Part shown: in pieces, positions 1-64,000 of the stretch | How positions within the stretch are numbered: position 1 is the stretch's first letter | Layout of the letters: every line of letters begins with the position of its first letter | From: Podarcis muralis | Taxonomy: Eukaryota | Direction of reading: 5' to 3' | Length of the DNA: 64,000 bases | Assembly (NCBI RefSeq): GCF_964188315.1 | Contig: NC_135656.1 | Location: 62,806,001 to 62,870,000 of the forward strand | The notes under the pieces: model-generated | What the model was told of the DNA's origin: nothing | The model's input: only the letters and a program-made list of their open reading frames with translations | Databases searched by the model: none | Made by a program: the position numbers and the translations under genes

Positions 1-12830: not shown

Positions 12831-13633
12831 TATTTGGAAACTTGAAAAATTCTTATGGAGACCACACACACACCACCACTTGGCACACCATGGAACACAT
12901 TCATACCTCCAGCATCCAGATGAGGCAAATCAGATTGCTAGTCTTTTTGGTCCCAAGCTCTTGAAAGAGCCAGCTGACTTGCACCAGAAATTGAGACCAA
13001 AAAACGGGCTCCTTTTTGTCCTGGTCTCTGGCACAAGCCAGCTGATTCATGCCAGAGTGCTGGACCAAAAAACAGGACATTCTGGGATCCAATCAGAACC
13101 CGGAATGGCTTCTGTAATTCCGGGATGTCTCGCTTAAACCAGGACGGTTGAGCGGTATGTACATTATGCAATTGTATGCAGGATTTAAGATGCACACATG
13201 ACGTCTCAAGTTCACCACCAAAGTTGGCAAGCTCAGAATTGCCCCCTCTCTATTCAAGAGAACAAAGCATCCAATGTGGAATTGTGTATCTCCCTCTCAG
13301 TCACCAGACTACTATTACCAGTTTCTCCTTCCATTCTACTAAAAATGCACCACCACAACCCATGGAAACACTTGACAACACCTTAAGTCACAAGGAAAGG
13401 GATCTGGAAAGAGACACTCCTTTATGTATTTGGATGCCAAGCTTGTGTTCAGGACTTTAAAGGTTAAGCCCCAACACATCAAACTTATAACCTTTTGATA
13501 TGATATTCTCTTATCAAAAGCTACTGGTTGAATTGCCCCACCAAATTACACTTTGCTGAAATCTAGTCCATCTGCTGTGTCCATTTACTCTGCGATCCAC
13601 CTCTCTTCCATTGATCCACAGGCCAAGGCAGTA

Positions 13634-13859
13634 CAGTGGTACCTCGGGTTACATACGCTTCAGGTTACATACTCCGCTAACCCAGAAATAGTGCTTCAGG
13701 TTAAGAACTTTGCTTCAGGATGAGAACAGAAATCGTGCTCTGGTGGCGCAACGGCAGTGGGAGGCCCCATTAGCTAAAGTGGTGCTTCAGGTTAAGAACA
13801 GTTTCAGGTTAAGTACGGACCTCCGGAATGAATTAAGTACTTAACCCGAGGTACCACTG
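13634..13859. mobile_element. Tigger/pogo-like MITE, family A copy 3
   Basis: TA TSD, TIR CAGTGGTACCTCGGGTTA. Confidence 0.9.
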
Positions 13860-14733
13860 TATCTGTTTTTTTCTGGCTAATAATATGGGGGGGGGGGCCA
13901 AAAACAAAGAAACACACCATACTGATCAGTGCTTTTTTCTTAAAATGTTTAGGGGTACTCTCATTTTCCTACTCATATTGAAATACTACCCCTCAATGAG
14001 GCCAAACTTAGATTCACAAAATGTTTAGGAGTATGCGTCCCCCTGCGTCTCCCCCCCAGAAAAAAAGCACTGATATTGATAATATGCCACCACAGGTTAA
14101 GGTCTCGCTTTTCCTGTGCAGTGTGTGTGAGTGTGTGTGTGTGTGTGAGAGAGAGAGAAATAGCAGGCTGCCATTTCTTCCCAAAAGCCTAGTAAATGCT
14201 AAGTAGGCTTTGAGAAGGAGCCCTCATGCCTCCTTCCTAATGCTGCTGCTGCTGTCACCCCAGGAGTTGCTTTCGCAGCCCCCATCTGCTGGCCAGGAGA
14301 AATTGGGGCGCCCCTGGATCAAGACAGAAGCTGTGACTGCTTCTGGGGTTGCCCCAGCCCTATAGGGATTGCTAGAGGGTAAGCCATTCACATTGCTTAA
14401 GGTACAGGTTGACTCAGTAGAACAGTGTGCCTTCAACCAGCTTATGTTGCTGGGTGGCCCAACTACTATGTAATCCGAACATATTAATTATTTGAACAGG
14501 GATATCTTGGCTGCAGCAATCTGAGCTGGATTTTCAAGACTGGACTATTATGTCAAGCTTCAATTAGTGTGGAACTTGGCTGCCCAGCTGGTGGCAGGAC
14601 CGAGGTGAAAAGATCATATCACACCAATTCTATTCCAGTAACATTGGCTGCCTGCACGCTCCCAAGCCCAAGTTCCTGTTCTCTCTGCTCAGTCTTTTAG
14701 ACTGACGTGTCATCTGTAGAGACTGCTTTCACT

Positions 14734-14885
14734 TCATAGAGTCATAGAATTGCAGAGTTGGAAGGGACCCTGAAGATCATCGGATCCAGCCCCCTGCAAT
14801 GCAGGAATATGCAGCTGTCCCATACGGGGATTGAACCTGTAACCTTGGCGTTATCAGCACCAAGCTCTAACCAACTGAGCTTTAC
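14734..14885 (-). mobile_element. SINE: tRNA-Ile-like head plus CR1-type 3' tail
   Basis: Minus strand AGCTCAGTTGGTTAGAGCTTGGTGCTGATAACGCCAAGGTTACAGGTTCAATCCCCGTATGG, then ATTCCTGCATTGCAGGGGG...GGGTCCCTTCCAACTC. Confidence 0.8.
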
Positions 14886-15489
14886 CAAGATTGCAAGGCC
14901 TTTTCCATCGTGTTCCAGTCCCACCTCAGGCTGCTTCTGGGCAAATGGGCACAACTGCCCTGTCTTCTTCCAAGAAATGTTGCTTTCACATCTCACACTT
15001 TTAAGTTCATGTTTATTTAAGATAGTCATCCACGGGCTTGTCTATTTGGTAACCTTTGCAAGGAGCTCACAGCGATCCACAAAATCTATTCATTCATCTT
15101 CATTCATACCATTTTGAATCAATCATATTGCAAATAGCAACATTAGGAAGAGAACAGTGTACAAAATCTTCAAAATCATTAGATGAATTGTGAGCAGGGA
15201 GGTCAGCCAGAATGACATTAAATGCAGAAAAGAACATACAGAGATATTAACTGGCCTGTGCATACCTACTCATAAGTAAATTCTACTGAGTTCAAGGCTA
15301 CTTCCAGATAAGTGGATGTAGAATTTTAGCCTAAGAGCTTTATCTATGTGCTTCCCAAATTATCCTGGGAGCTGCGGTTTGTGTGTCACAGAGCTACAAT
15401 TCCCAGCAGATAACAGGGGACATGTTATATTCTTGAATCTTCTCTCTAGTCCAAATTCTGGTCACTGACATTCTCTCTAAGATGGATTT

Positions 15490-15774
15490 TACGTGAGCTC
15501 ACCCCTAAAACAGCATATGGCACACCAATCTGTGAGGAATTCTCGAGTTCAGAGCCTACATGGTTAATATTTGCAGGAGCAGCCCACAAGTCCTTGCTGT
15601 TCCATGATTGGCCAGAAGCGTTCTGCTTCACCCTATTTATCGCAGCATTTTTGCTGGAAGGTGCTAACGTGTTTGAGTGGCGGAGACAGAGCGAGACACC
15701 TGCGGCAAGCAGTAGCCCTCTGGGGAGGCAAAGGGAGGGTGCTTACCCCCCTTGTCCCCGTGGCTGCCACAACC
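15490..15774 (+). promoter_or_regulatory. GPX3 proximal promoter / 5'UTR
   Basis: TACGTG 15490, CCAAT 15525, GTTAATATTTGC ~15563, ATTGG 15607, TATA-like TATTTAT 15634, local CpG retention, no ATG between the TATA-like box and the start codon. Confidence 0.55.
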
Positions 15775-15861
15775 ATGAGGGGCAGACATAAGGACACGTG
15801 GATTTTGCCCTTGCTCTTAGCTGGCTTAATTCAGCCAAATCTGGGACAGGAACAACAGAAG
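15775..15861 (+). CDS. GPX3: GPX3 coding exon 1 (signal peptide [29 protein letters not shown])
   Basis: ACAACCATGA Kozak context, 29 codons, donor AAG|GTAAGA. Confidence 0.92.
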
Positions 15862-18800
15862 GTAAGATATTGCAGTACCATTCAATGGGTGCTCAAACAG
15901 GAAGATAACCTGGGATCTGACAGCTCTTGTATTCTGGTTTGAAACCATGCAGTATCAGACAGCAGGGTTTGGTGAGGACGAGGAAAAGCTGCCTAGTGAT
16001 TTATATAACATAATGCTCTCTGCACAATCAAGCACCCCTTATGAATCTGCAGCCAGTGGGAACCAACCTGATCTGGCCTGCATAGGGACCAGAGATTCCA
16101 TACCACAAAATTATGGGCAGAATGGCAGGTCCCAGTTTATATTCAGCTCCTCTCCCACAATGCCTTTGAAATTCTGTATCTAGATCAGGGTACGTATTTG
16201 AGCCTATATTATTGTGGGCATTGTCAGAGGACAAAGGGAGTGCTACTTTTAGCCATGTAAACTCGCTGCTTCTTATCAAGTGGTGAAAGGAATGGAGCGC
16301 ATTTTATGATCAGCCTGTCCCTGCGCTGTCCCCCTTCTTCCCAGGTATGTGAGCTGGCAGGCTGTTTCTCTGTCTCGCTAAGCTAGTTTCTGAACAGAAA
16401 TTTCACATTTTCCAGGATGATTATATCAGGATGATCTTGTAAATTTTGACCTGGATGCTGCTGGGCAAGCGCTTTAAACGATAAGACACCTCCACAGAGG
16501 CTGACCCTATCAGTGACTACTAGTTACGACGGCTATATCTGATGTCCAGTATCAGAGGCAGCATGCGTCTGAATGCCAGTCGCTGAAGGACATGAACAGG
16601 AGAGTGCTATGGAGGTTCACGGTCCGATTGTGGCATTCTCAAAGGCAGCAGACTGCCCACCACGAAAACAGAATGCTGGACTAGATGGGCCAGAGGAGCA
16701 TAAACCTAGGGGCCTAATACTGAGTTCGACCACTGGTCCATCTAGTTCAGTACTGTCTCCTCTGACTGGTAGCAGATCTCCAGAATTTCAGATGCGGTTG
16801 TGTGTGTGTGTGTTCCCAACCCGATCAGATGGGTGGGGTACAAATAATAAAATTATTTTATTCTACCTGGAGATGCCAGGGATTGAACCAGAGACCTTCT
16901 TCATGATACAGCAGGTGCCCTGACACGGAGCCATGGTCCTTTGTCCAATCCAGTAGGGTCCTTCTTACATCCTTAGGTTCTTGCCAGGAATGCTATAAAT
17001 ACCCATTTGTCTTATTGTGGAACTCAGAAGATCAACCTCACAGAATAGCTGCGATGATAAATGATACTGTGGTTGCAAAGGACCCAGTGCGAATCTCACC
17101 CCCATCTCCTCTGATGTCTGAATCCCTCCTAGGGCAGGAGAGGAACCCGGAGATATAGTGCTTCAGGTCAGGCAGATCCTCTGTAGCATGGAACTTTAAT
17201 CTCGAGCAGGGAAAGGGGGAGCTGCTGTCTAAAGCACGGGAGATGGATGTGACTCGTGCACCAATGTCATCAGTCCAAAGGACAAGGTTAGGCAAGATAG
17301 GATAGGTCCCATGTGACTTGTTTACTCCCAGGGCTACCTGCACAGGCAGATAGTGTGGCAGAGATGTGAGAGAAACCTCAGTGACATCTTATTATGAATA
17401 AGAAAGCCACATATAATCTGCCTTAAAAAAGGGAAGCACAATTGCCACTTTGTTGCTGGTCCATTTAAAGCAGTTTCTGCTCATACCTGCACCAATGCAC
17501 AAGACCAACTTGTGTGGGTCACAGAAAGATGGAGGGGAAGCATTACCTAAGTGCAAAAACAAGTGGTGTGGAAATATTAAATCACCATTCCTAGCTCAGC
17601 TGGTAGAGCACGAGACTCTTAATCTCAGAGTTGTGGGTTCAAGCCCCATAAGCAAAATATTCCAGCATTGCAGGGGGTTGGACTAGATGACCCTCGGGGT
17701 CCCTTCCAACTCCACAATTGTATGTTTCCATTTCTCTCCAGAACAGCAGCTGTGAGGCGGGATGGGGAGACTTTGGCTCTCCAGATGTTGCTGGACTACA
17801 TCTCCCATCAACCCCGGCCAGTATCAAGGCCAATGGAAGTTGCAGTCCATTAGCAACTGCAGGGCCAAAGTTGCCTCATGCCTGCTGTACAAGATGCCCA
17901 TTGGGGCACATGCCAAGCATACTTGCTAGGAGACAGGCTGCATTGGATTCCGGCAGAGCAAACACATTGGATGGTGCTGCAGAGGTACAATGTCGCCGTC
18001 ACTTTTATTATGGGAAGGAAAGAGAAGGGCTTCCAAACCTGTTGCTCCCAGTCACAAATACATCTAGCCTAAGTAGACTGTTCCTGTCCTGTTCCCGTTA
18101 CAGCAATCTACTGTGCTGACTGATGGGATTTGCAATCCACAGCATTTGATGGAGAAACGGCTCGCCAAATGCTTGCATATACCCCTGCCCTCTCAAGGCT
18201 ATCTTTAAAAGCCAAGGAAATGACAGTGCTTCTCCAAGCTTTTCATTCCCGTGGTATTTCAGCTGTTTACAACGGTTGAAATGTTTGTCCATCTTTTGTG
18301 GGTTTGCTGGCCAATGCTATTTTTACCCTTGTACCTTCTACCGCTGCTTAATAACTGGTCTCAGAAACTGGCTCCTCTTGTTCTGTGTCTTCGATTAGTA
18401 TTTTTTGTGCGACGTGCCTTTGGTTTGTTTAGAGCCAAAAGACGTACACAAGTGTTAATCCCCCTCCACAGTTAACATTCCCCTTCCTATCCCACGGCTG
18501 TAATCCAGGATTTGACTTGGAACAAAACTTCGAACAGGAACAAATCTGGGTTGGCCTGCAGTAAAGGGGACCTGTCTCTGTCATCCAGCAGCTGTCCCTG
18601 CAAACTGGAAAAGCAAAACAGCTTTAGCAGTGCTTGATCTGTGGCTTCTGACGCAAATAGATTTCCTCTCTCCTGCAGTGAACCAGAAGTTCAGAGCAAA
18701 TGATGAAGTGTACCGATCAGAGCCTAGTAACCATGTGTTTCTAGGTGACCATCAAGAGCTAAGTGGTGGGGGCAGTTCTTCAGTCACCAATTATAAACTG

Positions 18801-21800
18801 CTCTGTCATAGGACGTTGCTTTATATCGGTCCAGACCAGTATTGACTGGCAGCAGGAGTACCAGCTTGGGTGCCCAGAGCCATGGCTGTCATGCAGCGTG
18901 CATGGCCCTGGCACTGAAATTTGTGGGTGCCCTTCCCCTTCATGGGAAATTTTGTGGGTGCTCGGGCACCCAGGGAGTGGGCAGGTATGACTGGCAGCAC
19001 AGCTTTCGAGAGTTTCAGGCCAGGATTTTACCCAGCCCTACTCAGAGATGCCAGGAAGTGAGCCCAGGACCTGCAAAACAGGTGTTCTACCACTAAACTT
19101 TAGCTCTTCCCTTCCTCACCGCTGAGGATGGAGTATATTTTCAGCACCAGAAGGGTGTGCCCACCCTACTGTATTTATTTCAGCTTTCATTAGACACTTC
19201 CTCTAAATACATTCATAGGTTTGTCAACACCTCTGCTTGGAAGATGCTCCTGTGCCTTTTTGCCAGCTCTGAAGAAGAAGGGAGTTCAGCAGGGATGGCT
19301 TCTCTTATCACTACATCAGGAGCATCCAGACACACTGGGCATTTGCACCAGAGCCATGCACCCTGCCACCGTGCATTCACTGAGCTTGGGAAGGGGCAGA
19401 CACAGGCAGACTCTCCTCCATGCACAGGGGAAATCTGGGCCAGCCCTGATGTTCCCGAGTCCCTGCAGACAGAGGTGCTGTTGTCAGCCCTGCAATATTT
19501 TGTATTGTAAAGCTGGAAGTCACTGAAGAGCTCACTGCCACCCATTTAGACTGTGTGGGATTACTGGTTCTTGTACTACTCTAGAGGTAGGGAATCTTTG
19601 GCCACCTCAGGCTGCATTCTCTTCTGGGCAATTTGCCAGAGGCCACATGCCAGAGGAGAGCAGGGCAAGAGCCAAAAGTGGGAGGAGCAACAAATATAAT
19701 CTTTGCACAGTAGGCTGCGTTCTGCACATGCTCACACATCCCTCTCTAGCCAGGCAATCGAGAGTTGTTTTCAGAATTCTGGGGCACAGTTTAGCCAGGC
19801 AAGCAAGGCCAGTAGAGTCCCGAAGGCCTGGTAAAAAGACCTGCATGGAACATTTGGCCTGAGGTCCCCCTCCCCTGTTGTGGTCCGATCTCCTTCCATG
19901 GTATGGGCATCCAGGTACACTTGTGGAAATGTATATGAGCTGTCAAAGCAGCTCTTAGAAAAGCCCTGGTGCAGATCTGCATTCCAGAGTACCTTCTTTC
20001 ACCTCCTTATCCTTCTTCAGGTAGAGTCTCTCTTGTTTCCCTCCAGGTGGACTGCTACAACACGAAATCAGGAACAATCTACGACTATGGGGCTCTCACC
20101 ATAAACGGTGATGAGTACATCCCTTTCCAGCAGTACTCGGGGAGGATGGTCCTCTTTGTCAATGTGGCCACCTACTGAGGACTCACAATGCAGTATCTTG
20201 GTAAGATTCTCAGCTAGGAAGAGAAGCCTAGCTAGCAGCACGTGCCCTAGTAGTGGATACCTTTGATGGGAGGCACTAGACTTCCAGCAATGTCAGAAAC
20301 TGAGAAAACCTCTTAAGCCCAGAAGCATGAAGATTAGCTAACATTATTTGGTAGGGATCATCTCTGTTCTGTGATACTTTCCTCTTTATTATTGTGTCAC
20401 GTGCAGCTGATGAGATCTGGCCTAAGCACAGGTTCCGAGGCTCAGTCCAGGCATATCTACACTTAGGCAGATTTGCCTTTCCCTTGGGAGATTCAGGACA
20501 GATACATTACTCCTCCAGGCAGCGCATCGTTAATTTATGCAGCGATTGCCACCAACCTGGATGCTTTAAAAGAGGATCGGGCAAATTGATGGAGGAGGAG
20601 GCTATCAGTAGCTACTAGTCATGATGGCGGTGTTCTGTCTTGATGGTCAGCAGCGATACTGCCTTCTGAATACTAGCCGCCAGAAGCATCAGGAGGGGAG
20701 AGAGTTATTGTGCATTGGTCCTGCTTGCCCAGTTCTCACGGGCATCTGGTTGGCGACTGTGAGAACAGCATGGTGGACCAAATGGACCATTCTTGGAGGT
20801 TCATCTGCACAACGCAATGTTCAGAGATGCCAAGCTGCCTCTTGTTGACTTCAGGATGGCTCCATCACATAAGTATGCTTTGAGCCAAGTTTTTTGTTGA
20901 GCTAAGTCCTGCAGGTGACTTCTAGAGGGATAGCCGATTGTATTAATTCCTTTGGCACCTTAAATGGTAACCATTTTTTATTGTGGCATAAGCTGTCACC
21001 ATCAGAAGTGTGATCCTCAAATGGCAGGTATTTGGGGTACAGGTTGTAGCTGAAATTGCAGCGGAATGCAAGGACTGTGGCAATTCAATTAGAGTCTGAA
21101 TTGGGATTTTGCTCTGTTGGTGATTATGTTGCAGAACTGAATGCACTACAGAATGAGCTGCGAAATCATGGACTGGTTGTCCTAGGTTTCCCATGCAATC
21201 AATTTGGAAAACAAGAACCTGGCACGAATGCAGAAATCCTTCCAGGACTGAGGTGAGTACACCTACTGCATGACCTGATGGTTATGCCAGGTAACTCTAC
21301 ATTGCACAACAGGCTAATTTAGAAAGCCTCTTGTCCTTTAGTGCTTACAGTTGCTCACTATCTCCTTCTCCTGTGGCTCTACCATGTACCCCAGAGCAGA
21401 CTCACATGCATGTATTGCTAATTTTCACTTCTCTTCTCCTTCTGGCCAGAAGGTGGGGGCAGGCAACAGACTCTTTAATCTCTAGGGAACTTACCTACAC
21501 TTCCCTGGAAATAGTGATTGCCTGAGAGCAGGGAATGGAAAGGATATTTACGGTTGGGCAGCAGGGACTGTGCCTAATAGATTCTGAGCAGGGGCCAGGA
21601 GGCTGTCCTCTGAACAGTGTAGAAACTTTTCCTTGTTGCAGCCTCTCTGCGAAAGAGCTGGTTAAACTTGCTCCTTCTGTTCCAGATACGTCAGGCCTGG
21701 AGGAGGTTTTGTCCCAAATTTCCAGCTCTTTCAGAAAGGAGATGTGAATGGGGATAAAGAACAGAGAATCTACACCTTCTTGAAGGTTTGTATCGGCTCC

Positions 21801-22849
21801 TTTGAACCTCTACCACCTCTCATCCTGGCTCATGAAGATGTTAAGGGAAATAGCTTGGAGCCAAGGATTCCCCAAACAGAACTACGCTCCGATGATGCTC
21901 TCACTGAGAGACAGGGGGGCATTTCTAACCAATTTATTCCTTTCCCCTCGTGCCCCCACTAAATCTGCTCCAACGGTTGACCACTGTGAGAACAAGGATG
22001 CTGAATTGCCTTTGGCCTGATTCAGCAGGGTTCTTATAATCAGGACTGGGGTCTCCTATAAAAGAGCTTAAGAGATGGAGCAGGGGCCCATAAGGGGAAA
22101 TCAGAGAGAAGTGCCTTCTGCCAGTGTGGGTCTCCAATGGACACAGTTCCCTCCCATAAATAGATCATGGCAATCCCATTAATGGAAATGTAACTCGGGA
22201 TCCGAGAAAGTAAGTTCTCTTTAAGCAAATGCCAGGGGTGAGGCTGCCAAGAAAATTACAAGTTTTTAGATAGGCAAGCACCTATGTGGAACGTGGCAGA
22301 GGGGAAAAAAGCAGCTGGGGAGGGGGAGAAATTTTAAACAGAAAAGCAGCTGGTGAGGAGGGGTTAAGCACCTTCTTCCCTCCTGACTGGTATTCATTTA
22401 AGAACAAAACAGGTTGCAGCATCATTACCCACATGCAGATAGGGTAGTTTATTAGGCTCAAATGTTGCTGTCAGGAAGTACATTTCAGGCTCCTCTCTTC
22501 CTGTTCACAGCTGCCTACATCTCCCCTACACCACTAGAGCAATGACGAAAAGCTTGTTTTTATACTTCTCTCAAATTGCCTCCATTTCTAACAACAGAAA
22601 AGTAAATAATGCTTTTCTTTCTCTCTCTGGTAGAACTCCTGCCCGCCTCCTTTAGAAAGCTTTGGTGACCCCAAGAGACTTTTTTGGGAACCGCTGAAGG
22701 TCCACGATATCAAGTGGAACTTTGAGAAGTTTTTGGTTGGTCCGGACGGGAAGCCTGTGATGAGGTGGGCACACAGGACCAACATTGGCACTGTGAAGAG
22801 CGACATCCTGAAATACATGAGAGAGCAGCAGAACCTGTCAATGGGCTAG
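15775..22849 (+). CDS. GPX3: Glutathione peroxidase 3 (secreted selenoprotein), whole CDS span, 5 exons, 675 nt, 224 aa
   Basis: Spliced exons of 87+154+118+100+216 nt give a signal peptide, [23 protein letters not shown] and [15 protein letters not shown]. The catalytic tetrad U/Q/W/N is intact. Exon sizes and the position next to TNIP1 match mammalian GPX3. Confidence 0.97.
17585..17725 (+). mobile_element. SINE: tRNA-Lys(CTT)-like head plus CR1-type 3' tail (not a functional tRNA)
   Basis: CTAGCTCAGCTGGTAGAGCACGAGACTCTTAATCTCAGAGTTGTGGGTTCAAGCCCCA with a broken acceptor stem, then ATTCCAGCATTGCAGGGGGTTGGACTAGATGACC...GTCCCTTCCAACTC. Confidence 0.8.
20047..20200 (+). CDS. GPX3: GPX3 exon 2, contains the Sec codon TGA at 20176-20178
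   Basis: ctccag|GTGGAC...CTTG|gtaaga; [51 protein letters not shown]. The ORF track entry 19969-20178 stops exactly at this TGA. Confidence 0.97.
20510..20800 (+). mobile_element. CR1 LINE 3' fragment in GPX3 intron 2
   Basis: ctttaaaagagga..aaattgatggagga..ggctatca...ggcatctggttggc.actgtgagaacag; inverted homologues at 31255-31505 and 46620-46780. Confidence 0.65.
21135..21252 (+). CDS. GPX3: GPX3 exon 3
   Basis: ttgcag|AACTG...CTGAG|gtgagt; [39 protein letters not shown]. Confidence 0.97.
21686..21785 (+). CDS. GPX3: GPX3 exon 4
   Basis: ttccag|ATACG...TGAAG|gtttgt; [33 protein letters not shown]. Confidence 0.97.
22634..22849 (+). CDS. GPX3: GPX3 exon 5 coding part to TAG stop
   Basis: ctggtag|AACTCC; [71 protein letters not shown]. 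Confidence 0.97.
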
Positions 22850-23262
22850 AGGTCATGTAGATGTAGAGAAATAAGATGGGAGGGGTGGAGGTGGGGAGAC
22901 CTGTTGCTTTATCCAGAACCAGACATTTTATCCTCAAATCACAGAAAAAGGAACTGAACTTCCTTTGACCAAAAGCAAAAGGTTAAGATATAATGTTAAA
23001 TATGGACTAGTTTATTCAAAATCAGACTTCAACCCTTCCTCGACTGACCTGTTTTTCCAAACACACTTTGGAAGAGGAAGTGGGCCTCAGCTTTCCAGTC
23101 CCTCTCTAGGCTTCGCTCCCACCATGTTGTAAGTGGGATCTCTCCCTGCCATCACTCCAACTTTGAGCCCACCATAGCACATTGGTAGCATTGCAGGGAG
23201 GTTGACGAAGACGACCCTTGGGGTCCCTTCCAACTCTACAATTCTGTGATCAAAGCTGAGTA

Positions 23263-24228
23263 CAGTGGTACCTTGGTTCTCTTTTTTTAATAATAATTTT
23301 TATTGATTTTAACATATAAATTATAAAATTTACCACGAAACTTATCACTTATACCATCTTTTTTGACTTCCATCAGCACCTCTGATAATCCACCGTTTTG
23401 TTCACTTCTTATATATTTCTTAACTTTATATTGCCTTTAAGTCTCTTAACAAATTATCCTTTCCCTTATCTATTTTTGTAATACTTCCAATAATACTCCT
23501 CATAGAACTTCTTGCAAACCTACAAACGTCGTCTGGTCTTCACAAATACTTTTCAAATAGTCCGTAAATTTACTCCAGTCTTCCGGTACCTTGGTTCTTA
23601 AACCTTATCTGCTCCGGAAGTCCATTCCAAAGGCGCGCTTTCCCACAGAAAGTAATGCAAGATGGATTAATCCGTTCCAGACTTTTAAAAACAACCCCTA
23701 AAACAGTAATTTAATGTGCATTTTACTATCTAACGAGACCACTGATTCATAAAATGAAAGCAATAATCAATTACTGTACTATAAAATAAGTAAGACAGTA
23801 TTGTAGGTGATAAAAATTATTATTATTATTATGATTTTACCTGCACTGATGCTAGTCATTGTTTGGATGGGGGGCTTTTATCCATTTCCGTAGTCACACA
23901 ATCAATCAATCAATCAATCAATCAATAGCTGAAATAGCTGAACTGGGTTCCACACAGTCACAAACCAAATAAACCAAAAAAGCCTCAAAAACAAAAACGC
24001 AAAATAAATAGCAAAAACAAAGCGCCAAACTTAATCCATTCCAGAAGTCTGCTTGACTTCCGAAATGTTCGAAAAGAAAGGCTCTGCTTCTGATTGGTGC
24101 AGGTGCCCTGGAAACAATAGCTGACAGCCGCATCGGATGTTCGGCTTCCAAAAATTGTTCGAAAACCAGAACACTTCCGGGTTTTCGGCGTTTGAGAACC
24201 AAGGCATTTAAGAACCAAGGTATCACTG
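23263..24228. mobile_element. Tigger/pogo-like non-autonomous element in the GPX3 3' region, interrupted by L1
   Basis: TA|CAGTGGTACCTTGGTTCT ... AGAACCAAGGTATCACTG|TA; interior related to 48467-48681. Confidence 0.85.
23281..23584 (-). mobile_element. L1 3' end (304 bp) with a 14-bp TSD
   Basis: ORF2 end DWSKFTDYLKSICEDQTTFVGLQEVL*, AATAAA and A-tail on minus; TSD ggtaccttggttct at 23267-80 and 23585-98. Confidence 0.85.
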
Positions 24229-24865
24229 TATATTACAACACACAAAGTAGTCTTTTGGTTTTGATACTACATTCAAAGTATGAGAGGGACCTCTTTCCCC
24301 ACTCTTTGTTAACATATTTATATGCAAATATATATTCAGCAGTCTAGCCATCAGGCTTTATAAGTCAAGCCACACTCACTTCTATCTATAGAACTCAATT
24401 ATGCCAATTTATGGTGGCATAAGCTTTCACAGACTAGTGCTTCCACCAGGGCAGCCAACATGGTGCTCTCCAGCTCTTGTTGGGACTAAAACTTCCATTT
24501 GTCCTATCAGGCATGGCTAATGGTCAAGAATGATAGGAGTCATATCCCAACAAGATCTAGAAAACACCATATTGGTTGCCTCTGGTTCACATCACTATCA
24601 GGTCTCAGAGATCTTTATTTGCAACCCTGTGCTATAAGAACCCAACTCACACTGCTCCTGTTAGGGATGGGCAGATCTTTTGCTAATAAATGGGATCCAC
24701 ATTTTGGACAGCTCTGGATAAGGCACAGACCGCCTCCCTTCCACAGCAAGCTGAACAGACCCTCCCAGGCCAAGAGGTTATGTTGACTGAAGTTTCTCAA
24801 AGATGGCATTGCCTCCTCCGAGTGTGGATGACAGGAGAGAGGGATCTGGGGTCAAGATGATGCAT

Positions 24866-24919
24866 CAGTATGAAGGTTGGGTCTGAAAGCTCCCAAAGGG
24901 TGGACCTAGCCCAAGGCTG
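24866..24919 (+). promoter_or_regulatory. SECIS-like element (type II fold) of GPX3 with a non-canonical core
   Basis: ATGA at 24870; 10-bp helix II (GGTTGGGTCT 24875-84 with GGACCTAGCC 24902-11); unpaired AAA at 24886-88; GCTC/GGGT mini-stem; helix I CAG/CTG. The 3' core reads CAAG rather than NGAN. Confidence 0.75.
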
Positions 24920-25065
24920 CGAAGGGACAGTGGAGCAGCTCTTCTAGTGCATTCGTGCTGCCCCACAACTCACCTTTGCAGAGATGCAGTCCTTCTGATC
25001 AGCCCCACGATCCTAGCCTCTTTTGCTTCCACACCCACCCTGTGTATGAAAACCTGCCTAATAAT

Positions 25066-25071
25066 ATTAAA
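25066..25071 (+). terminator. Candidate GPX3 polyadenylation signal ATTAAA
   Basis: First AWTAAA hexamer downstream of the SECIS-like hairpin. Confidence 0.45.
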
Positions 25072-26067
25072 AAACAGCAAGCACTCAATGCAACTTGTGA
25101 GAGACTCTCCTTTAAGCAAGGGTGCAGATCTGGTGGCAATACAAGATGTGTGTTCCTTGGAGAATTTGGATCCTCTAGCTAGGTTACAGTCTCAACAAAA
25201 TGAGAGCTTGTCTATACTGCCACTAGCATTCTCACTAAGCCAAGACCCTCCACATCCATCCCAGGCAGCACTGACAGTGCTCAGGGATTATGGGAACTGT
25301 GGTTCAGCAGCATTTGGAGGGATACAGGTTAGGCACCCCAATTTATAGAGTGTCTTTAGAGGGTACGAAAGCCATTCACACAATGATCCTTTATGACAAC
25401 TCTAAGCTGAGTCGGTAATCTTCTTCTCATATATAGAGAGAGGCTTGCTTAAGGCAACCTAATGAGTTTGCTATTTAGGTGAAAACGGAACAGAAGGGGT
25501 TTCTGGTTAGAGCTCATCCTTTTTTGCTCTGTGTTATCATACTAAAAACTGCCCCTGTTAAAGAAAAGAAACCAGTTTTCCCACTGCAAAACTGTGTGAT
25601 AGCATTAGAATCTGATATCCTGAATCCATTCTGTATCCAGTTGCCCTGGTTCAGGCAGTTTCCCCTTGGTGTTCACTTCATGCAAATATAGATTCAAAGA
25701 GAAGATAAAATACACAAGCACACAACACACACACAACTTGGATCTTCTCTTTCACTTTTTGCACTGTGGATCAGGGGTAGCTAACCAGTGGCTGAACTAC
25801 AACTCCCATCATCCCTGATCCCATAGCCCATATTGGTTGGTGCTAATGGGTCCAACATCCAGAGGACTACTGGCTCCCCATCTATGCTGTGCAGTGAATT
25901 ATTTCTTACAGGTGATGAAGGGAAATATCCAAAGCCCTGACACTCATCCTCTTTTCATTTATGGCAATCCAAAAGGCATCTAATAAATAGCACCAGATAG
26001 CACAAAGACACATTTCACTTCGACATAACACTCCAGGGACTGTAGATCACATGGGGGGAAATCACAC

Positions 26068-26073
26068 TTTATT
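26068..26073 (-). terminator. Candidate TNIP1 polyadenylation signal AATAAA
   Basis: TTTATT on +; the first canonical minus-strand hexamer found downstream of the TNIP1 stop (implies a ~2.8 kb 3'UTR). Confidence 0.45.
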
Positions 26074-28861
26074 AGGAATAGAATAAAATTAATATATATA
26101 ATTAATATCATTTTGCCGAAACAAAATGTCTCTAACATTTATACAATAGGAGGAGCGGCAAGCAAAAATACTAGGTGTTACTATTTAGAGTGATGTGTAC
26201 AGTAAATTCTAATCAGGCTTTCCTTCACCTCTTTCTTTCCTATGACAGAAAGAAAAGGGGGGTTACAAGTGCCCCCGCCATAACATCTATGTTTGGGGTG
26301 GTATGCATTGATCTTGTAATGTAACATTTTGTAAATTGTTATTCTTTCCCTCTGTGAGGACAAGAAAAAAGGACCACCCTTTATGGTTACTTCCCAAGGA
26401 AAGAGTTTTCCCTGCAGAGTTTGATCGCTGACTATTTGTAAACATCCAATTCTAGTTTCAAATGAGCCCAGGCATTAACCATTTGAGCAGAGGCATACCT
26501 AAGTTCCCGGCACCTCTGAAGCCAGGAGATACCATGGACCAGAAACTCAAAGAGTTTGCCTTTCACGCTCCACTATTGACTTCCTTTGCGGCCATCAGGG
26601 TCGAGTCCGCTTTGCTCAGCCTCCCTACCACCACCTCCTCCACTGATCCCTCTGTTTGCCTACCTGCCTTTCTTCCACCCTCCACTCACTGCTTCCTCTT
26701 CTGCTTCCTTCCTTTTCGCTCCTCTTGCAACTCATGTCTTTCTTCCCTCCAAGCTCACAACGGGGACCTGCAGAGGTGCCCAGAGCAGTCTGTGCACCTC
26801 GTCCAGCCACCCAAAGCAGTGGAGTGGCAGCCCAGAGAGCGTGCCGATGGGCAGAGAGCCAGAGTGGAGGGGCACGATTTTGGTGCCACCCTGGGCTGGC
26901 ACCCTTGGCGAGAGCCAACCTGGCCAACCCCTGGTACACCCCTACATTGGAGTATTCCAGTTATTACAGCAGCATGTAACAAGCCATTTGTACCACCTCT
27001 TGCATAGCACACTTTGAAAGAAATGTTTATGACAATTAGGTTAGCTGGATTAGCATTTCAAAACAGTTTTTTTTAAAGCAATCTGTGGTTGAAACAAGTG
27101 TAGGTTTTACAGAAATGTCAAAATAAAGGGCACCTTTGTTTCCTTAGGGATTATCATGCTGAGGAACAGTGAACAGTGGAAACCTTACTGACCAAAGTCT
27201 TTGCACACTCTGACTCAGCCACTTTCTATATGCACTTATTTTCTTTTTCATCCTACCTATTCACCGTATGGTGCACCCTCATAATTAATTTGTCTCTTAA
27301 AAAGCAACAGCCATCCCTTCCCTGTATTTCATCTTTCATTCATGCACATTCTAAGGTCCCTCCCATCTTAATATGAAGCCTCTCCACTTCCACAAGCATG
27401 CTGCTGCTTTGTTGGAGAAACCAACCTCTGTGCGAGGAGGAGGGAGGAGATTGGGGAAGAAACCGTACATCGAGCCAGTGTGCAGAATGCCTATAGAAAG
27501 CGGAGCCCCAATTGCATCCAAGCTGTTTCATTATACCATCAATGCTCTTTTAAAAGTAACACAGCTGACCACAACACATGCAATCGGTGGTCACACAGCT
27601 GTGATTCCTTCCGACTCATGTAAAACAGTGGTAACATCAGAAGTACCACTTATAGCAGAGTTTTTAAACTTTGATTTTATGCAACACATATTCCTCAAAA
27701 GCCTTTGCTGGTCACTATTGCCCTGCACCAGGAGTGCAACTCTTCTTCGTTTTTTAAACTAAACTACCACATTTACAGCACAACCTTATTCTGGAGTGAA
27801 TCCCACTGGCCTCAAGTGGACTTACGCCAAGGAAAGTGGATTGCAGCCAAAGATTAGCTATTCTCGTTAACACATCCAGTCCATCAGGAATCATTTAAAA
27901 ACTGCCTTGCTAGATCAGACTGGAAGCAGCAAGCTGTCTTCAAGAGTTGAGAGAGAGAAGCTGTGCAGCAACACCTGCTAGCCTGTTTGCAGACCACATT
28001 TACATTGAGACTAATGGGTTCGATTTCATACTGTGGGATCCAAAAGGGACAGGGACAGAGTTTCAGGCTCAGGAAAACAATGCAGGAAGCTGCAGATGCT
28101 AAGAGGAGGGTAAATTAAGGTCTATGCATAAACTGAGTGTGTGGCGCAATACACAAACAAATACTAGTTTTAACCACGCTGAACAGCACAACTCAGTGGA
28201 AGCAGAATGTTTCCTTGGGCTAAACCACTGGATTTGACATGCAAATTAAAAAAAATATATTCAGCATGGGGAAAGTATATTTTACTTCCTATACACTATA
28301 CAGGGATTGGATTTCTCCTTCTCCCTACCCCCTTGCAAAAATTCAGTGTCTGTAACCTGTCCAGGCATTGACCACAACAGCTGCTCTGCAAAAGTCATTT
28401 TGCACATAGAATGTTTCCGCTGACACCAAATTCAGATGCTGTAAATGTAAAGCTGTCACATCACAGGGGGAATCAGCTAGATATAGGTTCTGTTGACACA
28501 GGGCTGCCAGTGTTTGCCACTGGAATCTGATAGCAGATCCATGGCTGTTGAATCCTTGAGGTCAGAAAGAGTTATTCATCCAAATGCTGAGTGTGAGTGA
28601 GAGGGAGACCCAGGTAGTTATTTCCAGTGGTTTTCCCCGTAACACTGGGCCACTGTCACTCCTTGGCAGTATCTTCCATACGTCTTCAGAAATTCCTGCT
28701 AAAGCTGCTGTTAGCTCAAGCATCCAAGTGTACATGTATTCCATGTACACAGATAAATGTGAATAGTGTCCGGGAGCACAAGGAGGCTTTTATCTGTACA
28801 TGCAGACTCACATGCGTATATCACAACTCCATTTCTTATGCTCTTGCACATGGCCATAGAG

Positions 28862-28905
28862 TTAGGCGGGCCTTTGGTTTTTAGGTAACCCAAGGCCTGT
28901 AGGGT
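28862..28905 (-). CDS. TNIP1: TNIP1 last coding exon to TAA
   Basis: Strong acceptor tttttgtctttcag; (D)PTGLGLPKNQRPA*; the PKN motif resembles the mammalian C-terminus. Confidence 0.8.
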
Positions 28906-31900
28906 CTGAAAGACAAAAACACACAAATATTACAAAAAGTGGCAGACAGGTCTTTGGTCAACAATATACTATTATGTTCAGCTCACAGAGATTTGAGCTG
29001 AACTGAATCCACCATCCCAATCCTCACCAACAGCAACTGCTGAGAACTCCATAGCCAAATGCCCGGTGGATATTTAAAATCTGGCCAATGACATTTAGTA
29101 TATTTCAGCCGCATCTGCACAACACACTAAACTGTGGTTTAGTACAGGGGCCACCAGTTTTTGGCGGGTCATCAGCACAGTTACAAAATGTTGAGGGCTA
29201 GGTGAAGGGAGAGCTAGGGAGGCCCAAAGACACACACCTCTGGCTCCTTGAAACACTGAGGCGCAAGTTTTCCATGAACTTGAAGACCAGTTAGATCTCT
29301 GTGAATCGCATGCATCAGAAACTCATGTGACCTTTCAGGCATGAAAAAGATTTGCACCTTCAAGCAAAGATTTGCACCTCCTTTCCTCCTATTTATTCAG
29401 GGCCCGTTTGTGTGTTAGGATAGGCAGGCGAAGGCAGCTTGAAACAGCGCCCTCACAGCACACAGGGTGTGGCTGCCGTAGAGTGAACCTCCCCAGTTTT
29501 GTGTGGCAAATTGGCATGTCACCACAAAGCCACCTATGTCAGGTGCTAGTGATGGCATTTCCATGCAATGGAAATGATCTACCATGTGGAGCAGCCAAAC
29601 GTTTCTGAACTGTTATCACAGCAGATAAGAAGACCCTTCGAGGAGAGGAGGAAAAGCAGCATTCACAATAGCTCTCGGGAATTTCACCAAAGAAGTTTGA
29701 ACCTCTTTCTTACCCGATTCCTTGGGGAGTTGTTTCCCACCATCTGGCGCTTGTGCGTTCTGATTTTGTGAAATAACACATGGTGGATACCAGGTATATT
29801 CAGGCTAAAGTGAGCAAGACATAAATAAACAAGCATAAACATGGCACACCGCTAATGCGTGCTTCAAAATGGAAACTTTGCTTCTCCAAACTGAATGGCC
29901 CCACTGGCAATAGGCTAAGCAGAACCGTTCATTCTGGGGTGAACATGCCCTGGATTCCTTCAAGAGGAAGAACTTAATATGAATTCTATAACTAAAGAAA
30001 GAATCAGGCCATGCAACAAAATTTTGAGCACAGATTCTGGTAGGCAAAGCCAACAATTTCAGATTTTGGAAAACGGGAGAAGTAGAGCTGCTCGTTCTGG
30101 GCATTCGCTTACACCTGGAGTTTTGCACAGAATCTGGCACAATCCTGAGACTCTGATCTTCATTTATTTTTTAACGAGGCAATGGATGGCTTTATACTTA
30201 TAGCCTCCAGTTCCCAGCTGCCTTTTTTCACAGCCCTGATGCCTTCTGATTTAGTTAACTCACAGGAGGGAATCGATGGTAGTTCTGAACCGGAGGACGC
30301 TCATTTGGCATTGCCGCTGGTGGGTAACGGATCTGCTGCCACTCCTCATAACCATGATACATGTGGGGCTGGACTGGAGTGGGGCACTGGAACTGGTACA
30401 TGGGGCAGACTGGGGCCACCGGTCCTGGCTGCGGCTCTGGATGAAGCCTGTCACCAGAATGCTGTAAGTGAGAAAGCAGGAGGCTGAGAATGATGCAAAC
30501 ACAGATAAGCCATACACAAGGCTAATGATTTACTACTGGAATATTTGGGCACCAATAGGAGGGAGGTTATCCTGTACTTTTCATCCAGGGACATTTCATC
30601 CTGGGCTGACTGAAGGAACACTATGCCCCCTTCACTGTATTTTGATCTCACTGTTGCCAGGAGGAAAAAGTAAGCGTAGGCTGAGAAAAAGGAGTTACCT
30701 TTTAAATAAAAGCAGTGGATAGTAAGAGAAAAATGACTCAGATCTAATCTGGACCTACATGTAGAAGCAATTTTGATCTCCCTGGATAGGTAAACAGAAA
30801 GCCATCTACAGACAACTCTGACACTGTCAATTTAATGGGATATCATGCCCTATAGTCTGTGGGGCAGAACCAGTCCTTACCAGCTGGGGTGGATTAAANN
30901 NNNNNNNNNNNNNNNNNNNNNNNNNNNNNNNNNNNNNNNNNNNNNNNNNNNNNNNNNNNNNNNNNNNNNNNNNNNNNNNNNNNNNNNNNNNNNNNNNNNN
31001 NNNNNNNNNNNNNNNNNNNNNNNNNNNNNNNNNNNNNNNNNNNNNNNNNNNNNNNNNNNNNNNNNTTATCAGCCACAATGGCATTGGTAATTGGTTGCTT
31101 TCCCTGAAAGAAAAACAATTATGTAAAAAAATAGGTAATATCCAGTTTGGGGCTAGAAGTTTCACACCTTTCGCCCAATTAGGGTTCAATTTGACTGGAA
31201 AACATCCACAATGTATGGAAATAATTTATGGGTGCGTCATGGCAAAGAGAATATCATAAGAAGAGGCCACTTGGCCATCTGGTCCAGCATCCTGCTCTCA
31301 CAGTGGCCAACCCGATGCTTGTTGGAAACCCGTAAGCAGGACCCCAACACAAGAGCGGTCTCCCCTCTGGCAGTTCCCAGAAACTGGAAACATTACTGCT
31401 TCCAACCATGAAAGCAGAGCATAGCCATCGTGGCTAGTAGCCACTGAAAGCTTAATTCTCCATGAATTTGTCTAATCCTCTTTTTAGGTCATCCAAGTTG
31501 GTTATTCAGATTAACTTGGGACAGAATGGACTTGTGGGTGAACACATGCAAAAGTGACCCGATTCATTCATTGATCCCTAGTACAAACTGGCCCTAAGGA
31601 AGCTACCAAAAAATTATACAAGTGATTGGAATCTGAGCCACATGTCAAAGTTGGGTGAAGAATTTATTATTTATACCCCGCCCATCTGGCTGAGTTTCCC
31701 CAGCCACTCTGGGCAGCTCCCAATCAAGTGTTAAAAACAATTCAGCATTAAATATTAAAAACTTCCCTAAACAGGGCTGCCTTCATATGTCTTTTAAAAA
31801 TAGGATAGCTGCTTATTTCCTTGACATCTGATGGGAGGGTGTTCCACAGGGCGGGCACAACTACTGACAGGCCCTCTGTCTGGTTCCCTGTAACCTCACT

Positions 31901-34900
31901 TCTCGCAATGAGGGAACCGCCAAAAGGCCCTCGTCGCTGGATCTCAGTGTCCGGGCTGAACAATGGGGGTGGAGATGCTCCTTCAGGTATACAGGACCGA
32001 GGCCGTTTAGGACTTTAAAGGTCAGCATCAACACTTTGAATTGTGCTCGGAAACGTACTGGGAGCCAATGCAGATCTCTCAGGACCGGTGTTAAATGGTC
32101 CCGGCGGCCACTCCCAGTCACCAGTCTAGCTGCCGCATTCTGGATTAATTGCAGTTTCCGGGTCACCTTCAAAGGTAGCCCCATGGAGAGCGAATTGCAG
32201 TAGTTCAAGCGGGAGATAACTAGAGCATGCACCACTCTGATGAGACAGTCTGTGGGCAGGTAGAGTCTCAGCCTGCGTACCAGGTGGAGCTGGTAGACAG
32301 CCGCCCTGGACACAGAATTAACCTGCGCCTCCATGGACACCTGTGAGTCCAAAATGACTCCCAGGCTATGCACCTGGTCCTTCAGGGGCACAGTTACCCC
32401 ATTCAAGACCAGGGAGTCCCCCACACCCGCCCGCCCCCTGTCCCCCCAAAACAGTACTTCTGTCTTTTCAGGATTCAACCACAATCTGTTAGCCACCATC
32501 CATCCTCCAGGCACTCACACAGGACATTCACTGCCTTCACTGGTTCTGATTTAAAAGAGAGGTAGAGCTGGAGGTCATCTGCATACTGATGAACACCCAG
32601 CCCAAACCCCAATGATCTCTTCTAGCGGCTTCATATAGATATTAAAAAGCATGGGGGAGAGGAGAGTGAGAGCTCAGGGGTCTGAACACTCATCCCCCAA
32701 CACCACTTTCTGGACACAGCCCAGGAGAAAGGAGTAGAACCACTGTATAACAGTGCCCCCAGCTCCCAGCTCCTCTGAACAGTCCACCTAGCAGTTCAAC
32801 TGGCTGTGACCTAAATTTGGTATTGCCTGAGCAGTCATATCTTTCAGCACAATGCTTTTCCTAGCATGGCGTTCTGTACCTGTTTGTGCTGCTTGAGCAG
32901 CTTCTTGAACTTGTCCTTCTCTTCCTTCTCTTTACGATAGTCCTCTTTAAAAATCTGCATCTGGCAGGGAGAGAGAAGGCCACAGGTAAGCGGGGAGCTA
33001 AAGGATTCCCGGTCAACTGCACGCTGGGAAGGAGGCCAGGCAAATTAAATGCAAACATTCTGCTCAAATCTGCTAGAGCTGCTGAGCTCCCTCCAAATCT
33101 GGGTGCCCTCGTGGAGCACAAAAGGCAGCACATAACACAGTTCTTTGGCTCTAGGCCTCTGCGTGGATATAAGGAGAGGTTGCCCCAGCATACTCTTACA
33201 AAGGTCCAGTGAGGTCGCATGACTGAGGGAAGTAAGAGGCCATACTAGATTTCGACGGACAAGCTAGACAGCAAGAACCACTTCTGGCTGAGGGAGCAAC
33301 TACCCAATCTTACTTGAACACACCTTGTCTTTGCTTACTGGCATGCCTCTTCCCCCTCTCCTTCCAAAACAAATGACACAATTATCTCTTTTCCCTTAAG
33401 GATAAAACAGGCAGCAGATGTGAGCAACCTGTGGAGCAGGGATGGGGAACCTGTGGCTCTCCATGACACCGCTGGACTCCCATCAGTCCCTGCCAGCATG
33501 ATCAATGGGTAGGGATGACGGGTGCTGTGGCTCAGCAACACCTGGAGGGCCACAGGTTCCCCAGCCCTGATATAGGAGTGAAGTGACTGAACTATGGCTT
33601 GTGAACTGCATCCCGATTCTGAAGAACTTCCAGAAGATGCCTTCGCTTTGTGAGATTTTGCCTCTTTGTTCTCCTGGCTACCCTCTGGGAGAAGGCGGAC
33701 AGTCTTAGTGCAGCAATGCAGGATATAGAAGGGATCCCCCTGAAGATCACAGCTAGGCCTAGGAGAAGGCAATGGGAAGCAGGCTGATAAAGACAGGGGG
33801 GAGAGAGAAGTGGAAGTGCCCAAAAAGGACACTGATGTGGGGGGAGGGAACATGGGAGATGAAACTAATGGTGGATAGAAAGGCTCTGTAGCAGTCTTTT
33901 GGATTTTGGAAAGCACAGGGCAGCTGGATCAGTCAGCAGGCTGGGATTTCAGAGTGGCTTAATTGTCATCCCCTTCATTGCACAGCTTCCTTTTTGAAAC
34001 CAGAATGTGCCTTCTGGGTTCCTACCTGGCTGTTGGTGAGCACCAACTGCTTCTGAAGCTTATCCAGCTGCTGCTTCAGCTCCTCCTTCTCCTCGTTCAT
34101 CCTTTCTCTGTCGCTCCGCTCCCGCTGAAAGTCCTCCTCAAAAATCTTCACCTGGCAGGGAACAAGAGGCAGTGAAGTCCTTGGTTCACAGAGATACAAT
34201 CCCAATGTATGGCAAGCGCCAAGTGTCCCAACGCTGATGTCAGGAAAAGGCAATGGGCACAACCGTGTTTTGAGCCCAACTTCAAAGACGTTAACAACAA
34301 CAACAACATTGTACCCTGCCCATCTAACTGGGTTGCCCCAGCCTGGGAGGCACAAGCTTAGGAGGCAAAAGGAACACTGTGTTTTCTGGAAATAACTTTT
34401 GTGCTCACAAATGGTGTCAAGCCAAGGGGAGTCCTAGTTTCATGGAAGCCTGCCATACCTGTTGCTTTAGGAGCTCATTCTGGGTCACCACCTCCTGATG
34501 CCGGACAGATGCTCCAGGTTCAATGGGGCTGTTGAAGGCCGAAGGGGAAGGAGCAGAGGCTTGAACGTTCAGGGCCTCTTCTAAGGCCTGAGGAGAGTCA
34601 GGAACAGAGAGGACAGTTAAAATGGTCTTTTCTCCACAGCAGCTTAGCATCAGTAAACAATATGTTTGCAGATATTGTAAGAGATTTAAGGCTATTTTAC
34701 TGTCCAGGAAAGCTCATAACCTGGGGTAGGAAAAACTGGCATGGCTACAGAGAAGCAGAAGTATATTACCCACCTTATTAAGCCGTAAAATCTCCTTCTC
34801 CTGGTACTCCCTTTGCCTGGTGACTGGAGCCAACTGATCCTGAAGGAATTTCACCCTCTGTTTTAGGTCTTTCACCTCACTGGCAAGTCTCTCCTTTTCT

Positions 34901-35838
34901 GCCTGAGAAAGACAAAGTCATACAAGTCAAGACAGCCGTATACCTTAGGACCACAGATCCTCATTCTACCACCCTCCCTCCCTGCCTCAAAACCAGAAGT
35001 AGAAGAACTGGAAATGAAATAAAATGAATGAGAATTGGGAGATTTTAAAAATAAATTTCAGGCTCCTGCCTTGCAGATTCCTTTACCTTCTTGAGAACAT
35101 ACTGTCACAGACAAGGTGTTGCTATACTACAACTCCCATCAGCCCCAGAAAGCATGGTCAATGGCCAAGGGATTATGGGCGTTGTAGTTCAGCAACATCT
35201 GGAGGGCCAAAAGTTCCCCACACCTGCCACTGACTAATTGTCTATAACTGGGTAGCCTGCTGAAATCTCAACAAATGCAAGTGGCTATAGCTTTGCCATC
35301 ATAATTCAAACTGCCTGTCCATCCCTCTAACCCATGTCCTATCCTCTCTGGTCAAATATACTATCTAGCTCATCTACCTTCACACTAGACAGGCTCAGTA
35401 TCCCATGCTCAGTATCTTTGGTCTCATCTTTTATAACAGGGATGCAGAACTTGTGAGTGGGACTACAACTCCCATCATCCCTGACTATTGGCCACGGTGG
35501 GTGCTGATGCATTTCCAGGGAGTGTCGGACCTCTTATCAGACTCACCTCCTCCTCTTCAATCTTGGATTTAGCCAGCAGGAGCTTACGGTCAAAATCCCT
35601 CTGCTTCTGCTCTCGTTCTGCCTCCAGCTCCCCCAGGGCTTTCTGGGAGTCAGCAAGCTTCTGCCGTAGATCTGTTATCTGCCAGGAGGGGAAGATGACA
35701 TGAAACATGAAACAAACCGCAGAACACAGCTAGAAATACTGTAAACTTTTAAAAATATGCAGTATCTCTTGTCTGACTGTATGAGAATACTATAGAGCAA
35801 TGAGAATAAAAATGCTGATAAAATGGGACATCTCAGAC

Positions 35839-35880
<42 letters not shown>

Positions 35881-38800
35881 CTAGAGGCCTTGCCCTGGTA
35901 TTCCAATGTTTTGAAGTCAAATTAAAAGAGTTATTGAGAGGACAACTGGTTATGAATTTTTATTGGAATTAAAACCAGTTCAACTGGAAATCTATCATGA
36001 AAACATGCCCACTCAATAGGTAATGATCTTTGGTTTATTAACAGCTGCTCAGATTGTTATAGCTAAAAATGGGAAAAGTTCTAGGATCACAACACGTAAG
36101 GAATGGGTAAATAAAATCTGGCATTTAGCACAAGCCAAGCTAACCGAAGTAATGAGATTAAGAGATGGCAGACAACAACAATCTGATTGTTCTTGGCAGT
36201 TAACCATAAGTTGAATTTGGTGCATCGATGCAGGCCAGTAAGATGGCAGACAAACATTTATCATAAAAAGCATTAAAGCCAGAGAGAAAAAGTCAGTGCC
36301 ATAGAGAGACCTAGCTTTCCCTCTAGCAACATGCCTGTTAACATTCTTCCCCTCCGACAAGGCATATGAGAGAAACGCAAAGTTCTCTGGGTGTCGTATT
36401 ATGTGAAATAACTGTCACCTATAAAACTTCATTTGTGCAAGGCATTTGGTACCCTGCTATTACCTTCTGCTCGTACTGCTGCTTCATGGACCGGAAATGA
36501 TGATCCCACTGCTTATTTACCTCCAGCAGCTAGAAGGAAAGGTACAGAGTTATCAAAGGACAGAATCTCAATTCCCTACTGATGTAGCCAAAGCACTATC
36601 TTGCCAGCACTTTCTAGTCTGTCCAGCAACTCTCTTACAGGAATAGCCTCCTTCAGGCTCTGCATAGATTGCCAAACCTGATAGCACCCAAAGCTGGTTG
36701 ACCTTGGGCCTCTCTTGAACAGCAGGAGCAGCTTTCCTGCAATAATAAATGCCTAGCAGCAGACCTGCTGCTGCTTATCGGAGGCAGCAGGAGTGGAGTG
36801 ACAGTGGTAGATTTGGAGCTGAGCAGCAGCGGCACTGGACTGGCTCCATTGCTGCACCAATGCAGCCCCAACCTTGCCACCTCTTCTGGACACATGGCAG
36901 CGATGCTGCTGCCAGGATGCTACTGTTGCAGCTCCATCCCACCTGGCATCTCCAGTTTAAAAAGGTGATGCAATGTGAAAAGGGAAGATCTCAGCAGAAG
37001 ACCCCAGAGAGCCATTGTCAGCAGACAATCCTGGGCTAAACAGAAAAAGGCACCCGACCCTGCTGCTAATGCAGGCTACCATTGTGGGATCACAGTTTAG
37101 ACCACATGACAACATCATGGAGCAGCAGTTCACTCAATATGTCGAGGGTATGAATCAGATCTCAATGTTTCCAAGGAAAGGGGGGGGGGCGGACAGATGT
37201 CAAGTTCCTGGAGATATGGGAAGCACTGTCTATTCCCAACATGAATCGGCCTGACATTTAAGACCGTCTTCAGAGGTCCTCATCAGGCTATCCCTATCTT
37301 CTCAAGTGAGGCAAGTAACTGGCAACAGCGCCTTTTGGGTTGTGGCAGAATGTAGGAAGCCAGACCAATGGTTCACGGAGCTCAGTATAGTCTACACCAG
37401 ACATAGGCAAACTCGGCCCTCCAGCTGTTTTGGGACTACAACTCCCATCATCCCTGACCACTGGTCCTGTTAGCTAGGGATGAGTTGTAGTCCCAAAACA
37501 TCTGGAGGGCCGAGTTTGCCTATGCCTGGTCTACAACGATTGGTCCTCCATGCTTTCAGACAGGGGTCTCTCCTTGCCCTACCTAGAGATGCCAGGGCTT
37601 GAACCCTGCAAGATGTGTGGCTCTTCCCCAGAGAGCCTTGCTTTTGGAATGCCCTTCTCTGGTTCATTTCCAAGGCTTCCCTGCTGCCCACCTCTCCAGG
37701 GGTGAGGGGTGGGAATGAAAGCACTGCTCTTTGCTCTGACACTTTCAACATGATCCAACACTGCCCTGCCTTGTGGTTTGTGGGTTCTCCGCTTGCTGGG
37801 GCAGTATTGTGACTCGTTACAGTTGTGAGTTGCCTCAGGAAATTGTGCATTTAAGGGGCAGGAGATGCAACACTTAAAATAATAAATGTGCCTAGCTCTC
37901 CTCTGGCCTTGGGTCACTTGGGGCAGGCGTCCTGCTTACCTCGTTGCGTTGGTGCTCGAGGATCTTCACTTTCTTCTCACTTGACCCCAACATGCTTTTC
38001 CCCATGGCTTTCTCCTCTGCAGCCCCCTTCTGAAATGTTGACACACAAAAAGGTCATGAGAAGCGGCTAAGCCAATCATAGGAAGCAGCTCGCGATTCAA
38101 GAGCAGCACCCATGCTTCTCCCTCCCAAAGCCAGCATCCAAAGCACTGAACAGTAAGGCCTATTTTCTCCCACAACAACCATGATCCAATATGCATTGGA
38201 AAGGCAAATAACAACCAGGGTGGTTTTACTGTCATGTTTAATGCATGCATGCGGGGGTGGCGGGTGGGGGAGAGGCAGTTCTTAAGCCTTCAAGTGGCTG
38301 GAGCAGGAAGTCCAACAGCCACTCCACTCCAGTTCTGCGCTCTTGAACAGTTATCCTGCAAGATCAGGCCCAGGGTAGCGGGGCAAGATGAACAGACTAT
38401 CTGGTTTTATAGCAGGGCTGGGGAATCTCCAGATGTGGTTGGACTCCAATTCTCCTCATCCCCAGGCAAAATGCCAAGGGTCAGGGATGATGGCAGCTGC
38501 AATTCAACAACTTCTGGAGGGCCTCAGGTTCTCCATCTCTGTTTCATAGGGAAAAGCCTCCCACCTGTTGCAGTCCAGCACATTCTACGCCTTCTGCCTT
38601 GACTCCTTCTTTGCTGCCCATCATCACCATCTTCCTGAGCTCCAGATTCTCACACCTACATTGGGAAGGAATAATATTAGCAAAACGAGCATCAGGGAAG
38701 AGAAATCATTCTTCTGGCTGGAGCTGACCAAAGACATTTTGCCAGCTGAGGCCTGGCAGAGCCCCTCTGCCCCATGGTGTGTGCCAGGGCTGACACTTAC

Positions 38801-41800
38801 TGTAAACGCCACGGTGAACCTGCTCCCAAGTCTTGAAAAGGTTCGCCACAGTGCCCAGCCATGCAGCTGCCAGCAACTGAACCTCAAATGGCACGAGAGT
38901 GTCTGGCAAAAGGGCTCACTTATTCTGACACACTGGCGGGAGTATGTGCAGGGGGCTGCTTGCTTGGCTGCCCCTCTGCCCCCTGAGACAAGTGGCTCAG
39001 TGTTACTTATGATAGGCCTGCCTTAAAAACTCTAGGTTCCTATCTTAAAGGGACTGCAAAGGGAAGCAGGAGACGACTTGGAAAAGGCTTTCTGAGTCTC
39101 CACCCACTTCCCTTTTAAACCTGTGAGATCAGAGCGCAAGGCCAGGCCCACTTGTCAACCATGTGATGTCATAAGGATGGCATGTGATTGACAGGTGGGC
39201 AGCCCCAGCCACCTGTCCTGTTTGGCTTGCCAGGCAGATCCTGCTAAGGCTGCCCTCCCTGGTTACATACCACCAGTTAAGGGTCTTTCAGTGGCAATGA
39301 GGATCTCATTACTCTAAAGTAACATAACCTTTGAAGGGGAAAAAATGAGCCTCTTAGTTCACTTTTATGTTAACAATGGCAGTGTTCAAATCAATACAGC
39401 GTCTACATCCCCATGGAACCTGGTAAAGTTTCTTCTTTACTAAGATCTGCAAGTAAATTAAAAAGAGGACAGTTGCCCCTGAAGTTTGAAATGCAAGACT
39501 TCTATATTTGTTCTGAATTTTTGCTTGGTATGGTGGCTAGATTTTACGGGGAGGTTTTCCTGGTGTCAAAGTCTTTTACATTCTAAAGCTTGCACCCCCT
39601 CAGCAACAGAATGTGATGCAGAACAAGACTTCAGGACAAGATTTCTTTCCTGAGGGCCAGCTCTGCCGTTATAGACCATGATGGAGAACAGCTCAGAGCG
39701 CATGGAAGTCACAATCAGGCAGGTCCTCTAGAGGGCAGCATCTCATCTACGAAGACCAAGCTCTTTTCACTGGAAATATCAAGAAGGTGAAAGCTGAGCT
39801 ATTCAGAGAAGCTTGGGTCTTCCCCAGCCAAAGCAATCAGGACACCAGTGTCTGCTGTCTCTAGGGAACTGCTGGCTGGGTCTTAAAAGGCCAAAGGACT
39901 TCATGATCTTCAGGCTAGGGAAAGGCTGAATCTTTAGCCCTCTGCAGGTGTTTGCCTGAGCCCAGGGGTGTTCAAAGTGTGTGGAGGGGCAGGGGCATGC
40001 ATGCAAATCCTGCTGCATCCATGTTCCCAATTCCACTTGCTCCTTTTAGACCTTCATGGCTTGAAGGAGGCTGCTATGCAGGTTCGACTGAAGGCACTTA
40101 GAGGCCTCTGTGCAAATAGGGAACCAGACTTTATCAGGAATCTCAGTCATGCTTCTAAGTACATTCCGTCCAATGCACTTCAGACGGTTGCACTACATAG
40201 CAACTTGAGGATGGGGCTTGCTCAGACAAACACTTGCAGAGTGTTTTGGGGGATTACTTATTGGGGAAAAAAGGGCAGCACCAAGGTATTAGGGTCTCTT
40301 TCCCAAGGTTCACCCTGTGCCACCCAATGCAAGGAAATTCCCCTTATCCTTCTCTGGGATTTCCCACCACTGTTGTTACTTTTCAGGGAGTGGCTCCACT
40401 CCCTCTGTTCCTTGCTGCAAGGTGGGTTGGACTCCCAGTGCTTGGAATGAACTATTCAGATTAACTAATTTACCAATTTTTTTTTAAAAAAATAAATCTC
40501 CGAATTACACCTGAAAGTAGTTCTGGGTCAACTGAACATGAATTAAATTTCCTTTGCAGTGAAATTTGGGAGATTTTAAAATCATTTTAATTATATATGT
40601 GTGTGCGCACATGTGTTTCATTGCACATAACTCCGTAATCATGGCCACTACATTTGCCATTTTTACCTATCTGAAAAGTGATGCTGCTGTTTAAAGCTTA
40701 AAGATCAGAACTGTTGGGAAAAATAAAATGCTTGCATGTTCTGTTGTTCTTGCAGTGTATTTTATACTTTAGCAGGACAGCTTGCAAAATTCTGAAGGCT
40801 GAAAAATATCTGCCAAGCACCATCACAAGCGAACTGTGAAATGAACTGGAATGGAATTAGGTTTTTTTGCAAGGGATGAACTAGAATTAATTCCTTTTCT
40901 AAAATGAACTTTCTAAGCACCGGTGTTCTCTGCCATAACTGCACTCCCCTCTCAAATCCAGGACTGGAAGTTTCTTTTGGGCTCTTGAATGCTTGCACAG
41001 GGTGGCTGTACAGTTTGATGGGCCTTAAGAAAACTCCCTAGGAGCAGAGCAGGGCAAGGCAAGGGACAGGGGCCAGTTTCCACCAGCTTCAGGCTTCCAA
41101 TATTAACTTCAGTGTCATCACACACAGATACACAATGAAAACGCCTAGATCACTGCTCTGCCCAGCATGACTGTATTCTCCTTTCCCACCTGACATGCCC
41201 TCACCTCAGCTTCTCTGAAACCTGGTTCCTTTGCTCTAGTTCCTTCTCCAACTTTGCCCTCAGCTCCTCATTCTCGTTCCGCAGCTCCTCACACAAGGCC
41301 TGTATAAAAAAAAATGGGGGAGGGGTACAAGAAGCATCAGCAGTGGAAAGAGTTATATCCTATTAGCCAAGGGCCATTTTCTTGGTCATAAATTCACTAA
41401 ACAGCTTCTGGCAATTGGCCACCTGCTCTTGGCTAGCTGTCGATGCTGAAATTTGAATTTCCTAGTCCCCAACCCCATGAACCCTTTTCTCAGATTTCGA
41501 CATGAATGCCAAAGCTATATTCCACCCCGTCTTCCTTGCTATTTATATCCCACCTTTCCTTTAAGGAACTCAGGACAGAGACTTGGTCTCCCCCACCATT
41601 TTATCCTCACAACAACCCTGGGAGCCAGGTTAGGTTGAGAGATGGCCCCTGGTTCAAGCTCATCCAGTGAGGAAAATTTGCACCTACATAGCCTTGGTAT
41701 GACACTGTAACTATTCTGGTTCTCTCTAATGTTGAGGAAAGATGGGAATAAGAAAGCAGGAATTATATCTGCCTATTAAAACTACAGGGCCAAAGTAAAC

Positions 41801-44800
41801 AGGGTATTATTCACGTGGACCTTGGATGACTTTTTTGGGGGGGAACTAATAGTTACTACCTGAGACGCGGGTGGCGCTGTGGGTAAAAGCCTCAGCGCCT
41901 AGGGCTTGCCGATTGAAAGGTCGGCGGTTCGAATCCCCGTGGCGGGGTGTGCTCCCGTTGCTCGGTCCCAGCGCCTGCCAACCTAGCAGTTCGAAAGCAC
42001 CCCCGGGTGCAAGTAGATAAATAGGGACCGCTTACCGGCGGGAAGGTAAACGGTGTTTCCGTGTGCTGCGCTGGCTCGCCAGATGCAGCTTTGTCACGCT
42101 GGCCACGTGACCCGGAAAGTGTCTCCGGACAGCGCTGGCCCCCGGCCTCTTAAGTGAGATGGGCGCACAACCCTAGAGTCTGTCAAGACTGGCCTGTACG
42201 GGCAGGGGTACCTTTACCTTTACCTAATAGTTACTACGGGTATGGGGAGATGGATTGGGATCACAGGAGACTTTAAACCTCTGCCCCATCACGGTTCTGA
42301 TCAGAGGCAGCCCCTGTTGCCCTGCCCTCCACACCTGCTATTCGCAATGGGGTGAAAGTCGCAAACAGTAGGTGCAAAGAATATCAGCCACTTTAGTCAG
42401 GATTAGAGGCAGCCTGTATTTGCACCTCTTTGGGACTGACTGGGACAAAAGGGTTAAAGTCCTCCAGATCCCCATATGACAGTCTCTCTCCCCCCCCCCC
42501 CCCCCGGCCCCAGCATGCTGGTTATTTGTCATGGTGTTTTGTAAACTGTGCAATGCCAAATGACACGGAATAACATCCTGTTCAGTTTGACCCGTAGAAG
42601 GACGCACTTCTGGGCATCACTGCCAGGGAATTTAAAAAAAAAAAAAACGCAATTCTCCTTCCTCTTGAGGACTTCCCTCGTTTAATTTACTGACACAAAG
42701 TATAAATCACCCTTTAAATGGCCAATTGCACAATGGCTTGCCCCAGGGAAAAGTCTTTTAGTGGTGCGTTTATGACCTGAAAGGTTGTGGGGGGTGTCTG
42801 ATGCCTTACTAAGGGTGTGTCATATCCTCAAAGTTTCCCTTCCTAGTTGGAAAGGGATGAAGAGATGACGGAAGAAAAACTAAAGCGAAGCTTCATTCAG
42901 AAATGCCAGTGTTTCCCCCATCGGCAACATTGCGAACGGTGGTCAGGAACCTTTATGAGGCCAACAGTGTGCCAGAGGACTTGAACGCAAAGTCTGGTGG
43001 CAACGTGACTGGAAACACACATATTCAATGGGGCTTAATTGTTGCTATCAGTACAGTAGTGGTTAAAGGTGGAACTGTGATCTAGAAGTTCCCAGTTAAA
43101 GACTCAGCTCAGCTGCAAACACACTGCACAGCTGCTGCTATTTCCCAGGCGTGGTTCAACATCCATCACATGGGAGTGATAATGCTGGCCACATGTTGTT
43201 GTTGTTTTTAAAGGGGGGAGTGAGTGAAAAGAAAGGCAAAGAAATAGCCCTGGAAGGAGAAATTAAAATGTGATAAAATGACAGGGCCAAAACAGCTATG
43301 GGGCTTTTAATATTTCTTGGTTGGTGCAATAGCTGATCTTAAGTTCTTTCTTCTGCTTAAAAAAGGACACTTGACCATTAGGTCCAGTCGTGACCGACTC
43401 TGGGGTTGCGTGCTCATCTCGCTCTATAGGCCGAGGGAGCCGGCGTTTGTCCACAGACAGCTTCCGGGTCATGTGGCCAGCATGACTAAGCCACTTCTGG
43501 CGAACCAGAGCAGCGCACGGAAACACCGTTTACCTTCCCGCCGGAGCAGTACCTATTTATCTACTTGCACTTTGACGTGCTTTCGAACTGCTAGGTTGGC
43601 AGGAGCAGAGACTGAGCAGGGATTCGAACTGTCGACCTTCTGATCGGCAAGTCCTAGGCTCTGTGGTTTAACCCACAGCGCCACCTGAGTCCTTCTGCTT
43701 ACTTGTATCCTGATCTCCTGTTTTGCTTTTATCTGCTGGGGAAACCCAGCCAGACGGGCAGGGTATAAATAATAAAATTATTATTATTATTATTATTATT
43801 TATCTGAAATGTATATTGAGCTTACTTGTACAGTGGTACCTCGCAAGACGAATGCCTTGCAAGACGAAAAACTCGCTCGACGAAAGGGTTTTTGGTTTTT
43901 TGAGTTGCTTCACAAGACGAATTTCCCTATGGGCTTGCTTCGCAAGACGAAAACGTCTTGCAAGTTTGCGGTGTTAACTCATAGCAACTCATGTTGCTGT
44001 ACAGTGGTGCTTCGCAAGACGAAAAATTCGCAGGACGAAAAAACTCGCAGAACGAATTAATTTCGTCTTGCGAGGCACCACTGTACTGAGTTGCACTTTT
44101 GTTGTAATGGATGGGTGTAATGGGTGGAAGGCGTGGGCATGTCTGGTGCCTTGTATTGCTCCAGAAGCAGTACATTGTATAGAATAGAATCATAGAATTG
44201 TAGCGTTGGAAGGGAACCCTGCAATGCCGGAATGATAGCTAAAGAATCCCTGAGAGATGGCCATTCAACCTCTGCTTTAAAACCTCCAATGAAGGACAGT
44301 TCACCATCTTCCAAGGGAGTCAAACAGCTCGTACTGTCAGAAATAAAAATTATTTTTGCGGGAGGAAAGTGTTGTGGGTAGGTGCATCACATTCCTGCCC
44401 CCCGCCACAGTAAGTGCATTTAGGTAGTGATGGGGCACATGGAAGTGTAATGTTTACATGGGAGAAAGGCCAGGCGCATGTGTTTTGGCCACTCATTGGG
44501 ATCTGGGGTGGGGTGGGGGGAGAGAAGAGAAGAGAGGAAGCCAAGACAGTTGTTCATGAAAACCGAAAAGCAAAATGAACTATGCACATCTACCAGCAGC
44601 CTTCGAACCTGAAGGATGGATGTTCTCTGCTCGTTCTTGTGCACCTTGGAGGCCAGCCGGTTGAACTCCAGAGCCATGCGCCCCAGGTGGGCAAAGAGCT
44701 GCGTTTTGTCCGACTCCTCAGCAAAGAGACTCAGCGTGTTCTCCAAGCGCTGGAGGTGCAGCATCAGGTTGCCGTCCTCGTTCTGAAGTGGCTCAATGTC

Positions 44801-47800
44801 CTGCAAAAGATACGGAGGCGCAGAAACATTGTAATCTGGGAGGAGGGCAAATAAGGGCTACGTTTAGGCAGGCTCAGAAAAGCAGCTTGCCATCTTTTCC
44901 TTCCTTCATCCGAGGCCTAGAGTTGGCAACACTTTTGTCTCCGGATGAGTTACTCTGGACTTATTTCAAGAAATACCAGCTACAAAGTAAGCAGGCTGAA
45001 TAGAGTCCCCGTGTTGGGGTTGGCACGGTTTGCTTCTCCTGGATAAGGTATTTTCCCTCTGAAAATCTCACCCTGAAGCTGCCCCTATGCTTCAATGGCA
45101 GAGTGGGGGGTGGACAAGATGGCATGGGAGGGAAGAGGAGACTTCCCCTCCTCACAGTCCCACTCAACTGCCCAGGCAACCTTGTGGTGTTTTTTTCTAA
45201 AACAAAAAACGTAGAAAGCTGCCTTATACCAAGTCAGCCCCCTGGCTGTGTCTCTCCATGACTTCAGGCAGGAGTCTCTGTCAACCCTACTTGGGAGATG
45301 CCAGGAATGAACCTGGGACTTTTTGCATGGAAGCCAAATGCTTTGCCACTGAGCCACAGCCCTTCCCCAAACACTTCAGCTTCTCCAATCCCTTGGTCCT
45401 TTGGGTTGCCGTTGTCTGCAGATCTTCCACTTACAAAATAATAATAAATTCCTCTCTCTTTTTTTAAGGTGGGTTGACCAGGAGTGTGAACAGTACAAAA
45501 CTGCTCTCATTTCATGGTCTAAGTGTTCAACAGCACTCTAAGCATAATTCAATGCCCAACTCCGATTCCTCAAAGGGAACATAAGTTGGGCTAAAACACC
45601 AAGGTCAGTATTTAGTCCTTGAGGCCCAGCATGAGAGATGATTCTAGAGAGATCCAGTGTCTTTCAGGCACTTGCCCTTGTCTGTGGTATTCTGCACTTC
45701 CAGAAGAACTCATTGCATTACCCATGCCCCTTTCACCTTTGCCCTGTCTCTATTATTGCTGAAAATTCCACCTGAAGGCACCTTAGCTGTAAGCAGCAAA
45801 TGGAGCCCGCCCTCCTATTAAGGCGAAGTAAGATTACCGCCTCAGGCGGCAGATGCTAAGAACAGAAGTGGATGACCCCCCTGGCTGTTCTTCTCTTTGA
45901 AGGACAGAGCTGTGTGCTCACTTAATAGTTTAGTGCCTGCTACCCTTAGGCGCAGAGTAGGACATCCCCTCATTGCTGGCACTGAAGAAAAATTCAACTG
46001 CTAGTCCAGTTGTGTATGTGCCATTATCCCTTCACCTCAGACTGCTAAATATTTTAAGGTGACCTTGCCAGTAAAAAAAAAAAAAAAAAGGATTGCCAGA
46101 ACTAGTTTGCTTCCAAGCTTCTAATGCCACCTAAAAGTAGTACCTAAAAATAACCCCCTCTCAGTTTTTTCCCCAGTTGCAACTAATTTAACTTCTAAAG
46201 GACTTTAAACCAATTTGGACCAAGTTCCTGACAGCCGTTTTGGGAGCGCTGAAAAATTCCTTTGACACTTCAACACAGAAAACAGCCAGCATGTAATGTA
46301 GGAGAACTCCAGGGGTGCTTGAACTCTGCAGCAGAAGTCTACAGACTTGGGTCCCCCCCCCTCCCCGCCCTACCACGCACTTTAAGGACAGGAGACTCTG
46401 GCATATCTTCTGAGCTTGATTTGTGGCTGGGCTCCCCAGCACTCAGTTTCAGAGCTCATTTTTCATACTAAATATACGAAGGACGAATGAATGAATGATA
46501 AATAAAGTGTCTCTGATGATGTACTTGGTGTCTTTCCTTCACCACTGAGCAAGGCAGCATGTCTTTGGTCTGTATACTTGGAATTATGGCATGTGGCATC
46601 CTGGGAAGACAGTGCGGTAGCTTACATAAGAAGAGGCTGAATCAAGCCAATGGCCCATCTAGTCCAGCGTCCTGTTCTCACAGTAGCCAACCAGATGCCC
46701 GTGGGAAGCCTGAGCAAAAGAGTACTCTCCCCTCTTAAGGATTCCAGCAACTGGCATTCAGAAATGTTCTGTCTCCCACAAGGAGACTGGAAACAGAGAC
46801 ACTCCTAGGAACCAACTCATCAGACCTGCCTTATACCAAGTCAAATCATTGGTCCCTTTACTTGAGCATTGCCCTCACAGACCGACTGAGGATTTCAGGC
46901 AGGGTTCTCTTCCAGTCCTACCCAGAGATGCCAGGGGTTGAACCTTCTGCATGCAAAGCAGGTGCTTTGGCCCTTCCACAAGCGCAGGCAAAAACTTGAC
47001 AAGCAATGAATAACAACAAAAAGCTGAGCACAACTCTTTACTCTCTAGCAAGTACCTCTGAATAAGGATTCTATTCATTCCATTCTCTGTAATTTCCACA
47101 CTGCTAATGAAGAAAAATAGGGATGCGGGTGGCACCACAGAGCCTAGCACTTGCTGATCAGAAGGTTGGCGGTTCAAATCCCCGCGACGGGGTGAGCTCC
47201 CGTTGCTCAGTCTCTGCTCCTGCCAACCTAGCAGTTCGAAAGCACGTCAAAATGTGCAAGTAGATAAATAAGTACTGCTCCAGCGGGAAGGTAAATGGCG
47301 TTTCCGTGCGCTGCTCTGGTTCGCCAGAAGCAGCTTAGTCATGCTGGCCATATGACCCGGAAGCTGTATGCCGGCTCCCTCGGCCAATAAAGCGAGATGA
47401 GCGCCGCAATCCCAGAGTTGGCTACGACTGGACCTAATGGTCAGGGATCCCTTTACCTTTAATGAAGAAAAACACTCCTGCAACTTGGACCACCACTTCC
47501 ACCTTAACTTCGCTCCCCCTTTCCCCACCTCTCTCACTCCTACCTCTTGCTGTTCAGTTCCAATTGGTTTCGATTCCAAAGTGCTGGCGGCACATGTGTC
47601 CCTCTGTCAGAAGCTCTACAACTGAAATGCACCCGCTTTATACGAGGCCCTGGGTTTATGGCACACCTTCCCTTGACAGGCAGCCGCAGAGCCACACCCT
47701 CCTCCCTGACGTGGTTGAGCTGGGCATAGTGAAGCACTAACCTGGTCTGGGTTGTTATGGCTGATTAGTTACTCGGTTGCCTCGGAGACGAAAGCCACCA

Positions 47801-50800
47801 TTCACAGCCAAGCAATCCAGGTCAGGAAAGGGATGTCACCCTGCGTAGATGTAGCAAGCATGGCCAGATCAGGCTGCATGCCAGCTCAAAGAGTCACCTT
47901 GCAGGCAGCCCATCAGAAAGGAATCCTTGAAGGTAAAAGGCAGGGAAAGAGCAGCTTTCACCCAGGACTCATGAGCTGACTCATCCTCTCCGCCTCTCCG
48001 TGAACATGCCCCTATGAACTTGGTCCACAAAATGAAAAACCCCAGTCTTGCAAGAGACTTTGTCCATCTCTGTTGCTGCTGACTCATAAGGGAAATACAC
48101 ACAGGAATCATAGTGTGTCTTTGGTGCCAGATCTTTATTGCCTCATCTGTTTCTAGTTCAATAGAAGTTACACCAAGGAAGACAACTGTACTCTGGGCAG
48201 GTTCCAACCAGTCTCCCAAAGCAGGGATGGGGAAAACCAGCGCCCTGCAGGTGTTGCTGGAATACGGCTCTCTGACTACACCACGGCCAGTCGTCCCTGC
48301 CCATTGGGTGTACTGGCAAAAGCCTTTTTCAAGAAGCAAAAGACCTTGCACTATCTTACTCTGATGGCAACAGCTATCCCAAATATCTAGGAAAAAGTTT
48401 CAGATGCTACTTGTAGTATCCTAGTTAATATTAAAGCTTCAGTCTCATTTGGGAGCAGTAGCAGTACTGTCAAACCTTGGTTGTTGAGCATAATCTGTTC
48501 CAGAAGCCCGTTTGACTTCCGAAACGTTCGACAACCGAGATGCAGCTTCCGATTGGCTGCAAGAGCTTCCTGCTCTCAAGCAAAAGCCGTGTCGAAAACC
48601 GGAGCATTTACTTCTGGGTTTCCGGTGTTCGGGAGCCGAAATGTTAAAAAACGGAGCCATTCGGGAACCGAGGTTTGACTGTAGTAGAAACTGCTTGTGA
48701 ATCAATCTCCCAGACTGCTCAAGGTCTAGATGCTTTCCCCTTAAGTTCTCTAAAGTTTCTATACTTCCCATCAATTGCTTCTACACCTCCCCATGAATTC
48801 ATTTCAGTAATACCATATTGCACGACAAGCTTGGTGCCATTTTTGCAGTCACAGCTCTTCCGGTTGTATGCACTGGTTTCTGCTTGTGCTTCCTGCTCAC
48901 AAAACCTGGGATACCTTTTACCTTGGGACAGTCAGATCCGGAGAACGTCCAATGGACATTCATAACACAATTTATGCTCAGATTAAACATTATAGATCCA
49001 ATGTAATAACATCACAAGTGGCACAGAACTGCGCAGCCTAAGGCAGACGGTGCACCTTTTGGGGCATCACAACTTTTACCGGTTGTCAGAAGAATTCATA
49101 AAGCTTTGTGATGTACCAGAGTTCACCAGCTGCTGTTTCTGCCAGCAGCCAAGCATGGCTGCCTCTTGAAAGAGAGCCGCTCACAGCCGCCTAACCACAC
49201 CAGCCTGGAGATGTGGCAGGAGCCACATTGGCTGACACAATGCCAACTTATCTGGGGGAAAGGCTCTTTAACTTACTGCAAAGCCTAGGAAGCAGTTACT
49301 ACAGGCAACTAACAGCAAGCCAAGCTGTTGACATTACAACAACCACCCCCATTGTGTGTGCCTTAAATATGCATGGCTGTTTGCCCCACCTAGTTCCTCA
49401 AGCACTGATGCTGGGCCTGTTCCACACCTTCTCCAAATCTTTTTTTTTAAAGGACATACTTTTTATGTAAGAGTTGTTTCTTTTAACCTTCTGTTTCTTG
49501 TGCCTCGCCCATGCTGGCTCAAGAGCAACGCACGAAGGGACTTGTTCTGCGACAGCTTTAAAATAATTGAGTTAGGATTCCCCCTTCGCTCTGCGTAATA
49601 GCCCTAGGAAAGTCATGGGCAAGATCGAGGAGGAGGCACTTGGCTCGGGAACAGAAGTCACTGGCTAGGGAAAGAGGGTCTGATTCTTGCTAAGAAACAG
49701 CTATTTAAAAGTATTTCTCTGGAGGAAGAGTCTCTTTTCTCCCTCATGGTTAGCACTGGTTTGGACAGCAATGTATACCTTCTTCTACCACTGGCCAGAT
49801 CCAATTTCAAGCTGGGTTGATGTGACAGGATGGGGGCAACTCACCACCACAAATGAACAAGGCAAATTGTTTGCGGGCTAATGTTTTAACAAAATATTTT
49901 CATGTATCGATTTATTTATTTATTGAATTTATATACCGCCCTATACCCGGAGGTCTTAGAGTGGTTCACAGAACATAACCAAAATATAAAACCACAATAT
50001 ATATAATCAAGATAAAAAAACCACCACCCCACCCCCATTTTAAAAGGGCATAGGATGTCAATCGAATCAACCAAAGTCTGGTTAAAAAGGAACGTTTTCG
50101 CCTGGCGCCTAAAGGTGTATAATGAAGGCACCAGGCGAACTTCCCTGGGGAGAGCATTCCTATTTAAGAAGATAGGCTTGAGAAGCGAACAGATAGCCAA
50201 ATCCAGAGATATCTGTCAGATCTCCAGAGCAACTTGCTTATGAAGGTGAAGTGAGAGCTCTCATTCACTGCATTAAAAGATTGTAAAACTTTCAGAGAGG
50301 CAGGGGTGCTATTTAAAGCAGGTACTAAAACCACCGCCGACATTACACTGGTTCACGTGACCTAGAAGGATTCGCTAGATTGCTCCAGTCAGTTTCATTT
50401 CATCACTTGGGTTTTTTCCCAGCCCCTTTCCTGAGAAGTGCTGTCTGGATATAAGCGGAGTTCTCTGCCATCCTGTTGGCTGGCTGCCCAAGCCTGTGAG
50501 CCTGCACATCTCACTGAGGAGAAGGAAGTAGCTGGCCACCACACAGCTTTGCATATGTGAGCAAGAAAGGGGGGGGGGAGAGAGAAGCCTCTTGACAGCA
50601 GCACTTTCAGATTACGCTTCTCACTTCTCAGTAGGAGAGTTCCCATCAGCTTGTTCTGGGAAAGAGGCCAAATGAAAAAACTGCGGCACGTGCCTGGTTT
50701 GTGCGGTTACAGCCTCTGTGAGTGGCAGCGCACCAGCGCAAGGAAACTCAGCTGGTGGCCCAAGTCAGGTCCTGAAACAATCACCTATTTAGGGGCAAAC

Positions 50801-53800
50801 TACACAGATTGCGGGATGCGGGTGGTGCTGTGGGTTAAGCCACAGAGCCTAGGACTTGCCAATCAGAAGGTCAGTGGTTTGCATCCCCACAACGGGGTGA
50901 GCTCCCGTTGCTCGGTCCCTGCTCCTGCCAACCTAGCAGTTCGAAAGCATGTCAAAGTGCAAGTAGATAAATAGGTACCGCTCCGGCGGGAAGGTAAACG
51001 GCGTTTCTGTGCGCTGCTCTGGTTTGCCAGAAGCGGCTTAGTCATGCTGGCCACATGACCCGGAAGCTGTACGCTGGCTCCCTCGGCCAATAAAGCGAGA
51101 TGAGCGCCACAACCCCAGAGTCGGCCACGACTGGACCTAATGGTCCAGGGTCCCTTTACCTTTTTTACACATACTGCACTCAGTTGCAGAAGCAGCAACC
51201 TGGAGCAGAAAGTTCTACAAAGAGGGAGCAGCTCTCTCTTTCTTTCCAGTATCAATTTCCCCAGCATCTATAACTTCCCAGCTGATTTTAGCTCTATGAA
51301 GGAGGAAAAAAGAGGGGTATGGATATAATCATACTGGGGCATAAGGAAACTGAGGGTTTTGTGAAAGGAAAGGTCCACAGCAAAAGGATTGAGCACCCCT
51401 TCTGCGCCACAAGATCCGTGGCTACAGATTACAGCAACTCATTGCTGCTTCCAGTTCAAGACCACGACATGGGGAGGGGAAATATTCCAGTGACTGAGCA
51501 CCCCTTGTCGTTTCTTCCTCAGCACCTCTTTCTTTCTCCTGATGTTTTCTCCATGTGAAAAAAAGAAGACTGCGAGTAGCTCACGGCAGATACCTTTGTT
51601 CTTTCTTTTCTTTTGCTTAAATTACTCTGTGAAATGCAATATAAAATAGTTCAACTGCTCAATAAAACCTGCTGACTAGTTTAGCTTTCATCTTCTGGAG
51701 ACCTCTATATTTCCCTGTCTCTGAGCTATCAAACCGCACAAGGAGATTGTATGAAAAAAATACATCAGAACTAAACGCACACACAAAAAGGTAACAAAGG
51801 AACTTCCAAGACGACACGACCCATAAAACATTTCCCCCCCCTTTTGTGTCTCAATCTAAACAAGCTGTTTGGATTAACATACCGATTTCCCGGGGCTTCC
51901 TTGGGAAGACCTTTTATCTTCAGCTCCAACGATTTCAAACTCAGATGAAGATCCCTGTAGAGAAAATGAATTAATGTAGAGTTATATACCCCAAATTCCA
52001 ATGGGCCCCTTACAGGAAAAAAACAGAGTAGGGATTAAATGAGTAATTTGGGTTCCCCCGCTGTCTAATGAATGTGTTTAAAAAACAAACAAACAAATAT
52101 ATGGTGTCCTGCTTACTTAGAAACAGGATAAAAAAGCAAAAAACCTGCAACAAACTATTGCCATAAATCCTCACCTCTCAACATGCTGATCTTCAAAAGG
52201 TGGGTTGCTGCCTGATCCAAGAAAAGTTGCAACAGGAAGCACCACCGCTATGCAAATATGCAATAAAAGATTAAGAAATGGGTCCCCAAATGCATGTTTG
52301 GATCAAAAGTGGGTCCTGGGTCTGGTAAGGTTGAATAGACCTTCATATACACTGGTCCAATTATGCCTTCCTCCATGATAATATAGGCTGTCAAGGGTTC
52401 AAGCAGGTCTTTGCTTTTCTGTTAAGTCTTTCCCACCTAATCCTCAACTTTCCTAAGCTCCTGGAGGTCAATCTAGTCTTTGCTGGGCTCCTTTGCAGTT
52501 TTGTTTGCTTTTTTGTTTTGTTTGTTTGTTTGTGGTTCTGCAAATCTCTGGGTTTCTCTGAGTGCACCAATAACTCTCTAATGTTTCTCAGTGACCCTCT
52601 GTGGGCTCCAACTCTGTCAGCAAGAGGCAATGTGTTCAAAGTCAGAGGGGAGTGGGACTGGATGGAGCTGTTTCCAAATGTTGCTTATTTCTTTGATCTA
52701 AAAAGGTCATGCGGGAAAGGAAGATAGCATCTTACACACCAAACTGGAGGCGTAGCGAGATCTAAATCTACCTAATAACTATTAGAAACCACAGCAATCT
52801 GTAACTGTCCGTGATACAGAATGAAACAGGGCTACATGTTTTCTCAAATAATGCAGTATTCAAAACTACAAAAGTTTTATGGGAAGGGCTGGAGCTTGGC
52901 GGCAGAGGATTTGCCTCACATGCAAAAGATCCCGGGTTCAATCCCTGGTGTCTGCAGGAAGGGCTCAGAAAAGTTGTTTCCTGAAGCCCTGGAGAGCTGC
53001 TGGCATCAGTGTAGGCCATGGTGAACAAGATATGCCAACGGCATAAGGCAGCTACCTCTCAGAAACAATCTAAGAGACATCTCTTTGTAGTTAAGTGGCA
53101 CTCAACAAAGCCAGGCAGTTTGGGATCAGACACTGAACCACAGAATGGACTCTCCCTGCAGCCTCGCAAGACTTAAATAGATGTAGCTTGGGTCAGGAAT
53201 AAAAGCACCAGCCTTGGACCTCAATGACTATCACAGGGCGGATTAAAAGAGAGTGCTCTTTCAGCTCCAGTTCTGAAAAATAGAAAGCACCTCCCAAAGT
53301 AGTTGAGATGATCAACTTTACTGTAGAGCATGTGGCTCATTAAAAGTGCTATGCAGCATTCTACTAGTTCAGAAACTTCCTTCCAGTTACATGGACAGAC
53401 TAAAATGCCAGAGTCCTCAAACCTGAGTAGTCATTCTGATATCATTCCCCTCACTGCCTTTACAATGTGTTTAGCATTCCCGCAGCCTAGTTCTATACAT
53501 ACTCGGAAATACTTGCCGCTGAATTCATTGGGACTTATTCCTGTGTCTGCCCAACAGGGCTTGCAGCTTTAATCATCATCATTATTATTATTTTTATGTA
53601 GCCTTGACTATTTAAAGTCTGATTTCTTACACTGCTGGGTGGCTTCTGTGTGGGTTTATCCATCTCCTTCTGATCTTCACCTGGAACCTCTGAGGAAGAG
53701 CAAAGATCTGGGATTCCTCCTGGGGGAAAAAGAGAAAAGAAGCAAGTGAACATTTCTCACCGCAGAGATCCAACTCTGCCAACAGAAACAGCAGCAAAAG

Positions 53801-55782
53801 TACAAAGAAGTAAAGGGAAAGTTGGGGAAAGGAGAAAACAGGTTGCTAGGCAGGATAGAGATCTTCCATTCTGCATTAACAGGAAACAGCTTCAAGAGCA
53901 GGAGGGCTGGTAGCAGCTATTACTTGCCTAAAACAAATCCATTTTATAACCAATTTAAAAACACACACCAGAGAGTCTACAAGGAACAGTACTTGCCCTT
54001 TTCCATCTTGTTTTGAGTGCACAAATTACACACACACTCCCCCGTCAAGCCCCACCTTCCCCGTGCAAGAACCAGTAGCTGGTCTCTGGGGGCACAGAGG
54101 CGGCAATGTTTGGTGTGCGATGCAAATGTGTATAAATGGCCTTTGATGAGTGTCAGCTGGAATTTCCCTCTTTCCTCCTGGGCTCAGCATACGGTAATAC
54201 TGAAAGATCAAAAATCACCCCTCAGCTTTTCCATTTGAAGCCCATCTAGTTCTCAAGAGGGGTGGTAGGTGGGAGAACAGAACAGTCACCTTTTTTTAAA
54301 GTGCACTGCATCAGCCTTTGCCAACCTGGCACACTGCAGATGTTTTGGACTACAAGTTTCATTAGCTCCAGGCAGCAACAGGTTGATGAAGGTGAGAGTG
54401 TGCCATATCAGAAAGATATGGTGCATATCAGAATGACAGTCACCTTTTCTAAGGTCAAAGGAGGCTGCTCTCAGGGCTTTCACACTCAGATCTATCAAAC
54501 ATGTGATCCCAGGTACACTGCAAGACTCCCACTAAGTCCCAACCAGTAAGCTCCCTCTAAGTAGCACCCCCAATAATGGTCTAAACAAATAAATAAAGTA
54601 GTTGACCATTGGCTGCTCTTTGGTATGAAAAATTCTACCACCCAAGGCAGCTGACCTCGCCCTGAATTGGGGGTATGTGCGCAATGTGTGTGGCATGCAC
54701 ATATTTACGCCCAGACTTTGCTAGTATCAGGTGGGACTCAATCACAGACAGTAAACCCAGGTTGTGCAATTACAGTTGGAGGGGAGGTTTTGCACAACAA
54801 ACCCACTCTCCCCCAGTAGATGGACCTCCCCACCAACAAACAGGAATGAATGCTCAATAAAATCAGTCACCTGGAAGCACTCATGATTTTTTTGAGACCC
54901 AAAAAGAAAACACACCGGGACAGGGGGTGTCTAGGAAGCTGGCTCAAACCAAGGCATATGTGTCTACCTAGCCCTCTACTGTCTACTCTGACTAGCAGCA
55001 CTTCTCCAGGGTCTCAGACAGAATGAGGTCCTGCCCCATCACCTGCCTGAAGATGGAAAGGATTATTCCTGGGACCTTCTGCGTGCAAAAGTGTAGGCAG
55101 TGAGCTGCCCCCTAAACCACACAGCCTTCAAAGAAGAAAAAAAGTGTTTCAGGGCAGGGGTGTGGAAGGAAGAGTTTTGCTGCAGAAGCAAAAACGTATT
55201 CAAAACCTTTGGTTACTGGTCATTTGATTTCATGTTTTTCTCAGGGAGGGGAAGAGCAGTGAACATGAGCAAAAAGCACGGCCAAAACTTCCCTCAAGTT
55301 CCACCGTCTAAAGGCTGTTCGGTTTATTTTTGCATATGCATAACCTGCCCAGAAAGTAGCATGCAACAAGACAGGACTGATTCAATCCAAGGAGGCTGGG
55401 CTGTAGCTAAAACCATGCGAATGGAGTTCTACCCACACAACGGAACCTCCCCTTCCTCTCCTCTCGCCAAGCATCCACAGAATCTGCTCTGGTGGGTTCC
55501 ACAACCCGCTGCAGAAGATTTTGAATGTGCACGGGGGGCTGCAGGGGAGAGGAGAGGTGCAAGTTCTACTGTGAAGTCTATTGCACAAGCCGAACACCCC
55601 TAGGAACTGAAGTGACACAGATTCAGGCTGTAGACCTGAAGACACAGGTTGGCTGCATAGATGGCCCAGTGATATCAGCATGTGTATTTTTTGAAAGGGA
55701 TTTTTACACTTAATGCAAGACAGCCGACAGCAGCACTGGAGGCTTATTCCTCTTCCTTCCAGCTTGCAATTCCCTTAAATGC

Positions 55783-55820
<38 letters not shown>

Positions 55821-57360
55821 GAAAATCTAGGTCTGCCAAAGAACAGTGTTACTGGGACATGCTAAACAGTTGGTCCTTTGATGCTCATACCTGCCATTTC
55901 CGCAAGTTTGTCAAGAGAGGAGGTGGACCTTAGCATTTCGTTGTCCTTCACTAGGTCCTCCACTTTCTGACGCAGCCTGGAGGCTTCTAACTGAGACTCT
56001 TCCAATAGATCCCCTGGCAAAACAACAAGGGCACGATTTAACACTCCTTTGTATTTGCAGGTTCTTTCTTTACAGCAGCACATTCAGCATAGTTATCGGA
56101 ACTCCAGCAATTCTAGCCTAACTCCACTGCATTTCAGTTCAAATGACTGCTTTATACACAGTACTTTTACTACACAGAGAGGATCTCTGTGCCATGGGGG
56201 GCAGGGATGGAACTGTGAATGATGTATATAGCAGCCACATAATTTTTTGCATGGATTAGGGAGCAGGCACGAGCATGGAGATATTCCCAACTGTAGGAAA
56301 AAGTAGTCAGCTGAACTGCAATGTTTTGCCTTGTCTACTTATTGGCGAGCACCTCAGCCACACACGTGCAAAGCTCAAATTTTATGCCAGTATATTGGGC
56401 TTGCTAAGAAATGTATCGCTATCAAGATCTCATTTTAAAAGGCTTTGGAATAAAGAGCAATGAATGTTTAATATGCATTGGTGAAAGCTTGTGGAGGCAC
56501 AAAGAATTCTCCTTTAGGCTAGGTAATATGAACTACCCCTTTAAAAAAACTAAAAACTTTAATAGAAGTAAATAAATTCCTAATATATACCTCCAATTCA
56601 AAACCCTATCTACAGAGAGGTGCATCTGTGGAATGAAACGCTGCTGAGTTGGAACCCATTGACATATTCAGGACTGTTTCTCAGCCTCTGAAAACGATTA
56701 TGTTCTCAGACGGCAAACAGTAAAAGATTCTTCACGTGATGCTACTACATCCGGGACCTGTGTACAATTTTCACACTTACGATGTTCAGCGTTACTGAAA
56801 ACCCTTAAGATCTTCCACTGGCTGTCACAATATTTTAAAAGGTCCATATCCCACACACAGCCCACGTGTGAGCAATGCCAGTAAGTCATCACCTGGGACG
56901 TCTCTTGAACAACGTGCAGACAAGAGGCAAAGGCCTTTTGAGCCACAGCAATAACACAGAGAACACCCCCAGAATGACTTTAGCACACAAGGGGCAGCAA
57001 GTCCAAATCACAGACTTGGCCTTTAATGCTCACCACCAGTGAAACTAGTAGGCTATCCCCAATGGAAGCTCAACTATGCCTCTATGGTGCCACAGAGGTT
57101 TTAGAGGTTTCCTGCTAAGTACACAAGAAAGCGGCTTCTTTGAAGTTTGTCGCAGACCTGGGCATTCTGGAAACAGCAACAATGAGTAACTTTTGCTTTT
57201 CCGCTTCCATGTCATCCTCACCGTTACCTAGAGACTTAATTCCCTGCATCTTCTCCTTCAGCCGGGTATTTTCCTCCACCAGCCGTTCAAAGGCAGCAGT
57301 TGCTCCCTTTTCCGTTCCCCCACCCGGGTCATAGATACGATAAGGCCCCTTTCCTTCCAT
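28862..57360 (-). CDS. TNIP1: TNFAIP3-interacting protein 1 (ABIN-1), whole CDS span, 17 coding exons, 1881 nt, 626 aa
   Basis: N-terminus MEGKGPYRIYDPGG, AHD1 (TRQREYQEKEILRLNK), UBAN (VKIFEEDFQRERSDRERMNEEK). All junctions are GT-AG with consistent phase. Confidence 0.97.
29714..29804 (-). CDS. TNIP1: TNIP1 exon 17
   Basis: PEYTWYPPCVISQNQNAQAPDGGKQLPKES; donor G|gtaaga. Confidence 0.9.
30264..30461 (-). CDS. TNIP1: TNIP1 exon 16 (Pro-rich)
   Basis: HSGDRLHPEPQPGPVAPVCPMYQFQCPTPVQPHMYHGYEEWQQIRYPPAAMPNERPPVQNYHRFPP. Confidence 0.92.
30899..31065. other. Assembly gap (167 N) in TNIP1 intron 15
   Basis: Run of N. Confidence 0.99.
31665..32670 (-). mobile_element. L2 LINE 3' ~1 kb with an open RT-C-terminal ORF (31861-32514)
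   Basis: WMVANRLWLNPEKTEVL...LGVILDS...VHALVISRLNYCNSL...LQLIQNAAARL...LHWLPVRFRAQFKVL. Confidence 0.92.
32880..32960 (-). CDS. TNIP1: TNIP1 exon 15
   Basis: MQIFKEDYRKEKEEKDKFKKLLKQHKQ; ccctgccag| ... |gtacag, phase 0/0. Confidence 0.88.
34026..34151 (-). CDS. TNIP1: TNIP1 exon 14 (UBAN ubiquitin-binding core)
   Basis: VKIFEEDFQRERSDRERMNEEKEELKQQLDKLQKQLVLTNSQ. Confidence 0.97.
34459..34587 (-). CDS. TNIP1: TNIP1 exon 13
   Basis: ALEEALNVQASAPSPSAFNSPIEPGASVRHQEVVTQNELLKQQ. Confidence 0.95.
34774..34902 (-). CDS. TNIP1: TNIP1 exon 12 (AHD1)
   Basis: AEKERLASEVKDLKQRVKFLQDQLAPVTRQREYQEKEILRLNK. Confidence 0.96.
35547..35678 (-). CDS. TNIP1: TNIP1 exon 11
   Basis: ITDLRQKLADSQKALGELEAEREQKQRDFDRKLLLAKSKIEEEE. 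Confidence 0.96.
35837..35877. repeat. (CA)n microsatellite
   Basis: Direct reading; others at 55783-55818 (CA), 58465-58508 (TAA), 43775-43800 (ATT), 23898-23925 (TCAA), 59405-59430 (CAAA), 638-672 (TTG). Confidence 0.95.
35890..36260 (+). mobile_element. Old L1 ORF2 C-terminal fragment
   Basis: LLTAAQIVIAKNGK...EWVNKIWHLAQ resembles the L1 C-terminus. Confidence 0.65.
36464..36529 (-). CDS. TNIP1: TNIP1 exon 10
   Basis: LLEVNKQWDHHFRSMKQQYEQK. Confidence 0.96.
37398..37528. mobile_element. hAT (Charlie-like) MITE
   Basis: Long TIR CAGACATAGGCAAACTCGGCCCTCCAG; 8-bp TSD gtctacac/gtctacaa. Confidence 0.85.
37940..38029 (-). CDS. TNIP1: TNIP1 exon 9
   Basis: KGAAEEKAMGKSMLGSSEKKVKILEHQRNE; donor gtaagc. 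Confidence 0.9.
38565..38655 (-). CDS. TNIP1: TNIP1 exon 8
   Basis: CENLELRKMVMMGSKEGVKAEGVECAGLQQ; phases match both neighbours. Confidence 0.85.
41205..41299 (-). CDS. TNIP1: TNIP1 exon 7
   Basis: ALCEELRNENEELRAKLEKELEQRNQVSEKL; 95 nt, donor gtgagg. Confidence 0.93.
41860..42223 (+). mobile_element. Sauria SINE, full length, 14-bp TSD
   Basis: TSD ctaatagttactac at 41846-59 and 42224-37; CpG-rich. Confidence 0.92.
43365..43690 (-). mobile_element. Sauria SINE
   Basis: Homology to other copies. Confidence 0.88.
43831..44083. mobile_element. Tigger/pogo-like MITE with CGCAAGACGAA subrepeats
   Basis: TA|CAGTGGTACCTCGCAAGACGAA ... TTCGTCTTGCGAGGCACCACTG|TA; internal TIR copy near 44001. 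Confidence 0.88.
44180..44345 (-). mobile_element. CR1 LINE 3' end
   Basis: (ATTCT)n-type tail and ttggaaggga motif; + strand homologue at 57903-58018. Confidence 0.7.
44609..44800 (-). CDS. TNIP1: TNIP1 exon 6
   Basis: DIEPLQNEDGNLMLHLQRLENTLSLFAEESDKTQLFAHLGRMALEFNRLASKVHKNEQRTSILQ. Confidence 0.96.
47120..47460 (+). mobile_element. Sauria SINE
   Basis: gggatgcgggtggc head, cctttacctttaa tail. Confidence 0.88.
48467..48681. mobile_element. Tigger/pogo-like MITE
   Basis: TA|CTGTCAAACCTTGGTTG ... GAACCGAGGTTTGACTG|TA. Confidence 0.8.
49912..50155 (-). mobile_element. L2 LINE 3' fragment
   Basis: tttatttattgaatttatataccgccc tail; minus ...NALPREVRLVPSL..FRRQAKTFLF. Confidence 0.75.
50812..51162 (+). 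mobile_element. Sauria SINE
   Basis: Homology to other copies. Confidence 0.9.
51883..51954 (-). CDS. TNIP1: TNIP1 exon 5 (LIR motif SSEFEIV)
   Basis: GSSSEFEIVGAEDKRSSQGSPGKS; ctacag| ... |gtatgt. Confidence 0.9.
53631..53719 (-). CDS. TNIP1: TNIP1 exon 4
   Basis: GIPDLCSSSEVPGEDQKEMDKPTQKPPSS; pyrimidine tract plus cccccag, donor gtaag. Confidence 0.88.
55891..56013 (-). CDS. TNIP1: TNIP1 exon 3 (numbering by analogy to human; exon 1 non-coding)
   Basis: DLLEESQLEASRLRQKVEDLVKDNEMLRSTSSLDKLAEMA; ccag| ... |gtatga. Confidence 0.93.
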
Positions 57361-57398
57361 GGGTGCAGCTTAATACTCCAGTTTCCTGGTAGCTGTGC
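57228..57398 (-). CDS. TNIP1: TNIP1 first coding exon (38 nt of 5'UTR; CDS 57360-57228)
   Basis: MEGKGPYRIYDPGGGTEKGATAAFERLVEENTRLKEKMQGIKSLG; acceptor gtttcag, donor G|GTAAC. Confidence 0.95.
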
Positions 57399-57902
57399 CT
57401 GAAACAATGGAACAGGTGGTTAGCATCCCCAGTGTAAATCCTTTAAGAACGCTAGAACAACCAGAGGGATTTAACAGAAGGGGGAGATAATAGTGTTCAT
57501 CTGTTACTGGGACTTCAGGGGTTTTCCAGATTGGGTGGACTTGGTCAGAGGCTACAACTTCCATGACTGATATAAGGCTCCCATTATTTTTAACCTTGGT
57601 TAAGGGATCATGATCAGGTGGTGCAAGTGTATATCCTCTTGCCTTCCTTTGCCCCAGTTCCCCTGCTCTTCCTGAACCCTGTCTGAACCGGCTTTAACCA
57701 ATAATTAGTCCTAACGGAGACATCAATCTTAGCCAAGACTTGAAATATTGGGAGTGGTCTATATGCATAAGATGACAGCAAAATATGATCCTTATGATAC
57801 TCTGCTGAGCACTGTTCTTTCATTATGCTTGTGTTTGTAGAGAAAGGACTGGCACCCTGACTGCCAGAGCAAATTTCTCCATTTCTGCAAAACAAAAGCT
57901 TT

Positions 57903-58018
57903 TTAAGCAGAGGTTGGATGGCCATCTCTCATGGATGCTTTAGCTAGGATTCCTGCATTGCAGGAGGTTGGACTAGATGACCCCTGGAGTCCCTTCCAAC
58001 TCCAAGAGTCTGTGATTT
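57903..58018 (+). mobile_element. CR1 LINE 3' end
   Basis: gcagaggttggatggccatct...attcctgcattgcaggaggttggactagatgaccc...gtcccttccaactc; same tail as the tRNA-headed SINEs. Confidence 0.75.
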
Positions 58019-58462
58019 TATGGAAACACCACAGCAAAAAGAAAAAGGGGGGGAAATAAAAAAGAGCTGGGATATACAATTTAATTAACATATTTCTATA
58101 CCATCCTTAATAAAAACAGATTTCAGGGCATTGTACAACAAACCAGAGTAATAAAATTAAAACCAAATAAAAAAAACCACTAACACTGTGCAGCCATAAC
58201 ATATTTTTTTAAGCAGCAGATAAAAAGGACAAAAGCAGGCTGAGTGAGTATACAAATTAAAACGCCATGGTAAATACAAATGTCTTAACCTAGCGCTGAA
58301 AAGATTGCAAAGTAGGAGCCAGGCGTACCTTTTATGGGAAGGCATTCAAATACCTCTCATTTCTTATTACAGAGCACACTACCACTTAAAGATGAACTCC
58401 TGTTGAAGATCTCAACACAGGAAGGCTGGTATGGTGGAAGAAGCATTCTTGCAAGTATTTGG

Positions 58463-58508
<46 letters not shown>

Positions 58509-60229
58509 CAGTTAAAATTCTGGCAGCCAAATTCTGAACTAATTGAACTTCTGAGTAATCTTCAAGGGCAGCCCCAAGTATTACCAGACTATGGAACACT
58601 GTAACCAGACTATGCCTGTTGAGGAATGGCACAGTGGCAGCAAAATCATCTGGACTGGTAGAGACAGAAGTGAATCTAAAAGCGCACCCAAACTGCAAAC
58701 CTACTCTCAGCCAAAACAGGTTGAACATCATGGTCAATGATATCAAGTGCTATTGAGAGAGCAAGAAGAACCAATAGGGTTGTGCTCCCCTGCCTTTCTA
58801 TTCACAGGCCATTCACCTGATTGTGGATAATCTATCTATACTCTCCAAAGGATGCATGCCTAAATGTGCTCTCTGATATACACTCAAATGATACTCCAGG
58901 TGAGACGGGGGTTTAGAACGACAACAATGTAACTGGTTTGCCATAATCAGCATTGGCATGTAGCCAAATCTGATTTGCTTTGTGATGTCATCACATTCAC
59001 TACCAGATCGCTATTTGAATGAGATGGTGTAGTTAAGGAAGAATATAGGAGGTAGCAATCCATTATGAAACACACACACAGAGGTAAAATGAGATCCACC
59101 AGTAAGGCTGTGGGTGCCTTGCAGTAGATTTAAGGGTTTCTAACTTTTCTAATGACAGAAACAACCAGCTAAAAGGCCTTTTATTTTCAAATTAGGTTGC
59201 CGATAAAGAACATTTGGGAGAAAACCAGGACTGGGTTTTTTGTGAGAGAGAATGTATAAACTTGGTTTTGGTACTGCAATACTAATGCCCAGTCTGAATA
59301 TGTGCTCAGAGGCACCCTGCTTACTGATTCTTGGTGTATATGCCTGCCCACTTGACCTAGTATTTTACTCTGGTTCATACATCTCAGTTTTCAAGCAAAA
59401 ATGAACAAACAAACAAACAAACAAACAAACGAATGAATACATCTACTCCATTAGCACAAGTTGACTAGGTTGGGGAGAAAAATGCCCAAAGTGATGGAAC
59501 ATTCAGATCTAATGCACAGAGTGTTCAACTCCCTATGCACATCTTGTGCTGCAAAATTTAATCCTGCATCATTTAACGATGCTCATCACGCACCAAACTA
59601 ATGAGAGTTCAGCTAGTTTACTGCACTCTGGGTCAACAGAGAACAGAACTAGGTCAGCAGGCGTCATTAAAAAGTGCACACACATTCTTCTTGAATGATG
59701 CAGGAACAGCTCCGGGATATTTAGTGTGCTGATATAAACCTTACTTCAGTTCAAACCGTGTGAAAGAAAGTGTCATAAATAGATAACAGACCAGTGAAAG
59801 TGTCTGAAACTAGAACAGGCTTGCTGATGCTGAATAATATACATATCTATTAAATTATCAGTACGGGAACAGAAAGGAGGGGTAAGTACATTTAAATACT
59901 ATTTCTTAAAACAAAAACACTATTCAAGGATCCACAAATACACTGACAAATGCACTATCATTTTAAGCTGATAAAGGCAGAATCAGGGAAAGGCAGCACC
60001 CTACTCCTCATCCAGAAATGTAGGGTCCCCATCTGGTGCCACACTGGTCACATCCACACAATACATTCAAAGCACTCTCGTGCCACTTCAAAAGGCATGG
60101 CTTCTCCTAAAGAATCCTGGGAACTATAGTTGAAGGGAATTGTAGCACTGTGAGGGTCTCCTAACAATGCCCAACACCTTTATAGTTCCCAGGATTCTTT
60201 GGGGGGAACCATGTAAGAATGCTCTAAAT

Positions 60230-60365
60230 CAGTGTTTCCCAACCTTGTGCCTCCAGCTGTTTTTGGACTACAATTCCCATCATCCCTTGCCACTGGTCTT
60301 GCTAGTCAGGGATGATGGGAGTTGTAGTTCAAAAACAGCTGGAGGCACAAGGTTGGGAAACACTG
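60230..60365. mobile_element. hAT (Charlie-like) MITE
   Basis: Perfect 8-bp TSD ctctaaat; TIR CAGTGTTTCCCAACCTTGTGCCTCCAGCTGTTTTTG. Confidence 0.9.
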
Positions 60366-63300
60366 CTCTAAATGTCCAGTATGGATGCACTAAGTCACTA
60401 AGATTATGATCCCTGAGGGTCACTGGCATTTCTAGAGTTTGCTGGGTGATCATGCTCCTCTTTTACCCCAGTTCAAGGTATGGATAGGGCTACCACCTGG
60501 AATTTTATCCACCTTGAAATGCCCCATGGGCACTGACACAAGCTGGAATGTGGGAATGTTCAGGGAAGCAGGAGAGGATATAATGTTTATTAATATCCTT
60601 CCTAACTTGTGCTAGCAAGTTTCTTTACTTAGCAGAGTTTCACACTCCTCCTTTAAACACACAGTGGGTAGTTGGTTGCAGGCTTGTGTAAGCCTCTCAC
60701 TATTAGGTTCCTGGTAAGTTCCCTTACATCCCTCTTAAAAGAATAAACTCGCCACAATCTTGTGTAAAGTATATAAAAGTAGTTTACTCACATCCTGTTC
60801 ACAGTTGGAACCCTGAAGGCAGGCTTAGTTACAAAGTATATACATGTGGAGCTATTCCATATGGGGATAATCCGAGTGTCCTCTGTTGGCTAGCTAAAAA
60901 GCTGCTCCAACGATGGAGGAAGTCAAAAAGAGAGAGAGTACTGTGTGCCTTGCCTTTTTGTTACCTGGACAGGTAAGGTCACGCCTATCTCTAGTCACAT
61001 GCAAAGGAAGTATGTCCCAGCCAGGAGGAAACAGGAAGTTTTCAACTGGCTGGACCAAACATTCCCCTCTATGTCCCCTCTAGGAAAACAAGGAATGTTG
61101 TACTTGACTGCTACTTATGTATCACATCCCACATGGAAAACAATGCATACCCTTTTGTTGGCGTTTTTATGCAGAAGCTGGATGAGCACCTATCAAAGAT
61201 GCTAGAGCAACAGATAAGGACATCTGAAGTCCCTTCCATCGTTAAGATTCTGTGAAATCTCTTCTCCTAGGACAACTGTGATTCATTTCTCAATTCAGAA
61301 TGCATAGCTTCTACGCACTGCAGATGCCAAGGCATATTTTGAACTTTTGACAAGCCATTGTTGGGAAAAAATTATTTTCCCTGTGCTGTTTTGACCCAAT
61401 GAACAAAGAGCCTCCTGATTTTCAAATCAGAGGATAGGATTGCTGCAGTCCATGAATACAGAGCACAGCAGGTGAAGTAGAAATTAAAGCAACACACAAT
61501 GTGGAGGCAGGAAACAGTCCTCAATAGGAGTGTTACAAGCCTGCCACTGTCTTCATCATTAACACATTCAAGGGTATGTAGATACATAATAAGAGCAGTG
61601 CTAGACCAGCTGCCTGTTCCCTATAGCAGCCAATGATTCCTCTGGGAAGCCTACCTGGGAGGAAATATATATCCATCATGACAAGCAGCCATTGATGACC
61701 AAAAACTCCATGAACGTCTCTAATCTCCTTTTAAACCGTCCAAGTTGACAGCACAATAAATTAGTTCAAGAAAGATGCCTTCTCTCCTCCTAAAAGTGAG
61801 AAGGGCTTTTCCTGCAAATCAATGTTTTAAAGTTAGAGCTTTTTTTCCTTTAGCTTCAGGGAAAGAGTAAAAAGATACTGCTGTGAGACCCAACAAAAGC
61901 TCACAAAATAACGAACTTTATAGTGTGATTGACTACTGGGTTCTGTACAGGACTTCGTAATTTATTTGCAAGGCTACATTTCATTATTTAAAAGCATCAT
62001 CACATTTCTGCTTATGGACTTGAGGTGAATTAGTATGCTTCATCTCTAGTCTCTAGATAAATGAGAAGGGTAATAGTCCCTCCCGAACGCAGATTGCTAT
62101 CGTTTGCACTGGGAATGTCCCGATTTAAAGATACTGTATTGGCATAAAAACATAAATACTATCTCTGCAGGGACTTGTTACAAAGTATCTTTAGAACGGT
62201 TAGTCAACTTGTTGAACTATTTCAAAGGTGTCAGCCTGTTGCGTCTCAGTATATATATAGGTTGCTTCTAGAAAGCTGACACAGTTAAAAAAATTGGAAG
62301 ACCCCAAATCTCCTTCAGCTTTAGCTTTGTGGGGTTTTTTGTTTGTTTCCTTACAATTCTATGTGCAGAAATGAAAATGCTTGCAGCGTGTGTATCCTGA
62401 TGGAGTATACTGTGTAAATATATATGTGTGTGTATATACTATCTTGAAAGACACATGACACCATGGGTGAAATCCATTGGTGACCATCCACCCACAAAGT
62501 AGATACTGCTGGCAGAAGAGATTCCCCTTTTCCTGATTCACCCAATGTGGCTGGCATCAGATTCAGAAGAAAGCAACGTTCAGTTCTTCCTCACATAACC
62601 CACACTCACCTTACAAAATTCATTCCCGCAATATGGGGCGATGGACACCATCTGCCTCACGGGAGGGATGAGTTTCCAGTATTAACTTATTGCAACTTTA
62701 TTATCGCAGTTTGATTTCACTCATAAGCCAGCTTGATTTGTATTTTTCAAAGTGAAATACAAACAATTAGAACCAATGAATAAGCCGTTAGTTGCCTAGT
62801 CAACAAGAAAGAACAAACTACTGATCAGATGTGCGGGGGTGGAGGAGTCAGGAGTTAACTGCTCTGAGGGATTTCACAGACCCATGACATTAAATTCAAT
62901 GACGCAAGCATTTCCATATACATATAAAAGTACTATTCCCCCCCCCCCATTCATGATCTGCATAAACCCCTCTGCCATACACTATAGTTCATTAGAACTC
63001 CCGTCACCCTGCCCCATATCAGCAATTTTGTGCATTCTGACTATGGAAATAATCAAATCACTCAATTGTGGCAGGTGCAGGCCATGAGTCCTGGATTCCA
63101 GAGAATTTTGGTGTTTGTTTGTTTTTAAATAAAGTTTCCAGTCCTCGTGTTACACGCACTAGCACCAGTTCTGTAAGATATGTTTGCTTATTTAGGGCAG
63201 CAGAGGGAGGCTAATCAATGGCCTTCCAGGCCATCTTGCAGGCCACAATGACAACTATCATTACCCGTAGCCAGTGTGGCCAATGGTGGAATTTGGAATC

Positions 63301-64000
63301 AAAAATCTGGAGGACTGCAGGTCCACCTCTGACTTAAGCGAGTTGTGCCCTGCTCTTCTTCTTGATTTTAACAATGTTCTCTACCACTTTAGCTCCTCCT
63401 GGAGGCTGCATTGGTAGAAAGCATTGCTAAAAACAAGAATAATGAAAACACAGAGCAGAATAAGCCTTGTTGAGAAAGAATCAGTTTACTCATCTTAACC
63501 CTTTGAAACACAACTATATTTAGATATCAGATCACCTCAAGGAACAATATTTGGACTTCCAAAAAACTTTTGAGAAAAGTCCCTCATGATTTTGCAGAAA
63601 TGGGTAATGTGACATGCTTTCACAGGGATCATTCAGTGGTTAAAAAATAATTGGATAGGTCCCACACAGGACTTTGGAACTGGTGCTATCTAACTTACTT
63701 GCAAGTTATCTGGAGTCGGGGTGAACAATGAAGTTGACTACAATTCAGTACTACTGTTATTTAGTTATTTAGTTGCAGGCGACTTCCTATTTACACACAC
63801 TCTTTGTGTGCGCAACCACACACCTGCGTGGTGCCGGGAACCCAGAAGTGGATCCCAAAAACGGGGAGCACCCTGGAGAGTCCTCCTGACATGCAAGGAG
63901 ACCCTCCCGGGAGCCCAAAGAGAATGTGGCATGGCTCAGCTGTGCAAGCCGTACTTCTGCGCGTGCTTCTTCCCCATGTGTTAGCTGAGCTGATACAAGC

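Follow-up and report, generated by a model that had tools for sequence, protein, structure and literature searches.

An AA-core variant of the GPX3 SECIS element, found in turtles and most sampled squamates, is retained and probably functional

The 64,000-nucleotide stretch of the Podarcis muralis genome analysed here (the window) carries a GPX3 gene followed by a hairpin at 24866-24919 on the forward strand, which is orthologous to the GPX3 SECIS element of other vertebrates and has the architecture of a form 2 SECIS (helix I, core, helix II, AAA and mini-stem). Its 3' core, at 24912-24915, reads CAAG and not the NGAN that makes up the tandem sheared G.A/A.G pairs of SECIS elements. The occurrence of the same AA core in distant reptiles points to an old, widespread and retained variant, not to a defect of one lizard. 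From the sequence comparisons presented below, we consider that this orthologue most likely (probability of about 0.8) still directs selenocysteine (Sec) insertion at the UGA at 20176-20178. The AA-core hairpin is thus probably a retained, functional SECIS variant, which departs from the SECIS definition in one defining feature and otherwise most likely works like a SECIS.

The best named protein matches of the locus are GPX3, and the exon 5 protein differs by 1 residue from Podarcis lilfordi GPX3. The in-frame TGA of the original prediction is present in exon 2, as the selenocysteine codon at 20176-20178 (forward strand; context FVNVATY-TGA-GLT), and TGA is kept at the Sec position in 11 of the 11 GPX3 orthologues checked, with no Cys codon substituted. 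In Crotalus adamanteus (L024 6001-14460) and Podarcis lilfordi (L023 6001-17385), the annotated GPX3 skips the Sec-codon residues; these models, spliced around the TGA, are selenoprotein mis-annotations. The last coding exon (22634-22849, forward strand) consists of 71 codons (22634-22846) and the stop codon, and the 3'UTR extends from 22850 to 25090 on the same strand according to RNA contigs and reads, its 3' end being approximate. The hairpin sits inside this 3'UTR of a UGA-containing gene, and ~150 nt 3' of it lies the poly(A) signal region (AATAAT then ATTAAA, 25060-25071, forward strand), which is aligned in all species and corresponds to AATAAA in the others. TNIP1 is found downstream of GPX3 on the opposite strand (tail-to-tail) in P. 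lilfordi, Crotalus and Alligator.

The SECIS lies 2.0 kb from the stop codon in the window vs 0.2-1.1 kb in other reptiles, because repeat-derived insertions inside the 3'UTR (~23216-24230, with contig depth in the hundreds or thousands) push it away. In P. lilfordi, whose 3'UTR is 94-96% identical to that of the window, the hairpin is ~470 nt nearer to the stop codon. Many reads at 23216-24230 run off into unrelated sequence, and ~300 nt (23282-23584) are without counterpart in P. lilfordi. Outside the gene, Rfam gives three tRNA-like matches (14824-14881, 17592-17649 and 45293-45363; 36-41 bits), two of them without acceptor stem, which are probably copies of tRNA-derived SINEs.

The non-canonical core and its register, as originally predicted, were confirmed by sequence, fold and Rfam, and the minimum-free-energy fold, computed on 24855-24925, agrees with the predicted shape: 12 nt to the AAA, a 10-bp helix II, a mini-stem and a short helix I. 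The 5' core is AUGA (24870-24873, forward strand), in keeping with the (A/G)UGA of SECIS elements; softshell turtle and alligator have GUGA. In k-turn numbering G24872 is 1b and A24873 is 2b. Helix II pairs its 5' strand (24875-24884) with its 3' strand (24902-24911), both on the forward strand, over a length that falls within the 9-12 bp of SECIS elements, and is followed by GAAAG, whose unpaired AAA (the AAR motif; 24886-24888, forward strand) comes 12 nt (24874-24885) after the ATGA. The mini-stem (24889-24892 with 24898-24901) and helix I (24866-24869 with 24916-24919) are both of 4 bp; helix I is short and poorly conserved, and the exact loop geometry is uncertain. On the 3' side the core is formed by C24912, A24913, A24914 and G24915 (forward strand), with A24913 (2n) in place of the usual G and A24914 at 1n. 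Note that a hairpin fold alone is no proof of an element; the single-sequence fold energy has a z-score of -0.54, i.e. no better than shuffles, and energy was left out as evidence. The hairpin is more than chance because it is orthologous across amniotes.

At gathering thresholds, Rfam reports no SECIS match in the window. A permissive scan with the Rfam SECIS_1 model gave a sole match within 20000-30000, at 24859-24920 (E=1.2), with 22.7 bits vs a gathering score of 35 bits; its alignment covers AUGA, helix II and AAA and deletes the consensus 3' UGAU. This sub-threshold score says little, because canonical GPX3 orthologues are likewise under the threshold (21.9-34.1 bits). In a pattern scan of the forward strand over 22850-30000, 10 of 10 helix II pairs were found only at the 24866-24919 hairpin, and the prediction of a single SECIS-like hairpin behind GPX3 therefore held in both the Rfam and the pattern scan. 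One candidate with the canonical pattern emerged from the latter, at 25097-25172, and was rejected: it has 8 of 10 pairs, lies past the poly(A) signal, has no Rfam match and carries AA for GA in P. lilfordi. Two alternative registers checked by eye, one from the upstream ATGA at 24857 and one with the downstream GA at 24921, provide no helix or right spacing, and the latter GA is absent in turtles.

A second conserved stem-loop was observed just 3' of the SECIS, at 24929-24967 (forward strand), with a loop of 17 nt that includes an invariant GTGCATTC at 24948-24955 and with counterparts at L024 15578-15614, L025 9163-9201, L026 8897-8935 and L030 1405-1440. It is found from rodent to lizards; 81% of the cells of its stem (up to 11 bp) pair, vs 24-56% when slid, and 7 of the 11 pairs have changed on both sides, with many compensatory changes. 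Rfam has no match to this stem-loop. RNAalifold gave a different, weak 4-bp stem for it, and the 11-bp stem was tested separately. Between this stem-loop and the poly(A) signal lies an amniote-conserved block, TGCAGRGATG (24976-24986).

To compare the element between species, GPX3 loci and mRNA contigs were collected by protein searches followed by contig retrieval. An exon-2 protein query returned almost only birds and an exon-5 query few reptiles; a stop-free stretch of the softshell-like mRNA used as query led to full-length named proteins. The gecko-like, Pelodiscus-like and Anolis-like labels used here come from protein similarity, and the outgroup is one rodent-like mRNA contig. Two squamate mRNA contigs (L028 and L029) stop before the SECIS and contribute no core. 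In the GPX3 of three of these sources, softshell-like (L002 263-739), alligator (L026) and gecko-like (L027), the conserved motif FPCNQFG reads FPSNQFG, a Cys-to-Ser change.

Each GPX3 locus or mRNA displays one SECIS_1-like match behind GPX3 (by pattern match for the rodent-like mRNA), and the resulting alignment of 10 amniotes runs without a gap from helix II to the end of the 3' core, where the core column differs only as G or A. The window hairpin is orthologous column by column to the mammal, bird and alligator GPX3 SECIS, its core aligning gap-free with those of rodent, bird and alligator. The only block of the 3'UTR that is strongly conserved with distant species, 24746-25115, corresponds to the hairpin and what follows (blastn E from 1e-5 to 1e-43 vs gecko, snake, turtles, alligator and the iguanian-like lizard). 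Over helix II and the mini-stem, 91.4% of the cells of the 10-amniote alignment pair, vs 24-61% with the partner columns slid, and 0 of 500 shuffles reached this value. Helix II alone reaches 94% and includes three pairs with changes on both sides; a compensatory change is also present within the AA-core group (column pair 24:57, U:A in the lacertid vs C:G in the softshell). The GAA of the apical motif is invariant. Overall, these data identify the 24866-24919 hairpin as the GPX3 SECIS by orthology.

We compared the window over 22860-25500 with sequences from three other studies of the species, contigs X3 and X13, probably of RNA origin as judged from their small total size, and raw RNA reads X23. 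The X3 and X13 contigs span 24180-25361 or further and show no difference at 24913. The X23 reads over 24818-24995, at a depth of ~4-5 that drops from ~5 to <0.5 past 24995, display no letter but A at this position. X23 differs from the window at 7 sites in 24729-24860 and at 0 in 24861-24995, a pattern that, at this low depth, fits constraint on the hairpin; the X23 animal, which carries the same species label, seems to come from a diverged lineage. One of the 7 differences, A>C at 24860, would replace an A.G mismatch by C:G in the helix I proposed by Rfam. The hairpin of P. lilfordi is identical, A included, and the spliced mRNA contigs L002 (softshell-like) and L027 (gecko-like) read A at the variable core position; neither these contigs nor the RNA reads give any indication of A-to-I editing. 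The A24913 state is fixed in the species.

Core states in the sampled amniotes fall into few types. CAAG is present in the window, P. lilfordi, Lepidochelys olivacea and the Pelodiscus-like mRNA (100% protein identity over 81 residues), and TAAG in Crotalus adamanteus and the gecko-like mRNA (86% to Sphaerodactylus). UGAG is found in the Anolis-like contig (87.5%), Alligator and the rodent-like mRNA, and two bird species have CGAU and UGAU. Within the core only the partner of the last A of AUGA, usually a G, is variable; the A that partners the G of AUGA (A24914, 1n) is invariant in 10 of 10 aligned sequences. On the accepted amniote tree, which is established knowledge, the G and A states require three or more changes, including one or more A->G returns in the iguanian-like lineage, and both most-parsimonious scenarios make A ancestral for the sampled squamates and for the two sampled turtle lineages. 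In the Anolis-like lizard and in archosaurs the core either reverted to G or had remained G. Being common to lacertids, the gecko-like lineage, the rattlesnake and two turtles, a thin sampling of five lineages with three taxon labels inferred from protein similarity, the AA core dates back approximately to the deepest splits in these groups. We regard as probable, at somewhat lower confidence than continued Sec insertion, a class of SECIS elements in which G.A plus A.A stand in for the GA/AG tandem, kept approximately since the deepest squamate and cryptodiran splits, with G and A interchanging across sauropsids.

This history bears on two proposals of the original prediction. It had derived CAAG from an ancestral CGAG by CpG decay; for the lizard this route is unneeded and probably wrong, since the nearest squamate states, TAAG and TGAG, indicate that the G->A change predates lacertids and that the adjoining base was then a T and not a C. 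For the turtle AA core a CpG route is possible, one bird having CGAU. It had also held that the same CAAG in distant reptiles with normal read-through would denote a functional variant and not decay. The part of this concerning spread is borne out, with CAAG in the turtles and TAAG, not CAAG, in the gecko-like mRNA and the rattlesnake.

GPX3 appears to depend on recoding in AA-core species. Between the gecko-like and softshell-like sequences, both with an AA core, the codons beyond the UGA give dN 0.159 and dS 1.93, the latter near saturation, i.e. a dN/dS of 0.083, and across comparisons post-UGA dN/dS is ~0.08-0.19. The post-UGA coding region is under strong purifying selection; a frame never read past codon 72 would not be so conserved. 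No canonical SECIS that might serve as an alternative was found in the 3'UTRs of AA-core species, and in three AA-core genomes Rfam gives one SECIS-like match per locus.

The reptile sampled in a 2012 vertebrate survey of SECIS elements was reportedly Anolis, and such a survey would miss the AA state because the Anolis-like sequence has the canonical core. The survey itself reports the GA/GA quartet in "almost all" examined SECIS and names no exception to the quartet. Reviews present the GA/GA pairs of the SECIS core as invariant and the 3' GA as essential, and the core definition of SECISearch3 is UGAN/KGAW, any candidate with "no GA-AG in the core" being discarded. Our literature search, with most subscription papers outside its coverage, found no report of an AA-core SECIS; the SECISearch3 filter may explain this lack of reports. 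The window hairpin resembles the canonical form 2 SECIS (RF00031) in its 5' AUGA, 10-bp helix II, AAA at 12 nt from the core and mini-stem, and differs from it in having A.A as the second sheared pair and AA in the 3' core where canonical elements have A.G and GA. Other natural departures that are functional or retained, the GGGA-type core of Toxoplasma, which alters the first bases of the 5' core, and the apical-loop CC that mammalian SelM and SelO have for AA, leave the 3' GA of the sheared tandem untouched, unlike the window hairpin.

A closer parallel is found among k-turns, in which G(1b) and A(2b) lie on the bulged strand and G(2n) and A(1n) on the opposite one (PMC3985660). By sequence, the AA core has the arrangement of such a motif, with G24872 and A24914 invariant (1b.1n) and A24913 at 2n. 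Adenine at 2n is "extremely rare" among natural k-turns, and one k-turn of this kind is bound by L7Ae protein in the standard way (PMC3985660). This k-turn, Kt-23 of Thelohania solenopsae, shares its A at 2n with the window hairpin and retains both its fold and the binding of an L7Ae-family protein (PMC3985660). An engineered G2nA k-turn also folds normally, its A.A pair being isosteric with the usual pair (Huang and Lilley, PMC3985660). The two systems differ in several respects: Kt-23 is an rRNA k-turn with a 3-nt bulge, crystallized with a non-cognate archaeal L7Ae and not with SBP2, whereas the window hairpin, a recoding signal in an mRNA, contains an internal loop and has SBP2 and L30 as candidate partners. 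In SECIS elements generally, an internal loop takes the place of the simple bulge of k-turns, and SBP2 binds these elements via an L7Ae-type domain.

We propose that the AA core corresponds to G2nA. The G24872.A24914 pair (1b.1n) would be kept and the A24873.G pair (2b.2n) would become A24873.A24913, an A.A pair near enough to A.G in shape for the core still to kink and for the L7Ae-type domain of SBP2 still to bind the kinked AA core. The efficiency of Sec insertion may be altered by the change, and a working core, perhaps a somewhat weaker one, is plausible by analogy. The human GPX3 SECIS is "very weak" in reporters, and no selenoprotein is more abundant than GPX3 in human blood; the weak reporter activity of the human element may explain why the change is tolerated at GPX3.

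This proposal overlaps with the main alternative, a working but weakened SECIS giving a lower or more selenium-sensitive GPX3 output where recoding demand is low, and differs from it only by the size of the effect. We hold this reading as tentative. In standard complexes the G at 2n is contacted by an asparagine of L7Ae, a contact lost or disordered with A; the canonical human element is itself "very weak" in reporter assays; and at least three G/A switches on the accepted tree are what a nearly neutral site would show. However, five lineages have retained the A, and conservation is otherwise strong in the core and in helix II. We see little room for a dead or decaying hairpin in a lizard GPX3 that is losing Sec decoding, as the original prediction had suggested. 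Such a reading can draw on the description of the 3' GA as essential and on the Rfam alignment that deletes the 3' core, but the same state recurs in gecko, snake and turtles (CAAG in two turtles, TAAG in the gecko-like mRNA and the rattlesnake), the TGA and the downstream frame are intact everywhere (dN/dS ~0.08-0.19) with no swap to a Cys codon, and no part of the 3'UTR is better conserved than the hairpin.

Sec insertion driven otherwise, by a canonical SECIS elsewhere in the mRNA or by A-to-I editing at 24913, is also improbable. The canonical-pattern hairpin at 25097-25172 and the conserved second stem-loop adjoining the SECIS might be invoked in its favour, but the former is disqualified by its 8/10 pairs, its place past the poly(A) signal, its lack of an Rfam match and its AA in P. 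lilfordi. The latter is without SECIS features and is present in GA-core species too, and transcript sequences, both contigs and reads, carry A and not G. An artefact of assembly or an allele confined to the sequenced individual, i.e. the consensus error or segregating allele of the original prediction, is refuted: the G that the reads might have revealed at 24913 was looked for in X3, X13 and X23 and found to be A throughout, and A occupies the aligned column in another Podarcis (P. lilfordi) and in four distant reptiles. Of the four options put forward in that prediction, the evidence favours the tolerated new core variant, which we develop here as a retained SECIS that most likely still directs Sec insertion.

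The sheared G.A pairs of the SECIS core are deemed invariant and needed for SBP2 and L30 binding, a textbook rule that may have an exception. If the variant is functional, SBP2-dependent recoding would proceed without a strict need for the 3' guanine, and standard SECIS filters would miss real elements; in particular, reptile GPX3 genes may be listed as being without a SECIS as a result of the GA-AG filter of SECISearch3. A natural exception retained in turtles and most sampled squamates would reveal which of the two sheared pairs is truly indispensable, and AA and GA cores in near-identical hairpins offer natural matched pairs for work on binding, structure and read-through. The AA core also raises the possibility that GPX3 output or selenium sensitivity may differ among reptile lineages.
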